A stretch of DNA of 64,000 nt, taken from the NCBI GenBank assembly GCA_021845665.1, contig JAJZVO010000019.1:919-64918 (forward strand), in the 5' to 3' direction. Below, piece after piece: positions 1 to 64,000 of the stretch; within the stretch, counting starts at the first letter, position 1, and each line of letters starts with the position of its first letter. A model generated the notes under the pieces. That model was not told the origin of the DNA. It was given only the letters and a program-made list of their open reading frames with translations, and ran no database searches. Origin of the DNA: Bacteroidota bacterium. Its GTDB lineage: Bacteria > Bacteroidota > Ignavibacteria > Kryptoniales > JAKASW01. Position numbers and translations under genes: made by a program.

Positions 1-273
1 GACTCCCTGGCTCGCCTCTGTAGATGACAGTTTTCTGAATTTTGTATCGGGCAGCTCCTCAATTTCGATTCCCTTTTCTTCGGCGAGCGTGTGAATTTCG
101 GTCATGAGCGTCTGATTTGCTGCAAGACTGACGATGATCCACCTGATCGCCGCGCTCCCGGTCAGCGCTTCGAGTACCGCCCTTTTCCCTTCGATGAAGA
201 AGAGCCCCTGCTCTTTCCTGCCCGACCGTTCCTTCAGCTCCGCGAGCCGCTTTGTGTCCGAGTTAGTTGTCAT
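1..273 (-). CDS. TrmH/SpoU-family RNA methyltransferase, N-terminal part (runs off window start)
   Basis: Manual translation from ATG at 273: MTTNSDTKRLAELKERSGRKEQGLFFIEGKRAVLEAL...SSTEASQGV; the R(K)..G.F.IEG.R.V.EAL and SQGV segments are typical of the TrmH substrate-binding N-terminus; not in ORF track. Confidence 0.7.
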   Translation of the reverse strand, partial: MTTNSDTKRLAELKERSGRKEQGLFFIEGKRAVLEALTGSAAIRWIIVSLAANQTLMTEIHTLAEEKGIEIEELPDTKFRKLSSTEASQGV

Positions 274-274
274 A

Positions 275-2074
275 TCAATTCGTGGGTATTTGACTCAGCA
301 GAAGCTTCTTCTCGTACACCTGCGTTGCGTCGTTGAGGTACAGCATGCCTGCGAGCTGGTTGCCGTCTCTCACGACCGGTACAGAAGGGACGCCGGCATC
401 GAGCATCAGTTTCATCGCCGAAGAGAGATCCTGGTCATCCTGGACGCTCAGTTTTGTAGGGTTCAGAATATCCTTCACCACGAGAATGTCAAGTAGTTCC
501 TTCACAGCTTCGTCGGTCAACGCCTGCCTGATGTCTCCATATGAAATCGTACCTGAAAGTGTGCCATCATGTCTGATCACCGGAAACACTGTTGTACTGC
601 TCTCCGGTATCATGTCAATAAGGTCCGATAGACGAGTCGATTCGGAGGCGGCCATCAGCTGCGGTTTCATTACTTCGTAGACATGGATCGAGCGAAGGAT
701 ATTGACGTCTCTTCCGTACACATCAAGCACTTCGCCCCTGAGTTTAAGCCGTACCGAATATATCGAACCGGCCATGTATTTCCTCGATACGTAGGTAGCC
801 ATCACGACAGTAATCAGGATCGGCAGGATAGCCTGATAATTATCGGTCATTTCGAACACGAGTATGGCTGAGGCGAGAGGGGCCTGCACGACTGCGCTCG
901 TAACCGCAGCCATTCCGACCAGAGCATATGCGCCGGGAGGTGCGGATATATGGGGAGCGATGAAATTGACTATGCTGCCGAACACGCCCCCGGCCATTGC
1001 CCCGATGAACAGCGACGGCGCAAGCGTACCGCCCGCTCCTCCGCTTCCAAGTGTGACGGAAGTAGCGATCGGTTTGAAAAGGAGCAGCGCTGCGAGAAGA
1101 AGCAGCGAGTCGCGGCTGTAAAGGGACTGGCTTACCGCCTGATATGTGTACCCGAAGACTCCCGGGAGATAAATCCCGATAATGCCTACGATCAATCCAC
1201 CAAGAGCAGGTTTCCAGACATGACTCTTGATCGGAAATTTCTTGTGGTCGAAGAATTCCTCAGTTGCGTAAAACAATTTCACGAAGAAGACACCGACGAA
1301 GCCTGCACCGATGCCAAGGATGACATAGAAGATGAGTTCCCAGGCGCTCTTCAAGGAGAACATGGGAATTACGAATATCGGCTTGTTACCCAGTATGCTC
1401 CGCGTCAGGAAGGTACCGAAGACGGAGCTGATGATGATCGGCGAGAATGACTGCATGTTGAGACTGCCGAGTACGACCTCCATTGCAAAGAGAGCCCCGC
1501 CGATTGGGGCATTGAAGACTGCGGCAAGACCGGCCGCCGCTCCGCATCCGACGAGCGATTTTGTCTGCTCCTCATTAAGTCTGAACACCTGTCCGACAAT
1601 GGAGCCCGCAGTTCCGCCGATTGCGATAGACGGACCTTCGCGTCCGCCTGCGCCCCCGCTTCCGATGGAAATCGCGCTGGTTATCAGTTGTTTGATTCCA
1701 ACGACAGGACTTAAGATGCCCCCTTTCTTTGCCACGCCGTCGATCACCATCGGAACTCCTTCCCCTCTGACGTCAGCGGCAAGCTTGATTGTTATCCATC
1801 CGACTACCAGGCCGCCGAGGGCGGGGACAAGAGGAATAATCATGTACCTTTGCCAACCGCTGAGATCAACAAGGTTCGAGACTCCGAAGAGACCGGCCGG
1901 CGCATGAAACAAAAGTTCCTCTACAACGACGATCATCTTGTAGAAGACGATAGCTCCAAAAGCCGCGAAGATGCCGGTTACGACGGCGAGCAGTAGATGT
2001 AAAGGCTCCTGGGAAATCTCCGACTTGGAAAACCATTCTAAGAGCTTTTCCTTTATCCTGTAAAAAAAATCCAT
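275..2074 (-). CDS. CLC-family Cl-/H+ antiporter with C-terminal CBS pair
   Basis: GGREGP gating-Glu motif, AAVFNAPIGGALFAMEVV, GGAGGTLAP, ..SIY, many TM helices, CBS domains at C-terminus. Confidence 0.92.
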   Translation of the reverse strand: MDFFYRIKEKLLEWFSKSEISQEPLHLLLAVVTGIFAAFGAIVFYKMIVVVEELLFHAPAGLFGVSNLVDLSGWQRYMIIPLVPALGGLVVGWITIKLAADVRGEGVPMVIDGVAKKGGILSPVVGIKQLITSAISIGSGGAGGREGPSIAIGGTAGSIVGQVFRLNEEQTKSLVGCGAAAGLAAVFNAPIGGALFAMEVVLGSLNMQSFSPIIISSVFGTFLTRSILGNKPIFVIPMFSLKSAWELIFYVILGIGAGFVGVFFVKLFYATEEFFDHKKFPIKSHVWKPALGGLIVGIIGIYLPGVFGYTYQAVSQSLYSRDSLLLLAALLLFKPIATSVTLGSGGAGGTLAPSLFIGAMAGGVFGSIVNFIAPHISAPPGAYALVGMAAVTSAVVQAPLASAILVFEMTDNYQAILPILITVVMATYVSRKYMAGSIYSVRLKLRGEVLDVYGRDVNILRSIHVYEVMKPQLMAASESTRLSDLIDMIPESSTTVFPVIRHDGTLSGTISYGDIRQALTDEAVKELLDILVVKDILNPTKLSVQDDQDLSSAMKLMLDAGVPSVPVVRDGNQLAGMLYLNDATQVYEKKLLLSQIPTN

Positions 2075-2075
2075 C

Positions 2076-3221
2076 TCAGTCCTTGCTTACTTTCATCAAC
2101 TTTATTACAGAATCAAGAACTTTGGAGACTTCGATCGTGTTAATGTCACCGCCCCTCCCAAGAATGAACCGGTGGTTCTTACCCAAAGGAGCCCACTGCA
2201 GCGGATCGGTCGGTCCGAAAAGAGACAGGGTTGACGTTCCGACGGCGGCGGCGAGGTGCATGATTCCCGTATCGTTCGTGACCACAATGTCCATCTGCTT
2301 GAGCAGGGCTGCCACGAAAGTGATGGCCCTGTTTCTGACTCTCACGAAAGGTACGGTCATGATCCCGGCAAGCTGGTCTATCGCTTCGTGATCCATAGGA
2401 CCCTCGGTAATGAATATATCAGCATTAAGTCTATCGTGTAACAGTTCGGAAAGTGCAGCAAACCCGGCGACACCCCACCTGTTGGGCGGTTTGCCCGCTC
2501 CCGCATGAAGCGCTACTCTCCTCACGCCCAATCTGCTCACCCGCTCAATCATCGAGTGCACATCAGCGGCTGTTACGGGATCAACAGGGTATTCCAAACC
2601 GCCTTCATCGTCGGTGCGAGTAATTCCAAGCGGCTCGGCCACTTTCATGTTCCTGTAGTACTGGTGCGCGGGTGAATTTTCCCAGTCGAGGTTTACGGCG
2701 ACGTCGTAAACCGATGAGGTACGGTTGGCCTTACTATCGAGCGATCCCGGGCCAAGCTTGTGGTTCGCGTTGACAAAAGATGCCATGATATCGTTCGTCA
2801 GAGAAATAGACACGTTCGAAGGGACAATAAGGAGATCGTACTTTCGCCTCAACCTCCTGACAAACTGGAAAAACACCGAAGGATGTTTGTAGAACGCCAG
2901 CTTGTCATAATTCAGGAGATCGGTGACATAAGCACATCCGGCTAGCGCCGAAATATTCTGCGGCGAAACGACGACCGCCAGTTCATCGAGGCTGAACTTC
3001 TTCCTCAGCGTGCGCAGTAGAGGGACGGTGCATAAGACATCGCCGAACTGGTTGTGCTGGCGGATGACGATCACTTTCTTTATGGAAGCAGGATCGAGGT
3101 GGAGCGAGGAAGAGCGGTTGCGTCCGGCAGAGAGATCGGCAAGGATCCTCCTTGCAAGCCGTTTCACCAAGCGCTCGGCCCGCTTTCCGTATCCTTCCCT
3201 TTTACTACCGTCGCCTTTCAA
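2076..3221 (-). CDS. Glycosyltransferase family 9 (LPS heptosyltransferase-like)
   Basis: QFGDVLCTVPLL and VVTNDTGIMHLAAAVG...LFGPTDPLQWAP motifs; exact start uncertain. Confidence 0.85.
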   Translation of the reverse strand: MKGDGSKREGYGKRAERLVKRLARRILADLSAGRNRSSSLHLDPASIKKVIVIRQHNQFGDVLCTVPLLRTLRKKFSLDELAVVVSPQNISALAGCAYVTDLLNYDKLAFYKHPSVFFQFVRRLRRKYDLLIVPSNVSISLTNDIMASFVNANHKLGPGSLDSKANRTSSVYDVAVNLDWENSPAHQYYRNMKVAEPLGITRTDDEGGLEYPVDPVTAADVHSMIERVSRLGVRRVALHAGAGKPPNRWGVAGFAALSELLHDRLNADIFITEGPMDHEAIDQLAGIMTVPFVRVRNRAITFVAALLKQMDIVVTNDTGIMHLAAAVGTSTLSLFGPTDPLQWAPLGKNHRFILGRGGDINTIEVSKVLDSVIKLMKVSKD

Positions 3222-3233
3222 GTCCAGCGACTC

Positions 3234-3425
3234 CTACTTGAGGTCTTCGTACTTCGCATCCTCAATGTTCTTGCGGTCAATCTTTACTTCCTTCTCGCTA
3301 TGTCGCTGTTTTTCCTGACGTTTTTCGTAGTCACGTATGCCCCTCTGGACCGCGCCTTGGATGGCAGATCGAATGAATCGGTAGAGAGCATAGAAAAAGA
3401 AAATCCAGACCAGTGCTTCAAACAT
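3234..3425 (-). CDS. Small membrane-anchored hypothetical protein
   Basis: N-terminal hydrophobic helix, charged tail ending IEDAKYEDLK; TAATG overlap with upstream kinase stop. Confidence 0.6.
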   Translation of the reverse strand: MFEALVWIFFFYALYRFIRSAIQGAVQRGIRDYEKRQEKQRHSEKEVKIDRKNIEDAKYEDLK

Positions 3426-4084
3426 TATTTCAGTATCGGGTTATAATATTCAGCTACCTTGCGCGGCCTCAGGATCTCCGACGCAAGATCTTCGAAATCT
3501 TTTTCATTGTTTACAAAATCGAGCTGATCGGCATTCACTATGAGCAACGGGGACGATTTGTATCGGAAGAAGAAATAGTTATACGCTTCGTTCAACCCCT
3601 GTATATATTCGGCGGAAATACCGAGCTCGAACTTGCGTCCGCGCTTCCTGATGTTGGCCATCAGATGTTCCACGTTGCATTGCAAATAGACGACAAGGTC
3701 GGGTTTTGGAATGGTTCTTTCGAGTAAACCGACCAACGTTTCGTAGAGTCTCAACTCATCGTCCTGCAGATTGAGGTACGCGAAGATCTTGTCCTTCTCG
3801 AACATGTAATCGCTGACGACAGTCTGCTCGAAAAGGTCCATTTGGGCAAGCTCCTGCTGCTGCTTGTACCTGCTCAGCAGAAAGAACATCTGAGTCTGGA
3901 AGGCATAATGCTCGATGTCGTCATAAAATTTCTCAAGGAACGGGTTCTCCTCGAACTTCTCGATCACTGCCCTTCCCCTGAGGAGTTTTGCCAGTTTAAG
4001 TGTAAGGGTAGTTTTCCCGGCGCCGATCACTCCTTCAATCGCGATGTGCTTCAGGTCGCTCGTAAGAACTGCGAGGTCGCTCAT
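3425..4084 (-). CDS. Deoxynucleoside kinase (dAK/dGK family)
   Basis: IAIEGVIGAGKTT P-loop, ENPFLEKFY, FQTQMFFLLSR, PDLVVYL...RGRKFE lid. Confidence 0.9.
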   Translation of the reverse strand: MSDLAVLTSDLKHIAIEGVIGAGKTTLTLKLAKLLRGRAVIEKFEENPFLEKFYDDIEHYAFQTQMFFLLSRYKQQQELAQMDLFEQTVVSDYMFEKDKIFAYLNLQDDELRLYETLVGLLERTIPKPDLVVYLQCNVEHLMANIRKRGRKFELGISAEYIQGLNEAYNYFFFRYKSSPLLIVNADQLDFVNNEKDFEDLASEILRPRKVAEYYNPILK

Positions 4085-4596
4085 CGGTTCATCGCCGGAT
4101 ATTCATCCCGGAACCTGCGTACGCCGGAATTATCGGGACATTCCGCGAGAAGCCGGGCGACCGTCTCATGAAAGATCGGGTGTTCGAATTCCGGTGCGAT
4201 ATCGGCCAGTGGCTTCAACACGAAACGACGCAGGTGGGCCCGTTCGTGAGGAATAGTGAGCTTGTCCGAGGAAATGCTGAGGCCGTCATAGAATACAATA
4301 TCTATGTCAATTTCTCTCTCGCGCCAGCGGCCGCGATGGATCCGCCCCACGCCGGTTTCGACATTCTTTAGAGCCGAAAGAAGCTCCTCCGGCTCGAGTA
4401 AAGTGACGATGCCCGCAGCCATGTTTAGGAACGATGGTTGATCGAGTTCGCCCACCGGGTCTGTCTCATACACATGTGATTTCTTTAGCAATCTCACCCG
4501 CGCAATTCCAGCAATCGAGTCGATGCTTTTGTTCAGGTAACCGATCCTATCACCCAGGTTGGAACCGAGGGACAGATAAGCCTCAGACTCTTTCAC
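4081..4596 (-). CDS. folK: 2-amino-4-hydroxy-6-hydroxymethyldihydropteridine diphosphokinase
   Basis: YLSLGSNLGD, REIDIDI, LTIPH..AHLRRFVLKPL; GTG start at 4596 preferred over ORF-track start. Confidence 0.95.
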   Translation of the reverse strand: MKESEAYLSLGSNLGDRIGYLNKSIDSIAGIARVRLLKKSHVYETDPVGELDQPSFLNMAAGIVTLLEPEELLSALKNVETGVGRIHRGRWREREIDIDIVFYDGLSISSDKLTIPHERAHLRRFVLKPLADIAPEFEHPIFHETVARLLAECPDNSGVRRFRDEYPAMNR

Positions 4597-4975
4597 CTGG
4601 CCCTTTCCCGGCGCGCGACTCTTCGGTGACGAACTCGACAAAGTCCACGACACCTCCTACCTGAGGAGAACGCTTGCGGACTTTGACTACAACGTGGTCC
4701 AGGCATTCAAATTTCTGAAGGATAGTGCTTGCGATCTGCGCTCCAAGGGACTCGATAAGGTAAAATCTCTTTTCGACCACGAGCCCCTTTATCGATTGGT
4801 AGACCTTTTCATAGTCGACGGTGTCCTTGAGGCGATCCGATGCGGAAGCTTTTGAGAAATCTCCGAACATGTCGACGTCAACTTCGAATTTTCCGCCCGA
4901 TGCCTGCTCATTGGTCAGGACACCATGGTACGCATAGAACGTCGCGTTATTTAGGCGGACACATTGCTGCTTCAT
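4583..4975 (-). CDS. folB: Dihydroneopterin aldolase
   Basis: FYAYHGVL..E, DRLKDTVDY, LIESLG, VKVRK..P; adjacent to folK. Confidence 0.92.
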   Translation of the reverse strand: MKQQCVRLNNATFYAYHGVLTNEQASGGKFEVDVDMFGDFSKASASDRLKDTVDYEKVYQSIKGLVVEKRFYLIESLGAQIASTILQKFECLDHVVVKVRKRSPQVGGVVDFVEFVTEESRAGKGPGERV

Positions 4976-4986
4976 TGATTTTTTAG

Positions 4987-5015
4987 AATATATGGTCACG
5001 ACGAAAACTTTTCAA
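4987..5015 (-). promoter_or_regulatory. Putative sigma70 promoter for folB operon (TTGAAA-N17-TATATT)
   Basis: Read directly; ATG lies 11 nt after the -10 hexamer. Confidence 0.55.
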
Positions 5016-5299
5016 GGAATGCATTTACCGGAGCCGCCGGCATTTCCAATTTGATCGCACACGGAGAGAGAGACTGAAATGCCATCCCATTCAACAAGGT
5101 GCTTATTCGTAAGTTAGTCGCGCTTCATCCAGGTCCTCAAGACGCCTGTATTATACTTATCTTCCGATTCAACCGGCTTCACATCCAGGTAAAGCGCCGG
5201 TAATCGACGAAATCATGGGAGAGTTGCCGGTCTTAGGATAGCTTGATGGGGACGAATGGAGAGTTAAGTCTGATAGAGGTGCAGGGAAATACCGGTCAA

Positions 5300-5506
5300 T
5301 TATGGCCCGGTCCTCTTTCTTGTTTGAGATTTCTTCACTAATCGGTCATGAGGCTGATTTTCAAGTGCGTAAACTTTGATAAGGAGGAAGAACATGACTA
5401 TAAGGAGAACGACGATAAGAGGGAGAGCGAAGTTGAATCTATCTGTGAAAGAAGGGATTGCCGAAGCAAGCGAATCGGCAGCTGCATCGAGGACTAATGC
5501 AAACAT
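5300..5506 (-). CDS. 68-aa single-TM protein coupled to cytochrome b
   Basis: ATG overlaps cytochrome b TGA; hydrophobic stretch FALPLIVVLLIVMFFLLIKV. Confidence 0.55.
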   Translation of the reverse strand: MFALVLDAAADSLASAIPSFTDRFNFALPLIVVLLIVMFFLLIKVYALENQPHDRLVKKSQTRKRTGP

Positions 5507-6552
5507 CAGTGAACTTCCGTTGTGATGTACGCCATTACGGTCATGGTGACGAGGTAAACAATAATCGCAACGCCGAACAGAGTAAAGAACGTACTCTTTT
5601 CCCCGTTCGAGGCTTTCCGATCTAAGAACGGTACGAGCATCCAGATGATTGCGCCGAGAGTTATGCCACCGAGGCCGATTACATCCGGGAAGGTCCGCAG
5701 CGTTTGGAACACGAATAGGAAATACCATTCCGGTTTAATACCGGCTGGCGCCGGGAGGACAGGGTTGACCTTTGCGGCGAGTCCTTCGGGGAAGAGCGCG
5801 ACGAATGAAATAAGCACGGCAAGCGCACCGGACCAAACCGCCGCCTGGCGCATCATGAAGTTCGGGAAGAGTTTGGTTTCGTCTCTCGTCGACCGCTGAG
5901 ACAATGGAGTGCTCAGGCCGAGCACTTGGCTGAGGAAAACATGAATCGCTATGATGGTGAGCCACAATATCGGCAGCACGATTGTATGGAGCGTGAACAT
6001 TCTTGTGAGCGTAGCGGCGCCGACGTCAGCACCGCCGACCATGAGCCTGGAAATGAAATGGCCGACGAAGGGTACGTAGAGCGGCATGCTGGTCCCGATT
6101 TTCGTGGCGAAATACGACAGAGTGGTCCATGGGAGAAGATATCCGGTAAACGCCGACGTCAAAATCAGCGCAAGTATTATGACTCCGAGCACCCACATTA
6201 TTTCCCTTGGCTTCCTATACGCCTTCGTGAAGTAAGTCGAGAACATGTGGACCAGGACGACGGCGATCAGGAAATTAGCGCCCCAGAAATGGATAGATCT
6301 GATGAGCCATCCGTAATGGACTTTTTCCATGATGTAACGGACCGACTCATTGGCTTTCACCGGCGTGGGCGAATAGTAAAACGCCAGCATGATGCCGGTA
6401 ATAATTTGTATTGTCAGGACAAAGAGGGCGAGCCCGCCGAAGTAATACCAGAATGAGTGTTTATGCTGCGGGATTTTTCTTTGTGCAACCCAGGCTTGGA
6501 CAGGAGAAAAATCGATCCGGTCTTTTAGAAAATCGGCAGCTCGGCTCGTCAT
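5506..6552 (-). CDS. petB: Cytochrome b of Rieske/cytochrome b complex 1 (b6 + subunit IV fused)
   Basis: GWLIRSIHFWGAN..VH, GYLLPW, RMFTLH-x14-H heme ligands, IKPEWYFL. Confidence 0.93.
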   Translation of the reverse strand: MTSRAADFLKDRIDFSPVQAWVAQRKIPQHKHSFWYYFGGLALFVLTIQIITGIMLAFYYSPTPVKANESVRYIMEKVHYGWLIRSIHFWGANFLIAVVLVHMFSTYFTKAYRKPREIMWVLGVIILALILTSAFTGYLLPWTTLSYFATKIGTSMPLYVPFVGHFISRLMVGGADVGAATLTRMFTLHTIVLPILWLTIIAIHVFLSQVLGLSTPLSQRSTRDETKLFPNFMMRQAAVWSGALAVLISFVALFPEGLAAKVNPVLPAPAGIKPEWYFLFVFQTLRTFPDVIGLGGITLGAIIWMLVPFLDRKASNGEKSTFFTLFGVAIIVYLVTMTVMAYITTEVH

Positions 6553-6557
6553 CCGGA

Positions 6558-6998
6558 TCAAGCCAGTTGTTTCTTTACCGTCACGTAGATCTTATTCCCC
6601 TCGATGTCGACGTAATACACCGGAAGCGGTCTGGTGGCGGGCCCCTTCAGCACTTTGCCGTCGATATTGAAAATACTCCCGTGGCATTCACAAATGAAAT
6701 TGTCATCCTTCGACTGGAAGGCCACGGTGCATCCCATGTGTGTACACTTGGCGGAGAGAGAGGTATACTTTCCGTCGGGAAGGTGAACCAGCACCGCAGG
6801 TTTGTCCAGGAATTTGAAAAACTTTGCCGTGTTGAGTCCCATCTTATCCAGGGTGGTGACGAAAACCTTGTCTACTTCACCCAAAGCAACTGCGGGAGGT
6901 GTAAAGAATCGAAGGACAGGATAAACGATATAAGCAGCGATCACTGCTACTCCCGACGTGAGGACGCGATTCAAAAATTGTCTTCTGGATGTCGCCAT
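6558..6998 (-). CDS. petC: Rieske 2Fe-2S protein of complex 1
   Basis: Tat signal SRRQFL, CTHMGC and CECHGS boxes, GPATRPL. Confidence 0.93.
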   Translation of the reverse strand: MATSRRQFLNRVLTSGVAVIAAYIVYPVLRFFTPPAVALGEVDKVFVTTLDKMGLNTAKFFKFLDKPAVLVHLPDGKYTSLSAKCTHMGCTVAFQSKDDNFICECHGSIFNIDGKVLKGPATRPLPVYYVDIEGNKIYVTVKKQLA

Positions 6999-7098
6999 AC
7001 AGATTCACTAACAAGAAACCACGTGGTTATCGTTCCGGCTTTTGCGTTTAAAGTGCGGGAAAAGTTCCGCGGGCGACGCAAAACTTGCCGCTCCTCGT

Positions 7099-7998
7099 TC
7101 AGACTACAATATTCAGGCAGCGCGGTCGAATGCTCATTTCGAAGGACTCCACTCTCTCCGGAGGGACTTCGCCGTCGCGATGAATGGAGACGGGGATCTC
7201 GCTCTGTACACTTATAAGCTTCGCCCTTGTCATAGTCACTTCCGGATATTTGGCGTGTGTACCAGCAAGCACGCTCGGGATCACCTGTATGACACGTGGG
7301 ATTGATACATCGGAGACGATGCAGGCATCGAGCAGGCCATCGTCCAAAAGGGCATCGGGAGTGAGCAGGAAACCTCCGCCGGCAGAAATTCCATTCCCGA
7401 TCGCGGCCAGGTACGTTTTCCCCTCGACGATGCGTTCGTCAAGCCTTATCCGCATCTGAGCAGCCTTGTATCTGTAAAGAGTTCTGACGACCGAATAAAA
7501 ATACCGCGACAGCCCTCTCAGTCTGTGTACCCGGAGGCTTTCTCTCGCAACTTCCGCATCGAAGCCGATGCCTATCCCGTTCACGAAGATCAGATCGTCG
7601 TTGCTTATCGTGAGGACCCCGACGTCCAGGGCCTTTACTTTTCCGGCGATGAGGCGCTGAAAATAGTCATGAAGATTCTTCAACCTGCCCACCGCCCGTA
7701 TGAAGTCGTTCCCGGTGCCTGTAGGTATGACGCCCATCGCCGCACCAGAACGCAGGGTTCCGGCGGCGACCTCGTTCACAGTTCCATCTCCTCCCACTGC
7801 CACGATAATGTCGAACTCGGAGGAATGCTCCCTGGCAAGTTCAGTTGCATGCTGGGGAGCCTGGGTAATTTCCACGTCGAAGTTCATTCCTAATGTTTTC
7901 GCCAGCCGAACCACATGAGGAAGGATCCGCCTTGTCCTTCCATTCCCGGATACTGGGTTGACTATGAATTTCACCAATCTCTCGCCCGCTGGTCTCAT
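7099..7998 (-). CDS. Diacylglycerol kinase family lipid kinase (YegS/BmrU-like)
   Basis: IVNPVSG, AVGGDGTVNEV, IPTGTGNDF, GGGFLLTPDALLDDGLLD, HRDGE; ATGA coupling at 7998. Confidence 0.9.
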   Translation of the reverse strand: MRPAGERLVKFIVNPVSGNGRTRRILPHVVRLAKTLGMNFDVEITQAPQHATELAREHSSEFDIIVAVGGDGTVNEVAAGTLRSGAAMGVIPTGTGNDFIRAVGRLKNLHDYFQRLIAGKVKALDVGVLTISNDDLIFVNGIGIGFDAEVARESLRVHRLRGLSRYFYSVVRTLYRYKAAQMRIRLDERIVEGKTYLAAIGNGISAGGGFLLTPDALLDDGLLDACIVSDVSIPRVIQVIPSVLAGTHAKYPEVTMTRAKLISVQSEIPVSIHRDGEVPPERVESFEMSIRPRCLNIVV

Positions 7999-9263
7999 AC
8001 GCCCAGTGTTGCCCTTCTTTCTTTGGCGAGACGTATCGTTTCTGCGATACCGTGCCTTATCCTGAATTCTCTGCGATGTTTCAGGATTTCGAATGCAGTT
8101 AAAACGCCGAAGACGATCGATACTATGATCCTCGAGTTGTCTCCGACAATCGGAAGTGGCGGCATGAAAGTAAAATTGACGGGGTAAAGGAATTGTGCCA
8201 GCCACAACAAGAAAAGGACGATTGCATTCGCGCGCGTGAATTTCAGTTTAGCAAGCGTGGCACATCCGTAGAAAGTCATCATCATGGAAAGCAGTATTTC
8301 CTCCCTATGATGTACATCCAAAGGGATCGTGGACACTCTTCCCATGGATACCGAGTAGACGATCGGAATCATAGATACCAGAAGTGTCCACTGGTTTACC
8401 TTGCTGCTTATCATATTCAATAGCGCCATCGGTGCCAGTCTAATCGTCCTCGCCCAATAGAACGCGGTGACTTTTTCAGGAAACTCTGAAAGGAAGGGTG
8501 CAACCCACTGCACAAAGACAAACGTGCTTATGCCAAATGCGACCGAGACTTCTTTCATGCTGTTGAGGAAGGGATCGGCCACGGCCCACATCGCCAGTCC
8601 TCCCACAAGAAAGAGTATGAAGATCACGAGGCCTCTTTTCTTTCCGTTCCGGATTGAGACCAGTGAGCGCGACATAGCCAGAAGGTCTTCCTTCTTTTCC
8701 TCTTCTTCTTCAGGAAGGACACGCAGGATATACATATAGAAAATAAACAGAGCACCTAGAAAAATCCCGTCATAAACCTGGAGATCGCGTTTCAAAAGGA
8801 TGACGATGAAATAGAGAGAAGAAACGAACAAGGCAAGGACCTCGACTATATTCTCAGGCCTCAGGCGTATCGCGTCTATTTTTTTCCCGTTCTTCCACCT
8901 CGAGTACAGGTCCGCAGTGATGAAGATCAGCGGCCAACCGACGCCCATAAGCAGCCTGTTGGATCCGGTGAAGTTGGCCATCATGAGATTGATATCTTTT
9001 CGCCAGGCGATGACGGCCTCGACCATGAATTCAGGGACAACCTGGAGAAGCGCAACTAGGGCGACGGCCAGTCCCTGGCTTATGCTGAACTCGGCCGCCT
9101 CTGCCGCCCAGCTGATGATAAGGGCTGAGACTACGACGTTACTGAAACAGAGGAAAGCGACAAACCCCGCGGTATCGCTCGGAAACATATGCAGCCACAC
9201 GGAGACGACCACGCTGTAGAGCAACATAAAGATGAAATAGTAGGTATATCGTGATCCCGTCAC
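7995..9263 (-). CDS. Ca2+/cation antiporter (CaCA-like) membrane protein
   Basis: Alpha-repeat-like LQVVPEF..E and LSEFPE, ANFTGSNRLL, ISSKVNQWTLL. Confidence 0.75.
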   Translation of the reverse strand: MTGSRYTYYFIFMLLYSVVVSVWLHMFPSDTAGFVAFLCFSNVVVSALIISWAAEAAEFSISQGLAVALVALLQVVPEFMVEAVIAWRKDINLMMANFTGSNRLLMGVGWPLIFITADLYSRWKNGKKIDAIRLRPENIVEVLALFVSSLYFIVILLKRDLQVYDGIFLGALFIFYMYILRVLPEEEEEKKEDLLAMSRSLVSIRNGKKRGLVIFILFLVGGLAMWAVADPFLNSMKEVSVAFGISTFVFVQWVAPFLSEFPEKVTAFYWARTIRLAPMALLNMISSKVNQWTLLVSMIPIVYSVSMGRVSTIPLDVHHREEILLSMMMTFYGCATLAKLKFTRANAIVLFLLWLAQFLYPVNFTFMPPLPIVGDNSRIIVSIVFGVLTAFEILKHRREFRIRHGIAETIRLAKERRATLGV

Positions 9264-10273
9264 GAAATATGGTCCATCGCAAAATGCGGGATTCTCACCT
9301 GAGCCATATCGTGGTATCCGGGGGGAGACTCGAGGAAGTCGCCGATCTGGTTTAGTATCATTCCGACAGAAGCGACATCTCCCATAATACCATTGTTGAT
9401 GACGACGTTGACGGGAGGCTCTCCTTCGACGAAGACAGCATCGTATTCGATCGAGGCGTCGACCCGCATCGTCAGCTTGAAGTTGACGACTTCCCGCCCC
9501 CCTTTTTCCACGACGACCTCATGTCTCACGCCGACGACATGGTTTCTCGCGACGAACAGATCGTCGCCGTTGTAATCATGATCGGCCAGGACAGGTTGCA
9601 GTGTCGAATGTATGTCGTCGTAATTGATACCGAGGTAGTGAGCGACAAACTCCGCAGAATCTGTGAGCCCAATCGGCCCGAAGCGACCTGATCCAGCTCT
9701 CTCGAGAAATTCCTGCGATGCCAACCCGACTCCGAGCTTCCTTTGCAGGGCTAATCTGCGGCGGCTGAGGTTGACCATTCTTTCAGCCCTGATGCCGGAC
9801 ACTGAAATGCACGGAGCGGTGAGCATCAAGACAAGGCTGTCCATCACGAAGCCTGGATTGATGCCCGTGGCAAGGAGCCTCACCCTCTTTCGCTTTGCGA
9901 GCGCGTCGAGTCTTTTGAAAAGCGCGGGATCACGCCTCCGAAGAAAGAAGAGTTCCTCTGCAGTGGTCATCACGTTGTAACCGAGCTCCATCAAGCGAGC
10001 CACCTGTTCGCCGGCCTCCGGCAGGAAGGACCCTGCCGCATGAATGACGACATCGGCTTTCCTGCGTCTGAGGGAGGAAATCGATTCGGCTACCTGAAGA
10101 TCATAAACCTCTTTTGGTTCCACAAGCTCACCGATATCGACATTTGCCTTCTCAGGCGAATTATCGACACATCCGATCAGTTCGAATCGGTCGCCGTTTT
10201 TGAGAAGAGCCCTTGCGATATTCGTTCCTATCTCGCCGAGACCGAATTGTATGACTTTAATTTTCCTTTTCAT
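9260..10273 (-). CDS. DapB-like NAD(P)H-dependent oxidoreductase (2,4-diaminopentanoate dehydrogenase / native amine dehydrogenase family)
   Basis: Rossmann QFGLGEIG, TTAEEL, TGINPGFVMD signature. Confidence 0.75.
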   Translation of the reverse strand: MKRKIKVIQFGLGEIGTNIARALLKNGDRFELIGCVDNSPEKANVDIGELVEPKEVYDLQVAESISSLRRRKADVVIHAAGSFLPEAGEQVARLMELGYNVMTTAEELFFLRRRDPALFKRLDALAKRKRVRLLATGINPGFVMDSLVLMLTAPCISVSGIRAERMVNLSRRRLALQRKLGVGLASQEFLERAGSGRFGPIGLTDSAEFVAHYLGINYDDIHSTLQPVLADHDYNGDDLFVARNHVVGVRHEVVVEKGGREVVNFKLTMRVDASIEYDAVFVEGEPPVNVVINNGIMGDVASVGMILNQIGDFLESPPGYHDMAQVRIPHFAMDHIS

Positions 10274-10979
10274 CCGTCTTCGTTCTGGTTTGAATCTCAT
10301 GCACGAACATTTGGGTAATCACGGTAGGCCTGGTAATAGCAGCGCCGACGACGACCGAATAGGCACCGAGTTCGAGCGCGTGGGCAGCTTCTGCGGGAAG
10401 AAGAATTCTCCCCTCGGCAATTACCGGTACCACGAGAGATTCCGAGAGCCTTTCGATTAAATCAAAGTCTACGCCTTCCCTCGCTTTCGAGAAGGTTGCC
10501 GGCGTGTAGCCAGAGAGAGTTGTCGAGACGAGATCCGCTCCCAATTCGGCTGCCTGGACGCCCTCCTCAAATGTGGATACGTCTGCAAGGAGGAGCGTGC
10601 CGGGATGATCGGTCCTCACGCGCTTAAGAAACTCGAAGCCGGTCAAACCGTTTGGCCGGACTCTCTCCGTCACATCCAGCGCAATGATATCGGCTCCCGC
10701 TTCTATAACGTCGTTCACGTCCTTGAAGTCGCGAGTAATGAGAACGGATCCGTCGTCGTAACCTGATTGTATCAAACCGATGACCGGGATTTGTACTCTT
10801 CCCTTTGTCGCCGTGATGTTATCTTTGCCTTCCGTCCTGATCCCGGCTGCTCCGCCAAGCTGAGCCGACAAGGCGAAAATCGAGATATACTCCGGACTAT
10901 TAAACGGATCCGTCTCATCGAACTGGCACGAGACAATCAGACCTTTCTTGACATTTGCTATAGAGTTAAGATATTCCAT
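10257..10979 (-). CDS. nanE: N-acetylmannosamine-6-phosphate 2-epimerase homolog (catalytic Lys appears replaced)
   Basis: GLIVSCQ, GAAGIR, IALDVTERVRPNG, STTLSGYT, AEGRI, VGAAITRP. Confidence 0.85.
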   Translation of the reverse strand: MEYLNSIANVKKGLIVSCQFDETDPFNSPEYISIFALSAQLGGAAGIRTEGKDNITATKGRVQIPVIGLIQSGYDDGSVLITRDFKDVNDVIEAGADIIALDVTERVRPNGLTGFEFLKRVRTDHPGTLLLADVSTFEEGVQAAELGADLVSTTLSGYTPATFSKAREGVDFDLIERLSESLVVPVIAEGRILLPAEAAHALELGAYSVVVGAAITRPTVITQMFVHEIQTRTKTDEKEN

Positions 10980-11019
10980 TTCACCTTTCAATTAGTGTTG
11001 TCTCAATAACGTAATAAAT

Positions 11020-11730
11020 TCACTTGCCCAACATGATTCGCTTTGCAATCTCCAATGCAACTGCAAACACGCCCGACAGGAGCACAACAAAGCTGATGAG
11101 GAGAACACGTGTTCCGAAGACGACCTTCGCGAGGCGCTGCAAAAGGTAGAAAACGCCGACGACGAAGACAATGTCGAGGAATGCGAGGAAATAAAACGAG
11201 ACAGGGTTGATCACCTGTGGAGACGGGTTATTCGAGAAAAGGAAACTGCCGAACACCGCAACCTGCATTGGGACCAGCAGAACTGCCGCGAGTGCAAAGG
11301 GGTGGAGAGCGTAGATGACACTTGACAAAAAACCTTTCAAGGAAGCGCCCGACCGCCAGACTCTCAAAGTCACGAAGCTTACGCCGCCAAAGGCATACAC
11401 CGCAGGAAGGAAAACAACAAGGCCGAGAATGGAGCCGGCGATAAGGAGGCGCCCAAACTGAATCGAGTAGATATCGGCCGCTTTGACCAGGTAGAGGGTC
11501 AGGAAGCTCAGGCCGATACCTTCGAGAGCCGCAAGCACGAGAGAGTAGTTGCGATGAGAGGCGAGAATGATCTTCCTAAGCGTCTGGTCAGGGTATCGCC
11601 AGATATTGAATATGGTAGTGAATAGGTCGAGGGCCTTCACGCTATCCTGGAGAATACTCCCGCACGACGAACAGCGGACTGCCAAATTCAAATTGTCGGT
11701 ATCACACACCTGGCATTTAGTCAAAGTCAA
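11020..11730 (-). CDS. Zinc-ribbon plus Yip1-like membrane protein
   Basis: CQVC...CSSC double CxxC followed by ~5 TM helices; TTG start. Confidence 0.65.
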   Translation of the reverse strand: MTLTKCQVCDTDNLNLAVRCSSCGSILQDSVKALDLFTTIFNIWRYPDQTLRKIILASHRNYSLVLAALEGIGLSFLTLYLVKAADIYSIQFGRLLIAGSILGLVVFLPAVYAFGGVSFVTLRVWRSGASLKGFLSSVIYALHPFALAAVLLVPMQVAVFGSFLFSNNPSPQVINPVSFYFLAFLDIVFVVGVFYLLQRLAKVVFGTRVLLISFVVLLSGVFAVALEIAKRIMLGK

Positions 11731-11772
11731 AAGACTCCTCGCAAAAGTGGTTGTGCGCGTCGGCGGTAAGTT

Positions 11773-13161
11773 TCAATGTCTGCCTCCGATCGGCACGGGT
11801 TCAAAATGAGCGGTGAAGTGTCTCAGATAGGCCGGTTCATAAGTTATTTTGTATCCCGGGATGGAATCTCTTTTCCTGAATACTTCGATGACAACTTCGG
11901 CAGCATAATCGATGTGGCTCTGCGTATAGACTCTCCTGGGTATCGCAAGCCGCACGAGTTCGAGCTTCGCACCGACGAACTTCCCGTCCACTTCTTTGCC
12001 GAACATTACTGATCCTATCTCGACGCTTCTGATGCCGCCCTCGAGATAGAGCTCAACAGAAAGCGACTGTCCGGGAAACAGTTCAGGGGGAATTCCCGGC
12101 AGGAAGCGGCCTGCGTCGAGGAAAACGGCATGACCGCCGGTAGGAACCAGTACCGGCACGCCTGCTTTCTCGAGCTTGTCACCGAAATATTCTACGGACC
12201 TGATCCTGTATTTCAAATAGTCCTCATCGAGGACCTCCGAAAGGCCTTGCGCGATGGCGTCCAGGTCGCGGCCGGCGAGTCCTCCGTAAGTCGGGAATCC
12301 CTCTGTCATTATCAGGAGGCTTCTCGCTTTTTCCGCAAGAGAGGAATCATTCAATGCGAGGAACCCCCCGATGTTTACGAGTGCATCTTTCTTTGCACTC
12401 ATGGTACATCCGTCTGCATAGCTGAACATTTCGCGCGCGATGTCGCGTATGCTTTTGTCCCTATAGCCAGGTTCCCTGAGCTTGATGAAGAATGCATTCT
12501 CGGCGAACCGGCAGGCGTCGATAAAGAGCGGAATGCCGTATTTATTCAGAAGCGCTCTTGTTTCTCGAATATTCTTCATGCTTACCGGCTGGCCGCCCAC
12601 AGAATTATTGGTGACCGTCAGAAAGCAAAGAGGAATATTCCCGCGACCGATCTTAGTTATAAGTGCTTCGAGTTCGTCGAGATCGATGTTGCCTTTGAAG
12701 TCTGCCCGTTTTGCAGTCTCAACGGCGGCCGGAACGGGGAGATCGACCGCTTCGGCTCCGGTGAACTCGACGTTCGCCCTCGTAGTATCGAAGTGGGTGT
12801 TGTTCGGTATGACTTTCCCGGGCCCGCCGACAACGGTGAACAGTATCTTCTCTGCAGCTCTTCCCTGGTGAGTTGGTATTACGTGTTTAAACCCTGTAAG
12901 GTCTTTTATGACTTTTTCGAACTTGAAGAAGCTCCTCGATCCGGCATAAGACTCGTCACCGTCCATGATGGCAGCCCATTGCTTCGAGCTCATCGCGGCA
13001 GTCCCGGAATCTGTAAGCAAGTCGATGAGGACGTCATCGGCCCTTAGGAGGAAGAGGTTGAAGAACGCTTCTCTCATCGCCCGTTCCCTGTAATCCCGGG
13101 TCGTGAAGTTAATCGGCTCGACAGATTTGATCTTGAAGGGCTCTATTATCGTATTCACCAT
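11773..13161 (-). CDS. tnaA: Tryptophanase (PLP beta-eliminating lyase)
   Basis: IDLLTDSG, HQGRAAE, SAKKD PLP lysine; HFDTTR (Asp) and VEIGS (Ile) at positions where tyrosine phenol-lyase has Thr124 and Arg381. Confidence 0.85.
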   Translation of the reverse strand: MVNTIIEPFKIKSVEPINFTTRDYRERAMREAFFNLFLLRADDVLIDLLTDSGTAAMSSKQWAAIMDGDESYAGSRSFFKFEKVIKDLTGFKHVIPTHQGRAAEKILFTVVGGPGKVIPNNTHFDTTRANVEFTGAEAVDLPVPAAVETAKRADFKGNIDLDELEALITKIGRGNIPLCFLTVTNNSVGGQPVSMKNIRETRALLNKYGIPLFIDACRFAENAFFIKLREPGYRDKSIRDIAREMFSYADGCTMSAKKDALVNIGGFLALNDSSLAEKARSLLIMTEGFPTYGGLAGRDLDAIAQGLSEVLDEDYLKYRIRSVEYFGDKLEKAGVPVLVPTGGHAVFLDAGRFLPGIPPELFPGQSLSVELYLEGGIRSVEIGSVMFGKEVDGKFVGAKLELVRLAIPRRVYTQSHIDYAAEVVIEVFRKRDSIPGYKITYEPAYLRHFTAHFEPVPIGGRH

Positions 13162-13532
13162 CTCAGCACACTATATGAACTAATCGAATCCGGATAAACA
13201 TCGACCGCTACTGTGAAGTTCTCACGGCCAGTTGCCTTCAATTGAAGCAATTGCCCGCTTGCCGAGACCACTTCGTATCTTGCCACATCGTCCGAATCCG
13301 GTTCGCCTATACTCTTGAAAGTGAAGCCCGCGAATGAGCGATCACCGCCGGAGTAAGCCGCAGGTTTTCGATACCATCCTTGAGCAGTAGCTGCGGTGTG
13401 ATTCATCTCGTTGATTACTTCATTGATCTCGGTCTCCTGCTGTTGTGATTTGAAATACACGATAGCCAGAGAAATGGCAATGGCCACCATGATCGCGACG
13501 AGCACTATTAGAAGGACCTGCTGCGTACCCAT
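13155..13532 (-). CDS. MGTQQ-family small membrane/pilin-like protein, copy A
   Basis: MGTQQVLLIVL hydrophobic N-terminus, AQGWYRKP..GG; paralog at 28144-28581. Confidence 0.8.
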   Translation of the reverse strand: MGTQQVLLIVLVAIMVAIAISLAIVYFKSQQQETEINEVINEMNHTAATAQGWYRKPAAYSGGDRSFAGFTFKSIGEPDSDDVARYEVVSASGQLLQLKATGRENFTVAVDVYPDSISSYSVLRW

Positions 13533-13677
13533 ATCAGCCCCCTGTTAATAACACCCGAATTAACTGCGGCAACCGGAAATCGCTTCATGATGTCGTTCCG
13601 GACAGAGTTCATAACACTTTCACAGACGGGAACGGACATATGTTCCGCAGAAAGAACGATATACATACACACCGCTC

Positions 13678-14871
13678 CTATTTTGTTGCGATTTTCACCC
13701 TTTCCTCTATGACCTCTCTAAGTTCAGAAATTAGCATGTCGACATGCTCCTCCTGTATTATAAGCGGAGGCAAGAGACGAATGACATTACCGTTAGTGCA
13801 ATTCGCGAGGACGCCTTTAGACATAAGAGCGGATACAATTTCAGAACACTCCGTACGACACTCGACGCCGATCATCAGACCGAGCCCACGCACTTCGGAA
13901 ATGGAGTCAGGGAACTCTTTCTGAAGGTCGAGAAGTTTAAGTTTGAGATAGCCCCCCACTTTGGCGACATGGAGGTAAATTTTCTTATCGGTCAGTTCCA
14001 GGAGCGTCGCAAGGCCGGCCGCGCAAGCGACAGGATTGCCGCCAAACGTTGTGCCATGCATGCCATAACCGAGGACATCCTCGACGGGAGCATCCACGAG
14101 CACACCGCCGAGTGGAAGCCCTCCACCCAGCGGCTTCGCTACAGCGACAAGATCGGGGTGAACGCCATAATGTTCGAAAGAAAAGAGTTTTCCTGTCCGG
14201 TAAATTCCCGCCTGGATCTCGTCCGCGACGACAAGAAAGCCGTACTTTCGTTTCATTGCGAAGAGCTCTTCGACAAATTCATCCGACAGGACGTTAACTC
14301 CACCTTCACCCTGCACAAATTCAACGAACACTGCCGCCGTCGTCGCCGTCACTTTGGTCTTCAGGTCGGAGAGGTTGTTGAACTCCACATGATCGACGTT
14401 CGGAAGGAAAGGCCCGAACCCGTTCCTGTATTTGGGCCTATCGGTAAGCGATAGAGCCCCCATTGTTCTGCCGTGGAAAGAATTCGATAGTGCAATCAGG
14501 CCGGCCTTCTCTTGTGCGCTCCCCCATTTTCTTGAGATCTTTATCGCGGCCTCGATGGCTTCCGCCCCGGAGTTGGCGAGGAACAATTTCGAATATCCCG
14601 ATAAATTGCAGAGAGTTTCCGCAAGATCTATTTGCGAGTCAATGTAGAACAGGTTGGAGACATGCATGTATCGTTTGACCTGGTCCATGATTGCCGCATT
14701 GACGCGTGGATTATTGTAACCCAATGCGTTTACCGCGATGCCTCCGAAGAAATCGAGATATTTCCTGCCGTCCTTCGAGTAAATGTATACTCCGTCGGCG
14801 CGGTCCATTTCGATCGGCAAGCGTTTATAGGTGTGAAGGATGTATTTATTTTCTTTTTCTTTCATTTCCAT
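13678..14871 (-). CDS. argD: Acetylornithine aminotransferase (class III PLP)
   Basis: YLDFFGGIAVNALG, NSGAEAIEAAIK, FHGRT, EFVQGEGG, DEIQAG, AKPLGGG, HGTTFGGNP. Confidence 0.9.
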   Translation of the reverse strand: MEMKEKENKYILHTYKRLPIEMDRADGVYIYSKDGRKYLDFFGGIAVNALGYNNPRVNAAIMDQVKRYMHVSNLFYIDSQIDLAETLCNLSGYSKLFLANSGAEAIEAAIKISRKWGSAQEKAGLIALSNSFHGRTMGALSLTDRPKYRNGFGPFLPNVDHVEFNNLSDLKTKVTATTAAVFVEFVQGEGGVNVLSDEFVEELFAMKRKYGFLVVADEIQAGIYRTGKLFSFEHYGVHPDLVAVAKPLGGGLPLGGVLVDAPVEDVLGYGMHGTTFGGNPVACAAGLATLLELTDKKIYLHVAKVGGYLKLKLLDLQKEFPDSISEVRGLGLMIGVECRTECSEIVSALMSKGVLANCTNGNVIRLLPPLIIQEEHVDMLISELREVIEERVKIATK

Positions 14872-14883
14872 TTTCGTATTCCG

Positions 14884-16692
14884 TCATTTGTACATTGATT
14901 CGATCAAATCGGCGTATCTTTCTTCCACGATTTTCCTCTTCACTTTGAGCGTCGGGGTCAGATCACCGCTCTCGATAGTGAAAGGAGTGGGGAGCATCTT
15001 GAAACGTCTCACCTGCTCATATTTTGCCAGGTCCTTCTGAAGCTCGTTTATATCCTTTCTCACGGCCTCGTTGACCTTTTCGTTTTCCAACAGGTCCTCT
15101 TTGCTCGAATATTGAATACGGTGTTCGCTGGCAAACGCTTCCAGGTTTTCAAAATCAGGGACAATAAGGGCGGTATTGAACCGGCGTTTGTCGCCAATTA
15201 AGATCATCTGATCTACAAACTTGCTTTGTTGAAGGAGGTTCTCAATCGGTTGAGGGGCGATATTCTTGCCTCCTGAATTCACAAAGAGATGCTTCTTACG
15301 GTCTGTAATTACCACAAAGCCGTCAGTATCGAAATGTCCTATGTCACCGGTGTGAAGCCAGCCATCTTTATCGATGGCCTCCTGAGTTGCAGCCTTGTTC
15401 TTGTAGTAGCCGGTCATGACGTGCGGCCCGCGGGTAAGGATCTCACCGTCCTCGGCAATTTTCACCTGTACGTTCCTCAGCGGCTTTCCGACTGTTCCAA
15501 ATTTATAATCATCCACTCGGTTGGCGGCTATCACGGGGGAGGCTTCGGTCATGCCGTAGCCTTCAACAATAAGGATGCCGACGGATTCAAAAAATTCTCC
15601 AAGCTCACGCGCCAGGGCTGCGCCCCCGCTGACGAAGAACTTAATTCTTCCTCCAGTTCGCTCCTTCAATTTCGAAAGGACGAGCTGATCGGCCAATGCA
15701 TACTGCGACCTAAGCAATGGACCGACGTCCCCGCGTTTCCTGGCCGCAACGTACTTGCGCCCGACCGAGAGTGCCCAGTAGAAGATTCCCTTCTTTGCAG
15801 CAGATCCTGAATCGACATTCTTCAGAATCAGCATGTGTATCCGTTCGAAAAGTCTCGGCACCGTAGTGACGATCGTAGGCTTAACCTCCAGCAGATTCTG
15901 CGCGACAGTCTCGATACTCTCTGCATACGACACGGTGGCTCCGGTACACAGTGCGGTATAGTACCCTGCCATCCTCTCGAAGCTGTGAGAGATCGGAAGA
16001 AACGAAAGGAGGGAATCCTCATCCGTTATCGGGATGTGGTCCAGAGCTCCTTTGATGTTAGCCACAAAATTGGCATGCGTCAGTATGACTCCCTTCGGTT
16101 CACCGGTTGTTCCGCTCGTGTAGATGATGGTCGCCACATCCGAAGGCCTGGCCCTGTTCAGCCATTCGGAAAACTGAGAAGGTTTCTTTTCGCGCGGGCT
16201 CATCCCGGATTGATAAACAGCTGACAACTCAAAGACGAATCCGTCGTCTGCCCCTTCCTTCCGATTCATGATAATCACGCGACGCAGCGAAGCGAGGTTA
16301 TCCTTCACGCGGAGGATCTTGTTCAGCTGATATGTATTGGAGACGAATACGGTTGACACGTCGGCGTGAGCGAGAATGTACTCGACCTGTTTGGCGGTAA
16401 GTGTGGGAAACAGCGGGACGTCAACGAGGCCGAGCGAGAGGCATGCCAAATCCGCGATCGGCCATTCCGGCCTGTTCTCAGAAATAATTGCCACCTTCTC
16501 ACCCTGTTTGATTCCCATGGCACGAAGGCCGTGGGCCAGAAGCTCGACTTTCCGGTAAAACTCGTCGTAAGTGATGCCGACATACTTGCCTTCGAGCTTA
16601 TACTTGTAGACGTACCTTCCGGTTCCCGCGTATTTTTTGCAGAGCCGGTCGAACATCTCGGTGAGAGTTTCAAATTCTACGGCAGCGCCCAT
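14884..16692 (-). CDS. Long-chain fatty acid-CoA ligase (AMP-dependent synthetase)
   Basis: YTSGTTGEPKG, EGYGMTE, WLHTGDIG, ITDRKK..GGKNIAPQPIE; ATG at 16692 with GGAGG SD. Confidence 0.92.
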   Translation of the reverse strand: MGAAVEFETLTEMFDRLCKKYAGTGRYVYKYKLEGKYVGITYDEFYRKVELLAHGLRAMGIKQGEKVAIISENRPEWPIADLACLSLGLVDVPLFPTLTAKQVEYILAHADVSTVFVSNTYQLNKILRVKDNLASLRRVIIMNRKEGADDGFVFELSAVYQSGMSPREKKPSQFSEWLNRARPSDVATIIYTSGTTGEPKGVILTHANFVANIKGALDHIPITDEDSLLSFLPISHSFERMAGYYTALCTGATVSYAESIETVAQNLLEVKPTIVTTVPRLFERIHMLILKNVDSGSAAKKGIFYWALSVGRKYVAARKRGDVGPLLRSQYALADQLVLSKLKERTGGRIKFFVSGGAALARELGEFFESVGILIVEGYGMTEASPVIAANRVDDYKFGTVGKPLRNVQVKIAEDGEILTRGPHVMTGYYKNKAATQEAIDKDGWLHTGDIGHFDTDGFVVITDRKKHLFVNSGGKNIAPQPIENLLQQSKFVDQMILIGDKRRFNTALIVPDFENLEAFASEHRIQYSSKEDLLENEKVNEAVRKDINELQKDLAKYEQVRRFKMLPTPFTIESGDLTPTLKVKRKIVEERYADLIESMYK

Positions 16693-16928
16693 CAAACCTC
16701 CCAATAACCTATCGCCACTCTTCGAAGCAGTTTGTCTATGAAAGTAAATTCCACTCTTACCATACGTTACCGGGTCAAATGGATATCACCCGGCAAGTCG
16801 AACCGTTTAACGGACATATTCATCAATGCCACCTGTTCACTGAAAATTAGCTCACGAAAAGGCCGAATACAAAATTTTCGGATTTCCACAAAGGAATCTC
16901 TTCGCGACAACTCCTCGCCAGGCTTGTT

Positions 16929-17156
16929 TCACTTCCTGACCCTTCTGCCTAAGTAGGCGCTCAGGAAGAAAGCTCCGGAGATTACAATCAAAAGGATTCC
17001 CCATACGACGTTTATATCCATGTGAAAAGATTTGTCATAAATATCTTTAGGGCCGAAGATTCCGTAAGCGAAAAGCACTATTCCATAAAAGCCGAGCAGG
17101 CTCCCGAGAGGTATCTTAAGATCGAAGAAGTGTCGGCGTTGTTCTGTGTTTTCCAT
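16929..17156 (-). CDS. Small two-TM protein following sodium:solute symporter
   Basis: FDLKIPLG..F.FYG and INVVWGILLIV hydrophobic segments; 22 nt after symporter stop. Confidence 0.75.
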   Translation of the reverse strand: MENTEQRRHFFDLKIPLGSLLGFYGIVLFAYGIFGPKDIYDKSFHMDINVVWGILLIVISGAFFLSAYLGRRVRK

Positions 17157-17178
17157 TTGATTTTCTCCAATGCCTTTT

Positions 17179-18804
17179 TTACCAGAAGATAATATTAAGT
17201 ACGATCATCACAGCGATAGACAGCCCGCCCCAGAACGCCGGCTTCTTAAAGAATCGCTCGTCCGAATGGACTTTAGGCGTGAGGCCATAGACAAGGCCGA
17301 CCAGTTCCTTTTCGTCCTTCCTGGCCGTGAAGAGAGAGATAATGATCGTCATGACGAAATCGACACACCAGGCCCACCAGGCCTGGTACAAGTTTGCGGC
17401 CATTTCGCTGGAGTAGTGGAGGATGTGAAACTGGTACAGCAGGTAGTGAGTCGCCGCGGCGAGGATTCCGAGAAGGAGTCCCCAGAAGCCCGCCCATGGA
17501 GTGGTCTTCTTCCAAAACATTCCCAGGAGAAAAGTGGCAAAGAGCGGCGCATTGAAGAACGTGAAAATAAGCTGCATGTAATCCATGAGATTAGGGAAGG
17601 ACCTTACGATATAAGCCGTTCCAATGCTGAACAATACTCCGAAAATGGTCGCGTACTTCCCCATCTTCAAGTAATGTTCGTCGGGCATATTTTTCTTGAT
17701 GTAGCTGCCGTATATGTCGTAGGTCCAGACGGTGTTGAACGCCGTAACATTGCCCGCCATGCCCGACATGAAGCTTGCGAGGAGCCCCGTGATGGCCAGG
17801 CCGAGTATCCCATTCGGAAGATAATGGGCAAACATAAGTATGAGGGCCGAGTTGTAATCCGGAGTCGGGCCACCGTGGACTACTTTGAACTGCGGAAGAA
17901 GAGCGACGGCGAGTAAACCGGGAATGACCACGATGATGGGAACGAGCATCTTAGGGAACGATGCAATCAGAGGAGTCCGGCGCGCGGCTGAAAGGTTCTC
18001 GGACGCCATTGCCCGCTGGACCACAAGGAAGTCTGTGGTCCAATACCCGAACGACAAAACGAACCCGAGGCCCAGGACCAATCCCAACCAGTCAACACCC
18101 ATCGGGTTTTTTGAGGCCGATCCCATTTGTCTCCACGCATGGAGAAAGTCCGGAGGAATCTTCGCCACGAGTCCCTGGAAACCGCCGACGGCGTGCAGAC
18201 CTATGTAGACGACCGGAAGGAGTCCAAGCCATATCAGAAAGAACTGTATGACTTCGTTGTAGATAGAAGAGGAGAGCCCTCCAAAGAAGACGTAAATCAA
18301 GACCACCAAGGCAGAAAGGAGTATACTGGAGGTCAGGGACCATCCGAGCATAAGCTCGAAGAGGAGTGCCATCGCGTACATGCTGATGCCGCTCATCAGG
18401 AGAGTCATAATGGCGAACGAAAGCGCGTTGAGGCCGCGGGTCGCTTCATTGTACCGGTGCTTGAGGTATTCAGGCACGCTCCTGACCCTTGTGCTGTAGT
18501 AAAAAGGCATCATGAACAGACCGAGGAAAATCATGGCGGGTATGGCACCGATCCAGTAAAAGTGGACGGTGAGTATTCCGTACTTGGCAGAATTCGCCAC
18601 CATGCCGATAACCTCGAGCGCACCCAGGTTCGCAGACAGGAAAGCGAGGCTTGTTATCCAGCTTGGAAGCGAGCGCCCGGAGAGAAAAAAGTCTTCGCTG
18701 GTTTTCATGTACTTCTTGAGCGAGTAGCCCACAATTATCGTGATGAGGACATATGCGCTCAAGATCATGTAATCCACAAAGTTCAGAGAGATTACCGGTT
18801 TCAC
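17179..18804 (-). CDS. Sodium:solute symporter (SSS/SLC5 family)
   Basis: DFFLSGRSLP, YWTTDFLVVQRAM, GLLASFMSG...AFNTVWTYDIY; ~13 TM. Confidence 0.93.
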   Translation of the reverse strand: MKPVISLNFVDYMILSAYVLITIIVGYSLKKYMKTSEDFFLSGRSLPSWITSLAFLSANLGALEVIGMVANSAKYGILTVHFYWIGAIPAMIFLGLFMMPFYYSTRVRSVPEYLKHRYNEATRGLNALSFAIMTLLMSGISMYAMALLFELMLGWSLTSSILLSALVVLIYVFFGGLSSSIYNEVIQFFLIWLGLLPVVYIGLHAVGGFQGLVAKIPPDFLHAWRQMGSASKNPMGVDWLGLVLGLGFVLSFGYWTTDFLVVQRAMASENLSAARRTPLIASFPKMLVPIIVVIPGLLAVALLPQFKVVHGGPTPDYNSALILMFAHYLPNGILGLAITGLLASFMSGMAGNVTAFNTVWTYDIYGSYIKKNMPDEHYLKMGKYATIFGVLFSIGTAYIVRSFPNLMDYMQLIFTFFNAPLFATFLLGMFWKKTTPWAGFWGLLLGILAAATHYLLYQFHILHYSSEMAANLYQAWWAWCVDFVMTIIISLFTARKDEKELVGLVYGLTPKVHSDERFFKKPAFWGGLSIAVMIVLNIIFW

Positions 18805-18933
18805 GTTACCTCCGTTGAGTTGATAATTTGGAAGACTCTATTTTGACCCGCCATCGAGTTCCGGTTCGGCGGACCACCGGGGTAGGCTCGAACTCCCGGA
18901 TCTTGCGCCCGTTACTGCTGTATATCAGGTGTA

Positions 18934-18961
18934 AATATAATACGCATGTGAAAAGCTTCAA
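18934..18961 (-). promoter_or_regulatory. Putative sigma70 promoter for SSS gene (TTGAAG-N16-TATATT)
   Basis: Read directly; ~120-nt leader to GTG start. Confidence 0.45.
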
Positions 18962-19016
18962 ACCTAGTCCAACTATCTCTACCCTGCGTAAGTCCAGCAA
19001 ACACGGACGAGTATCA

Positions 19017-19045
19017 TTGAGTACGCAGAGGCTTCGTGCTATATT
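19017..19045 (+). promoter_or_regulatory. Putative sigma70 promoter for lptFG (TTGAGT-N17-TGcTATATT), leaderless
   Basis: Extended -10 TGn present; GTG start 6 nt after -10. Confidence 0.6.
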
Positions 19046-19051
19046 GATTGA

Positions 19052-20443
19052 GTGAAGCTCGCCTGGTACATACTTAAGCGCCACATTGGACCGTTCATAT
19101 TCTCGAACATCGTCATCACATTTATCTTTCTCCTGCAGTTCCTTATGCAATCGATGGATCAAATCGTAGGAAAGGGACTCAGCCTGACCGTTATCACACA
19201 ATTGATCGTATTCAATCTCGCATGGATCGTCGTCCTTGCCGTTCCTATGTCGGTTCTGGTCGCGGTTCTCATGGCCTTCGGCGGACTATCGGCGAGCAAT
19301 GAGGTAACTGCGATCAAGGGATCTGGCATAAGCCTGGTCAGGATGATGCTCCCGGTGCTGATCGCATCCGTCGGGGTATTTTATTTGCTCGTGCTCTTCG
19401 ACAACGACGTCCTTCCGAATGCAAATCACGAAGCTAAGACAATAATGATCGACATCAGGAGAAAAAAACCGACATTCACGATCGAGCCCGGACAATTCTC
19501 ACAGGAAATTGACGGACATGCGATTCTCGTTAGGAAGACGGTGCCGAACTCGACGGAGCTTTATGGAGTAACCATATTTGATTTTTCAGATCCGCAGAAA
19601 TTCACGACCATCACAGCGGAACGTGGCAAGGTCGGTTTTTCTCCCGACCTGAAACACTTGATTATGGTCCTGTACGACGGTGAAGTTGACGAGTACAATA
19701 ACAACCAGGTCGGGATATATCAAAGGGTAAGGTTCAAGCACCAGCAGATAGTTTTGAGGGCGGAGGGTTTTGCATACGAACAATCTTCTGAAAACGCATT
19801 CCAGCGAGGTGACCGCGAGCTTAGCGCCGATTCGATGGAATCGATAGTTGCTGGAATGGTAAAGCAACGGAATATTCTAACCGGGCAGGTCAATAACTAT
19901 GTGCAATCGAATTTCCGGAGTCTGTTGTCCCCCTCGCCAGATGGAATTCACGCGGCGAGGCCGAGAACCCGGGAAGGGATCTTCGAGCTCGCCGAGTCGA
20001 GGATAAAATCGGCGGGCAACATAGCCCGCAGCCTTTATTCAAGCGTCAACACGACGCAGGCCGAGATTTACGCTTACGAGGTAGAGATCCAAAAGAAGTA
20101 TTCCATCCCATTCGCTGCTATCGTGTTTGTTTTCCTCGGTGCGCCGCTCGGGATGATGTCGCGCCGCGGTAATTTCGGAGTCTCCGCAGGCTTAAGCCTC
20201 CTCTTCTTTCTGGTGTATTGGGCTTTTCTAATAGCCGGCGAGAAACTTGCCGACCGCGAAATGCTGAGCCCCTTCATGGCGATGTGGCTTGCCAACATTG
20301 TGCTGGGGGGAATGGGCGTCGCCATGACCTATAAGGTTTCGAAGGAATCGATGATCATCAACTGGGATCGATTCATGCGTTTCATTCCAAAGAGGTGGGT
20401 ATCTGACGAAACGCTGTCCGAAATATCGAGACTGGAACGATAG
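19052..20443 (+). CDS. lptF: LPS export ABC permease LptF
   Basis: FGGLSASNEVTAIKGSGIS, EIQKKYSIPFA..F.FLGAPLG, WLANIV. Confidence 0.9.
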   Translation: MKLAWYILKRHIGPFIFSNIVITFIFLLQFLMQSMDQIVGKGLSLTVITQLIVFNLAWIVVLAVPMSVLVAVLMAFGGLSASNEVTAIKGSGISLVRMMLPVLIASVGVFYLLVLFDNDVLPNANHEAKTIMIDIRRKKPTFTIEPGQFSQEIDGHAILVRKTVPNSTELYGVTIFDFSDPQKFTTITAERGKVGFSPDLKHLIMVLYDGEVDEYNNNQVGIYQRVRFKHQQIVLRAEGFAYEQSSENAFQRGDRELSADSMESIVAGMVKQRNILTGQVNNYVQSNFRSLLSPSPDGIHAARPRTREGIFELAESRIKSAGNIARSLYSSVNTTQAEIYAYEVEIQKKYSIPFAAIVFVFLGAPLGMMSRRGNFGVSAGLSLLFFLVYWAFLIAGEKLADREMLSPFMAMWLANIVLGGMGVAMTYKVSKESMIINWDRFMRFIPKRWVSDETLSEISRLER

Positions 20444-20444
20444 C

Positions 20445-21530
20445 TTGAAGAAACTCGACATTTACATCATCAAGCAATTCGTGAGCGTAATCCTCTTTTC
20501 GCTTCTCGCTTTCGCGGCGATATTCATACTCGTCGACATAATGGACCACCTCGAAAATTTTCTCGATCATGGCGTCGGCCTCCTTTTGATTGCCAGATAC
20601 TACTTGGTGTTTACCCCAGAAATACTTACGCTCATTACGCCGGTCGCGGTCTTGCTCGCATGCCTTTTCACAACGGGGAGAATGTCGAACCAGAACGAGA
20701 TCGTCATCATAAAGAGTTCCGGCATCAACATTTACAGGCTCCTTCTCCCATTTCTATTAGTTACGAGCATCATTTGCGTGATTATGATTTACTTCAACGA
20801 ATGGATCGTCCCGATGGCTAACCATGAGAAGTACAGGATTGAGAAAATCTACCTTCAGGAACACCGGGAAGGATGGTGGAAGTACAACATCTTCATGCTC
20901 GATAGCCGTGACAGGATTGTGTCGATCGGCTATTATAACGACTACACAAACACGGCCGAACGAGTCTCCGTACAGGAATTCGCCGACACGAACCTGACTT
21001 ATCTCGTTCGCCGCTTTGATGCCGCGAACATGAGATACGACTCATCCAAGCACGAATGGATTTTGCACAACGTTATCGAGCGGACGTTCGACGGCAACAA
21101 ACAGACGTTTCAGACATTCGCCCGCTTGCCATTAAAGGAGATCAGTTTCAAGCCGAGCGACTTAAAGGAGAAGGAGCTTAATCCCAAGGACATGAACTTC
21201 CGGCAGCTCAAGAGGTTCATTGAGCTGCAAAAGAAAAGTGGTAACGACGTTGCGCGATATGAAGTCGACTACTACTCGAAGGTCTCCTTTCCGTTTGCGG
21301 CGATAATTGTCGTATTTTTCGGCGTGCCTCTCGCCGCAAGAAAGAAGAGGAGCGGATTGGCGCTGGAGTTCGGAATAAGCATACTTGTTTCATTTATCTA
21401 CCTGCTCGTCATAAAAGTCAGCGAGGTCCTGGGATACGATGGCTTTGTGAACCCGCTGCTGACTGCGTGGCTTGCCAACATCGTCTTCTTTGCGGCCGGG
21501 ATGTATAACACAGCCCGGGTAGCTCGCTAA
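20445..21530 (+). CDS. lptG: LPS export ABC permease LptG
   Basis: LDIYIIK, SNQNEIVIIKSSGI, KVSFPF...FFGVPLA, LTAWLANIVF. Confidence 0.9.
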   Translation: MKKLDIYIIKQFVSVILFSLLAFAAIFILVDIMDHLENFLDHGVGLLLIARYYLVFTPEILTLITPVAVLLACLFTTGRMSNQNEIVIIKSSGINIYRLLLPFLLVTSIICVIMIYFNEWIVPMANHEKYRIEKIYLQEHREGWWKYNIFMLDSRDRIVSIGYYNDYTNTAERVSVQEFADTNLTYLVRRFDAANMRYDSSKHEWILHNVIERTFDGNKQTFQTFARLPLKEISFKPSDLKEKELNPKDMNFRQLKRFIELQKKSGNDVARYEVDYYSKVSFPFAAIIVVFFGVPLAARKKRSGLALEFGISILVSFIYLLVIKVSEVLGYDGFVNPLLTAWLANIVFFAAGMYNTARVAR

Positions 21531-21622
21531 ACCGCACACGCATCGGGGAATCGACTACCGGTAGAGCGATTCAACCAATCGTCATTCCGGGCGTTAAGCC
21601 AGCTCACCCGAGGACGAGTCGA

Positions 21623-22429
21623 TCACTTTTTGCTCCTCAAAGCGCCGGTAAATTGGAGATGGATGCTCGGCCTTCCGTTTCTCCAGTTAATTTCCAGCGG
21701 GCTCTCAAAGAAATCGGTCAGGTTTGATTCCCTGAGGACCTGCTTGGTCTCTCCAAGGGAATGCACTTCCCCCTTCTTCAGCAGCAATGTCCGATTGAAA
21801 ACGGGGAGAATTTCCTCCACATGGTGAGCGACATAGAGCATTGTAGGCGAGTTTCCCGACCTGGCAACCACGTCAATTCCATCGAGGAAGTGTTCCCTTG
21901 CGAAGATATCAAGTCCAGTGCACGGTTCGTCCAGAATAAGTACTTTCGGATTGTTCATCATGGATCTTGCGAGGATGACACGCTGCCTTTCTCCCTGCGA
22001 TAGAGTTGAGTACGGCCGGGCCCTTAACTCGACGCAGCCGAATTGCTCCATTAACTCCGATGCTCTTCGGCGGTCTCGCGTCGACGATACGTCGTATAGC
22101 CCGATGCTGGCAAAACGTCCGCTAAGGACAATGTTCTCGACTTTCTCCTCGACCATAAGGTTCTCCTGCAAAGAAGAACTCACCCAGCCGATCGACTTGC
22201 GCAGTTGCCTCAGATCGCAGCTTCCGAATTTCTTTCCGAGGACGGTAACTTCGCCTTCAGATGGGAAAATGTAGCCACTGATAATTCCGAGAAGAGATGT
22301 CTTGCCCGACCCATTCAACCCAATGACGGCCCAATGCTCCCCTCGATTTACCTTCCAGTCGATATTTCGAAGTATATACTTCCCGCCCCGCTTCCATGAA
22401 ACGTTATTCATTTCCAACGATAGCATCAA
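21623..22429 (-). CDS. Stand-alone ABC ATPase (YlmA/ModF-like)
   Basis: GLNGSGKT Walker A, LSQGERQR signature, LILDEPC. Confidence 0.88.
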   Translation of the reverse strand: MMLSLEMNNVSWKRGGKYILRNIDWKVNRGEHWAVIGLNGSGKTSLLGIISGYIFPSEGEVTVLGKKFGSCDLRQLRKSIGWVSSSLQENLMVEEKVENIVLSGRFASIGLYDVSSTRDRRRASELMEQFGCVELRARPYSTLSQGERQRVILARSMMNNPKVLILDEPCTGLDIFAREHFLDGIDVVARSGNSPTMLYVAHHVEEILPVFNRTLLLKKGEVHSLGETKQVLRESNLTDFFESPLEINWRNGRPSIHLQFTGALRSKK

Positions 22430-22483
22430 AATGTCTCGCCTTTTTCCTGGTTGCCTTTTTGTGAATCGTGATACGCTGACTGC

Positions 22484-24469
22484 TTACTTCAGATACTTGA
22501 CCATCCAGTCGACCCATCGCCTGTAAACGTCAGTTGTGTGGACGATATCGCCGGGGAAATGTGAATTGGCCGGGTACACATAGAACTCAGTGTGCACGCC
22601 ATTATCCTGAAGTGCGTGAAACATTTCGTAGCTATTTACAATTGGAACGTTAGAGTCGCCGGCATCGCCCATAATCAAGGTCGGCGCCTTTACCTTCGGT
22701 GCGAAAATTATCGGGGATTGATCGCGCCAGATATTCCAATACTTTTTCACCCATGGTGAACCTCCAAAGAAATAAGTATCCCCTGCCTGGTAGAAAGAAA
22801 TGGTATAATCCATAACCCAATCGTTGAGCGCAGCGCCTTCGACTGCCGCTTTCCATTTGTCCGGATAATAGCCGTTCAGCCAGGAAGTCATATATCCGCC
22901 GTACGACCAGCCTGATATGCCTATGAGTTTCCTATTTATCATCCCGGTCGCCTCGATCTTTGCGAGCCCCGCCATCACGTCTTCTCCAGGTCCCTTCCCT
23001 GTGTCCCTGTAGAGCGCATGCTGATATGCATTTCCGAGGTTCGTACTTCCGCGGTAGTTTGGCTGGAACACGAAGAATCCACGCGCACAAAGAAGTTGTA
23101 CGAGCGAAGAGAAATTAACCGTCGAGGCGCCTTCCGGTCCACCATGAATGACAAGCACCATCGGATATTTCTTTCCGCTCTGATAGCCCACTGGAAAGTT
23201 CAATACTCCGTCTTCCTTGAACCCGCCTGGGCCGGTCCAATTCACACTCTCCACTTTCCCGAGCGACAGTGAATCGACAAACGAGTTGAAGTCGGTAAGC
23301 CTATGGGGCATCGACTCGACCGATTTCATGAAATATAGTTCGCCGGGATGATTCGGTGTGTTTCCGACGAAGGCTATGGCGCCGCTGTCCGAAACGCTCA
23401 GGATGCCCCCGGGCATTACATCCCCGAGATTCAACTCCGAGGCTGGTCCATTCAACGGTTGGACCCACATTATCGATCTGGTCCCCTTCTTTCCAGTGAG
23501 AAGGAGCTTCTTACCTCCTGGGAGCCACGCGAATTGATCGATGTTCCTGTCGAGACCTTTCGTTGGATTGAAGATTTTGCCGTTCTCTTCCACATACACC
23601 GCATTGCCGTTGTTCAGATCACCTTCGCGAGGGCGCATGAAGGCGAGTAAACCGCTACTTGGTGCGTATACCGGTTCAACCGATGCTGTATCCGGGACGA
23701 TAGTTTCCACTTTTCCGCCAAGTGTGTTCACCCGGGCGATCGTAGATCCCCAGACATCGCCGTACCAAACGTCTGGGAAACGAGCGAAGGCGATCGCGCG
23801 TCCGTCAGGGGTCCATGAGAGCGGGGTCATCATCCCTTTGTCGGTATTGAGACTCCACGCTCCTTCGGTAAGACGCTTAGGTGTACCACCTTTAGCCGGT
23901 ACGATCCAGATATGCCAGGGCTCTACCGCTGCTCTCACGGTGTAATCATTCTCGGTAACCTTGAACGCATCTTCGTGATGACTGATAGCTTCAGGATTCG
24001 GCACGGTATCCTGGGCAACGAAGGCAATCTCGTGTCCGTCAGGATTCCACGAGAACTCCGACACACTCGTCCTGGAATCCGTTATCCTCACCGGATCCCC
24101 TCCGTCCATAGGCATGACGAATATCTGCGCTTTCTTCGACCGCGAATCCCATGCGATGAAGGCAAGACTTTTCCCGTCGGGCGACCAGCGGAGATTCGAA
24201 ATATCATCCCGGCGATAACTCAGGCTTCGAATCGAACCGGTCCCGACGTCGACGAGTTCGATCTCCGGAACGCGCTTGTCTTTCTCCCAATCGGCACGAG
24301 AGATAATGAATGCGATCTCCTTTCCGTTCGGAGAAATTGCCGGGTTCGAGATGTCGACTATCTTCCTGAGATCTTTGAGCCGGAAAGGTTCGTGGGCGGG
24401 TTGAGCGATCGCGGAGGCGGTTACCAGGGAGAACGCCGCGGCCAAGAGGAAACGGCTGATTGGTTTCAT
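22484..24469 (-). CDS. Secreted S9-family peptidase (beta-propeller + alpha/beta hydrolase)
   Basis: Signal peptide, WSPDG repeats, IHGGP, NYRGS, GWSYGG nucleophile, Asp (DSNV) and His (SHF). Confidence 0.92.
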   Translation of the reverse strand: MKPISRFLLAAAFSLVTASAIAQPAHEPFRLKDLRKIVDISNPAISPNGKEIAFIISRADWEKDKRVPEIELVDVGTGSIRSLSYRRDDISNLRWSPDGKSLAFIAWDSRSKKAQIFVMPMDGGDPVRITDSRTSVSEFSWNPDGHEIAFVAQDTVPNPEAISHHEDAFKVTENDYTVRAAVEPWHIWIVPAKGGTPKRLTEGAWSLNTDKGMMTPLSWTPDGRAIAFARFPDVWYGDVWGSTIARVNTLGGKVETIVPDTASVEPVYAPSSGLLAFMRPREGDLNNGNAVYVEENGKIFNPTKGLDRNIDQFAWLPGGKKLLLTGKKGTRSIMWVQPLNGPASELNLGDVMPGGILSVSDSGAIAFVGNTPNHPGELYFMKSVESMPHRLTDFNSFVDSLSLGKVESVNWTGPGGFKEDGVLNFPVGYQSGKKYPMVLVIHGGPEGASTVNFSSLVQLLCARGFFVFQPNYRGSTNLGNAYQHALYRDTGKGPGEDVMAGLAKIEATGMINRKLIGISGWSYGGYMTSWLNGYYPDKWKAAVEGAALNDWVMDYTISFYQAGDTYFFGGSPWVKKYWNIWRDQSPIIFAPKVKAPTLIMGDAGDSNVPIVNSYEMFHALQDNGVHTEFYVYPANSHFPGDIVHTTDVYRRWVDWMVKYLK

Positions 24470-24562
24470 GGAAGTATCCCGTTAAATGAGTTCGTGTGAA
24501 TGGTACTCTTACGACTATCCATCAAATAAGCGAAAATGTGCTTGGCACGTCACAAGGGAAAT

Positions 24563-24583
24563 TTCATAATTGCTTCTTATGAA
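24563..24583. promoter_or_regulatory. Perfect 7-7-7 inverted repeat TTCATAA-N7-TTATGAA upstream of S9 peptidase
   Basis: Read directly; regulator unknown. Confidence 0.3.
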
Positions 24584-24724
24584 CTTACAAAGATGCGAAT
24601 TTTTTATCAACTCGATAAGTGTGCTGGCCAAGCGTTCTTCTGATCCGCAAAATGGATAGCGAGATTCAAAGTGCAAACGAGGACGGCAAGTGACGGGATC
24701 TTGCGACTCGAATCGAGGGAGTTT

Positions 24725-26461
24725 TCAACCCGTAATTTTGCGTTTCACGATTCGCTTAGCAAAGTGTAGCTTGGCCGTCGCAGGGAATTTCGCGGAGACA
24801 GTCTTTACTACTCCCTTCGTGAACCTTGTTCGTTTTGAGTAATCGACATCAACGCCGACAATTACCGTCATACCGCCGGCGCTCAAGTTAAGGGAGTTTT
24901 GAATTACCGGTTTCAGGTCATTATCCGAGGTTATTTCGAAGTACTCCGCACCGACCGTGCGCGCAAGTCCTTCCCAGTTAAATTTGCTGATGACGGTGCA
25001 CGTTTTTCTATTGTACGTGATCGCCTGGCTCTGCGAAATCTGAGACAGCTCGCCGTCGTCGAAGACAAAGTAAACGATCCCGAGTTTCTCGCGGACTGCA
25101 GTGACGAGCTCCATGCAAGTCATCAGGAAAGAACCGTCGCCGACAATTCCCACGACTTGCCTTTCCGGATTGGCGAGCTTTGCTCCGATTGCAGCCGGGA
25201 CGGCATACCCCATGCAGTTAAAATCGGTCGGAGAAATGACGAGATCCGACTTTAGAGATGTGAACAGCTCTGCGGTCAGATATGTATGGTTGCCGTCGTC
25301 TACTGCGATCACCGCAGGGCTGGTGAGCTGTGCGCGGAGCTCGGAGAAAAATTTCGCAGGGTTGACCCGCGGCGTCTTCAGCTGTAACCACTCTTTGGAG
25401 TAGGCCTTACGGTCTTTCTCAATCCGGGCTGCAACGGTCGTCCGGGAGGGAGCTTTCCTCGAAGTGCCCAGTTCATTTGATATCCCGGCGAGGACTTCAC
25501 GAGCGTCCCCTTCTATCGCAACACTCGCCGGATAGTTCTTGTTGAATACGTCGGGATCGATGTCTACATGAATGAGGTTGGCCGGGACTTTCATGCCGAA
25601 GCTGCCGGTAGGGATCTCGGCGAATCGCGTGCCGACAGCGAGGAGACAATCGCAATTCTTGAATGCATTAAAGGCTGCCGGTACCGCAGCGCGGCTGAAG
25701 CCCATCCCTGCGAACAACGGATGGTCGCCCGGGAAAACGGACAAACCCTGAAGTGTCGTAGCAACGGGAGCCGGGAGCGATTCGGCAATCTGAATCAGCA
25801 GTTCGGTTGAATTCCTGGCACCCCAGCCTGCAAAAATACCCGGATGTCGTGCATCTCTCAGGAATCCTGCCGCTTTTTTCAACTTATCGTGGTTCGCTTC
25901 CGGGATTACAGCAGGCGGGACCCTGCACGATTTAAAGTCCCCGCCATCCCCGGGAAACAGCTGTATGTTTGCCGGTATCTCAATAAAAACCGGGCCGGGT
26001 TTCCCCGAGATCGCAACCCGATAAGCTTCAAGAATCGCAGGGACAATCTCATCATGGGAACGTATCCGATAGCATTTCTTGGTAATCGCCGAAAGGACCG
26101 CGAGCTGGTCGATCTCGTGAAGTTGAAAACTCTTTCCGGTATCCGTGCGAATGCCGCCGGAGATAACCAGCAGTGGAACTCCATCCAGAAACGCTTCCCC
26201 GATTCCGCTCAGCGCATTTGTCATTCCTGCCGCCGGCACAATGACGAGCGTGCCGATCTCACCGGATGTCCGGCTGACTGCGTCGGCGATGAATGCTCCG
26301 CCAGCTTCGTGAGTAACAAGGATAGGTATGATCTTCCTGGAGTTTGCCAGTTCGTCGTAAAGTTCCGTGTTATGCACCCCGGGAATTCCGAAAGTGTGAC
26401 TCACCGGAAGTTGTTCCAGTGCATAAACGGCAAGGGCTGCGCCGGTAATCTTCATCATCAT
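24725..26461 (-). CDS. Thiamine-diphosphate-binding enzyme (acetolactate synthase-like family)
   Basis: FGIPGVHNTELY, THEAGGAF.AD, DFNCMGYAVPAAIGAKLA, VGDGSFLM. Confidence 0.9.
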   Translation of the reverse strand: MMMKITGAALAVYALEQLPVSHTFGIPGVHNTELYDELANSRKIIPILVTHEAGGAFIADAVSRTSGEIGTLVIVPAAGMTNALSGIGEAFLDGVPLLVISGGIRTDTGKSFQLHEIDQLAVLSAITKKCYRIRSHDEIVPAILEAYRVAISGKPGPVFIEIPANIQLFPGDGGDFKSCRVPPAVIPEANHDKLKKAAGFLRDARHPGIFAGWGARNSTELLIQIAESLPAPVATTLQGLSVFPGDHPLFAGMGFSRAAVPAAFNAFKNCDCLLAVGTRFAEIPTGSFGMKVPANLIHVDIDPDVFNKNYPASVAIEGDAREVLAGISNELGTSRKAPSRTTVAARIEKDRKAYSKEWLQLKTPRVNPAKFFSELRAQLTSPAVIAVDDGNHTYLTAELFTSLKSDLVISPTDFNCMGYAVPAAIGAKLANPERQVVGIVGDGSFLMTCMELVTAVREKLGIVYFVFDDGELSQISQSQAITYNRKTCTVISKFNWEGLARTVGAEYFEITSDNDLKPVIQNSLNLSAGGMTVIVGVDVDYSKRTRFTKGVVKTVSAKFPATAKLHFAKRIVKRKITG

Positions 26462-26465
26462 CTCC

Positions 26466-27813
26466 TCAATATTTGGTGATCGCTTTAGCAGCTACCCGGC
26501 CGGTCAGTATACAAGAGCCGAGGAAGGTTCCCTCGAGCGAACGCTTCCCGTGTATGCCGCCGCCGCCGAATCCCGCCGACTCTCCTGCCGCATACAGAAC
26601 CGTCAACCTGGACTCCGGGGAGGCTTGCCGCCTGCATCCTGCCAGCCAGTTCGGAAAGCGAACCGGCAGCGATGAAATCACGCGATTCCTGGAGAAGCCG
26701 TTTGACAAGACTCTTGTTGCCGAAAAGAATCTCCGTATAAAACTTCAGCCTTTGTCTGTTCCTGATCGAAGTCATGTAATCTGAACCCGATACTGCCAGT
26801 TCCTTGACCGCGATTTTCCAGTTGAGTACCTGCCACGAATACTGAGCAGGCGTTTTGCATATCCTCTCCACAAGAACCCGAGTGTCGGTATAACTGACGA
26901 GCGGAGGATCTTTGAATCTCCTTCCGGACGCATCGAGCCACAGCGCGGAACGCGGCGGTACAAGACTGAGTCCGTCGTTAGGTTGGTGCGGGTCAGGGTG
27001 ATGAACCCCCGCTGCGTAGTGCCAATGCTGATCGAGATGAGTGAGACGGCCTCCCATCCTCGCGACGGCATCCTGGACAAGCCCGTCGGCATACCGATGG
27101 GATCCGTTAAGGAGAATCTCGGGCGGCTTGCCCAGCTCGATATTCCAATGCTGTCGCACCTTGTTCAGATCGCCGCCGCAAATGCCGCCGGACGCAAGTA
27201 TCACCGCATCGCCTCGTGCTGAAAAGGTCTTGCCGGAATCCTCCCGCCGTCCCGAAACGCCGACAACCACTCCGCCGCTCCGGTCGAGTTCCTCTACCCT
27301 GTGCGAGAACAGCACCGTCAAGTGCTTAAATGAAGGATGCGCTTGCAGACTCCTCAGGACCATTTCGATTATTGCGAATCCTGTTCCCCAGGTTATGTGC
27401 CATCGAGGGACGGAATTGCCGCGGCGGTTCATTCCCCGCTCCGTCCAATTGACTACCGGAAGGAAAGTGACTCCTTTTCCCTTGAGCCACTCGTAGATGT
27501 ATTCGATCGAGTTACCGACATAGAATTTCGCCCACTCAATCGGCAAAAGATCCTCCCGCTCATACTCGGCATAACTCTGCCAATCCGACCAGGCGAGATC
27601 AGCTGAATCCTTGATACCTGACCTTCGTTGTTCCGGAGAACCGACGAACATGATCCCCCCAAACGATCTCCTTGCAAGGCCACCGATATTCTCCGGCAAA
27701 TCTCTTTCAATCAGAAGGACGCTCTTGTTATAGCCGAGAAGATCGTATGCCGCTGCAAGTCCGGCAAGTCCGGCCCCGACAATTATCACATCGGACTGAT
27801 AATCAATCGCCAT
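26466..27813 (-). pseudogene. FAD-binding dehydrogenase (KsdD-like/PRK12834 type) with internal deletion and frameshift
   Basis: GAGLAGL, GGLARRSFGG N-terminus; frame ends after VQVDG while LYAAGESAGFGGGGIHG...LEGTFLG continues in another frame (26466-26597). Confidence 0.8.
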
Positions 27814-28143
27814 CGGTCACTCCCACTTAAACTGTTCCCTGATATAATGCCCTTTCGGATTCCGATTTGCGGATGTTGATATGCGCATCTATGACCTTTA
27901 AGCGATGCTCTGGTCGCTGCCGGACCGCTCTTACAGCCCGTACGCGGCTTTCTCTTCGCTTTAGCTTTCTACCTCATAAGGGATCACTAATCGTTATGAA
28001 GATTGGATCGCTCACCCCGGAAATGGACGGATGGCATAGGCATGTGGGTGTCGTTCATATCAGCGCTTGCGGCTCCGATACTTGGAATAATTTTAAGACC
28101 TGTATGAGGCTGTCCAAGAATTAGCCATCCGATAAACCAAATT

Positions 28144-28581
28144 TCAATTCAGCACGGTAACCTGGAGTGAATCTGCCGTCACTTTCAACATAGCCTTGAC
28201 GGGATCGATCGCATTATCGCCCAATTCGTTGCCGCATCCGATAATGTAGATTACCTGCTGCGAACTGGAAATAGGAGCCACACTTCCCGCGACATAGCCA
28301 GCACCACTCGGTAAGGAAGTTGACAACGAAAAACTTCCGTTGCCGTTTGCGGTATCAAGCGGTGGAAGGCTGAAATTTTGGAAGTTACCTTCGCCGCCAC
28401 CGAACGAAATGGGCTTTCGATAGTACTGCTGCGCGACGGACCCGAGGTTCTCGAGATCACTTACCACCTGATCGCGATTTGTAGCTTCCGCATTGCTCTT
28501 GAATAGCGTTATGCCGACTGCGATGGCAACGCCGACTATAACGACTCCGAGTACAATCAACAACAACTGCTGAGTTCCCAT
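28144..28581 (-). CDS. MGTQQ-family small membrane/pilin-like protein, copy B
   Basis: MGTQQLLLIVLGVVIVGVAIAVG, AQQYYRKP..GGG; GGAG SD before ATG 28581. Confidence 0.8.
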   Translation of the reverse strand: MGTQQLLLIVLGVVIVGVAIAVGITLFKSNAEATNRDQVVSDLENLGSVAQQYYRKPISFGGGEGNFQNFSLPPLDTANGNGSFSLSTSLPSGAGYVAGSVAPISSSQQVIYIIGCGNELGDNAIDPVKAMLKVTADSLQVTVLN

Positions 28582-28782
28582 GAATAACTCCATATATCAG
28601 TGTCGACTCAATTTCAGGGTCCGCTCACTACCGACCCTTGTTTTCCCTCCTGGTAGCCGACGCGAAAGTATTTCAGAACTCAAGTCAATTTAGGAAATCG
28701 CCGGTGAACTTTCAAAAACCTTCCGACTGGTCGTTTGCGCAGTGTGCTGCAAATCACTTCCAATCCTCTTTCGGACATTCTC

Positions 28783-30087
28783 CTATTGCGCGAGTGCTTC
28801 CCTGTCTTTCTTCGAGACGTACGAGTTATAACCGATCATCAGTATCGTTGCTACGACTCCTATGGCGGTAAGGACGAGCCATATGGCGGTTGGTTGTCCA
28901 AGGACGCGAACTTCGCCGGCGGTTCTGACAAGCAGCCCTTTTGTCGTCGTCGCATAAAGCCATGCCCCGAAAGTCCCTCCGATGAACCATGCGATCGCAA
29001 TCGGAAGGAACGCATAACCCTGGAACAGGGCTTCCTGGCCTTTCGGGGCGTGATCGGCAATGTATTCATAATATCTCGGCGCCTGAGTCATTTCGCCGAT
29101 AGACCAAACCACAAGAGCCGCCACTATCATCCAGATGGTTGGATGAATGGCGATAACAAGCCACGTCAAGGTTGAGACAGCGAAGCCGACCACGATGGAG
29201 GTCACCGGCGGCAGTTTGCGCGTAATCCTGTTCACGAGAACCTGCAAGACAATTATCGCCCATGCGTCGACCGATTCTATCAGCTCGAACGGAGCGCTCT
29301 TGGAAATGAAATCGGTCACATACATCGGTATGATTACGAAAGTCTGCCAGAACATTATCCAATAGAGTGAAAATATCAAAAGGAAAACCATGAACCTCCC
29401 GTTGACGAGGACCCTGGCCATGTCCGCGAGCTTCTTGCCGAGCCCCGGTTGATCCATCGCGAGCTGAGCTTCCGGTGTTTTATAAAAAACTATAGTTCCC
29501 AGAAACATGAGTCCGCAAGAAGTAGCGGAGACCATGTACACTGATTCGATGCCTATGCGCTCCCGGAAGAAATATGCGATGAGAGGTCCGATGGCGCCTC
29601 CGACATTTACGAGCATGTAGTAGATTGCGTAGCCGAGAGATTTATTTTGCGGAGTTGTCGAGAGCGCGATCGTACCAAGCACGGACGGCTTGATGAAGGA
29701 TTCCCCGATGGCTGTGAATATGAGAAGGATCGCAAGGAGCCAGAATAGAGGAATGATGTGCGCGACCCCGGCAAGCAGCGGCGTCCCGACGGAACCGATC
29801 AGGAAGTAGCCCACCATCATGACGAGAAATGCAAAAGAAAAGGCCTTTCGGAAACCATACTTGTCCGCGAACGTCCCGGCGAAAATTGGAAGGAGATAAA
29901 CGAATCCGCCGAATATCGAGGAGAGGGCACCGGAATCGATCTCGCTGAACTTAAGGTGGTTGCGGAGGAAAATTATCATTACGACCTGTTGCGCGTAGTA
30001 GGCGAGACGCTCAAAAAGCTCCAACGTGTTAGCGACCCAGAAAGAGCGATGGAAATTTCGAAACAGCTGCTTGAGGCGAGAGGTCAT
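28783..30087 (-). CDS. MFS transporter, POT/peptide-transporter-like
   Basis: ELFERLAYY (ExxERxxYY), ADKYGFRK, FIKPSV, YYMLVNVGG. Confidence 0.88.
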   Translation of the reverse strand: MTSRLKQLFRNFHRSFWVANTLELFERLAYYAQQVVMIIFLRNHLKFSEIDSGALSSIFGGFVYLLPIFAGTFADKYGFRKAFSFAFLVMMVGYFLIGSVGTPLLAGVAHIIPLFWLLAILLIFTAIGESFIKPSVLGTIALSTTPQNKSLGYAIYYMLVNVGGAIGPLIAYFFRERIGIESVYMVSATSCGLMFLGTIVFYKTPEAQLAMDQPGLGKKLADMARVLVNGRFMVFLLIFSLYWIMFWQTFVIIPMYVTDFISKSAPFELIESVDAWAIIVLQVLVNRITRKLPPVTSIVVGFAVSTLTWLVIAIHPTIWMIVAALVVWSIGEMTQAPRYYEYIADHAPKGQEALFQGYAFLPIAIAWFIGGTFGAWLYATTTKGLLVRTAGEVRVLGQPTAIWLVLTAIGVVATILMIGYNSYVSKKDREALAQ

Positions 30088-30169
30088 TTTGTCAGTCCTG
30101 GAATTAGTTGTTGTGATGTCCTGCGAGACAGTTCCATGGGATTGGAGCAAAAGTTAGCAATATTTGTCC

Positions 30170-30197
30170 AATATAATACAAAACCGTGCACCCTCAA
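30170..30197 (-). promoter_or_regulatory. Putative sigma70 promoter for MFS gene (TTGAGG-N16-TATATT)
   Basis: Read directly. Confidence 0.4.
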
Positions 30198-30721
30198 GCG
30201 TAACTGCTCAGTTAAGGACTTTTTCAAAACTCATCCCTTTCCTTAAGAAGAGGTTATCTCCAAAGTAGCCATCCGATGAATCGGACGGATGCCAACAGCG
30301 TGTCCCAATAAGTTGAACCTGGCTTACCTGAACATGGGGTGTGCGACAAAAATATAACGCACCATCGGCATCCATTAGAAATGGACGCCTGTGAAGGTGC
30401 CCGAAACCACGAATGGGGTTTTGAGACTTTTTGAGCCGTTCATTTTAATGAATGGCGATAGTTTCACAAATTTGTCGCAGACCCCTGAACATGTTTTGAG
30501 AGGTGTCGATTTCAATCGATACCACTGTCGGGATGGCCTGAAAGGATGGGGGCGCAGTTCGCCAAGAGCCATCGCTGAGCGGTTGCCCCAAAGTTGCAGA
30601 AACAGGATCATAGTTTGGTGCGATTGGCGGTCCCTCTCATTTTGTTTGTCATTTCTTCCTGTAAAAAGAGATGATTACCTGTTAAATTGTCGAAAATCTA
30701 CGTAAGGAGCTTTTTAGATAA

Positions 30722-31936
30722 ATGCCTCATGTCCCGTTCCATCTATATTTCATCTTGTTATTCCTTCTGATCGTCGGAGGGCAAGTCTTGATGTACCTTC
30801 TTGCATCACGATTCCTTTCCGGCAAAGGAGTGGGAAAACAATTCATAAAGACGTACCTTCCTATCATATTCGTCGTAATAAACACGCCGCTCTTTCTCAC
30901 TCGTATCGATCCAGACTTATTTTATTATCCCGGTTTCGTGAGAACGTTCATCATGATGCCGTTCTTTGCCTACCAGACAATGAGTCTCGCAGTAGTTCTG
31001 ACTACAGTTGTCGTTTACATCGTCCGAATAGTGCTAAGGATCTGGAAGCGATCGGTAAAGGAATCTGCCGGCGAGATATCGCCCGATCCGATTTTGAAGT
31101 CACGCCGCTCGTTCATCAGGAAAGGCGCGGTCGGTCTCGGCGCGTACGCGTTCGTCGGTTCACTCCACAGCATCTATGACAGGGGCGACTATAAGATCGA
31201 CCGAGTGACGATCACCCTGAAAAATCTTCCTGCAAAACTGGACGGGCTTACAATATCGATGATAAGCGATATCCACTCTGGGCTTTACATGCTTGAGGAC
31301 GACATGCTAAAGTACGCCGACGCGGTGAACCAGCTTAAGGCTGACATGATCTTCATCCCCGGTGACTTTGTCACGAGCAAGAACAACGAAGTTCTCCCAC
31401 TGGCCAAAGCGTTCTCGGGATTGAAATCGAAATATGGTACATATGCCTGTCTCGGCAATCATGATTTCTTCGCGAACCCCGCTTACATTACCGAGAAGCT
31501 CCGGGAGCACGGGATGAATGTATTGAGAAACGAAACCGATGAACTGGAAATCGAAGGTGTAAGACTGATGTTGTCCGGGGTCGACGACGGACGGCATGCC
31601 AACTTCCCGAAAGTCTCATACGAAGCTGATTCACTGGATACGACAAGGATTCTCCTCTGTCACAAGCCGTACTATCTGGAGAACGCAGTGGCGGGAGGAT
31701 TCGATCTTATGTTGAGCGGACATACTCATGGCGGTCAAATAGTGTTTCTCGATCTCTTCGGCGAGAAGATTACCCCTGCTGCGCTGGTTTCACCTTATGT
31801 GTCCGGCAAATACAGGATGGGAAAGACTCATATGTACGTGAGCCGCGGGATTGGAACCGTCGGACTTCCGATCAGGGTGAATTGTCCGCCGGAGGTAACG
31901 CTCTTCACGCTCCGCTCGGAGTCGAAACACAGATGA
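30722..31936 (+). CDS. Membrane-anchored metallophosphoesterase (YkuE-like)
   Basis: SDIH, PGDFV, LGNHD, LLCH.P, SGHTHGGQ, VSRGIG. Confidence 0.92.
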   Translation: MPHVPFHLYFILLFLLIVGGQVLMYLLASRFLSGKGVGKQFIKTYLPIIFVVINTPLFLTRIDPDLFYYPGFVRTFIMMPFFAYQTMSLAVVLTTVVVYIVRIVLRIWKRSVKESAGEISPDPILKSRRSFIRKGAVGLGAYAFVGSLHSIYDRGDYKIDRVTITLKNLPAKLDGLTISMISDIHSGLYMLEDDMLKYADAVNQLKADMIFIPGDFVTSKNNEVLPLAKAFSGLKSKYGTYACLGNHDFFANPAYITEKLREHGMNVLRNETDELEIEGVRLMLSGVDDGRHANFPKVSYEADSLDTTRILLCHKPYYLENAVAGGFDLMLSGHTHGGQIVFLDLFGEKITPAALVSPYVSGKYRMGKTHMYVSRGIGTVGLPIRVNCPPEVTLFTLRSESKHR

Positions 31937-31950
31937 AGAGATATTTCTAA

Positions 31951-34026
31951 ATGCGCCTGATATCCAAGCTGTTTGTATTTGCTTCATCGCTGTTCATAAT
32001 ACTCTACGGGGTTCTGTCCGGATTTTTCAAAGTCGAAGGGACATTCATTGCGAGCTACGTAGCCGGAAGGAACCTGCTTCAAGGATTGAACCCGGTCCTG
32101 CTCTATCAGTTTCCTTTCTTTCAGAAACTGATAGGCGTAAGCGGCCTCACTGAGAAAATCATTTCGTTTGTGGGAGCGACTCCATCTTCCATCGCTGCGG
32201 ACGCGTTCCTTGCCTTCCCTCCGGTAATGATGGCCCGGATTCTTTTGACGGCGGCAAATATCGTCGCATTCGTCATGCTGGTTCACGCCACTGCGAAGGT
32301 CGTGGGTACTTCGAACAAGACCACGTACCTGGTTTTCTTAAGCACTTCATTTGCACTTGCGTCGAATTTTCAGGCGGGCGAGCCTTTCATAATTCTGACT
32401 CTCCTGTTCGTTCTCGCATTTTATGCGTTCTCCCTCGGAAGGATAGCCGCCTGCGGAGTTTTTATCGGGCTCGCTTTCCCTTTCAATATGATTTTTGTTT
32501 TGCCTGCACTTCTTTTTCTCCTAGCGGCCAAATGGAGGGTTTTCACTTATTTCTTAATGACCGCAATCTTATTGCTTGCTGTCACGTACCTGGTGGTCGG
32601 GAATTCGACATTCGTTTTCTACTATCAGCGGATAGTTACTGCATATCTCAATGGAAGAGTGCTCGATCCATTTTCGGACACATTTCAAACGGCATGGTCT
32701 TTTCTAAGAAGAATGTTCTTGTTCAACGAGACTTTGAATCCCAATCCTCTTTTGAAATCCGCTCCTGCTTTTCTCATGGCCAGTTCGTTCTTCAAGGCTT
32801 CGGTGGTAGTTCCAGGAGCATATTTCTTTTACAAGGGCGTATCGATGGCCAAGCCGCGCGAGGCTCTTGTCGCCGCCACGTTCCCGGTACTTCTCCTCCT
32901 CCCTGTGTTCACCCCCGCAGAGCTCGTGATGCTGGCGCCGGCGATCGTGGCAATCGTTCAGTCCGCGACGGAAGAGGGACGAACAAGGATTGCCGGTATA
33001 TTCCTGGTTCTCTACGCTCTAGCGTGTATTCCTTTTTACTTGTTCGAAGGCAAATTCGGAGGGGTGTGGAGCATATTTCTAAACTACGAATGTTTCATTC
33101 TCCTATTCGCCATTTACTTTCTCTATCTCGTTTTTCAGAGCCGCGTCGTTCCGCGGCACCTCCGCTATTTCCGAATGATCCTGACCGGCGTCATCGTCTG
33201 TGCCGTAGCTACTACACTATATCTCGGAGACCGTTTCGTCCAGCGTCCCGTGAATCCAGCACTCGTGCCCGCGCTATCGGCATCTGCCCTCGAGGTAACA
33301 TCCTTCAGCCCTGGTCTCTACTCGGGCAGGCTGACATATATAACCGTAGATTCATCGACGGAGACTTTCAGACCGGCGGGTATCGATCCTGAACAGTTGC
33401 CTTCGGAGAATTTTTTCAGTTATAACTCCGGCGAGATCGGTGATAATTATGCGATGGAGACGGCGAGGAACGGCCGCGCGGTCGTTTACTTCAAGGCTCG
33501 CTCGGCCCGGGCGATTTACCCGGGGTACGAGCCGCGGATCAGCGCCGACGAAGATTATGGGGCTTATATCAGGCAAGGTAAAATCTTCGTGCTTGACCTT
33601 GATCCCCGATACATAGCCAGATTGGATTCCATATCGGTTCTTCCTTACAAGATCATAGCATGTTCGTTCAATGCCGACAAGAACAATGAGATCGACTTCA
33701 TCATCGACTCCTTGAACGAGTCATACGCATTGGCGGCTTACAATTTGTTCAACCGTAATACATCAATATATCCCATTCCGTTCAGGCCAAGCCGTTTCTG
33801 TATCGTCGGTGATACGGTGTATGCTACTCAAATTGTGGCGGACTCCACGGCATTCTGGCAGATAATCGAGAACGAATCTCCTCGGCCCCTTTTTGCCATC
33901 CATGGCAACATTTACGACGTAACATGTTTGAACGGCGCGATCTACCTGTCTTCGGATTACGAAAGGGGAATTGAGAACCCGACGGTCTACAGGTATTTGA
34001 GAAACCGTGTCCTTCCCGCCCGCTGA
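31951..34026 (+). CDS. GT87/DUF2029-like polytopic glycosyltransferase with extra C-terminal soluble domain
   Basis: ~430 aa multi-TM region (NFQAGEPFII, NQ/NETL loops) followed by ~260 aa beta-rich domain. Confidence 0.6.
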   Translation: MRLISKLFVFASSLFIILYGVLSGFFKVEGTFIASYVAGRNLLQGLNPVLLYQFPFFQKLIGVSGLTEKIISFVGATPSSIAADAFLAFPPVMMARILLTAANIVAFVMLVHATAKVVGTSNKTTYLVFLSTSFALASNFQAGEPFIILTLLFVLAFYAFSLGRIAACGVFIGLAFPFNMIFVLPALLFLLAAKWRVFTYFLMTAILLLAVTYLVVGNSTFVFYYQRIVTAYLNGRVLDPFSDTFQTAWSFLRRMFLFNETLNPNPLLKSAPAFLMASSFFKASVVVPGAYFFYKGVSMAKPREALVAATFPVLLLLPVFTPAELVMLAPAIVAIVQSATEEGRTRIAGIFLVLYALACIPFYLFEGKFGGVWSIFLNYECFILLFAIYFLYLVFQSRVVPRHLRYFRMILTGVIVCAVATTLYLGDRFVQRPVNPALVPALSASALEVTSFSPGLYSGRLTYITVDSSTETFRPAGIDPEQLPSENFFSYNSGEIGDNYAMETARNGRAVVYFKARSARAIYPGYEPRISADEDYGAYIRQGKIFVLDLDPRYIARLDSISVLPYKIIACSFNADKNNEIDFIIDSLNESYALAAYNLFNRNTSIYPIPFRPSRFCIVGDTVYATQIVADSTAFWQIIENESPRPLFAIHGNIYDVTCLNGAIYLSSDYERGIENPTVYRYLRNRVLPAR

Positions 34027-34210
34027 CACAGCGGGATTAAATCGCGGCGAGGTTATGCTCGACTTCATAAGGCGACCGGCAGCGACAGATTACATCGACG
34101 GGACATAAGTCGAGCGAGCCAGGATGGCTGCATTTGATACTGTCAATCCCTGCCATCGGCGATACTCGGGTACCATTCGGTGGTGCGACCCGCAAAACGG
34201 CTCAGAAACC

Positions 34211-34239
34211 TTGATTTTCTTCACATCTGCTGATATATT
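34211..34239 (+). promoter_or_regulatory. Putative sigma70 promoter for nucleoside salvage operon (TTGATT-N17-TGaTATATT), leaderless
   Basis: ATG of cdd 7 nt after -10; no SD. Confidence 0.6.
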
Positions 34240-34246
34240 TTCTTAA

Positions 34247-34669
34247 ATGTCACAGAAAACCACTCCTTCTTTAACCGATTTGATATCAGCTGCTGATGAA
34301 GCCAGAAAGAAATCGGGAGCCAGGTTTTCACATTTCAGAGTCGGGGCGGCGATACAGACAGAATCCGGGAAAATCTACTCAGCCTTCAACATCGAGTCGA
34401 GCAGCTACGGTTTGTCGATGTGTGCCGAGCGAATCGCAGTCTGGTCGGCGATAAACGACGGCGTATCACAATTCACTCGCATCGCGATCGTTTCAGACGC
34501 AAATGATTTTTGTACACCTTGCGGGGCATGCCGTCAAGTCGTGTATGAGCTGGCCGGCGATATCGAAATATTCTTGACCAACAAGAAGGGAGAAGTCAGG
34601 AGCTACCGACTTTCCTCGCTTATCCCGGAAGCTTTTACATCAAAGACACTGCTTAATGGAAGAGATTAG
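34247..34669 (+). CDS. cdd: Cytidine deaminase (tetrameric type)
   Basis: FRVGAA, CAER, PCGACRQ. Confidence 0.93.
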   Translation: MSQKTTPSLTDLISAADEARKKSGARFSHFRVGAAIQTESGKIYSAFNIESSSYGLSMCAERIAVWSAINDGVSQFTRIAIVSDANDFCTPCGACRQVVYELAGDIEIFLTNKKGEVRSYRLSSLIPEAFTSKTLLNGRD

Positions 34670-35231
34670 TTTACATTACGCGCCGCGCGAAACGGGCTGG
34701 ATAGAAATCATCTGCGGATGCATGTTCAGCGGAAAGACCGAAGAGTTGATCCGGCGGCTGAGGCGCGCCGAGATCGCGAGACAGAACCTCGCGATATTCA
34801 AACCCAGAATTGATAAGAGATACAGCGACGACCACATAGTATCACACAGCGACGAGAGACTGAAGTCGATAGTGGTCGATTCTGCCGCCGAGATTTTATC
34901 TCTCTCAGCCGGGGCGCAGGTTGTCGGCATAGACGAGGGCCAATTCTTCGGGCCAGAGCTCGTCGATGTTTGCGAGTCGCTCGCGACCGCAGGAAAGAGG
35001 GTGATCGTAGCGGGACTCGATCAGGACTTTCGCGGAAAACCATTTGAGCCGATTCCTCAGCTCCTGGCTGTGGCCGAGTATATAACGAAGACTCTCGCCA
35101 TATGTGTGGTTTGCGGAAATCCGGCTGACAGGACACAGCGCAAGACGCACCAAGGTGAGCGAGTCCTTGTGGGCGCGAAGGACATTTACGAAGCCCGTTG
35201 CCGGAAGTGCTTCGTCCCCCCTCCCGATTGA
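34656..35231 (+). CDS. tdk: Thymidine kinase
   Basis: GCMFSGKTEEL, IDEGQFF, AGLDQDF, Zn-site CVVC...CRKC. Confidence 0.95.
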   Translation: MEEISLHYAPRETGWIEIICGCMFSGKTEELIRRLRRAEIARQNLAIFKPRIDKRYSDDHIVSHSDERLKSIVVDSAAEILSLSAGAQVVGIDEGQFFGPELVDVCESLATAGKRVIVAGLDQDFRGKPFEPIPQLLAVAEYITKTLAICVVCGNPADRTQRKTHQGERVLVGAKDIYEARCRKCFVPPPD

Positions 35232-35296
35232 AATTAGACGGAAGAACCAGACCGCCACCAACGGATTCGAGACTATTCTTATCACAGGAGTTAAGT

Positions 35297-36322
35297 ATGA
35301 AAAAATTCATATCCGCTTTCCTCTCGATACTCGTCCTGACAGGCTCTACTCTTCTATTTGAATCATGCGGGAAGAGCCAGCCGAGCGCCCCTCCGAACAG
35401 CGAAGTAGGACTCGTATTCGATGTCGGTGGACGAGGCGATAAGTCGTTCAACGATCAGGCGTATCGGGGTTTGATGATGGCCAAGGACAGTCTCGGGATC
35501 AAGTATCAGTACATCGAGCCAGGCGGCGGCTCCGACCGGGAATCGGCACTCAGGCAGCTTGCGAATCAAAAAAGCATCGGTCTCATCTTCGGCGTCGGAT
35601 TCATCTTCACGGACGACATTAATCAAGTCGCAAGAGCTTTCCCGGACAAAAAGTTCGCATGCATAGATTATACTTATGACTCGACGAAGGCGGTTCCGAA
35701 GAACGTGATCCCCATCGAATTCAGGGAAAACGAAGGCTCGTTTCTCGTCGGCGCAATCGCGGGAATGATGACGAAGACTAACATGGTAGGCTTCATCGGC
35801 GGTATGGAGTCACCATTGATTAGAAAATTCCAGGTCGGCTATCAGGCAGGTGTCAAGTATGTAAATCCGAAGTGTAAAGTCCTGGTTGCCTACGCAGGAG
35901 TAACCGGAGACGCGTTCAAGAATCCGGCAAAGGGAAAGGAACTCGCACTAGCCCAGTACTCACAAGGTGCCGACATAATATTTCACGCTGCGGGCGTAAC
36001 CGGGCTTGGGGTTTTTGATGCGGCGCGCGAGATGAAGAAGTATGCCATCGGAGTGGACATGGATCAGTGGAACGAAGCTCCCGGGTACGTGCTTACGAGC
36101 ATGGTAAAGAAAGGGGACGTCGCAGTGTACGATATCATAAAAGAGTGGAAGGAAGGGAAATTCGACGGCGGGAGACCGAGGGTATTCGGACTGAAGGACA
36201 ATGGCGTCGATTTTGTATACGACAAAGAAAACAAACCTTTGATCCCGGAGAAGGTTTATAAGAAGGTGGAACAGTTGCGGGAAGACATCATCGAGAGAAA
36301 GATCAACGTTCCGAATGACTAA
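35297..36322 (+). CDS. BMP-family nucleoside ABC substrate-binding lipoprotein
   Basis: Lipobox LFESC, GGRGDKSFND, GADIIFHAAG..GLG, IGVDMDQ, TSMVK. Confidence 0.92.
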   Translation: MKKFISAFLSILVLTGSTLLFESCGKSQPSAPPNSEVGLVFDVGGRGDKSFNDQAYRGLMMAKDSLGIKYQYIEPGGGSDRESALRQLANQKSIGLIFGVGFIFTDDINQVARAFPDKKFACIDYTYDSTKAVPKNVIPIEFRENEGSFLVGAIAGMMTKTNMVGFIGGMESPLIRKFQVGYQAGVKYVNPKCKVLVAYAGVTGDAFKNPAKGKELALAQYSQGADIIFHAAGVTGLGVFDAAREMKKYAIGVDMDQWNEAPGYVLTSMVKKGDVAVYDIIKEWKEGKFDGGRPRVFGLKDNGVDFVYDKENKPLIPEKVYKKVEQLREDIIERKINVPND

Positions 36323-36334
36323 GCGCGACGCCCA

Positions 36335-37870
36335 ATGCTCTACGCGGTAGAACTTCTCAACATCACGAAGCGATTTGCCCGGACGGTCGCTAACGATAAA
36401 GTCACATTGAGAGTACAATCCGGTTCGATCCATGCACTCGTAGGTGAGAACGGCGCCGGCAAGACAACCCTTATGGAGACGCTGTACGGACTTTACCAGC
36501 CCGACGAGGGAACGATAAGGATTCACGAGAAAGAAGTCTCCATAAGATCCCCCCACGATTCGATACGCCATGGGATCGGCATGGTCCACCAGCACTTCAT
36601 GCTGGTAGGGCCGATGACGGTATTGGAGAACATCATCCTTGGGGCCGAGACCACTCGCTATTCCCTGCTCGACTTTAAGAAGACCACTGCCGAGATATCG
36701 GAGCTTGCCGGACGGTTTTCACTCACTGTCCCCCTGAGCGAGAAAGTCGAAAGTATCGGTGTAGGCGTTCAGCAACGGGTAGAGATACTCAAAGCGATCT
36801 ACAGGAAAGCCGACATCCTCGTCCTCGACGAACCGACGGCAGTCCTTACTCCGCAGGAGGCCACCCAGCTTTTCAGGATACTCTTTGAACTGAAAGAGGA
36901 AGGAAAGACCATCGTTCTGATCACGCATAAGCTCAGCGAAGTAATGGCAGTAAGCGATCACGTGTCCGTCATGCGAAAGGGAAAAATAGCCGGAGAGGTG
37001 GAGACCTCATTGACAACACCCGAGCAGCTTGCCGAGATGATGGTCGGCAGGCGAATACTACTCAGGGTCGAAAAGACCGAGAAGAAATCGGGCGATCCCG
37101 TACTTGCAGTAAATAAATTGTCCTGCATTGACAAACGCGGCGTCAACGTTCTGAACAACATTTCGCTCGAAGTATCTTCGGGTGAAATACTCGGAATCGC
37201 GGGCGTAGAAGGTAACGGTCAGTCTCAACTGATCGAGTGTATCACCGGATTGTTGAAGCCAACTTCCGGATCAATAACCATCGACGGGATGCAGATCGCC
37301 GGGTTGAGCCCGAAGGAAGTCTTTGCTCGTGGGCTGGCACACGTCCCTGAAGACCGCATCAAGCGAGGGCTCGTCGTAGAAATGGATGTGGCCGAGAACC
37401 TCATACTTGGATTGCACATGCAGAAGGAGTTCGGTTCGAGGCTTTCGATGAACCGAAAAGCGATTGCCCAAAATGCCCACCTGCTCATCACAAAATACGA
37501 CATCCGTCCCATGAACCCGGAGGCACTCGCCCGCGGCCTTTCGGGGGGTAATCAACAAAAAGTGATCTTAGCGAGAGAGCTCTCGCGAAACGCGCAGATT
37601 ATTGTGGCGAGCCAGCCGACACGCGGCGTGGACATCGGCGGGATAGAGTTCATACACAGGACACTGGTCCAGGCGCGGGATGCCGGGAAAGCGATCCTCA
37701 TGATTTCCGCGGATCTCAACGAAATACTTAGTCTCTCTGACCGCATCGCGGTCATGTATGGGGGGCAGATCGTGAAAGTTTTTCCGGACAACAAGGTAAA
37801 AGAAAGCGAACTGGGGCTTTATATGACGGGTTCGAGAGGGAATTCCGCCCAGAGGGCATCAGATGGCTGA
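36335..37870 (+). CDS. Nucleoside ABC transporter ATP-binding protein (tandem ABC)
   Basis: GENGAGKT, LDEPTAVL, HVPEDR, LSGGNQQK, QPTRGVD. Confidence 0.93.
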   Translation: MLYAVELLNITKRFARTVANDKVTLRVQSGSIHALVGENGAGKTTLMETLYGLYQPDEGTIRIHEKEVSIRSPHDSIRHGIGMVHQHFMLVGPMTVLENIILGAETTRYSLLDFKKTTAEISELAGRFSLTVPLSEKVESIGVGVQQRVEILKAIYRKADILVLDEPTAVLTPQEATQLFRILFELKEEGKTIVLITHKLSEVMAVSDHVSVMRKGKIAGEVETSLTTPEQLAEMMVGRRILLRVEKTEKKSGDPVLAVNKLSCIDKRGVNVLNNISLEVSSGEILGIAGVEGNGQSQLIECITGLLKPTSGSITIDGMQIAGLSPKEVFARGLAHVPEDRIKRGLVVEMDVAENLILGLHMQKEFGSRLSMNRKAIAQNAHLLITKYDIRPMNPEALARGLSGGNQQKVILARELSRNAQIIVASQPTRGVDIGGIEFIHRTLVQARDAGKAILMISADLNEILSLSDRIAVMYGGQIVKVFPDNKVKESELGLYMTGSRGNSAQRASDG

Positions 37871-38960
37871 TCCGGTAAAAAGCAGGAAGCATTGGCTCGA
37901 ACATCCGGCTACACAGAATTTCCTCATACCGATTCTTGCGGTGATACTGTCTTTTGGGGTCGGTGCGATATTCATACTGATTGTGGGCCAAAACCCGTTC
38001 CAGGTCTACTCGGTTCTTTTTTCGCAGACACTTGGTACTTCTTACGGTGTGGGCCAGCTTCTTTTCAAAACGACGCCTCTCATCTTCGCGGGGTTGTCCG
38101 TCGCGATATGTTTCAAGGCAGGATTGTTCAACATTGGCGCCGAGGGACAGCTGCAGCTCGGAGCGTTCATGACGGCGCTCGTGGGGATGTACACCGTCGG
38201 CGTGCCTGCGTTCCTTGAAATTCCTCTCCTGATTTTGGCAGGAATGGTAGGCGGAGGTATCTGGGGATTCATTCCCGGCTACCTGAAAGCGAAGACCGGA
38301 GCACATGAAGTTATCAACACGATAATGCTGAACTTCATCGCAGCCGCCCTCGTCAGCTTCTTCGTGACCAACCTTTTCAACGTGCCGGCAACCGTTCACA
38401 CGCCGGACATCGCCCCGACGGGAAGGATACCTCGTTTCGACACGATCTTTTCAAGCTTCTCCGGTTCGCCCGTGAATTTCTCCATACTGATAGCGGTTCT
38501 TGCCGCATTCGCCGTGTGGTACTATGTGGATAAAACGAGATACGGTTATGAGCTGCGAGTGGCAGGACTCAATTCCAAAGCTGCCGAGTACAGCGGCATC
38601 AGCGTTTCAAAGAACATAATACTGAGTATGACCATCGGAGGCGCCATCGCAGGTCTGGTCGGCACGAACTACGTGATGGGCTACAAATACTATTTCGAGG
38701 AGGGGTTTTCTACCGGGACAGGCTTCATGGGAATTGCCGTAGCGCTTCTTGGAAACAACAATCCGTTCGGAGTAATACTCGCGGCGCTCCTTTTCGGGAT
38801 GCTCGAATACGGAGGCCTTGTCATCAACACCATGGTTCCTAAGGAACTCGTGAGCATACTGCAGGCGATAGTGATAATATTTGTCATATCGTCGAACAAA
38901 ATATTCAGAAAGATAGTTGTGAATTTTCTGAAGAAGAGGACATTGAGGGTAAATGATTAG
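37863..38960 (+). CDS. Nucleoside ABC permease 1
   Basis: GLFNIGAEGQ, GAHEVINTIMLN, GFMGIAVALLG. Confidence 0.92.
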   Translation: MADPVKSRKHWLEHPATQNFLIPILAVILSFGVGAIFILIVGQNPFQVYSVLFSQTLGTSYGVGQLLFKTTPLIFAGLSVAICFKAGLFNIGAEGQLQLGAFMTALVGMYTVGVPAFLEIPLLILAGMVGGGIWGFIPGYLKAKTGAHEVINTIMLNFIAAALVSFFVTNLFNVPATVHTPDIAPTGRIPRFDTIFSSFSGSPVNFSILIAVLAAFAVWYYVDKTRYGYELRVAGLNSKAAEYSGISVSKNIILSMTIGGAIAGLVGTNYVMGYKYYFEEGFSTGTGFMGIAVALLGNNNPFGVILAALLFGMLEYGGLVINTMVPKELVSILQAIVIIFVISSNKIFRKIVVNFLKKRTLRVND

Positions 38961-39867
38961 CCAGATATTCTCGCTCGCGTTCCTCGCGCAGACAATCAGG
39001 ATTACTGTACCCTATTCTCTCGCATCGCTGGGCGGCGTGTACAGCGAGCGAGGCGGAGTAGTGAACATCGCACTCGAAGGGATCATTCTCAATGGTGCAT
39101 TCTGCGCGACGGTGGGAACATATTATACCGGCAGTCCATGGTTCGGGCTTCTGTGTGGGATCGCGGGCGGACTTCTTGTCGCGGCAATACATGCCGCGAT
39201 ATCGATTCACGTCAAGGCGGACCAGATAATTTCCGGGATCGCGCTGAACCTATTCGCCGTCGGGATAACGAAGTTTGTCCTCGAAATACTCTTCCAGAGC
39301 TCGAGTAATTCTCCGAGGATCGCCGGGCTTCCCTATATCAAACTTGGATTCATCAAGGACCAACCGGACGTTGCCCATCTGCTCGGAAACCCACTCGTTC
39401 TCCTCACAGTTTTGATAGTGGTCGCGAGTCATTTCATAATCTTCAAAACCCGGTTCGGGTTGCGGCTCCGGTCCGTAGGTGAAAATCCGGAGGCGGCCGA
39501 TACCGTCGGCATCAATGTGACATCGTACCGCTATTACGGTGTTCTGATAAGCGGTGTGCTTGCCGGACTCGCCGGGGCATGGCTGGCATTCGACCAGCAT
39601 TCGTTCACGGACGGGATGTCCGCAGGCCGCGGATACATTGCCCTTGCCGCCATGATTGTCGGAAAGTGGAATCCGCTCGGTGCTGCGGCAGCCTGCCTTC
39701 TTTTCGGTTTCGCGGAAAGCCTTCAGATACAATTACAGGGAGGCACGCTTCCTACGCAATTCATACAGATGATCCCTTACCTTGCGACCATAGTGGTGCT
39801 TGCGGGATTCATTGGTAAATCGGTTGCCCCGGGTGCCGACGGAATCCCTTATGAGAAAGAAAAATAG
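38953..39867 (+). CDS. Nucleoside ABC permease 2
   Basis: SERGGVVNIALEG, GLRLRSVGENPEAADTVGI, GRGYIALAAMIVGKW. Confidence 0.92.
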   Translation: MISQIFSLAFLAQTIRITVPYSLASLGGVYSERGGVVNIALEGIILNGAFCATVGTYYTGSPWFGLLCGIAGGLLVAAIHAAISIHVKADQIISGIALNLFAVGITKFVLEILFQSSSNSPRIAGLPYIKLGFIKDQPDVAHLLGNPLVLLTVLIVVASHFIIFKTRFGLRLRSVGENPEAADTVGINVTSYRYYGVLISGVLAGLAGAWLAFDQHSFTDGMSAGRGYIALAAMIVGKWNPLGAAAACLLFGFAESLQIQLQGGTLPTQFIQMIPYLATIVVLAGFIGKSVAPGADGIPYEKEK

Positions 39868-39876
39868 TCAGCCCCA

Positions 39877-40701
39877 ATGGAGATGAAAATCGACAGGAGC
39901 ATCGAAATACCGTTTGAGGAGTCCATCGGGTATCTCCGCGAGAATTTCGCGGGAAAAGCCCATGAGATCGCGGTCGTGCTCGGGAGCGGGCTTGGAGGCT
40001 TCACAAGACACCTTGACGAAAAGGAAAGTCTTTCCACTACAGACATTCCAGGCTATCCTCGTTCCACGGTGATCGGACATAGCGGACGGATCATGAGTGC
40101 CCGAGTGGCGGGTAGAAGAGTTCTCGTCTTCAGCGGAAGGGTTCATTACTATGAGTCTGCGTCCACGCTTCATGCAGCCGTCACTGCGATCGTTTCCCAT
40201 TTCCTGGGCATCAAGGTGATCGTCCTGACAAATGCGGCGGGAATATTAAATGAGACTTTCTATCCTGGTGATCTGATGCTGGTCAAGGACCAGCTTAATC
40301 TAACATCCAGAAACGTTCTGGCAGATCTGCACTTCCCTGTCGGAAACGTGAATCCTATTTACAGCGAGCCAATGGCCGGCCTAATGTACGAAGCGTCTGA
40401 AAGGGCCGGGGTAAACCTTAAGGGCGGGACTTATGTTGGGCTGACGGGGCCTTCCTATGAAACTCCTGCCGAGGTAAGGATGTACCGGGCGCTCGGCGGA
40501 GACGCGGTTGGAATGTCAACCGTACATGAAGCACTGTACGCACGCGCGGCGGGCATGGATGTCGTGGGTATAAGTTGTCTGACTAACTACAGTACTGGTA
40601 TTACATCGGGAAAGCTCTCGCACGCCGAGGTGACGGAAATCGGAGCGCGAGTCGATACGAAGTTCTCAGGATTGCTGACCGCTTTCATAGGCTCGCTCTG
40701 A
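39877..40701 (+). CDS. Purine nucleoside phosphorylase (trimeric PNP I type)
   Basis: VLGSGLG, GRVHYYE, TNAAG, GPSYETPAE, VGMSTVHE, LSHAEV. Confidence 0.92.
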   Translation: MEMKIDRSIEIPFEESIGYLRENFAGKAHEIAVVLGSGLGGFTRHLDEKESLSTTDIPGYPRSTVIGHSGRIMSARVAGRRVLVFSGRVHYYESASTLHAAVTAIVSHFLGIKVIVLTNAAGILNETFYPGDLMLVKDQLNLTSRNVLADLHFPVGNVNPIYSEPMAGLMYEASERAGVNLKGGTYVGLTGPSYETPAEVRMYRALGGDAVGMSTVHEALYARAAGMDVVGISCLTNYSTGITSGKLSHAEVTEIGARVDTKFSGLLTAFIGSL

Positions 40702-40939
40702 TTCACACCGATTATTACCGGGAAAGCTCCTCTTGATTTTCTCCGCCGGTCCTGCCTAACATACGGATCGGGTCTCACTTCATAGCTTGACTAACTCGAA
40801 ATAGAATTGCCCATCAGAGTCGGTGTGCAATTTGCGATGGCAGGCCTTATAAACCCACTTAAGAAAATGGCGGAAGAGAAAGTAAGACCAAATTACTCCC
40901 CACACTTCCGCCAGCGAGAAAAGAATTTGCTACCTACTA

Positions 40940-41422
40940 CTACTTCTTCGGAGCCTTTGTCCGCAAGAACTCCAGTATAGCACGTGCTTGCTCCTTCGTC
41001 ACGCCCGGAACGATCATCGGGACATGATATTTATCGAGGAGCGCTTTCGCCACCGGGTCTTTTGATTCCATCACTGTGCTGTTCAGTATCATGTTCATTA
41101 TGAATTCGGGTGAATAATCCCGAGTAGAGTATTCGAGTGGCGGACCGACCAACCTGGAATCAAGCTGATGACAGGACATACATTTTTCTTCGAATTGTGA
41201 CTTCCCCTTTTCAGCAAGCTTCTTGTCGATTGGACCAAGGGTCACAGATTTTATCGGACCTATTCCCTTGTCCTGTTTGGTATCAACCGCCGTCTTGTCA
41301 GCTCCTTTCGCTTTTTGAGAATTTTGGGCTGCGGCAAGATTTGAGGGATTAGTACAGACAGCAACTCCTATCGACAGAACAAACGCAAGAAGCGCGAGTC
41401 GTTTCATCTGGTCATTCTCCAA
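40940..41422 (-). CDS. Periplasmic monoheme cytochrome c
   Basis: Signal peptide, CMSCH, VGPPL, FIMNMILN, axial Met in VPM. Confidence 0.9.
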   Translation of the reverse strand: MENDQMKRLALLAFVLSIGVAVCTNPSNLAAAQNSQKAKGADKTAVDTKQDKGIGPIKSVTLGPIDKKLAEKGKSQFEEKCMSCHQLDSRLVGPPLEYSTRDYSPEFIMNMILNSTVMESKDPVAKALLDKYHVPMIVPGVTKEQARAILEFLRTKAPKK

Positions 41423-41632
41423 TTTAATATTACATTAGGCAGCGTCTATGACTTCTTCCAAACTTCACGCACTTGTGATCTTAGTCCGAAAATCACACAA
41501 GACGCTGCACCTGCCGCCGGGAAATCGAGATGGTGACTCGACTGTCGGAGGCATTGGTTTACAAATATAAACATTTAGTGAATTTTGTTCACGACAAGGT
41601 ATGATTCCTGTTCGCATCCCGCTTCAACGAAG

Positions 41633-41663
41633 CGGCCGGGATCTTTTTCAAAGACCCCGGCCG
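41633..41663 (-). terminator. 14-bp GC-rich hairpin 44 nt downstream of cyc2 (no U-tract)
   Basis: CGGCCGGGGTCTTT-GAA-AAAGATCCCGGCCG on minus strand. Confidence 0.45.
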
Positions 41664-41706
41664 TCGGTACATTTTCAGTGGGTTTGAATACTTTCGCTGG
41701 TACAGC

Positions 41707-43083
41707 TTAGAGAACGATCCAGGTCGAGATATACAGCGTATTGTTGTTGGCGGCGCTTCTCCCAAACCCGTCATAATTCGTGCTGCCGCCGTTGAACTTG
41801 GTGTATAGCACATACTGAATGCCGAGTCTCGTATTTTGCCACGGGTTGAAATCGAATTCTGCCATGACGCCGCTGCTGTTCGGGCTGCCGGTAAGGCTCC
41901 CGTCCACGGAGGAGGGTGCATAAAGGCTTCCGTCAGCTGAACCATACGTGTTGAAGTACTGCGCCATAACCGCAAGACCGTTACAGAACATGTAGGAACC
42001 GTCAATCCGGAATGTGTTCAGGTTGTTAGTCGGGTTAGCAGATCCTCCCGCGGCGAAAGTGGCCTTCAGATCCTGATTCTCATGAATCCATGTGGAGTGG
42101 AACACAAGTTCATTTTGGCCGATTGAATGCTCGACCTGGAAATCGAAGGCGATATCAGTGTAATTATCCGTCGCGCCACTTATTCCACTCGGATAGATGT
42201 TCGTCGACAATCCGTACGTTCCAATTTCAACGTATGTATTAGAGAATTGTCTTTGAAGAGCGACTCTCCAATAGGGTGTTACTCCGCTTATCGTAAAGTT
42301 TGCGTGAGAATCCGGAGGAAAAGGGCCGCCCTGGGGTGTAGATTTGTATCCGGAGAGGTCGGCATAAATAAGATTATCGTACATAGCGAAAGCGCCGAGT
42401 CCGGCGACGTTTCCTCCGAAGGCGCCGTCGACGAGTGTGCTTGCGCCGGGAGTGGGTGCGCTGCTCGAGGAAGCGTACGGATAACCCCAGGCAGGAGTGC
42501 TGTTCCAGAGATCCTCGACTGTCGGATTATTGTTGAGCGTGAGTCCATATGTGATCGGATGATCTGCGATGAGTCCCTGGTTCGAGTACCGGATATCGGT
42601 ATTGTCCCAGCCGAAGGCTGCGCCTTGGTCGTCATAAGTAATCTGGGTGAAGGCTCCGATGTGAGGAGTGATTTCACCGCCGAGGAAGAGGCTGAGCTGC
42701 TGAGGGAATTCCATATTGCCGGTCTTCGTTCCTGGAACCGGTTTCGCGACATCATTGTAAGATGCCTGCACCATTGCTGAAAGAAGGAAGTTCCTGAGAA
42801 GTTTCAGTGCTCCCTGGTCCCCCTTTGCCTTCGCATCTATAGTCTGGCGTCCCACCATCGTATAGCCGTTCAGTTTGAAACTTCTTCCGAAGGGGGTCAG
42901 TTCCGGGAAGGAATAGTGGCATGAACTGCAGGCAAGCCCGGTCTGGCGGGCATAACTTGGTATGGCGTACGCGTTTCCACTCAATACAACGAGAGTCAAG
43001 GCCCCCACTATCAGAAGGGCCGTTTTTCTTCCGAAAAATTGAAACATTGAATTGGTCCTTGAATTTGTTGAAACACTAATCAT
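41707..43083 (-). CDS. cyc2: Cyc2-type outer-membrane monoheme cytochrome c / beta-barrel porin fusion (putative Fe(II) oxidase)
   Basis: Signal peptide ending AYA, then IPSYARQTGLACSSCH...PELTPFGRSFKLNGY; FPQQLSLFLGGEITPHIG, NNNPTVEDLWNSTPAW, PWQNTRLGIQYVLYTKFNG; beta-strand-rich body; strong AGGAGG SD. Confidence 0.9.
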   Translation of the reverse strand: MISVSTNSRTNSMFQFFGRKTALLIVGALTLVVLSGNAYAIPSYARQTGLACSSCHYSFPELTPFGRSFKLNGYTMVGRQTIDAKAKGDQGALKLLRNFLLSAMVQASYNDVAKPVPGTKTGNMEFPQQLSLFLGGEITPHIGAFTQITYDDQGAAFGWDNTDIRYSNQGLIADHPITYGLTLNNNPTVEDLWNSTPAWGYPYASSSSAPTPGASTLVDGAFGGNVAGLGAFAMYDNLIYADLSGYKSTPQGGPFPPDSHANFTISGVTPYWRVALQRQFSNTYVEIGTYGLSTNIYPSGISGATDNYTDIAFDFQVEHSIGQNELVFHSTWIHENQDLKATFAAGGSANPTNNLNTFRIDGSYMFCNGLAVMAQYFNTYGSADGSLYAPSSVDGSLTGSPNSSGVMAEFDFNPWQNTRLGIQYVLYTKFNGGSTNYDGFGRSAANNNTLYISTWIVL

Positions 43084-43229
43084 TGGTTCTCCTCCTGCTT
43101 AGTTTTATCTCATCAAGATTAACGTCAGCATTCGTCGACATCATGAAGACATGGTTGGAATTAGCAAATTACCAGCTCAAAGAAAGGCCCGCATGATTCC
43201 ATGTCACCTTCCGATGCCGCCCTAAGATA

Positions 43230-43245
43230 ATCAATAGCTGTGCCA
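43230..43245 (-). promoter_or_regulatory. Sigma54-like -24/-12 motif upstream of cyc2 (TGGCAC-N5-TTGAT)
   Basis: Correct spacing but -12 GC replaced by GA. Confidence 0.3.
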
Positions 43246-43270
43246 TAGAAAGCACCCAAACTGATATGAA

Positions 43271-43299
43271 ATAGTACAAAATCCTCACGGGAGAGTCAA
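43271..43299 (-). promoter_or_regulatory. Putative sigma70 promoter for cyc2 (TTGACT-N17-TACTAT)
   Basis: Near-consensus hexamers with 17-nt spacer; implies ~180-nt leader. Confidence 0.55.
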
Positions 43300-44100
43300 G
43301 ACTTCGGGGCAAACGCGACTAATTGCCCCTACTGAATGTCTAAGACAATTACACACTTGGGAGATGCGAATAACGAATGACAGAAAGGGAAAGAACCGTT
43401 CAGTTGTGCTCCCTCAAGAAAGAGGAGCTATGGAATTGGGATTTACGCATCGGATCATTCGAATGGGCTGTGGTTCAGTTCCATTCATCCGGAAGGACTT
43501 GGTACTCGCTTTTGCTTCAAACAGAAGTATCTCATCTGAAAGCTACACAATATTGGGTCGATTAGAGATGTTTTGGATTATTTTGACACAGCAAGGTGTT
43601 GTTTAATTCGCCCTAAATGATTAAATAGGGATGTGAGGAGTGAAACCGTCTGAGAGGAACCCAGGGTAGAAGAAAGATAGGCTCGGAGCAAGAGAGGTGT
43701 CATGAAGTGCCTCTTTATGAAAACGACGCGAGCTTGCTTGCACTACCAACATTGAATGAAACGGTCCCCCCCGCGTGCTTCATCACGACCGACAGTGTAA
43801 GTTCTGTTTGAACTTCTTGTCCTTTTAAATCCCAATCAAAGATCCTGAAGAAGCGCTGACGAGTTGCCAGAGCCATTGAAATGTTTGATTTGCACATAGA
43901 AGCAGAACAAAGGTACTGGAAAGCCTGCGCACCTTCGTCCTCTACCCGACGAGCCCCGCATTTAGCGATCTCAAGAGATAGAGTACACACCGGATCATTA
44001 ACATAGATAACGAACCAACCTGCAACCGCCATGATTGCTGACGAGATGCACGAATCGGGCGGTAGCAATTGAAGTCTGAAACAAATCCTAAGGAAGGGTT

Positions 44101-44637
44101 ATGGAAAACTCAGAAGAACCCAAAATCCCGGAACAGCACGACCCATCCCGCAGGTCTTTTCTCAAGATCGGGACGGGGGTCATCGGAGGATTTGCGACGC
44201 TCATCCTCGCAGTTCCATTTTTGGACGCTCTCTTAAGTCAATCTTTGCGAATAAAGATTGGAAAGTTTGTAAATGCAGGTCCCGTTTCTTCAATCTCCGG
44301 CAATAATCCTCAGAAGGTCTTCTTCGACGAGCGCGACCGGGATGCATATATTGAAGAGGTAGAAAGGCGGGACGTATGGGCACTCAAGCACGGCGAAAAC
44401 AACGTTACCGTGTTCTCACCGATTTGTCCCCATCTGGGATGCCGCTACAACTGGCACCCCGAACGCGATGAATTCATCTGCCCTTGTCACGGCAGTGTTT
44501 TCGCCAAGGACGGAAAGGTTCTCCACGGTCCGGCCCCACGCTCACTGGACACTCTCCCGACAAAAATTGAGAACGGCGAATTGTACGTTAAGTGGGAACG
44601 TTTCAAGCTCGGTGTTCCTAAGAAGATAGTGGTATAG
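44101..44637 (+). CDS. Rieske 2Fe-2S protein of complex 2 (QcrA-like)
   Basis: Tat SRRSFLK, CPHLGC and CPCHGS boxes, GPAPRSLD. Confidence 0.93.
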   Translation: MENSEEPKIPEQHDPSRRSFLKIGTGVIGGFATLILAVPFLDALLSQSLRIKIGKFVNAGPVSSISGNNPQKVFFDERDRDAYIEEVERRDVWALKHGENNVTVFSPICPHLGCRYNWHPERDEFICPCHGSVFAKDGKVLHGPAPRSLDTLPTKIENGELYVKWERFKLGVPKKIVV

Positions 44638-44651
44638 GAGGAGAACTGCAG

Positions 44652-46682
44652 ATGCTATCAAATATTCAAGAGTGGATCAACGATCGGTGGCCTGTGAAAG
44701 AAGTGTGGAAGGCCGCCACCGAGGAGGAAATTCCCGGGGGTTCCAGCTACGCATATGTTTTTGGAAGTGCCACACTATTTCTGTTCTTGCTCCAGATTGT
44801 CACAGGCGTCTGGCAAATTTTTTACTACGTTCCAACGACTGACCATGCATATCAGTCGCTTTCGTATCTGAGGATATCAGTCCCGTTCGGGTGGCTGATA
44901 CACGGTCTTCACTACTGGGGAGCAACGGTGATGGTTATTCTCGTTGCCGTTCATCTTTCGCGAGTGTACATCTGGGGAGGTTACAAGAAGCCAAGAGAGC
45001 TCACCTGGCTCCTCGGTGTGTTTCTGTTGCTCTTCACGATGGCGATGAGCTTCACGGGAGCAGCCCTTCCCTGGGATGAGACTGGCTACTGGGCCTCAGA
45101 GGTAGGTACGAGCATAGCAGGTACGACTCCGATGCTCGGGAATATAGCCGAGAGCCTTTTACGCGGCGGTGCGAAAATGGGACAGCTTACATTGTCGCGA
45201 TTCTTCATCCTGCACGTCGCAATAATCCCGGCGATTCTTCTCGCATTCATTGCGCTTCATCTCGTAGCCTTTCGAAAGAAAGGGAGCGTGGGACCATGGG
45301 AGGAGTCGAAACGGAAGCGCAGCGGATCGTTCTGGCCCGATCAGGTCTTCAAGGACGCCTTCTTTTTCACGATAATACTGCTTGCTTTGATCGCGCTGGC
45401 GGCATTCCTTGCACCGCCATTCTCCGGACCAGCCGACCCGATCGACACGACTTTCCAGCCCAAGCCTGAGTGGAACTTCCTGTTTCTCTACCAGGCGATA
45501 AAGGCATTCCAAGGTCCGTGGGAGCCTGTCGGCACAATTGGTATCCCGACGGTTCTTTTCGCGTTCCTCTTCTTGCTTCCGTTCTTCGACAAGAATCCCG
45601 AGCGCAGTCCCCGAAAACGACCTATCGCAATGTTGATTGGATTGGTCATCGCCGGCGGAATAACGACGCTGACCATATCCGGGTACTATAGCCACCCGGG
45701 TGCTAAGCAGAATGGCGCGACGGTAGCGGCAGCGTCATCAAAGCCTGGAAAGACAGCAAGCGTCGAGACCGTCGTAGCGAAACAGCCCGAACTTCCCCCG
45801 CTCTCTCCAGCTCAAAAGGCAGGAGCTGAAAAGGGAGCAAAAGTTTTCGCGACGATGGGATGCACAGCCTGCCACACCGTTAACGGTGTCGGCGGACATG
45901 TAGGGCCCGATCTATCCGGAGAAGGTCTGAAAGCCCACTCGATTGCATGGCTGATGGCCCAGATTCGCAATCCGAAATCTCATGATCCGAAGACGGTTAT
46001 GCCGCCATTCACGATGCTGAGTAACGTCCAGGTCGGCGAACTCGTGGATTATTTGACCAGCCTTCGTAGCAAGCCAGTACCGGCAGCCGCTCCTTCCACG
46101 TCCGTTGCTGCTAAGACACCACAGGCACGGCCCGCAAACGTCAGGGTCGTTCAGCTGCCGTCAGATGTAGGCGAGCCTGGGCTTGCGGCCAGCATGATCG
46201 GCAACGTCGAGCATGGTAAGAAATTGTTCGATGCGAACTGCGCAAGCTGTCACGGTGTTGAAGGAAAAGGTGGAGTACCCAATCCCGGTTCTTATCTAGG
46301 AACGGTCCCCGCACTTAATCCTGTGAGACCTGAGTTGTTCAGTAAAGATCCGGCAGTATTCGCGGACAATCTGGACCGTTTTATCGAAAATGGCGCGGCA
46401 CCCCCTGGACCGAGTCCGCAGAAGGCTATGGCCCCCATGAGCATGGTGGGCTACGGCAAGACTCAGTCTCTTACCCAGCAGGAGATATCGAACATAATTG
46501 CATACGTAATGAGTCTTAACGGCGTCAACAGGGCCAAGATTCTGCACCCCGGGATTGCCCCGAAAACATTTTTCTTTCTGGCTTTAGGAATATTCATTGT
46601 ACTTTGGCTTATCCTCGGCACCTTGCGATTAGTTTCCTCGCAAGGAAAGACCGATACGTCGGCCGACTCCGAGAAGAAATAG
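44652..46682 (+). CDS. Cytochrome b + subunit IV + diheme cytochrome c fusion
   Basis: GWLIHGLHYWGA..VH, RFFILH-x14-H, PKPEWNFL, CTACH and CASCH, Ala/Pro/Lys linkers, C-terminal TM anchor. Confidence 0.92.
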   Translation: MLSNIQEWINDRWPVKEVWKAATEEEIPGGSSYAYVFGSATLFLFLLQIVTGVWQIFYYVPTTDHAYQSLSYLRISVPFGWLIHGLHYWGATVMVILVAVHLSRVYIWGGYKKPRELTWLLGVFLLLFTMAMSFTGAALPWDETGYWASEVGTSIAGTTPMLGNIAESLLRGGAKMGQLTLSRFFILHVAIIPAILLAFIALHLVAFRKKGSVGPWEESKRKRSGSFWPDQVFKDAFFFTIILLALIALAAFLAPPFSGPADPIDTTFQPKPEWNFLFLYQAIKAFQGPWEPVGTIGIPTVLFAFLFLLPFFDKNPERSPRKRPIAMLIGLVIAGGITTLTISGYYSHPGAKQNGATVAAASSKPGKTASVETVVAKQPELPPLSPAQKAGAEKGAKVFATMGCTACHTVNGVGGHVGPDLSGEGLKAHSIAWLMAQIRNPKSHDPKTVMPPFTMLSNVQVGELVDYLTSLRSKPVPAAAPSTSVAAKTPQARPANVRVVQLPSDVGEPGLAASMIGNVEHGKKLFDANCASCHGVEGKGGVPNPGSYLGTVPALNPVRPELFSKDPAVFADNLDRFIENGAAPPGPSPQKAMAPMSMVGYGKTQSLTQQEISNIIAYVMSLNGVNRAKILHPGIAPKTFFFLALGIFIVLWLILGTLRLVSSQGKTDTSADSEKK

Positions 46683-46705
46683 TCCTTTCTTCAATCCCCG
46701 CGAAC

Positions 46706-46736
46706 TCACATGCCTGGTTGACAGCCAGGCATGTGA
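46706..46736. terminator. Perfect 12-bp inverted repeat between convergent respiratory genes
   Basis: TCACATGCCTGG-TTGACAG-CCAGGCATGTGA; no U-tract. Confidence 0.45.
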
Positions 46737-46909
46737 CAGCGAGGAACACTCCCGATACTCTTCCTTCCCTAGATCAGACCCGATAACAACTATCCAAAGG
46801 GTTTTACGCTGTTGACTGCCGTCCGATTTATCGGATGGCTGCTTTTGATACAGCCTCCAGCGATTGTCGGCGACATCGCTGCCCTTTTTCAACTCCAGCC
46901 AAAGCTGAC

Positions 46910-48298
46910 CTACTTCATGTAGGTAGCGGTGCCGTTCTGCTCTTCCGTCTGATAAACATTCATAATGTATTGCGCCACGGCTTTTACCTGGGCCTCATTT
47001 AAACCTTGCTTCGGCATGGGCGGATATCCTTGCAAGACTTGCCGCGGGTTCATTATGAAGTTCTCCAGGTCATCCATTCTTCCTTCGTAATTGCCAAGCA
47101 CCATATTGTAGGCAGGTCCCACAAGCCTGCGATCGAATCTGTGGCAGGCGCTGCAAGTTTGCTTGTAAATATCTTCGCCATTGATCTTGGCCGTTTGTAC
47201 TTCAGGGAGCTCTGAGAGCATTTTGTCGTAATTATTGGCCATGAGCTGGTAGTGCGCCCGGTTAGATTGGCTGAATGAGACGCCCTTGGCTGTCATCCAG
47301 ACCCCGACCATTACGACAACACCGATAAAGGCATAGCTGCCGAGTTGGACTTTTCTTTGCTTCAACATTTGGAAGAAGAAATGCACGAGTATGAACACGA
47401 TCAAGAGGCCCAGCCCGGCAAGTCCGAAGACGGCGCCGTCTTCGGCAGCCGAAGGGACGAAGGTGAGATCGATAAAGATGATTAGAGGTTGGACGATTGC
47501 GAAAAGGAGCCCTGCATTCGTCGCAAACCTCTTTACAAACGAAGAGTATGCCTCGTCATTTGAGACGCCCAGTCCGCCGTCCCAAATATAGAAGAAGAAA
47601 AGGATGGCGGCACTCTCGATCACAACGGCGGCAGTGACGAAATGGATGAAACTCCAGATCGTTGTCCAGGAAAAGAGTACGGCAAACGCGCCGGCGTCTT
47701 TCATCCAGTCCTGGCTGTCCAGAGCCAGGTTAGAACCGCCCATGAACGCCCACATTCCGATCCAGAGCATAACAGTACCAAACAATCCCGCCCTTCGCCG
47801 CGTCTGGTGAGCGGAGATTTCCATAGCGTCGACATCAACGAGGCTCGCGTCGCCGATCTCAGATTTCTGGGACGACGTCAGTTTCTTATAAGATTCAATG
47901 AATCCTTCGAGCCTGAAACTGTACCTATAGGCAATCAGGAACATGAAGCCGATGATGATGAGAATTGCCGAACCCGTTATGAAGTTCGTGACATCTGCCT
48001 TTGTATTATAAAGGAGCTCGGCGTAGATAAGAATTATAGTCACGATCGGAAGTCCCGCCAAAGCCGCGACGGCACCCTTACCCGGCAATGCCACATCGAT
48101 AAGATTCCTGGCAAATCGGCGGTATATCTTATTCCCTTTTTTCAATCCTTTGCGATTGAAGTAAAGCGACAAGGTAGAGCCGGTCGCCGCTATCGCCATG
48201 TATGTGACAAGCATGGTCGAGACAAAGGACAACAAATAGTAAAGAAGCGTAAGGCGTTCACCCGATTCGGGATTAACAAGGTTGTTTAGGAAATGCAT
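46910..48298 (-). CDS. Polytopic membrane protein with C-terminal monoheme cytochrome c domain
   Basis: ~9-10 hydrophobic segments then CSACH...VGPAY...YPPMP; starts 4 nt after heme O synthase stop. Confidence 0.85.
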   Translation of the reverse strand: MHFLNNLVNPESGERLTLLYYLLSFVSTMLVTYMAIAATGSTLSLYFNRKGLKKGNKIYRRFARNLIDVALPGKGAVAALAGLPIVTIILIYAELLYNTKADVTNFITGSAILIIIGFMFLIAYRYSFRLEGFIESYKKLTSSQKSEIGDASLVDVDAMEISAHQTRRRAGLFGTVMLWIGMWAFMGGSNLALDSQDWMKDAGAFAVLFSWTTIWSFIHFVTAAVVIESAAILFFFYIWDGGLGVSNDEAYSSFVKRFATNAGLLFAIVQPLIIFIDLTFVPSAAEDGAVFGLAGLGLLIVFILVHFFFQMLKQRKVQLGSYAFIGVVVMVGVWMTAKGVSFSQSNRAHYQLMANNYDKMLSELPEVQTAKINGEDIYKQTCSACHRFDRRLVGPAYNMVLGNYEGRMDDLENFIMNPRQVLQGYPPMPKQGLNEAQVKAVAQYIMNVYQTEEQNGTATYMK

Positions 48299-48302
48299 CT
48301 GG

Positions 48303-49310
48303 CTAAAGCCTCCATGGTGAGATCAATTTGAAAAGGATGTCCACTAGGACCAAAACAGTAACGGCCAACACATAAATATTTATTTTCATGAAAGCGGATT
48401 TATACGTTCGTTTGTCGCCGAAGTGTTTCACTACCGGCCAAGCCCCCATGCTCAGCCAGGCGCCGAGGACGAGAAGTAGTATTCCCGTTACCTCGCCCTC
48501 GACTACACCCGTCGTTATAAAAAGGACAGAAATGGCAACAAGAGCCAGCATCCATGCATAAGTGAAAACGGCAAATTTCTTTTCGGACAGGTGACTTCGC
48601 ATCGTTGGAAAACCGGCTCTCTCGTAATCACTGCTGTATATATCCATCAAGAGCCAGAAATGCGGGATCTGCCAGACGAAGAAGAACGAAGACACGACCA
48701 GGAGCTTCGGATCCACCAGGCTTCCGCCGGCAGCCGCCCAGCCCGCCATCACCGGTAGAGAGCCGACGAAAGAGCCGGGCACTACCGCGTAGGCCGTTTT
48801 CTTCTTGAGAGGTGTGTAAATGGCATTGTACCAAAACATTGCAAGCAATGAAAGCACCAGTGCCGGGAGGTTCCCCCAGGTGAGAGTCACAGCGGAGCCG
48901 GCAATGACAAGACCGATAAGCATGAGAAGTGCCGCGCGGGGAGAGACAGTTCCGGAAGGGAGCGGACGCCTTTGCGTACGGTGCATAAGAGCGTCGCTAT
49001 ATCGCTCCTGGTAATGATTAAGTACTGCCGATCCGCAGGCAACGAGGAAAATTCCTAATGAAGACATGACCATGCCGAAGGAGATTTCCCCGGATGCAAG
49101 GACGTAACCGAAAAGAGCCGACATCCCGACGAAGAATGTAATCTTTATCTTGACAAGCTCCGCGACGGCATTTGCGATTTCCTTCAGGTGGGCAAGACGT
49201 CCCACCTCAGGTAAGCTGAGGACGGCCGTGCCCTCCCTGCTGATTCCGGGCGAGTGTAAACCATCCACGGTTCTCATCGGCCGATTTTCATTTTGGTCAG
49301 TTCTGCTCAT
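48303..49310 (-). CDS. ctaB: Protoheme IX farnesyltransferase (heme O synthase, CtaB/CyoE)
   Basis: LNHYQE...DALMHRT.RRPLPSG, YNAIYTPLKK, GWAAA, FVWQIPHFW. Confidence 0.93.
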   Translation of the reverse strand: MSRTDQNENRPMRTVDGLHSPGISREGTAVLSLPEVGRLAHLKEIANAVAELVKIKITFFVGMSALFGYVLASGEISFGMVMSSLGIFLVACGSAVLNHYQERYSDALMHRTQRRPLPSGTVSPRAALLMLIGLVIAGSAVTLTWGNLPALVLSLLAMFWYNAIYTPLKKKTAYAVVPGSFVGSLPVMAGWAAAGGSLVDPKLLVVSSFFFVWQIPHFWLLMDIYSSDYERAGFPTMRSHLSEKKFAVFTYAWMLALVAISVLFITTGVVEGEVTGILLLVLGAWLSMGAWPVVKHFGDKRTYKSAFMKINIYVLAVTVLVLVDILFKLISPWRL

Positions 49311-49378
49311 TGCTTATCATCACTGTTAAATTTGCGTACAACTTATTGTCTGGAAGTTCCGAGTCTTACTGGAGTCAC

Positions 49379-50035
49379 TCAAAAATAGATCGTTGAATCA
49401 CCGAGCGCCACTTTCGGTTCGGCAGTGCTGCTCGATTTGATCCAACTGTCGAAGGTCGTATCAGGCAAGACGATCATTTTCGTTTTCATCAGTGAGTGGT
49501 CAAGCCCGCAGTATTGAGTGCAGACCACGTCAAAGACGCCGAGATGCTCCGGGTACACCACCATATGTCGAATCCTGTCGGGCAGCGCGTCCTGCTTTTC
49601 CCTGAACGCGGGGAGATAGAAGCTGTGGATCACGTCAAGTGATGTGATGAGGCAATCGATCGGCCTTCCCTTAGGAACATACAGGGTATCGCATCGCTTC
49701 CCGTTCATATATTCAAACGAAAAACTCCATTGTCGGGCGAAGACCTTGACCGGCATGGCATTCTTCGGGACGATGCGTATCTGCAGATATGCTTCCCATC
49801 CCACATAGAACATCGCGAGAACCAGAACTGTCGGAATAACCGTCCAGAAAATCTCTAGGGGGACGTTTCCCGGAATACTTGTGGCCCGTGGGTTCCGCTT
49901 ATGATTGTACTTAAAGACAAAGAACACCATTGTTGCGACAACTATCGTGAACAGGATCAGGCTGCAGATTACAATGAATCTCATCACGTCATCTACGGCC
50001 TGTGCGTGATTCAGTGCGTACGGCAATAATCTCAT
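49379..50035 (-). CDS. coxB: Cytochrome c oxidase subunit II (CuA, no fused cytochrome c domain)
   Basis: LEIFWTVIP, ARQWSFSFEY, DVIHSFY, CTQYCGLDHSLM. Confidence 0.93.
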   Translation of the reverse strand: MRLLPYALNHAQAVDDVMRFIVICSLILFTIVVATMVFFVFKYNHKRNPRATSIPGNVPLEIFWTVIPTVLVLAMFYVGWEAYLQIRIVPKNAMPVKVFARQWSFSFEYMNGKRCDTLYVPKGRPIDCLITSLDVIHSFYLPAFREKQDALPDRIRHMVVYPEHLGVFDVVCTQYCGLDHSLMKTKMIVLPDTTFDSWIKSSSTAEPKVALGDSTIYF

Positions 50036-50045
50036 TTTTTGCGCC

Positions 50046-50360
50046 CTATCTCCTGAAATAGACATCGGCAAATGTCAGGAGGAAAATCACCGAAAGTACT
50101 CCACCCGCGATTGCCACGAAGATTTTGAAAATTTTGTCCTCATACTTCACGTGCATGAAGACATTCACTACGAGCGAGGATTTAACGAGTGCTATGAGAA
50201 GCGCTATCACCAGAGTGAAAGCAGCGAGGTTAATTCCTGCGACGACCGCCGTGATCGCGGTAAGCGCCATCAAGGCCAGCCAAATGAGGACATATATTCC
50301 GTAGCTGGTAGGCGCGCCTTTGTGTTCCGTCAAAGTTTGCTGTTCCATCATTCTCTCCAT
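50046..50360 (-). CDS. Cytochrome c oxidase subunit IV (CtaF/CyoD-like)
   Basis: IALVKSSLVVNVFMHVKYE; TGATG coupling to coxC. Confidence 0.88.
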   Translation of the reverse strand: MERMMEQQTLTEHKGAPTSYGIYVLIWLALMALTAITAVVAGINLAAFTLVIALLIALVKSSLVVNVFMHVKYEDKIFKIFVAIAGGVLSVIFLLTFADVYFRR

Positions 50361-51004
50361 CAGTTAACCAGGTAAAATAGCGGGAACAAGAATATCCAAA
50401 TAATGTCGATCAGGTGCCAATAGAGCCCTGCTGCCTCCAGCCTCACTGAATCTTCCTGCGTGATTTTACCCTTGATTATGAAAATCAACATGACGGTAAG
50501 TAGCCCGCATCCGACCAGCACATGCAGACCGTGAAGGCCGGTCATCAGGTAATACATCGCAAAGAATAGTTCAAAGCCGCGAGGGTGTTTGAACAACATC
50601 GGAGACCCCGGGTAGATCCCTTCGTGGATTTCAGTTGACCACTCGACATATTTTATGACCAGGAATCCGAGTCCGAGGGCAATGGTTGAAGAAAGGAAAG
50701 TCACCGAGAGCCACTTCTTTCCTCTTTCCAGGGCAGTAATCGAAAGCGCCATGGTCAGACTGCTTGTAAGAAGGACCATGGTGTTGACCGTGCCGAACAA
50801 CGTATGCGTGTACATAGCGGCTTCGTGGAACTCCTTCGTATAGAAGTATCTGTACGCCGAGTACAGGAGGAACATGCCGCTGAACAAAAGAAGCTCCGTC
50901 ATGAGGAAAAGCCACATCCCCATCTTTATTCCATGAACGTCCTTCTTCGGGTGACCGGCGTGTCCAGTATGTTTTGCGGATTCAGGCAAGGAAATTTCAC
51001 TCAA
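50360..51004 (-). CDS. coxC: Cytochrome c oxidase subunit III
   Basis: GMWLFLMTE, NTMVLLTSS, TGLHGLHV, GLYWHLIDIIWIFLFPL. Confidence 0.93.
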   Translation of the reverse strand: MSEISLPESAKHTGHAGHPKKDVHGIKMGMWLFLMTELLLFSGMFLLYSAYRYFYTKEFHEAAMYTHTLFGTVNTMVLLTSSLTMALSITALERGKKWLSVTFLSSTIALGLGFLVIKYVEWSTEIHEGIYPGSPMLFKHPRGFELFFAMYYLMTGLHGLHVLVGCGLLTVMLIFIIKGKITQEDSVRLEAAGLYWHLIDIIWIFLFPLFYLVN

Positions 51005-52638
51005 CTTGTGAACGCCTCCTCGTGGTAATATGGCTCGTGGATGACTACTGGTTCTTCTTCAAAATTCTCATGTATCGGCGGAGAAGCCGTCTTCCATTCG
51101 AGGGTGGTGCCTCCCCAGGGGTTCGGGCCCACGCGCGGTCCTTTTATGGCACCGTGAATTAGATTGACAAACATGACTATCAATCCTGCAACCAGGATCC
51201 ATGACCCCGCTATAGAGATATGCTGAAGGGTTTCAAATTGCGGCAGGTAAGTAAAATAGCGTCGCGGCATCCCTTCATATCCCATGATGAACATCGGGAA
51301 ATAGAGGAGGTTGAATCCGATGAACATCACAAGTAAATCCCAGCTTGCGATCTTTTTGTCGTACATCCTGCCGAACATTTTCGGGAGCCAGTAGTGCAAT
51401 GCTCCGAAGAATATGAAGACGCCGCCCCCGAAGATTATGTAATGGAAATGGGCCACCACAAAATAAGTTGCGGTGAGGTGGACATCTGTCGCCAGTGATC
51501 CCAGCACAAGGCCGCTCAAACCGCCGATTGAAAACAAGACCATGAAGGCCATCACGAAAAGGAAAGGTGGCTGAGGGTCGATGGACCCTTTATACATCGA
51601 CGCAACCCAGTTGAACACTTTTATTCCGCTCGGAATGGCAACGATGAAAGTCAGGAATGAAAAGACCATATCCGCCTGCTGCGACATTCCGGCAACGAAC
51701 ATATGGTGTCCCCATACCAGATATCCGATGAAGGCAATGGCGAGACTGGACATCGCTATGGCTTTGTATCCAAAGATCGTCCTTCGGGTAAACGTGGCGA
51801 TTATTTCTGAGACTATGCCCATTGGCGGAAGTATCATTATGTATACGGCCGGATGCGAATAGATCCAGAACAAATGCTGGTACAAGACGGGATCACCACC
51901 GGCCGCCGCGTTGAATATACCGATACCGAATACCCTGGAAATAATTATCAGGAGGAGGGTGATCGCAAGGACAGGTGTAGCGATGATTTGCACCCAGGAC
52001 GTAGCGTAAAGGGCCCAGACAAAAAGCGGCATTTTGAACCACGTCATACCGGGAGCCCTTAAGCGGTGAATGGTTGTGAGGAAATTGATCCCGGTGAGAA
52101 TTGACGAGAACCCGACGATGAAGACACCGAAGACTGCCACGGTCACACCTGTTGTCGTCCTAAGGCTATAAGGTACATAGAAAGTCCAACCCGTGTCCGG
52201 AAGACCGTTGACGAAAAGAGCCGTCAAAATCACCGCAGATCCTATAACGTACAGGTAAAAGGAAAAGAGGTTCAATCTTGGAAAGGCAACATCCTTTGCG
52301 CCGATCTGAAGCGGTAGGAAGAAATTGCCGAGCGTCACGGGGATTCCGGGAATGACGAACAGGAAAATCATTATGACGCCGTGGAGCGTGAAGAGGGCAT
52401 TATAGACTTCCGGGCCAAAAAGCTTGCCGCCGGGTGAGATCATTTCCAAACGGAGCAGGATGCCTAACAAGACGCCGACGGAAAAAAAGCTGAACAGCAT
52501 TACTGTGTACATTATGCCTATTCGCTTATGATCAGTTGAAAGGAGCCAGGCAGCAAGCCCCTTGTGCTTCCCGATGTTTTCCAGGTAACTTCCCTCCACG
52601 ACAGAAATGTCCTGCGGGGGCAATGCAATGTCAGCCAT
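51001..52638 (-). CDS. coxA: Heme-copper oxidase subunit I, A2 type
   Basis: STDHKRIG, TLHGVIM, DVAFPRLN (D-channel), YSHPAVY (A2 YS motif), WGHHMF, PSGIK (K-channel), AHFHY. Confidence 0.95.
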   Translation of the reverse strand: MADIALPPQDISVVEGSYLENIGKHKGLAAWLLSTDHKRIGIMYTVMLFSFFSVGVLLGILLRLEMISPGGKLFGPEVYNALFTLHGVIMIFLFVIPGIPVTLGNFFLPLQIGAKDVAFPRLNLFSFYLYVIGSAVILTALFVNGLPDTGWTFYVPYSLRTTTGVTVAVFGVFIVGFSSILTGINFLTTIHRLRAPGMTWFKMPLFVWALYATSWVQIIATPVLAITLLLIIISRVFGIGIFNAAAGGDPVLYQHLFWIYSHPAVYIMILPPMGIVSEIIATFTRRTIFGYKAIAMSSLAIAFIGYLVWGHHMFVAGMSQQADMVFSFLTFIVAIPSGIKVFNWVASMYKGSIDPQPPFLFVMAFMVLFSIGGLSGLVLGSLATDVHLTATYFVVAHFHYIIFGGGVFIFFGALHYWLPKMFGRMYDKKIASWDLLVMFIGFNLLYFPMFIMGYEGMPRRYFTYLPQFETLQHISIAGSWILVAGLIVMFVNLIHGAIKGPRVGPNPWGGTTLEWKTASPPIHENFEEEPVVIHEPYYHEEAFTS

Positions 52639-52641
52639 ATC

Positions 52642-53451
52642 TCAGTTCCCTCCCTTGGCCTTTGCTTTCTTGAGTCTCTTTGTAGTCATAAGGAATAAGA
52701 TGAATGCGAGCATGAAGATAGTTGTTCCCCAGCCAACGACCGAAATGGCATCGAAAGAATAACCGGTCCCGGCGGCATCGTAGCTAAAACACAACTTCAA
52801 GACGTTTCCTATTATCGGAGCGAACGTGTTGTTTGCCGCTTCCATAATCGCCATCTGCACGTCGATCGGCGTGAAAGTCATCCCATAGATATACCTGGCT
52901 ATCTTCCCTTCCTTGCTTACGAAGATAAGAGCGGTGGGATGCGTGAACATGTCGTGCTTGTCCCGCATGAAATAGAAACCGACTTCGTTGGTAAGCTTGT
53001 GGATGGTGACGCTGTCGCCAGTCAGGAATCTCCATGCATTGTCCGGTATCGGGCGTCTCGCCATTTTCACGTACTGTTGTTTTTTTTCGAGTGCACGCGC
53101 AGGAGTGTCGTTCGGGTCGAAACTTATCGTCGCTATCCTGTAGTCCTTTCCAGGCATTTCTTTCATTTTTTCGACGACCTGCTGGATACCGCCGAACACC
53201 CTATCGCAGATGCCCGGGCATGTGTAATACCCTAGGTCGATAATCAGCGGTTTCCCATCAGATATTTGCGCCAGAGTTATCGGTTTGCCGTATTCATCCT
53301 TGAAAGTCAAATTCATGTCGATCGTCTTCCCGAGCTGCTGGACTATTCCCACATTAGGATGCGACGCATCTTCGGCGAACAGGGCTTTCACCGGAAAGAT
53401 AAGCGAGCTCAGCGCTGCAGCTATATAGAAAGATTTGAAAATCTTAGTCAT
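52642..53451 (-). CDS. SCO1/SenC copper chaperone
   Basis: YYTCPGIC CxxxC, WRFLTGD, FTHP, C-terminal TM. Confidence 0.9.
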   Translation of the reverse strand: MTKIFKSFYIAAALSSLIFPVKALFAEDASHPNVGIVQQLGKTIDMNLTFKDEYGKPITLAQISDGKPLIIDLGYYTCPGICDRVFGGIQQVVEKMKEMPGKDYRIATISFDPNDTPARALEKKQQYVKMARRPIPDNAWRFLTGDSVTIHKLTNEVGFYFMRDKHDMFTHPTALIFVSKEGKIARYIYGMTFTPIDVQMAIMEAANNTFAPIIGNVLKLCFSYDAAGTGYSFDAISVVGWGTTIFMLAFILFLMTTKRLKKAKAKGGN

Positions 53452-53609
53452 CTTCGCCCTCTCAAAAAATATTCTTGATTAATCGGTCTCTTAGCTTTTG
53501 AGTTATCGTATATGGGTTCGTTAAATGAATCGCTATACGGAAGCTGTTCATGGTATCCATATTCAATGCCCCAGCAAAACGCCTGGTCATTTCCCTGACA
53601 ATGACCTCC

Positions 53610-54320
53610 CTAATTGCCTGCCATCTCGGCAAGCGTCTCGATATCGGAGTCAGTTTCCTTTGGGAAACCTTTGAAGCTTCGTATATAGCTTATGATGGCA
53701 AGCCGGTCATTGACGGATATTGAGCTGAAGGGAGGCATCGGACTTCCCGGGATGCCGTCTGTCAAGGTCTTATACATTCCGGAGGCCATGCGCCCGTTAA
53801 TCCAACCCTTTGCCGAGTGGAAGTTGCGAGGTTTTGGTTTGAATGCCGCGGCGGCGGGGCCGTCGCCTTCACCGTTTGCACCGTGGCAGGCAACGCAATC
53901 GTCTATGAAAAGACTCTTGCCTTTTGCGATCATTGCGGCAGGAGGGGAGATAAGATCTGCAAATTTAGAATCGGCCGCCGGCAAGGAGGATACCTTGGAC
54001 TTTTCGTGTGAGGCCATTTCCTTCGTCTCCTCAGCATGTGACCCGGAAGTCGAGGGTTTCATCAAAGAAGCTTCGGGGGAAGATTCGGACAATTCATTCG
54101 CTTCCGTCGGAGTCTCTCCAGGGATTGTGGTGGAAGAGGTTTGGGTCGTCGTGGTGACTTGAGATTTGCCGTTCTTGCCGTTTTGCCGCGAAGAATAGAG
54201 AAAGATCACGGCCGCTGCGATTCCGGCGAAGTACAAATAATACAGAGGGCGCCACCATCTCCGCTTCAAAAAGAACGTGGCACTTTTTTCCAGGTTCTCA
54301 TTCTGTAGATTCGGTTCCAT
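53610..54320 (-). CDS. Membrane-anchored monoheme cytochrome c with long Ser/Thr/Glu-rich linker
   Basis: N-terminal TM, low-complexity linker, CVACHG..G.GDGPAA..PKPRNF, GSPMPPF. Confidence 0.9.
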   Translation of the reverse strand: MEPNLQNENLEKSATFFLKRRWWRPLYYLYFAGIAAAVIFLYSSRQNGKNGKSQVTTTTQTSSTTIPGETPTEANELSESSPEASLMKPSTSGSHAEETKEMASHEKSKVSSLPAADSKFADLISPPAAMIAKGKSLFIDDCVACHGANGEGDGPAAAAFKPKPRNFHSAKGWINGRMASGMYKTLTDGIPGSPMPPFSSISVNDRLAIISYIRSFKGFPKETDSDIETLAEMAGN

Positions 54321-55001
54321 CAGCTGCTTACCTGATTGTTAGAGATAATTTGTTCAGTCGCTGCCACGACGTTCATTAAAGACGGGTCGTGGTCTCTTAC
54401 TTACTCTATATATAAATGCTCATCAGTCGAGACAGACATCGAGCAACTGAGGATCATCAGGCAACCAGGATGCTGACAGAGAACCGCCGGTCCCGTTGAG
54501 TTCGGGGCGGCACACAGCCCTGGACGGTTCGAGCCGCCTGCAATTTGCCTTCGTTCAGGACAAAGGTACTGCGGGTCCAATCGGACTCGTATTTGACTTG
54601 TCGACCATAGTGAATATTACCTTGGCAGGAATACCAGCCGTGACAAGACACTATAACGCACCTCGGCAAACGGCTTTCTCTCCATTCCCGGTCGAGACAC
54701 AGACTGCAATGCAAAATGAATCGTTAAATGTCGGCAAAAGGTTCAAAGATCTTTCTGAAACACAGAATCACTGGAACTGAAAAAGCAAATAAGTCCCTGA
54801 GTCTTTCCATTGTACTCGATGCCGGGTCTCGACTTTGGCTGGATGATGACTCCTCGTACCGCCTTAGATTAATCGCGTGCGGCGGGAAGCCACCTCTCTG
54901 TAGTCTCCTTCGAAACCTCGACATTAATATAATTTCATACGTCATCCTTTACAATGCAGGAAATCCTAAAAAGTTCCCGAGAAATGAGACGATAGAAATT
55001 T

Positions 55002-55490
55002 TTACCTGAGTTTCATGATTGTTTGATCTTTATCGACGATCTCCCCTTCATGGACCAGCACTTCCGCAACTTCCGAGTCCGAGGCTATCCGTATCTCATT
55101 CTCCATCTTCATCGCTTCCAGGATAATGAGCTTTGCCCCCTTCTTGACTCTCTCCCCGTCAGCAACCAGTATTTTCACAACGAGTCCCGGCATTGGCGCT
55201 TTGATCTCCGAGTGAGCGTGCCCCGCCGGGCCGCCGGACTCAAGTCTCCTGAGTAAAATATCGCGGTCGCTAAGCACTTCCATCCGCACTGTCTCGTTCG
55301 AAAGGAGTAATTCGATTTCCTCGCCCTTCTCCGAATAGATAATCTCTTCGACCGAATCACCGATCTTCACCAGAAGCCTGTCCTCTTCCTCGCGAATCAC
55401 CTCATAATTCACTTCCCTGCCATCTACCAGGATCTTCTGTCCCTCCATCTTGAAGCTCACGGTCTGGCCGTCGATCAAAACTGCTGGCAT
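55002..55490 (-). CDS. Biotin carboxyl carrier protein
   Basis: IKAPMPG, LEAMKMENEI biotinylation motif. Confidence 0.92.
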   Translation of the reverse strand: MPAVLIDGQTVSFKMEGQKILVDGREVNYEVIREEEDRLLVKIGDSVEEIIYSEKGEEIELLLSNETVRMEVLSDRDILLRRLESGGPAGHAHSEIKAPMPGLVVKILVADGERVKKGAKLIILEAMKMENEIRIASDSEVAEVLVHEGEIVDKDQTIMKLR

Positions 55491-56998
55491 CAGCCTTCAA
55501 ACCTCCCATTTGTCCATCGGGAAGGCTTCTCACCTTCGTTCTTTGTTTGCAGGGAGGAACGATTTCTCCCGCGCAACCGTGTGGCCGCGACAATCACCGC
55601 CCTGTCAAGCGCTTCCTGGCTCAGTGAAGTAAGATTCATCTCATCCACTTTCCAGTTTTCCTGGACGAAGTGAGTCGAATATTTGCCTGATCGAAACGGT
55701 CCACTTTTCATGACAAAAGTGCAAAACGGGATTGTGGTCTTGACGCCGGTGATGACGTAGTCGTCGAGCGCTCTTATCATTTTCCCGATTGCATTTTCCC
55801 GAGTACTATCCCAGACGCCGAGTTTGGCTATCATAGGGTCATAGTAAACCGATATCTCGCTTCCCGATTCGACGCCCGAGTCGACCCGGATGCCGTTCCC
55901 AACCGGCTCGTGGAGTGATTTTAGCGTTCCGGTATCGGGTAGGAAATTACCGTAAACATCCTCCGCATAGATGCGACATTCTATTGCGTGACCTCTTCTT
56001 GTTATCGATTCCTGATTCATGGAAATTGTTTCGCCCTCTGCGATCTTGATCTGCTCGCGGACGATGTCCAGGCCGGTCGTAAGTTCGGTTATCGGATGCT
56101 CCACCTGCAGCCGGGTGTTCATCTCCAGGAAATAGTAATTTCCATCTTCATCTAAAATGAATTCGACCGTGCCGGCGTTCACGTAACCGCACGCCCTTGC
56201 AGCGCCGACGGCGGCTTTCCCCATTTCCTCACGCATGGCAGGAGAAAGCGCCAGCGAAGGAGTTTCCTCCACGACCTTCTGGTGACGCCTCTGGATGGAA
56301 CATTCCCTCTCAAACAGATGTACCACGTTGCCATGAAAGTCTGCGAGGATTTGAAACTCGATGTGGCGCGGGCCGAGGACATACTTCTCGATGAAAATCC
56401 TTCCGTCTCCGAAGGCCGACGCGGCTTCCGATTGTGCACCGCGAAGGCTCGATTCAAGTTCACTTTCTTCAGCGACCAACCGCATCCCTTTTCCGCCGCC
56501 GCCGGCAGCAGCTTTCACGAGGACCGGATAACCGATTTGCCGCGCGATGTCGGCAGCCTCTTTCAGATTCGTTACGACTTCCGCAGTTCCCGGAACGACC
56601 GGTACGCCGTAGCCCGCCACAATCTTTCTAGCTTCAGTCTTGTCTCCCATCAGCCTGATGGTCTCGGCACCCGGGCCTATGAAAATTATCCCGGCCTTCT
56701 CAGACTCACGCGCGAAGTCGGAGTTTTCGGAGAGAAAACCGTAACCAGGATGAATTGCGTCAGCGCCCGACTTCTTCGCAGCAGAAATGATCTTCTCTAT
56801 TTCCAGGTACGTTTCACGCGCTTCCTTTCCGCTCAAAGGGTATGCCTCGTCGGCGTAGCGCACGAAAGGCATCGCGATGTCGACGTCGGAGTATACTGCG
56901 ACGGAACGGATATCCATTTCTCTGAGAGTTCGCATTATTCTCAAAGCGATCTCCCCGCGATTGGCCACAAGTACCTTTTTGATCTTCCTGCTTGTCAT
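55490..56998 (-). CDS. accC: Acetyl/propionyl-CoA carboxylase biotin carboxylase subunit
   Basis: ANRGEIA, IHPGYGFLSEN, KAAAGGGGKGMR, RECSIQRRHQK, EMNTRLQVEHP, YYDPMIAKL. Confidence 0.93.
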   Translation of the reverse strand: MTSRKIKKVLVANRGEIALRIMRTLREMDIRSVAVYSDVDIAMPFVRYADEAYPLSGKEARETYLEIEKIISAAKKSGADAIHPGYGFLSENSDFARESEKAGIIFIGPGAETIRLMGDKTEARKIVAGYGVPVVPGTAEVVTNLKEAADIARQIGYPVLVKAAAGGGGKGMRLVAEESELESSLRGAQSEAASAFGDGRIFIEKYVLGPRHIEFQILADFHGNVVHLFERECSIQRRHQKVVEETPSLALSPAMREEMGKAAVGAARACGYVNAGTVEFILDEDGNYYFLEMNTRLQVEHPITELTTGLDIVREQIKIAEGETISMNQESITRRGHAIECRIYAEDVYGNFLPDTGTLKSLHEPVGNGIRVDSGVESGSEISVYYDPMIAKLGVWDSTRENAIGKMIRALDDYVITGVKTTIPFCTFVMKSGPFRSGKYSTHFVQENWKVDEMNLTSLSQEALDRAVIVAATRLRGRNRSSLQTKNEGEKPSRWTNGRFEG

Positions 56999-57048
56999 AG
57001 GTATGGTCGTCGTTTAGATACCTTTAAATACTAAACCTTCAGCAAGTG

Positions 57049-59406
57049 TTAATCAGGCTTAAGCTCGACGATCGTCACACCCTGGCCGCCTTCGCCAAGT
57101 TCGCCTGACCTGAAAGAGGTAGCAAACGGGTGAGTCTTCAACAGCTCCGCAACGGCCCGCCGGAGCGAACCGGTACCCGTGCCGTGAACAATCTCGACCT
57201 GTTTCAAGCCGCCAAGGTAAGCCTCGTCGAGGAACTTTTCCACAGAAACCTGGATTTCATAAGGCCTCATCCCTCGGATATCGAGCTTCGTCTGTGTACC
57301 CGAGTGAACTTCGATGTTTACCGATGTCGCCCTCACCGTCCTTTTTCCGGCACTCTGCAGCTCGCTCTTGTGAACGCGCATCTTCAGACCGTTCACTTCC
57401 ACCAGAAGTTCCCCCTTCTCGTTCGATTTCTCGCGGACTTCACCGGCGAGGAGAGTTCCTTTGATCATTACGGTATCACCGACGTCGAACTCTTTCTGCT
57501 CTTCCTTTTCGTTTTCCTTGAGCTTGGAAATGCGCGTTTTCAGTTCGTCAACTTCGGCCTGCGCGCCCTTTATCGATTCCTTTGAAGCCCGGGTTTCGCG
57601 AATCTCACGGACAAGGCCTTCAATCTTCCTGTTCAGATCTCCGACCAGGTTCTCGGAGTCTTCGACGGCCTTCCTCTTTATCTCTACCGCTTCCTTTTTC
57701 GCCGAGTGCAGTTTCTTCTCATATTCCTGGCGCATGGTCTCGGCGAGTTCCTGCTCCTTTTTGATTTCGGCGACTCTGTCGCGCAGCTCAATCTCCAGGC
57801 GTTCGACCCTTAGAAGAAGCTTCTCAAGCTTATCTCTCCCTTCGCCGACGTACTTTCGCGCCCTATCCACTATCGATGCCGATATGCCGGTACGCTGAGC
57901 GATCTCGAAAGCATAACTCGAACCTGGTCTTCCGAGTACAAGCTTATAGGTCGGCGTAAGCGTGTTCTGGTCGAACTCCATGGCGGCATTTTGCATCCCA
58001 GGAGCTTCACTTGCAAAGACCTTGAGTCCGGAATTATGAGTAGTCACGACCGTCATCGTCCCAGCGTCTCTCAATTCTTCGAGCATCGCCGAAGCGAGCG
58101 CGGCGCCTTCAGCCGGCTCGGTCTCCTCGCCGAGCTCATCGACGAGAGCAAGACATCTATCGTCGACTCTTTCGAGTATACCGACGAAGTGTTTGATACG
58201 CGAAGTGAAACTGCTCAGATCGTTCTCGATCGATTGCTCATCTCCGATCTCGGTAAAGATCTTCTCGTAAAGAGGGAGCTCGGTACCGGGATCGGCGGTA
58301 AGCGGGATCGCCGCGAGGTTGCAGAGGACGAAAAGGCCGAGCGTCTTAAGGGTGACTGTTTTCCCGCCGGAGTTCGGCCCGCTTATGACGACAACGCGAG
58401 TCGAGTCGTCGAGGAACATATCGACCGGAGTAACCTTTTCCCTTCCCAATTTGATTGTGAGGAGCGGGTGTCTTGCCTTTACAAGCCTCGGCACAGCAAC
58501 GGCGCCGACTTCCGGGACAATCGCACCGAACCTCATCGCAAAACCGCCTCGTGCATAAAGGCTATCGAGATGCGAAAGGACCTCCACGTCCTGCACAAGC
58601 TTCGGGACTACTTCCCGAATTCTACCTGTAAGCTCGTGCAGGATCTTCTCGATCTCGCGCTGTTCCTCGAATTGCAGAGATATCACCTCGTTATTCAGAT
58701 CTACCGCCTCCGACGGCTCGATGAAGACCGTTTGCCCGGTTGCACTTGCGCCGTGAATCAAACCGGAAAGTTGACGTTTATATTCTGCCTTCACGGGCAG
58801 GACGAGCCTTCCGTCGCGCTGCGTAAAGATATCGTCCTCGGAATATTCCATATCGGAATACGAACGGGCAATGGTCATTATCTTCTTCCGAAGCGTCCCC
58901 CTGGTCCGGTTGAGGCCTATCCGGATCTTGAGAAGTTCTTTGCTCGCATCGTCACGTATGTTTCCCTCTTCATCAACACCCCTATTCAAGTTGAATTCGA
59001 GAACCGTATCGGGGTACAGTTGAAATGCGAGCTGCGAAATCTCCGGTAAATCGTTCTTCTGCCTGAGAAGAGATTTCCTGACCCCGTCGACGACGTGCAG
59101 CAGCACGGATACCAGACGGAGTTCTTTACCCTGGAGGAAACTCCCTCCTTTCGCGGCATGCGCGAGGGACGGTCTCGCGTCTTTTGCCCCGGTCAAGTCA
59201 GGGAAAATATTGCGCACGGTGAGCGAGTGGGCCTGGTCGACGAGCCGGTACTCCTTCTCCAGTCCGACCTTCGAGCTAAAGAGCGGAATAGAATCGAGAT
59301 ACTTCTCACCCAGCTCTGTCTGACATAGACCTTTCAGGTAGGAAATCAACCGGAGAAATTCAAGTTTCTCGATGGAGCGGGCGAGCTCAGGGTCGCGTTC
59401 TATCAT
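57049..59406 (-). CDS. mutS2: Endonuclease MutS2 with Smr domain
   Basis: SGPNSGGKT, DEQSIENDLSSF, DELG..T.P.EG, LDIRG...IVHGTGTG.LR. Confidence 0.93.
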   Translation of the reverse strand: MIERDPELARSIEKLEFLRLISYLKGLCQTELGEKYLDSIPLFSSKVGLEKEYRLVDQAHSLTVRNIFPDLTGAKDARPSLAHAAKGGSFLQGKELRLVSVLLHVVDGVRKSLLRQKNDLPEISQLAFQLYPDTVLEFNLNRGVDEEGNIRDDASKELLKIRIGLNRTRGTLRKKIMTIARSYSDMEYSEDDIFTQRDGRLVLPVKAEYKRQLSGLIHGASATGQTVFIEPSEAVDLNNEVISLQFEEQREIEKILHELTGRIREVVPKLVQDVEVLSHLDSLYARGGFAMRFGAIVPEVGAVAVPRLVKARHPLLTIKLGREKVTPVDMFLDDSTRVVVISGPNSGGKTVTLKTLGLFVLCNLAAIPLTADPGTELPLYEKIFTEIGDEQSIENDLSSFTSRIKHFVGILERVDDRCLALVDELGEETEPAEGAALASAMLEELRDAGTMTVVTTHNSGLKVFASEAPGMQNAAMEFDQNTLTPTYKLVLGRPGSSYAFEIAQRTGISASIVDRARKYVGEGRDKLEKLLLRVERLEIELRDRVAEIKKEQELAETMRQEYEKKLHSAKKEAVEIKRKAVEDSENLVGDLNRKIEGLVREIRETRASKESIKGAQAEVDELKTRISKLKENEKEEQKEFDVGDTVMIKGTLLAGEVREKSNEKGELLVEVNGLKMRVHKSELQSAGKRTVRATSVNIEVHSGTQTKLDIRGMRPYEIQVSVEKFLDEAYLGGLKQVEIVHGTGTGSLRRAVAELLKTHPFATSFRSGELGEGGQGVTIVELKPD

Positions 59407-59919
59407 CTACGAGTGCTTGGAAAAGAAGAACTTATCGAGATAATGTTCTGAAGTCTTCTTCGAGATGAATGTCTTGTAGACGTTAGGGGCAAATCCTCTG
59501 ATGGGGCCGTACATGAATGACTTGTTCAGTGTCGGACCTGGCGAAGGTATTTTGAAGAAACCCAGCACCACGAGAAGCAGGCTGAGGATGAGGGCACCTT
59601 CGAGAAAGCCGAACAACGCTCCTCCTAATTTGTCGACCATCTGAAGTATTGAGACCTTTTTCAGCCCCTTGGCGATCGCCCCGCTTATCACAAAGAGAAT
59701 AACAAATATTGCCGCTATCACGATGACACCGCAGATGGTAGTTCCGAAACCGATAAGTCTTGCCAAAAACCCCGCTGCTTCCCCGCCGTATTTAGCCGAT
59801 AGAACTATTCCACCGAGGAGTGCAGCCAGCGAAAGCACTTTCGCGAAGAGACCCTTCGCAAACCCATTTACGGTAAATGCGACGAGTGCTACTATCAGAA
59901 TAACGTCTATTCCGGTCAT
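59407..59919 (-). CDS. cvpA: CvpA family (colicin V production) membrane protein
   Basis: ID..LIV, DKLGGALFG; upstream of mutS2. Confidence 0.85.
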   Translation of the reverse strand: MTGIDVILIVALVAFTVNGFAKGLFAKVLSLAALLGGIVLSAKYGGEAAGFLARLIGFGTTICGVIVIAAIFVILFVISGAIAKGLKKVSILQMVDKLGGALFGFLEGALILSLLLVVLGFFKIPSPGPTLNKSFMYGPIRGFAPNVYKTFISKKTSEHYLDKFFFSKHS

Positions 59920-60368
59920 CCGAGTTTTGCCTTAACAATGTCCTGTACCATCTTACCATCGGCCTTTCCCCGCAATTCTTTCATCGCGGCCCCCATGAGC
60001 TTTCCAAAGTCCTTCTGTCCCTGCACACCAAGATTCGAAGCCAGGTCATCGACAACCTTCACGATGTCGTCCCTGCTCACCTGCTTAGGCAGGTATTCCT
60101 GGATGATTTCCAGCTCACCGCGCTCTTTGTCTGCGAGGTCCTTCCTCCCCGCTTTTTCGAATTCCTCTATCGCTTCTTTTCGCATCTTTGCAGAGCTGAG
60201 AAGTACCTGCATCTCGTCATCCGCAGTCATTCCCTCGGTAGTAACACGTTTCTCCACTTCTTTCTCGAGGAGCTTCGCTTTCACCATCCTCAGGGTCTCG
60301 AGACGTTGCGTCTCCCTCTTCAACATGGCGTTCTTGATATCGTTGCTAATTGTCTCTTTCAGACTCAT
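59916..60368 (-). CDS. GatB/YqeY domain protein
   Basis: DIKNAMLK, RKEAIEEFEKAGRKDLADKE..E...YLPKQ, GKLMGAAM. Confidence 0.9.
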   Translation of the reverse strand: MSLKETISNDIKNAMLKRETQRLETLRMVKAKLLEKEVEKRVTTEGMTADDEMQVLLSSAKMRKEAIEEFEKAGRKDLADKERGELEIIQEYLPKQVSRDDIVKVVDDLASNLGVQGQKDFGKLMGAAMKELRGKADGKMVQDIVKAKLG

Positions 60369-61075
60369 CACATTTTTCCCGGGAATTTTAATACAGTATC
60401 GTTAATTGAATGTCCGGCGCTACACAGATAGAGTGCAGCCTCGACTATCTCGTCAGTTCCGACCCATCTTGCGGCATCGGCGCCTTTTATCCACTTCCTG
60501 TTGTTTTCGGTGTCAATGGTCGAAGGAGCAATTGCGAACACCGAGATGCCCGAATCTTTGTACTCTTCGGCCGCGGCCCTTGAGAGGGCGAGGACAGCGG
60601 ACTTCGAAGCCGCATAAACGGAACTCCCTGCGCCCGATCCGAACACCTGCATGGAAACGAAGTTGATTATCCTTCCGAATTTTTCTTCAACCATGGCCGG
60701 AATCACCGCCGACATGATGTTGAACGTTGGAACCAGATCGATTGAAAGCATTTTTCCCAGATCGGCGGGAGAATGTTCGTGGAGCTTCCTACCACCTACC
60801 CAGCCGCCGAGTGAATTGAGGAGAAAATCCACTCCTCCAAATCTCTCTTCAACGGACATCACTGCTTTCCTTGCCTGGGAGGCATCGGCGAGATCGGCCT
60901 GAAAGGATTCATAAACGGCAGAAAAGTCAGAGAATGTCTTATCCAGTTCTGCTTTTCTATCGGGATTTCTGTAAATGAAAGCTACGTTCGCACCCGCTCT
61001 GAGGAATCCTCGGGCGAGCTCCTTTCCGACAGATCCCCCGGTGACCAAAGCTACTTTACCGGCTAGACTTACCAT
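60368..61075 (-). CDS. Short-chain dehydrogenase/reductase
   Basis: VALVTGG, YAASK catalytic motif, APSTIDT. Confidence 0.9.
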   Translation of the reverse strand: MVSLAGKVALVTGGSVGKELARGFLRAGANVAFIYRNPDRKAELDKTFSDFSAVYESFQADLADASQARKAVMSVEERFGGVDFLLNSLGGWVGGRKLHEHSPADLGKMLSIDLVPTFNIMSAVIPAMVEEKFGRIINFVSMQVFGSGAGSSVYAASKSAVLALSRAAAEEYKDSGISVFAIAPSTIDTENNRKWIKGADAARWVGTDEIVEAALYLCSAGHSINDTVLKFPGKM

Positions 61076-61081
61076 ATGCTG

Positions 61082-61110
61082 AATTTATTTTCAGACCGGT
61101 TAAAAAGCAA
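61082..61110 (-). promoter_or_regulatory. Putative sigma70 promoter for SDR-yqeY-cvpA-mutS2 (TTGCTT-N17-TAAATT), leaderless
   Basis: ATG 6 nt after -10. Confidence 0.5.
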
Positions 61111-61476
61111 AGACACCCAGGCCGCGCGGTGGACCACTTTGAGAATATACGGTTACTTCGCTGATTAAACGCAATAAAACCCGGGACGCTAACGGGTAGG
61201 AAACTGTTCACTTCTTCTTCGAAGGAGGATGTTTTTTTCCATCGTGAAGTCCACTGCTGCGCACCACCGCGAGCAGAAGGGCGCCCTCCCTTCAAGAAAT
61301 CAAGAAGTCAACGAACTGCACTGCTTGTACAATCCATTTTTGGTCCATGGAATCCGCGGTGCCAGATCGCTAGTTTTTGTCAAACAAGATGCCACCGGGC
61401 CAAACAATTGTTATTAACTTCCGGTTTAGTAAATTTAGAATACAAGCAAACATCCGAGTAGTATTCAATCGCATCT

Positions 61477-61512
61477 TTGAGTAGCAAAATTCGAATCAAG
61501 CTCAAGGCTTAC
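61477..61512 (+). other. 12-codon fragment resembling the N-terminus of ribosomal protein S10
   Basis: TTG AGT AGC AAA ATT CGA ATC AAG CTC AAG GCT TAC = xSSKIRIKLKAY; similarity stops abruptly. Confidence 0.45.
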
Positions 61513-61609
61513 GTTTGGCAAACATCAGTCTTTTTCGCCAAACACTTCGGCAGTCTTCCCCGAGGAAACACCTCAACTCTATATACAACAAACAATGGAA
61601 GGACAACGC

Positions 61610-63676
61610 ATGAACACAATTCGTGCAGCACTGCTACTCCTGATGATGAGCTTATTCCTCATTCTACCAACGAAAGGCTCTCAAATCATGGCGCAGAATA
61701 AGTCAACCGACTCATCGATTCCACCGCTCGACCCGGTAAACATGGACACATCGGTTAACCCGGCGGAGAACTTCTACGAGTATGCCAACGGCGGGTGGCT
61801 AAGAAAGAACCCGATTCCGGCGGCTTACAGCAGATGGGGAAGCTTCTCCGAGCTTTACGACCGCAATCTCGACATACTCCACTCGGTAGCCGAAAAATCG
61901 TCAGAAGAAAGTAACGCAGCTAAAGGGAGCGACACGCAACTTGTGGGCGATTTTTATTTTAGCGGTATGAATACTTCGGCTATCGACAAGGACGGAATTG
62001 GTCCGGTTGAGCCGTACATTCGAGAGATCGATGCGATTAAGAATAAGGCCGAACTCCAGTCCACCCTGGAGAAGCTTCAACGAAAAGGTGTAAGCCTCCT
62101 GTTCTATTTCACTTCGCAGCAAGACCTAAAGAACAGTGAAATGATAATAGCAACCGTGTTTCAGGGAGGGCTGAGTCTGCCGGATCGGGATTATTATACA
62201 AAGACCGACAAGCAGTCAAAAGAAATCCTTAGCGAATACGACACCTACATGAAGAAGATGTTCTCGTTATTGGGCGAGAATAAGAAGACCGCATCGGAGA
62301 ATGCAGACATAGTCTCAAGGATGGAGACCCGTCTCGCGAAAGCCTCGATGACGCGGGTAGAGATGCGGGATCCCAAAGCAACCTATAACATGATGTCCAT
62401 AGCAAAACTCGGTGCCCTGGCTCCCGGATTCTCGTGGAAATCCTACCTCAGGTATTTCGACCTGTCCGGCGTAAAAAGTGTCAACGTCGCGCAGCCGAAG
62501 TTCATACGAGAAGTCGGGCGCATGCTCAAATCAGTTTCGCTCAAGGACTGGAAGGTCTACCTCAAGTGGCACCTGGTAAATTCGATGGCACCGTATCTCA
62601 GTGGGAAATTCGTAGATGAGCATTTCCATTTCTACGGGACGGTATTGACAGGGGCGAAAGAGCTCCAGCCAAGGTGGAAGAGAGTTCTGCAGAGGGTCGA
62701 TCAGCAGGTAGGCTTCGCGCTCGGCAGACTTTACGTGGCCGAACATTTTTCGCCCAAGGCAAAGGCAAGGGCGGAGGAGATGGTTCACAACCTCGAGACC
62801 GCATTCGCTCAACGCATCAGGAGCCTGGACTGGATGAGTGAGAAGACCAAGAAGCAGGCGCTGATCAAACTCAAGGCGATTGTGAACAAGATCGGTTATC
62901 CTGACAAATGGAAAAGCTACGAAGGACTGGATATTGACCGCGGGCCGTACGTTTTGAATGTCATGCGCGCGAACGAATTCAACTTCGATTACGAAATAAA
63001 CAAGGTAGGTAAGAAAGTCGACCGGACGGAATGGCAGATGACTCCCCCGACGGTTAACGCTTATTACGATCCGTCAATGAACGAGATCGTTTTCCCGGCA
63101 GGGATACTCCAGCCTCCCTTTTTCAACCCTGACGCCGATGACGCGGTAAACTACGGCGGAATGGGGGCGGTCATAGGCCACGAAATGACACACGGCTTCG
63201 ACGACCAGGGTAGCCAGTTCGACGCCGATGGGAATCTTAAGAACTGGTGGAGCAAAGCAGACGCTGCCAATTTCAAGAAGAAAGCCGAAGTCCTGGTAAA
63301 GCAATTCGACTCTTACACCGTTCTCGATTCCCTTCATGTAAACGGTAATCTTACCGAGGGCGAGAACATTGCAGATCTCGGTGGAGTATCGATCGCGTTC
63401 CAGGCATTCGAGAATACCTTAAAGGGAAAGCCTCGCCCGGGAAAGATAGACGGTTTCACACCGGAACAGCGTTTCTTCATGGCATGGGCACAGATGTGGC
63501 GCGAGAACGACAGGCCGCAGGCGTTGCGTCAGCGGTTGATAGTCGATCCGCACTCGCCCAACGAGTTCAGGTGCAACGGCCCCCTGTCCGATTTCCCTCC
63601 GTTCTACGAGGCGTTCGGCGTCAAGCAGGGCGATTCCATGTACAGAGCTGACAGCGTCAGGGCAAAGATCTGGTAA
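61610..63676 (+). CDS. Secreted M13-family zinc metallopeptidase (neprilysin/PepO-like)
   Basis: ENFYEYANGGW, VNAYY, GHEMTHGFD, ENIADLGG, DPHSP; start 61610 has GGAAGGA SD. Confidence 0.95.
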   Translation: MNTIRAALLLLMMSLFLILPTKGSQIMAQNKSTDSSIPPLDPVNMDTSVNPAENFYEYANGGWLRKNPIPAAYSRWGSFSELYDRNLDILHSVAEKSSEESNAAKGSDTQLVGDFYFSGMNTSAIDKDGIGPVEPYIREIDAIKNKAELQSTLEKLQRKGVSLLFYFTSQQDLKNSEMIIATVFQGGLSLPDRDYYTKTDKQSKEILSEYDTYMKKMFSLLGENKKTASENADIVSRMETRLAKASMTRVEMRDPKATYNMMSIAKLGALAPGFSWKSYLRYFDLSGVKSVNVAQPKFIREVGRMLKSVSLKDWKVYLKWHLVNSMAPYLSGKFVDEHFHFYGTVLTGAKELQPRWKRVLQRVDQQVGFALGRLYVAEHFSPKAKARAEEMVHNLETAFAQRIRSLDWMSEKTKKQALIKLKAIVNKIGYPDKWKSYEGLDIDRGPYVLNVMRANEFNFDYEINKVGKKVDRTEWQMTPPTVNAYYDPSMNEIVFPAGILQPPFFNPDADDAVNYGGMGAVIGHEMTHGFDDQGSQFDADGNLKNWWSKADAANFKKKAEVLVKQFDSYTVLDSLHVNGNLTEGENIADLGGVSIAFQAFENTLKGKPRPGKIDGFTPEQRFFMAWAQMWRENDRPQALRQRLIVDPHSPNEFRCNGPLSDFPPFYEAFGVKQGDSMYRADSVRAKIW

Positions 63677-63744
63677 GATCCGGAGCATGCGACCGTCACT
63701 GGCCCGGCTTTCGGCGGCGTCGGTGACGGCCACAGCTGCGGCAG

Positions 63745-63999
63745 CTATTTTACAACTTCCCCAACAACGAACGCATTCTCGTGCATCTTCTTAAGATATT
63801 TCAGGAGCGCGTCCCCCTCATTTGACGGGACTATCACTATCAACCCTACTCCCATGTTCAATGCCCTTCTGGCATCGTTGTCCGGGACATCGCCAATCTT
63901 CTGAATCAACCGGAAGATAGGAGGCACTTCCCAATTTCCCCAGAACACTTTGAATTTTCTCGGCTCGCGTATGACCCTGACGGTGTTTCCTTCGATTCC
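63745..63999 (-). CDS. purM: Phosphoribosylformylglycinamidine cyclo-ligase, C-terminal part (runs off window end)
   Basis: GIEGNT.R.I...W.VPPIF.LIQ..G.V...D.RRALNMGVG. Confidence 0.85.
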   Translation of the reverse strand, partial: GIEGNTVRVIREPRKFKVFWGNWEVPPIFRLIQKIGDVPDNDARRALNMGVGLIVIVPSNEGDALLKYLKKMHENAFVVGEVVK

Positions 64000-64000
64000 G

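Follow-up and report, generated by a model that had tools for sequence, protein, structure and literature searches.

The Cyc2 gene and its start

The window, meaning the whole stretch of 64,000 nucleotides analysed here, carries on its minus strand a gene (41707..43083) for a Cyc2-family protein, in which a monoheme cytochrome c is fused to a predicted 16-strand outer-membrane porin. Translation from the ATG at 43083 gives 458 aa. An alternative in-frame ATG at 43047, the one used by public gene calls, gives 446 aa, and the mature protein is identical whichever of the two starts translation. An AGGAGG Shine-Dalgarno sequence precedes the ATG at 43083, and both elements are kept in the closest relative (89% identity). 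An exact look-up of the 458-aa form in public records returned no match; gene callers start at the second ATG. The 446-aa form was found identical on 9 independent contigs.

The protein has more than 7,400 homologs, and a count of representative clusters gave 3,607, with 457 at full-length similarity. Together with the unchanged product on those contigs, a confident structure model and the conserved Shine-Dalgarno sequence and start, these numbers effectively refute the idea that 41707-43083 is open by chance or has become a pseudogene. Nothing was found in favour of that idea, the sole oddity being the ambiguous start with its two in-frame ATGs.

In terms of regulatory signals, a sigma-70-like promoter candidate, TTGACT-N17-TACTAT, lies on the minus strand at 43271..43299, approximately 190 nt ahead of the 43083 ATG. 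Its candidacy comes from the consensus match and from its place within a block conserved with the 89% relative. A GGGGCAA...TTGCCCC inverted repeat precedes it. A scan of the Cyc2 locus for intrinsic terminators found none. An ORF of 117 aa at 43715-44068, annotated as a gene in some assemblies, was rejected as such, as it has no family match and its alignment with the same relative shows poor conservation and indels.

Neighbouring respiratory genes

Downstream of the Cyc2 gene, after a gap of 284 nt, a gene likewise on the minus strand (40940..41422) encodes a small monoheme c-type cytochrome of 155-160 aa with a CMSCH motif (Pfam Cytochrom_C). With a low-complexity linker and, at the N-terminus, a hydrophobic segment that ends in a Cys, this cytochrome may be membrane-tethered. 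Its position is kept in the compared loci L001-L004 and L025-L027, and it is 37-46% identical to three cytochrome c matches of L029.

On the plus strand, divergent from the Cyc2 gene, a Rieske [2Fe-2S] subunit with a Tat signal (44101..44637) is followed by a b6/subunit IV-like cytochrome b with a C-terminal dihaem cytochrome c (44652..46682; CXXCH at residues 404 and 530). Next, on the minus strand, comes a polytopic membrane protein of 462 aa with a C-terminal monoheme cytochrome c domain (46910..48298). The membrane part of this protein has no family match, and the position of its gene is conserved in L001-L004. A heme O synthase (CyoE/CtaB, UbiA family) is encoded at 48303..49310, also on the minus strand.

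A heme-copper oxidase cluster occupies 49379..52638 on the minus strand, in the 5'->3' order COX1 (51001-52638), COX3 (50360-51004), COX4_pro (50046-50360) and COX2 (49379-50071). COX2 retains the CuA ligands (DVIHSF...CTQYCGLDHSLM), which indicates a cytochrome c oxidase and not a quinol oxidase. At the head of the cluster, on the same strand, are an SCO1/SenC copper chaperone (52642-53451) and a membrane-anchored monoheme cytochrome c of 236 aa (53610-54320). Within the window, no carbon-fixation genes were visible, and neither multiheme reductase-type cytochromes nor rRNA or tRNA genes were found.

The gene order around Cyc2 is conserved in the 89% relative. The pair of cyc2 and a cytochrome c gene recurs in Ignavibacteriaceae (L028) and twice in L029, once with the Rieske/cytochrome b-c genes, and is also seen in A. 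ferrooxidans (L030), Caballeronia and Acidiphilium. The cyc2-cyc1-cox arrangement of the rus operon is a parallel to this pair (PMC10654088). The neighbourhood thus supports a respiratory role for the Cyc2 gene. Any aerobe would need such respiratory genes, so the linkage is suggestive only.

Signal peptide, heme motif and signature

Family criteria were taken from Keffer et al. 2021 and FeGenie, and comprise a signal peptide, a single CXXCH, the signature, PxL, length, a porin barrel and homology. The signal peptide has a basic n-region (R19, K20) and a hydrophobic core at residues 22-35 in 458-aa numbering, with Kyte-Doolittle values up to 2.8. Its predicted cleavage motif is AYA-IP, the sequence around the cut reading SGNAYA-IPSYARQTG. 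The head of the protein reads AIPSYARQTGLACSSCHYSFPELTPFGRSFKLNGY.

The only CXXCH, a CSSCH, is found at residue 52 (458-aa numbering), and exactly one such motif is present in 142/142 close relatives. No second Cyc2-like head was found in any frame of the window. Upstream of CXXCH lies AIPSYARQT, with a 3-residue gap that is the same in all reference groups. Downstream, the order is CSSCH-YSF-PEL, the P of the PxL being the 4th residue after the His. As for length, the product has 446-458 aa, the criterion for Cyc2 being at least 365-375 aa.

The published signature, just upstream of CXXCH, is [A]xPxFAR[Q/K][T/Y], and the screen used for the reference Cyc2 phylogeny was PXFAR[QK][TY] (Keffer et al. 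2021). The window protein has Y for F and does not match this screen when taken literally. The same Y variant occurs in 43/142 close relatives, in 13/58 proteins of an intermediate tier and in 2/61 of the Acidithiobacillus-side set. On these counts we regard F/Y as a natural variant of an aromatic position, and take the published regular expression to be too strict, not the protein to lie outside the family.

The original prediction had named a signal peptide, a head with CxxCH and three barrel segments, and all of these are present in the ORF at 41707-43083. The strings found in the protein are PSYARQTGLACSSCH...PELTPFGRSFKLNGY, FPQQLSLFLGGEITPHIG, NNNPTVEDLWNSTPAW and PWQNTRLGIQYVLYTKFNG. 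The head motif does lie right after the signal peptide, as had been proposed. Its spacing needs a correction, the gap from CXXCH to PEL being 3 residues (YSF) and not 4.

Predicted structure

The AlphaFold2 model (pLDDT 86.9, pTM 0.84) has a helical head and approximately 16 long strands, plus short hairpins, which agrees with the 16-strand barrel that had been suggested as a check. In the model, residues 2-23 of the 446-aa form make a helix on its own, and the linker after it has low confidence. The model shows a helical head of approximately 35 residues, predicted to carry one c-type heme (CSSCH), and places the remaining ~380 residues in a 16-strand beta-barrel. All Foldseek matches are 16-strand porins, the best (TMq 0.48-0.50) being to OprP 2O4V and OprO 4RJX/4RJW. 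OprP and OprO are also the templates reported for Cyc2 PV-1 (Keffer et al. 2021).

Such a barrel, resembling the general or anion-selective porins OmpF, OmpU, OprP and OprO, could also belong to an ordinary solute porin whose N-terminal heme domain serves periplasmic housekeeping (heme or iron handling, peroxide scavenging), with no extracellular electron transfer. Two negative results would suit this reading. Searches of the ORF against Pfam, NCBIfam and PDB sequences gave no family match and no solved relative, and no Met or His besides the CXXCH His, as a possible distal heme ligand, is conserved family-wide. The silence of Pfam and NCBIfam is explained by neither having a Cyc2 model, and is not evidence against membership. 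We consider the solute-porin reading very improbable: proven Fe(II) oxidases from other phyla share the head motif, its spacing and the barrel segments, a gene for a periplasmic c-type cytochrome consistently accompanies this one, and the fused cytochrome-porin architecture is the defining feature of Cyc2 (Keffer et al. 2021).

Relation to known Cyc2 proteins

Genuine Acidithiobacillus Cyc2 genes were located through rusticyanin, that is, in rus operons; the rusticyanin of A. ferruginosus CF3 is 100% identical to PDB 1CUR. The window protein aligns with Acidithiobacillus Cyc2 at full length, with 32-36% identity and 214-254 bits. Against the rus-operon Cyc2, tblastn matched almost all of the protein at E 1e-61 to 8e-66, and global identity is 35-37%. 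The BLASTP match to A. ferrooxidans protein P0146 reached 254 bits, with 35.9% identity over 490 columns. A reverse search with Acidithiobacillus Cyc2 as query returned members of the window family, e.g. P0047. On these alignments, the likeness is far above chance. The A. ferrooxidans segments that the original prediction had quoted for comparison are genuine as well: the Cyc2 encoded by the rus operon of A. ferruginosus CF3 contains NNTPTAMDLWNTTPDW and PWWNTRFSLRYVVYNKFNG without change, and FPQQVSLFYAGEITPHIG is exact in A. ferrianus, with one I/V difference in CF3.

The comparison of clusters and the tree covered Acidithiobacillus-type and cluster 1 references. Against Cyc2 PV-1 (Mariprofundus ferrooxydans, cluster 1, a neutrophilic Fe(II) oxidase verified by biochemistry), overall identity is 18.6% and BLASTP gives 66-71 bits, over the head and first strands only. 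A profile-profile comparison with the PV-1 type gave 99.5%, with E 2e-23 over 339 columns. PV-1 shares the architecture, the head motif (FARQTG-xx-CxxCH, with Y for F in the window protein) and the likeness to the OprP/OprO porin fold, and the two differ by one extra residue between CXXCH and PxL; in this spacing the window protein is of the Acidithiobacillus type. In the tree, a long branch separates it from PV-1, and its grouping with Acidithiobacillus-type sequences against cluster 1 has 100% bootstrap.

Membership in the Cyc2 family and the fused cytochrome-porin architecture are shown by these results. Sequence comparison also supports, as had been claimed, the Acidithiobacillus-containing group (published 'Cluster 2') over cluster 1, these being the two groups compared. 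Leptospirillum Cyt572 and 'Cluster 3', which also includes Geobacter, belong to the same Cyc2 family by published phylogeny (Keffer et al. 2021).

The description of the protein as closely resembling the Acidithiobacillus oxidase was overstated. The Acidithiobacillus/Acidiferrobacter clade (98% bootstrap) excludes the window protein, which is nearer to homologs from Ralstonia and Caballeronia (41% identity) and Acidiphilium (37%). It falls in a subclade with P0001, P0002, P0004, P0006 and P0007 that has 100% support. Keffer Fig. S7D, in which labels are misaligned as read and cluster membership was taken from the Keffer text, gives A. ferrooxidans an identity of 27-30% to Ferrovum, Dechloromonas, Burkholderiales GJ-E10 and Thiomonas, 18-23% to cluster 1 and 18.6% to Leptospirillum Cyc2. 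The identity between the window protein and Acidithiobacillus (33-36%) exceeds the 27-30% of the first four.

Likeness and difference among homologs

The window protein and Acidithiobacillus Cyc2 share the signal peptide, the single CXXCH and the head PS[F/Y]ARQTG-xx-CxxCH-xxx-PxLTP-GR-FKL-G[YF] with the same spacing. They also share the barrel blocks FPQQxSLF..GE.TPHIG, NNxPT..DLWN.TP.W and PW.NTR...YV.Y.KFNG. In both, a c-type cytochrome gene comes next and there is linkage to an aa3-type oxidase. On the contrary, the window protein is approximately 30-50 residues shorter, without several loop insertions, and its signature has Y at the F position. Its partner cytochrome is a smaller monoheme type, not Cyc1-like, and the host, a Bacteroidota MAG, is unlikely to be an acidophilic autotroph. 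Compared with the rus operon (cyc2-cyc1-cup-coxBACD-rus), the oxidase genes lie in a separate cluster and in another order, and rusticyanin is absent, no homolog being found in the window (best tblastn E 1.1). This difference from the rus-operon gene set has no bearing on Cyc2 family membership.

The nearest relatives (50-89% full-length identity) come from Bacteroidota, Ignavibacteriaceae, Kryptoniota, Zixibacteria and Calditrichia MAGs, and are unnamed or called 'cytochrome C'. They have approximately 446 aa and a homologous partner cytochrome c, and show no difference of substance from the window protein. In the 89% relative the gene order is identical. Placement of the host at class level is taken from the named relatives of its Cyc2 protein; the 90% clusters of window proteins carry the single source label "Bacteroidetes/Bacteroidota bacterium". 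In surveys with FeGenie, such genes are counted as cyc2, with MAGs of Ignavibacteriales and Ignavibacteriaceae among their carriers (PMC8478452, PMC13594681). The window gene adds one member to a known protein type, whose homologs are already common in databases.

Homologs from Burkholderiaceae, Acidiphilium and Methylocystis, plasmid- or chromid-borne, have the same head at 30-41% full-length identity. In the stretches examined, they show no linkage to oxidase or bc genes. The Caballeronia and Acidiphilium homologs have an adjacent c-type cytochrome, Caballeronia also a HiPIP, and the Acidiphilium homolog has FAAQT in place of FARQT. As similar to the window protein as Acidithiobacillus Cyc2, or more so, are homologs from Ralstonia solanacearum, Caballeronia, Paraburkholderia, Methylocystis, Ideonella and Acidiphilium. 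None of these is known as an Fe(II) oxidizer.

Possible function

We lean, with modest confidence, towards an outer-membrane Cyc2 fused cytochrome-porin of the Acidithiobacillus-containing group that takes electrons from Fe(II) into respiration. Fe(II) oxidation by the protein is plausible, and we infer it, as we do which donor the protein uses, which way electrons flow and which proteins it works with, from homology and gene context. After Sec export, the signal peptide would be cut at AYA-IP. The heme would sit inside the barrel or at its mouth, where Fe(II), outside the cell or diffusing in the pore, could give up electrons to it one at a time. A periplasmic c-type cytochrome may then receive these electrons, the best candidate being the product of the gene 284 nt downstream. 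From there, they could reach the CuA-containing aa3-type cytochrome c oxidase (genes 6-11 kb away), with energy conserved, and could also enter the neighbouring Rieske/cytochrome b-c complex, which would then run in reverse. Microaerobic Fe(II) oxidation would in this way supply the organism with energy, probably as a mixotroph.

Fe(II) oxidase activity has been reported for only three Cyc2 homologs, A. ferrooxidans Cyc2, Leptospirillum Cyt572 and Cyc2 PV-1 (Keffer et al. 2021). With the nearest of the three, the window protein shares no more than 33-36% identity. The caveat made in the original prediction, that function here is inferred, is correct. Keffer et al. also caution explicitly that a large part of Clusters 2 and 3 has yet to be verified. 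A proteomic study that included an Ignavibacteriaceae MAG assigned it no Cyc2 peptides (PMC13594681). Further points against the Fe(II)-oxidation reading are the lack of rusticyanin and of visible carbon-fixation genes in the window, a partner cytochrome unlike Cyc1, the Y that fails the literal motif screen, and the homologs of equal or greater similarity in bacteria not known as Fe(II) oxidizers.

A genuine Cyc2-family cytochrome-porin may also have a role other than energy-conserving Fe(II) oxidation, such as electron export to Fe(III), humics or other extracellular acceptors, oxidation of another extracellular donor, or Fe(II)/redox detoxification or sensing. We see this as an appreciable possibility, if somewhat short of an even chance. 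Equal or closer homologs occur in heterotrophs without known Fe(II) oxidation, among them the Fe(III)-reducing acidophile Acidiphilium cryptum JF-5. Ignavibacteria are Fe(III) reducers and heterotrophs, with MAGs carrying both oxidation and reduction markers (PMC8478452, PMC7914226, PMC13594681), and Cyc2 may have additional functions (Keffer et al. 2021). On the other side, all biochemically tested Cyc2 members oxidize Fe(II) (Keffer et al. 2021), the CuA cytochrome c oxidase and periplasmic cytochromes nearby suit electron uptake to O2, and the lack of multiheme reductase-type cytochromes in the window argues against electron export or a similar role.

A wider version of the Fe(II)-oxidation reading can also be drawn, tentatively and with more doubt than belief. 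Cyc2, its partner cytochrome c, the Rieske/cytochrome b-dihaem c genes, the membrane cytochrome c and the CuA aa3 oxidase might form a dedicated neutrophilic Fe(II)-oxidizing chain in an uncultured, probably heterotrophic, Ignavibacteria-like member of the Bacteroidota. In that case, the very large FCB-group clade of such proteins might represent a guild of mixotrophic iron oxidizers, both widespread and undercounted.

No marker gene for microbial Fe(II) oxidation is used more widely than Cyc2, and only three of its homologs have undergone biochemical tests. The group containing the Acidithiobacillus proteins reaches into a very large clade of Bacteroidota and the wider FCB group. If it is true that these proteins oxidize Fe(II), common heterotrophs of sediment, subsurface and mine waste contribute to iron cycling. 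The equally similar homologs in Ralstonia, Caballeronia and Acidiphilium call for caution in equating "cyc2 present" with "iron oxidizer". As for published censuses, these may undercount the clade, since PXFAR[QK][TY] rejects the window protein and approximately 30% of its close relatives over a conservative F to Y change.

Gene, start site and N-terminal head

The Cyc2-family ORF lies at 41707..43083 on the minus strand and encodes 458 aa. Its N-terminus is MISVSTNSRTNSMFQFFGRKTALLIVGALTLVVLSGNAYA|IPSYARQTGLACSSCHYSFPELTPFGRSFKLNGY, where the bar marks the signal-peptide cleavage point (AYA|IP); the n-region is basic and the core strongly hydrophobic. The protein contains exactly one CXXCH, and no further Cyc2-like head was found across all frames of the window. 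The original prediction had quoted this ORF and three barrel segments, all of which were found in the protein. The head motif it described is also present, with a gap of three residues (YSF) from CXXCH to PEL and not the four it gave.

Two in-frame ATGs are available, at 43083 (458 aa) and 43047 (446 aa). The former is preceded by an AGGAGG Shine-Dalgarno, and both elements are kept in the 89%-identical relative. Public gene calls use ATG 43047, and this 446-aa form is found unchanged on 9 contigs of ≤214 kb. The mature protein is the same with either start. In terms of screening, it is modestly useful to know that the literal published pattern PXFAR[QK][TY] loses the window protein and 43 of its 142 close relatives, because of an F to Y change.

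Similarity to Acidithiobacillus Cyc2

Searches of Pfam, NCBIfam and PDB sequences with the window protein returned no match, since none of these libraries seems to contain a model for Cyc2. Cyc2 references were fetched through rusticyanin (155/155 identical to PDB 1CUR), which led to the rus-operon loci of reference genomes. In six rus loci, a gene upstream carries the head PSFARQTGW[S/T]CA[A/T]CH. The Acidithiobacillus strings given in the original prediction are genuine: Cyc2 of A. ferruginosus CF3, a strain with a rusticyanin 100% identical to the query, contains exact copies of NNTPTAMDLWNTTPDW and PWWNTRFSLRYVVYNKFNG, and FPQQVSLFYAGEITPHIG matches exactly in A. ferrianus.

The window protein can be aligned to Acidithiobacillus-type Cyc2 across nearly its full length. 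Identity by tblastn is 31-33% for the rus-locus Cyc2 genes (E 1e-61 to 8e-66), with E 2e-49 to 5e-53 for two more distant MAG genes at rus loci. A MAFFT global alignment gives 35-37% with three named Acidithiobacillus Cyc2. BLASTP gives 35.9% over 490 columns (254 bits) with P0146 (“cytochrome C [A. ferrooxidans]”), a second A. ferrooxidans copy that is 59% identical to the rus-operon Cyc2.

Some complete rus-type loci, from cyc2 through rusticyanin, are plasmid-borne, in A. ferruginosus CF3 (L005, pCF3-2, 51 kb) and A. ferrianus MG (L008, p1MG, 62 kb). A. ferrianus has an additional chromosomal rusticyanin copy (L019).

Cluster placement

Three Cyc2 clusters have been defined (Keffer et al. 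2021; McAllister et al. 2020). Cluster 1 comprises neutrophilic iron oxidizers, including Cyc2 PV-1 of Mariprofundus ferrooxydans, cluster 2 contains A. ferrooxidans Cyc2 and cluster 3 contains Leptospirillum Cyt572. In full-length identity, A. ferrooxidans Cyc2 shares 27-30% with Ferrovum, Dechloromonas, Burkholderiales GJ-E10 and Thiomonas, 18-23% with cluster 1 and 18.6% with Leptospirillum (Keffer Fig. S7D).

Cyc2 PV-1 (P0262) was retrieved with the MS/MS peptides of Keffer Table S1. Exact matches were obtained for 9/12, and the other 3 have single-letter differences that are slips in the machine-read PDF. The window protein is 18.6% identical to it overall, and BLASTP covers only the head and first strands (66-71 bits). 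The gap from CXXCH to PxL has three residues in the window protein and in Acidithiobacillus Cyc2, in contrast to four in cluster 1.

A neighbour-joining tree (100 bootstraps) was built with cluster 1 and Acidithiobacillus-type references. All non-cluster-1 sequences form one group (100%), within which the window protein forms a subclade with P0001, P0002, P0004, P0006 and P0007 (100%). It falls outside the clade of Acidithiobacillus, Acidiferrobacter and gammaproteobacterial MAGs (98%). Taken together, tree supports, identities and spacing place the protein in the Acidithiobacillus-containing group, set against cluster 1, yet not as close kin of Acidithiobacillus Cyc2. The predicted likeness to Cluster 2 thus stands as to the group, relative to cluster 1, and “closely resembling” does not. 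Furthermore, profile-profile comparison of the window-type family with cluster 1 (99.5%, E 2e-23, 339 columns) extends homology well into the barrel and indicates that both are one superfamily.

Predicted structure and heme site

The AlphaFold2 model, built from a 94-sequence alignment (mean pLDDT 86.9, pTM 0.84), contains a signal helix, a short helical head about the heme site and around 16 long beta-strands with short hairpins, which agrees with the expected 16-strand barrel. Foldseek against the PDB matched the 16-strand porins OmpT, OmpU, OmpF and OmpC. The top query-normalised TM-scores (0.48-0.50) belong to OprP (2O4V) and OprO (4RJW/4RJX), which are also the templates that Keffer et al. 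(2021) reported for Cyc2 PV-1.

Across the superfamily alignment, no Met or His is conserved family-wide beyond the CXXCH histidine, so a sixth heme ligand is not assignable from sequence. Lys58 (446-aa numbering; F-K of GRxFK), in contrast, hardly varies. The window protein is shown to be a member of the Cyc2 family with the architecture of that family. Porins are its structural matches and the head carries a heme motif; a porin role outside extracellular electron transfer is improbable.

Relatives and their hosts

The nearest proteins are 50-89% identical and come from MAGs of Bacteroidota, Ignavibacteriaceae, Kryptoniota, Zixibacteria and Calditrichia. They are nameless or annotated merely as “cytochrome C”. 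For the 90% clusters to which the window's own proteins belong, “Bacteroidetes/Bacteroidota bacterium” is the sole organism label. The window protein and its close relatives are already present in public databases, and cyc2 has been recorded in Ignavibacteriales, Ignavibacteriaceae and Zixibacteria MAGs by FeGenie-based surveys, without functional tests (PMC8478452, PMC13594681). An exhaustive phmmer search of 1.84 billion representatives yielded 3,607 clusters with E ≤ 1e-3, of which 1,498 reach E ≤ 1e-10 and 457 reach E ≤ 1e-30.

The reciprocal search from Acidithiobacillus Cyc2 recovers Acidithiobacillus (59-100%), Acidiferrobacter (50-58%) and a few gammaproteobacterial MAGs (36-45%), after which scores fall sharply, to ≤231 bits, in a broad tier. 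Members sampled from this tier share 39-48% identity with the window protein, and the tier includes the Kryptoniota protein P0047, also among the window protein's own matches.

Full-length homologs on plasmids or chromids (30-40% tblastn identity) are found in Caballeronia, Ralstonia solanacearum, Paraburkholderia, Acidiphilium cryptum JF-5, Methylocystis and Ideonella. In the tree alignment, those of Caballeronia (41.5%), Ralstonia (41.0%) and Acidiphilium (37.2%) are each closer to the window protein than Acidithiobacillus is. None of these six hosts is known to oxidize Fe(II), which limits functional inference. Similarity to Acidithiobacillus Cyc2 at such a level is common to proteins of non-iron-oxidizers and therefore does not by itself predict function, a modestly useful caution. 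A genuine Cyc2-family conduit with a role other than Fe(II) oxidation is accordingly a serious, if lesser, possibility.

Two plasmid matches, CP084173.1 (labelled A. ferrooxidans) and NC_009469.1 (A. cryptum JF-5 pACRY03), have the same statistics (35.8%, E 4e-66, 236 bits), so CP084173.1 may carry an Acidiphilium-type homolog, through transfer or mixed culture. The JF-5 homolog (L032, 4890-6257) has FAAQT for FARQT, losing the otherwise invariant signature Arg. The locus of the 89% relative (L003; GCA_021794075.1, JAJYRM010000029.1) falls within the JAJY/JAKA accession series, as do several Acidithiobacillus-like MAGs from the rusticyanin search (e.g. JAJYRD, JAJYHM, JAKAXM). Going by this numbering alone, the lineage may have been sampled in the same mine-related metagenome project.

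Gene neighbourhood and proposed electron path

A monoheme cytochrome c of 160 aa (40940-41422, minus) lies 284 nt downstream of the Cyc2 gene. Its N-terminal hydrophobic stretch ends ...IGVAVC and is followed by a low-complexity Ala/Lys/Gln linker; judging from this sequence, it could be lipid-anchored or tethered in the periplasm, with a non-canonical lipobox. Such cyc2-cytochrome c pairs recur widely, in an Ignavibacteriaceae contig (L028), L029, a stand-alone A. ferrooxidans cyc2 copy (L030), A. cryptum JF-5 and Caballeronia, where a HiPIP gene is also upstream. L029 (8001-17341, 1.8-Mb contig), from a 56%-identical relative, has two tandem modules about 4 kb apart, separated by a tetrahaem CytoC_RC-type cytochrome; the second is followed by Rieske and cytochrome b-c genes. 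The partner is homologous among loci of the FCB type, the wider Bacteroidota-containing group (37-46% across three matches in L029), and its relationship to proteobacterial partners is undetectable by sequence comparison.

Upstream and divergent, beyond a 1-kb gap, are genes for a Rieske protein with a Tat signal and for a fusion of cytochrome b with a dihaem cytochrome c. These are followed on the minus strand, in rising coordinates, by a 462-aa membrane protein, heme O synthase, COX2, COX4, COX3, COX1, SCO1 and a 236-aa cytochrome c, from whose end the oxidase cluster is read. The 89% relative has the same gene order. COX2 (49379-50071, minus) retains its CuA ligands, so the oxidase takes electrons from cytochrome c. 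No rusticyanin gene is encoded within the window.

As for the role of the window protein, we lean slightly towards Fe(II) oxidation. From the parallels with the rus-operon chain and with the neutrophilic Cyc2 model, we infer that the outer-membrane heme would accept electrons from Fe(II) and hand them to the neighbouring periplasmic cytochrome c, which would pass them to the aa3-type oxidase or to a reverse-running bc complex.

Other features of the locus

The CuA site of COX2 is CTQYCGLDHSLM, with Gln at the Glu position of the canonical CxExCGxxHxxM, and the oxidase order SCO1-COX1-COX3-COX4-COX2 is unusual. The polytopic 462-aa protein (46910-48298, minus) is flanked by heme O synthase and the bc genes, a position kept in relatives. 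Its sole recognisable part is a monoheme cytochrome c domain at the C-terminus (CXXCH at residue 382), the membrane part having no family match. A second Rieske (6558-6998, 146 aa) and cytochrome b (5506-6561, 351 aa, without fused cytochrome c) are found on the minus strand, so the segment codes for two distinct Rieske/cytochrome b complexes, separated by about 38 kb.

The divergent Cyc2-Rieske intergenic region (43084-44100) is unusually long, about 1 kb, and shares blocks with the 89% relative. These include a GGGGCAA...TTGCCCC inverted repeat adjoining a promoter-like TTGACT-N17-TACTAT (43271-43299). A leader of about 190 nt is also conserved. An Rfam search of the region returned no family; the region may serve in regulation or form a structured leader. 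A 117-aa ORF within it (43715-44068, minus) is probably non-coding, with no family match and with poor conservation and indels against the 89% relative; some public assemblies call it as a gene (105-136 aa).

Follow-up and report, generated by a model that had tools for sequence, protein, structure and literature searches.

Introduction

In the usual view, heme-copper oxidases and cytochrome bd oxidases form two superfamilies that are not related to each other, each with its own set of subunits. To our knowledge, the cytochrome-c-linked, bd-like OR-C1 enzymes, including their partner subunit OR-C1b, have never been characterised biochemically. As for architecture, Murali, Gennis and Hemp (bioRxiv 10.1101/2021.01.16.426971) described OR-C subunits as proteins of eight transmembrane (TM) helices followed by a periplasmic heme c at the C-terminus. 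On the heme-copper side, an oxidase lineage hosted by Ignavibacteria and Kryptoniota-like Bacteroidota has been reported as A2, cc(o/b)o3-like, and its CoxI has been placed close to that of the D. vulgaris enzyme (PMC5492636). In Melioribacter roseus, the gene that follows ctaB in the homologous cluster, MROS_0033, has been published as a "soluble c551/c552" and drawn as a shuttle between ACIII and the oxidases (PMC5492636).

The stretch of DNA analysed here (the window, 64,000 nucleotides) contains an operon of this lineage with the gene order cytc-SCO-CoxI-III-IV-II-ctaB-X, in which X (P0001) denotes the last gene (Table 1). The original prediction described its product as a series of TM helices with few His residues followed by a His/Met monoheme domain, recognised in it no standard subunit of an oxidase, bc complex or ACIII, and proposed it as a candidate scaffold or quinone/cytochrome bridge in a new supercomplex.

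Results

X encodes a polytopic membrane protein with a periplasmic cytochrome c domain

The reading frame of X starts with ATG, separated from the stop codon of ctaB by the sequence CCAG and preceded by GGAGG, so that the predicted distance of 4 nt to the heme O synthase gene is borne out by the junction itself. On its downstream side, X faces the convergent cytochrome b-diheme c gene, as also predicted, across a spacer of 227 nt with hairpin/T-run sites. Homologs of X share an identical architecture at identities of 26-93%, and its membrane part alone is matched by 262 clusters (50% identity clustering; E<=1e-3), nearly all of the same architecture, showing that X is not a chance ORF. No paralogs were found in the genome.

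Table 1. Features of the oxidase operon and of the genes convergent with it (window positions).
Feature	Position	Strand	Basis
Gene X, polytopic membrane monoheme cytochrome c, 462 aa	46910..48298	-	ORF and translation
X membrane domain, residues 1-360: 8 TM, cytochrome bd (CydA/CydB) fold	47219..48298	-	AF2 model, structure alignment, hhalign
X N-terminal periplasmic segment, residues 1-18, conserved	48245..48298	-	column counts, 118 homologs
X linker helix and periplasmic class I cytochrome c domain, residues 361-462	46913..47218	-	PF13442, PF00034
Heme c attachment motif CSACH (C382, C385, H386)	47141..47155	-	translation; invariant 118/118
Met428, probable sixth heme ligand, within PPMP motif (PMP at 47012-47020)	47015..47017	-	translation; M in 116/118
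ctaB (heme O synthase), 4 nt upstream of X	48303..49310	-	PF01040, TIGR01473
CoxII, 230 aa, CuA domain, without cytochrome c domain	49379..50071	-	PF00116, PF02790, TIGR02866; no CxxCH
CoxIV	50046-50360	-	Pfam COX4_pro
CoxIII	50360-51004	-	Pfam COX3
CoxI	51001-52638	-	Pfam COX1
SCO1/SenC	52642-53451	-	Pfam
TM-tethered monoheme cytochrome c, 236 aa, CxxCH at residue 142; first genes of the operon with SCO1/SenC	53610-54320	-	Pfam
Rieske protein, convergent with X	44101-44637	+	Pfam
Cytochrome b-diheme c fusion, convergent with X	44652-46682	+	Pfam

The C-terminal domain has the hallmarks of a class I cytochrome c, with a single CxxCH motif, a distal Met and Pfam scores above the cut-offs (PF13442, 30.6 bits versus 27; PF00034, 31.2 bits versus 21.3). 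It is also the only part of X detected by Pfam (residues 373-448), and a profile search of PDB sequences matched c551/c552/c555, returning only cytochrome c domains and nothing for the membrane part. The membrane part comprises eight hydrophobic helices, whose even-numbered loops contain 21 Lys and Arg residues, compared with 3 in the odd-numbered ones. This distribution indicates an N-out/C-out topology, which places the c domain in the periplasm. Together with the heme-binding residues listed in Table 1, these results confirm the predicted two-part organisation of the protein.

The membrane domain belongs to the cytochrome bd superfamily

Even at E<=10, the membrane part matched no Pfam or NCBIfam family, in agreement with the initial view that X does not correspond to a standard subunit of an oxidase, a bc complex or ACIII. 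This null result includes the bd oxidase families PF01654 and PF02322 as well as PF02628 (heme A synthase), PF03916 (NrfD), PF09678 (Caa3_CtaG) and PF04442 (Cox11). A comparison of X with a protein atlas returned weak leads only (<=0.85). Comparison at the level of structure was more informative. The membrane part was modelled with AF2 at a pLDDT of 80, and the closest alignments obtained with VIA-align were those with four CydA chains (Z 24.1, 23.8, 22.9 and 22.7; 304 residues and an rmsd of 3.4 for the best, 5ir6_A), followed by CydB (Z ~20), with about 270-300 residues aligned at an rmsd of 3.1-3.5 across CydA and CydB, whereas the next unrelated match reached only 11.7. Foldseek likewise placed CydB and CydA first (E 3e-4; TM-score 0.59, normalised by target). 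The originally suggested comparison with ActC/ActF, CydA and NrfD thus proved apt, with CydA/CydB (Z 20-24) ranking above ActC/ActF (Z 16-18) and PsrC (Z 14.5). Heme A synthase structures were not among the listed fold matches, and no clear match to a characterised subunit with a known role was found.

Profile comparisons with hhalign linked X to OR-C1b (98.8%, E 4e-17, 304 columns) and OR-C1a (95.9%), and OR-C1a in turn to CydA (97.8%). Because the direct comparison of X was weak for CydA (31%) and gave nothing for CydB, the link to bd oxidases rests on the shared fold and the OR-C1 intermediate, so that sequence homology to CydA-type proteins is transitive only, via OR-C1b and OR-C1a. On this basis, the 8-TM domain of X belongs to the cytochrome bd superfamily, with OR-C1b as its nearest relative.

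Across 118 aligned homologs, residues 1-360 contain no invariant His, Glu or, apart from the start residue, Met. The protein has only five His in this region, and the best His column of the family, H15 (80/118, 68%), is otherwise occupied by N, Q or R and is R15 in this protein. It lies at the end of the N-terminal consensus M-x-F-L-x-x-L-V-x-P-Q-S-x-x-H (M1 118/118, P10 105/118, S12 89/118), which is similar to the N-terminus of OR-C1b proteins. These 118 sequences conserve neither the ligands of hemes b558, b595 and d nor the proton-channel glutamates, nor do they keep the quinol-site residues known from bd or NrfD enzymes; the Q-loop is absent, with a TM6-TM7 loop of just eight residues (281-288), and the membrane domain also lacks the paired conserved His of heme A synthases, having no conserved His or Cys at all. 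The ligands of the b and d hemes and the quinol loop have thus either been lost from this domain or were never present in it. Residues Q94, P84, Y124, W198, Y309, P271 and P282 are conserved, and these positions hint at a further function of the membrane domain.

X is a fixed component of one heme-copper oxidase operon

A scan of species-representative genomes for related loci, using an alignment of 13 X sequences as the query, identified relatives of X in 307 of 331 candidate stretches. In 78 of 80 related loci, at identities as low as 29%, X accompanies the cox/ctaB genes and comes immediately behind ctaB (median ctaB-X gap about 21 nt); the remaining two loci are truncated by a contig end and lack the upstream DNA. 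In the 121 genomes of the class that were sampled, X was present in all 51 with a CoxI at least 58% identical and nowhere else, except for one fragment at a contig end. Two family-f8 genomes with readable loci have ctaB relocated next to ctaA, and X still follows CoxII, showing that X is tied to cox rather than to ctaB. Its sequence evolves rapidly, with a median identity of 33%, compared with 64% for CoxI.

ACIII lies directly upstream of the X operon in both relatives examined, and the ActC encoded upstream in related loci matches PF03916 at 1e-24; ACIII is the ancestral neighbour. The genome studied here has bc complexes instead, with no ActD found, and nevertheless retains X, which is therefore tied to the oxidase and not to ACIII. 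Genes for bc and Cyc2 adjoin X only in its five closest relatives. In the present genome, CoxI is the only COX1-family gene found, and the true cydAB genes are located on a different contig. No OR-C1a-type match to PF01654 was found in the genome, no gene for an Fe-S subunit lies beside X, and no recognisable CtaA, Cox11, Caa3_CtaG or SURF1 was detected in the genome. Taken together, these data show X to be inherited as an invariable member of a single A-type heme-copper oxidase operon.

The CoxII proteins encoded beside X are short (median 220 aa), and a CxxCH motif is present in none of 72 of them, compared with 72 of 72 X proteins. Within the same class, a sister operon type with 50-58% identical CoxI proteins encodes a CoxII-cytochrome c fusion and lacks X in 6/6 loci, a comparison of operon types that is correlative and made among genomes related to one another. 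Among longer CoxII homologs, the nearest (42-51% identity) for the most part have two CxxCH motifs, although one of the five closest has only one. The c domain of X matches CoxII-fused c domains with an E-value of 5e-8 (~28% identity to those of the closest CoxII-cc proteins), compared with 5e-3 for the tethered cytochrome of the operon (small database). It resembles the CoxII-fused domains more closely than the tethered cytochrome does.

The X homolog of M. roseus is produced under aerobic conditions

MROS_0033, like CoxI and CoxII, was detected only in aerobically grown cells (PMC5492636 and supplement; PMC3534657), at an emPAI of 0.2, compared with 0.35-0.44 for CoxI and CoxII (PMC5492636 supplement), and ACIII is co-induced in this organism (PMC5492636). 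One of its peptides, FLIDLTTFNK (residues 65-74), fits a loop motif of the X family. The published annotation of MROS_0033 as a soluble protein is probably wrong. Since the X family is polytopic, electron transfer in M. roseus probably takes place within or between membrane complexes.

Discussion

At roughly even odds (a probability of about 0.5), we consider X a putative dedicated subunit of its oxidase that supplies a c-heme feeding CuA. A built-in electron entry appears to be its most likely role because X always accompanies one oxidase lineage, whose CoxII is without a cytochrome c; its membership in the oxidase complex is suggested by this strict co-occurrence and the co-expression in M. 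roseus. In this scheme, the bd-like helix bundle would dock X in the membrane next to CoxI, CoxII and CoxIII. The c-heme would accept electrons from an upstream donor, ACIII in most relatives and the Rieske/b-c complex or a Cyc2 chain in this genome, and then pass them on to CuA, with X replacing in trans the c domain(s) fused to CoxII in sister lineages. We count in favour of this reading the bd fold and homology, the periplasmic c domain, the synteny and co-occurrence, the heme-free CoxII beside X, the X-less sister operon with its fusion, the similarity of the c domains and the expression data from M. roseus. Against it stand the second membrane-tethered cytochrome c of the operon, which could feed CuA alone, the fast evolution of X, and its eight conserved helices, which far exceed the needs of an anchor.

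A role in assembly or maturation, for which we see a limited chance, would concern either heme O, which X would deliver to CoxI or modify in the manner of a heme A synthase, or copper on the periplasmic side, which X would reduce or deliver with its c-heme as the redox centre. It would account for the position of X close behind ctaB and for the lack of the usual assembly factors in this genome, and it seems to fit the largely complementary occurrence of X and CtaA among 37 genomes of the class (18 with X only, 14 with CtaA only, 3 with both, 2 with neither). However, this pattern reflects two operon types, since the CtaA-bearing genomes carry another oxidase, with a CoxI that is 34-40% identical. 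Moreover, one genome (G061) has both X and CtaA with an X-type CoxI as its sole CoxI, and X therefore does not replace CtaA; for the same two reasons, a heme A synthase replacement was rejected as the main reading. X also stays with CoxII when ctaB moves away, its membrane domain has neither a conserved His nor a conserved Cys, and a c-heme with His/Met ligation is an electron carrier rather than a catalytic heme. The abundance of the M. roseus homolog is of the same order as that of the structural subunits, and the related D. vulgaris enzyme reportedly uses hemes o/b (PMC5492636, PMC4383621). As to a replacement of CuB chaperones, Cox11 is found in 0/121 genomes of the class and Caa3_CtaG as one weak, sub-threshold match, with or without X, so that their absence is independent of X and hence uninformative. 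Another unlikely scenario is that the bundle oxidises menaquinol on the periplasmic side and passes electrons via the c-heme to CuA, so that the oxidase would function as a quinol oxidase bypassing complex III. CydB-type subunits bind quinone, the fold is common to the quinol-interacting CydA, ActC/ActF and PsrC, and the conserved polar and aromatic positions Q94, W198 and S210 lie near the periplasmic face. Yet X lacks the Q-loop, any Fe-S or b-heme relay and a conserved His, Glu or Asp of the kind seen at quinol sites, and a quinol oxidoreductase is always at hand, be it the upstream ACIII of the two relatives, co-induced in M. roseus, or the bc complexes here.

We regard it as very unlikely that X acts as the scaffold of a new supercomplex tied to the Cyc2 iron-oxidation island, in which it would connect the oxidase with the convergent cytochrome b-diheme c complex. 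The convergent arrangement with the b-c fusion is kept in four to five close relatives; however, 75 of the 80 loci have X without bc or Cyc2 genes, and its ancestral neighbour is ACIII, so that X predates the bc association and does not depend on it. The tie to the b-c fusion drawn in the original prediction does not hold, as this neighbourhood occurs in 5/80 loci only, whereas the position after ctaB/cox is conserved throughout. Least probable is a bd-like reductase of oxygen or another small molecule fed through its own c-heme, as proposed for OR-C enzymes. X does share their arrangement of eight TM helices and a C-terminal periplasmic heme c (bioRxiv 10.1101/2021.01.16.426971) and is homologous to OR-C1a and OR-C1b, but its membrane part has no conserved heme ligands, it resembles the 'b' subunit instead of the catalytic 'a', and an OR-C1a partner is neither encoded beside it nor found in the genome.

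The bundle may also be more than a passive anchor. Although improbable, binding of quinone or heme O/B could confer a second activity on the oxidase. The enzyme might then oxidise menaquinol directly, or a new chemistry of heme O modification or heme delivery might take the place of CtaA-type functions, and X would be a hybrid, in function, of the two great superfamilies of oxygen reductases. A membrane domain of the bd superfamily, fused to cytochrome c, has been recruited to a heme-copper oxidase operon and is a constant element of it across a bacterial class. The X family provides a first functional handle on OR-C1b, and its role is testable in M. roseus, which grows aerobically and makes an X homolog. 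The only heme-copper oxidase found in the genome studied here, to which X would belong, terminates a putative Cyc2 iron-oxidation chain.

Among described proteins, OR-C1b is similar to X in its eight TM helices, its missing quinol loop and its N-terminal segment. However, OR-C1b has no heme c in the relatives and is always encoded beside a Pfam-detectable OR-C1a, whereas X has its own c domain and no 'a' partner; X thus combines the OR-C1 architecture with the absence of the OR-C1a/OR-C1b gene pair. Moreover, X is set in a heme-copper oxidase operon, while the true OR-C1a/OR-C1b pairs of its relatives lie elsewhere. CydA and CydB (5ir6_A, 7d5i_B, 9r2g) have the same fold of two four-helix bundles, but the CydA ligands His19, His186, Met393 and Glu99 and the Q-loop have no equivalent in X. 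The helix-bundle folds of ActC/ActF (ACIII) and NrfD/PsrC are related as well, albeit with lower scores and without a PF03916 match in X. Membrane-tethered class I c domains are shared with cytochrome cy, CcoP/CcoO of cbb3 oxidases and Bacillus c550/c551, whose anchors consist of a single helix or a lipid, in contrast to the conserved polytopic domain of X; the NCBIfam matches of X to c550, c551 and CcoP are weak and all below the cut-offs. A counterpart in proposed role, a c-heme held covalently at the membrane and feeding CuA, would be the CoxII-fused c domain(s) of caa3 and cc(o/b)o3 oxidases of the D. vulgaris type, from which X differs in being a protein of its own, whose 8-TM anchor has an unrelated origin, and in accompanying a heme-free CoxII.

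A polytopic monoheme cytochrome c closes the oxidase operon

The heme-copper oxidase operon of the window ends in a gene, here termed X, whose product combines a polytopic membrane part with a single heme c domain (see table). Its start is correct, since all 118 aligned homologs conserve Met1 and the N-terminal segment. The ctaB stop codon, CCAG and the ATG of X follow each other directly, with a GGAGG motif lying upstream within the 3' end of ctaB, and 227 nt separate the end of X from the convergent cytochrome b-diheme c gene. The original prediction had placed X 4 nt after the heme O synthase gene and converging on a b-c fusion, and the 4-nt gap and the spacer bear this out; the ctaB-X gap across related loci has a median of about 21 nt. 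Three terminator-like sites lie in the region as a whole that was scanned, compared to 0.4 expected from shuffles.

The only part of X recognized by Pfam and NCBIfam is a class I cytochrome c domain at the C-terminus (residues 373-448); the membrane part obtained no family name from these libraries. Hydropathy and AF2 helices indicate eight TM segments, and the distribution of Lys and Arg (21 in even loops versus 3 in the N-terminus and odd loops) argues for an N-out/C-out topology with a periplasmic heme domain, the location that c-type heme attachment requires. Residues 1-360 contain five His, none of them conserved. The predicted architecture, TM helices with few His followed by a monoheme domain, was thus correct throughout.

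Coordinates of X and of related features
Feature	Position	Strand	Remark
X	46910-48298	-	462 aa, ATG start
CSACH heme c motif of X	47141-47155	-	conserved across family
Met428 of X, in PPMP	47015-47017	-	conserved across family
Spacer between convergent genes	46683-46909		two hairpin/T-run sites (+), weak promoter-like site (-)
Oxidase genes	48303-54320		sole heme-copper oxidase
OR-C1a/OR-C1b pair	L128:7960-10544		G113, same genus as window's genome; also L129-L135
Weaker matches to X profile	G196:C10:98161-99105; G160:C34:6744-7658		334-353 aa, without c domain
CoxII followed directly by X, no ctaB in operon	L095:4551-10707; L097:1954-8261		G109; G125 (family f8)
Fused ActD-ActE	L033:1778-2941; L008:1298-2479		both X-type clusters examined
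X homolog, Bacillota-labelled MAG74	L083:300-1661		300 nt from contig end
Separate membrane part; 80-aa c domain	G129:C23:44671-45732; G129:C52:39508-39747		different contigs

The membrane part belongs to the cytochrome bd superfamily

A PDB-sequence profile search with X returned cytochromes c only. An AF2 model (mean pLDDT 80, pTM 0.70) was compared with solved structures. The Foldseek comparison proposed with the original prediction ranked CydB and CydA of cytochrome bd oxidases at the top (E 3e-4), and an exhaustive search with VIA-align yielded Z scores of 22.7-24.1 for four CydA chains (5ir6_A: 304 residues aligned, rmsd 3.4), about 20 for CydB, 16-18 for ActC/ActF of alternative complex III (ACIII), 14.5 for PsrC, and 11.7 and below for the next, unrelated helical bundles.

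During the collection of CydA genes, weak PF01654 matches limited to the first four helices were found in 430-513-aa proteins of relatives that end in CxxCH, each followed by a 368-385-aa polytopic protein without a Pfam match. These gene pairs fit the published OR-C1a/OR-C1b subunits of bd-like oxidoreductases (bioRxiv 10.1101/2021.01.16.426971), OR-C1a being CydA-like with a C-terminal CxxCH and OR-C1b lacking heme c. They sit away from cox genes, and the window's genome yielded no such pair. In profile-profile comparisons, the membrane part of X matched OR-C1b (98.8% probability, E 4e-17, 304 columns) and OR-C1a (95.9%, E 5.5e-9, 205 columns), and OR-C1a matched CydA (97.8%, E 1e-12, 292 columns); the direct comparison of X with CydA gave 31% (E 5e-4, 59 columns), and that with CydB gave no match. 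Collectively, the structural and profile-profile scores place X in the cytochrome bd superfamily, with the OR-C1 'b' partner as its closest relative. Two weaker matches to the X profile in other genomes (E 1e-25 to 1e-28) may represent another bd-like 'b'-type paralog.

X itself was rejected as a bd oxidase, as it has no conserved His, Met or Glu ligand columns and no Q-loop. Among the 118 homologs, the H15 column is conserved in 68% and the Q94 column in 93%; the window's X has Arg and Glu at these positions, respectively. Canonical cydAB genes lie on another contig of the window's genome, in which no X paralogs were found.

X is fixed in one oxidase lineage

The membrane part alone matches 262 clusters at 50% identity, nearly all of them 420-490 aa long and bearing a single CxxCH around residue 370-385. 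Five proteins of ~355-368 aa (P0027, P0086, P0097, P0102, P0105) lack CxxCH, and in genome G129 the two parts lie on different contigs; these cases may reflect either genuinely split proteins or breaks in the assembly. Scanning species-representative genomes produced 331 candidate stretches, with a relative encoded in 307. The best 80 of these stem from MAGs labelled Ignavibacteria, Ca. Kryptoniota or Bacteroidetes, and 78 show the order cytc-SCO-CoxI-CoxIII-CoxIV-CoxII-ctaB-X, or the contig's remnant of it, down to 29% identity; in the remaining two, the contig ends just upstream of X. The homolog in a Bacillota-labelled MAG likely reflects a binning error, not gene transfer. The two more distant loci examined have ACIII genes upstream (ActC, fused ActDE, ActF), with an extra 307-323-aa tethered cytochrome c after ActF. 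A homolog of the latter heads the window's operon, which lacks ACIII; ActD was not detected in the window's genome.

X is obligately linked to a single oxidase lineage with a heme-free CoxII. The co-occurrence analysis envisaged earlier, covering a sample of 121 genomes of the class Ignavibacteria, found X in 51/51 genomes whose CoxI shares at least 58% identity with that of the window, and in the others only as one contig-end fragment. Among 151 genomes sampled from the phylum, none outside the class yielded X. Three distinct A-type oxidase operon types occur in the class, and some genomes combine two of them (L138-L143, L084-L099). In the X type (CoxI at least 58%; cytc-SCO-CoxI-III-IV-II-ctaB-X), which includes the only COX1-family gene of the window's genome, CoxII has a median length of 220 aa and never contains CxxCH (0/72), and X of the same loci always does (72/72). 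The second type (CoxI 50-58%; ACIII-SCO-CoxII-CoxI-III-IV) lacks X in 6/6 loci from four families and has a caa3-like CoxII of 309-373 aa, whose single CxxCH lies near residue 230. X is also absent from the third type (CoxI 34-40%; usually CoxI-III-II with adjoining ctaA and ctaB). Given its heme-free CoxII, the X-type operon specifies two monoheme cytochromes c and no more, each a separate membrane-held protein: the tethered cytochrome, encoded first, and X, encoded last.

In Melioribacter roseus, the seven-gene cluster Mros0039-0033 comprises SCO, CoxI, III, IV, II, a seventh gene and the X homolog Mros0033 (PMC3534657; PMC5492636); by position, Mros0034 is ctaB. Mros0033 was termed a 'class I soluble c551/c552 cytochrome' and depicted as a shuttle (PMC3534657; PMC5492636). 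However, its peptide FLIDLTTFNK (residues 65-74) in the proteomic supplement (PMC5492636) fits the cytoplasmic loop motif F62..LID..K74 of the X family (ELIDLFTINK at the corresponding position of homolog P0018), placing MROS_0033 in the polytopic family instead of among small soluble proteins. Judging from this sequence match, the soluble annotation in both papers is probably wrong. MROS_0033, CoxI and CoxII were each detected only in aerobically grown cells, with emPAI values of about 0.2 for MROS_0033 versus 0.35-0.44 for CoxI/CoxII (PMC5492636), demonstrating aerobic co-expression in a cultured relative.

Discussion

We propose, with a probability of roughly 0.5, that X is an oxidase subunit whose c-heme would take electrons from an upstream donor and pass them to CuA, with the bd-like helix bundle potentially serving as a docking domain. 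The c domain of X shares ~28% identity with CoxII-fused c domains (E 5e-8, in a small database), to which the tethered cytochrome is less similar. Two caveats apply: the eight conserved helices and residues Q94, P84, Y124, W198, Y309, P271 and P282 suggest that the membrane part does more than anchor the protein, and the operon also encodes the second, tethered cytochrome c.

A role as an assembly factor is possible but not favored. X and CtaA look complementary across 37 class genomes (18 X only, 14 CtaA only, 3 both, 2 neither), and CtaA/COX15 had no match in the window's genome (95.6% complete). However, this pattern cannot be taken to mean that X takes the place of CtaA: the operon found in the CtaA genomes is of the third type, and in one genome (G061) X and CtaA coexist with an X-type CoxI as the sole CoxI. 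Similarly, in G109 and G125, the two family-f8 genomes with readable loci, ctaB lies beside ctaA elsewhere and X still follows CoxII; given this ctaA-ctaB pair, their X-type oxidase may use heme A. Cox11 was found in 0/121 class genomes, with or without X, and Caa3_CtaG (Bacillus-type CtaG) gave one weak, sub-threshold match, so their absence is uninformative about X specifically; CuB insertion in the class must rely on factors other than the known ones searched. The window's genome has ctaB, and no SURF1, Cox11 or Caa3_CtaG was found in it.

Kinship with cytochrome bd could also point to a quinol-oxidising module, which we regard as improbable; the TM6-TM7 loop forms the Q-loop in CydA, whereas its counterpart in X has only 8 residues. 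A bridge dedicated to the bc complex is less probable still, the Rieske/b-c and Cyc2 neighbors occurring only in the five closest of the best 80 loci. An autonomous bd-like reductase, finally, appears highly improbable for a protein whose membrane part has no conserved heme ligands.

Returning to X as an oxidase subunit, database records label its family 'cytochrome c', and the main text of the preprint defining the OR-C enzymes is silent on relatives within heme-copper oxidase operons (bioRxiv 10.1101/2021.01.16.426971). We regard X as a new variation on known proteins, with a bd-superfamily scaffold fused to a cytochrome c and fixed in such an operon. In relatives of the X-type operon, CoxII itself carries one or two fused c domains. 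Outside the class, the nearest of the longer CoxII homologs (42-51% identity) mostly contain two CxxCH motifs, although one of the five closest has one, and the two-motif pattern agrees with that of the Desulfovibrio vulgaris cc(o/b)o3 enzyme, with which M. roseus CoxI reportedly shares 66% identity (PMC5492636; PMC4383621).
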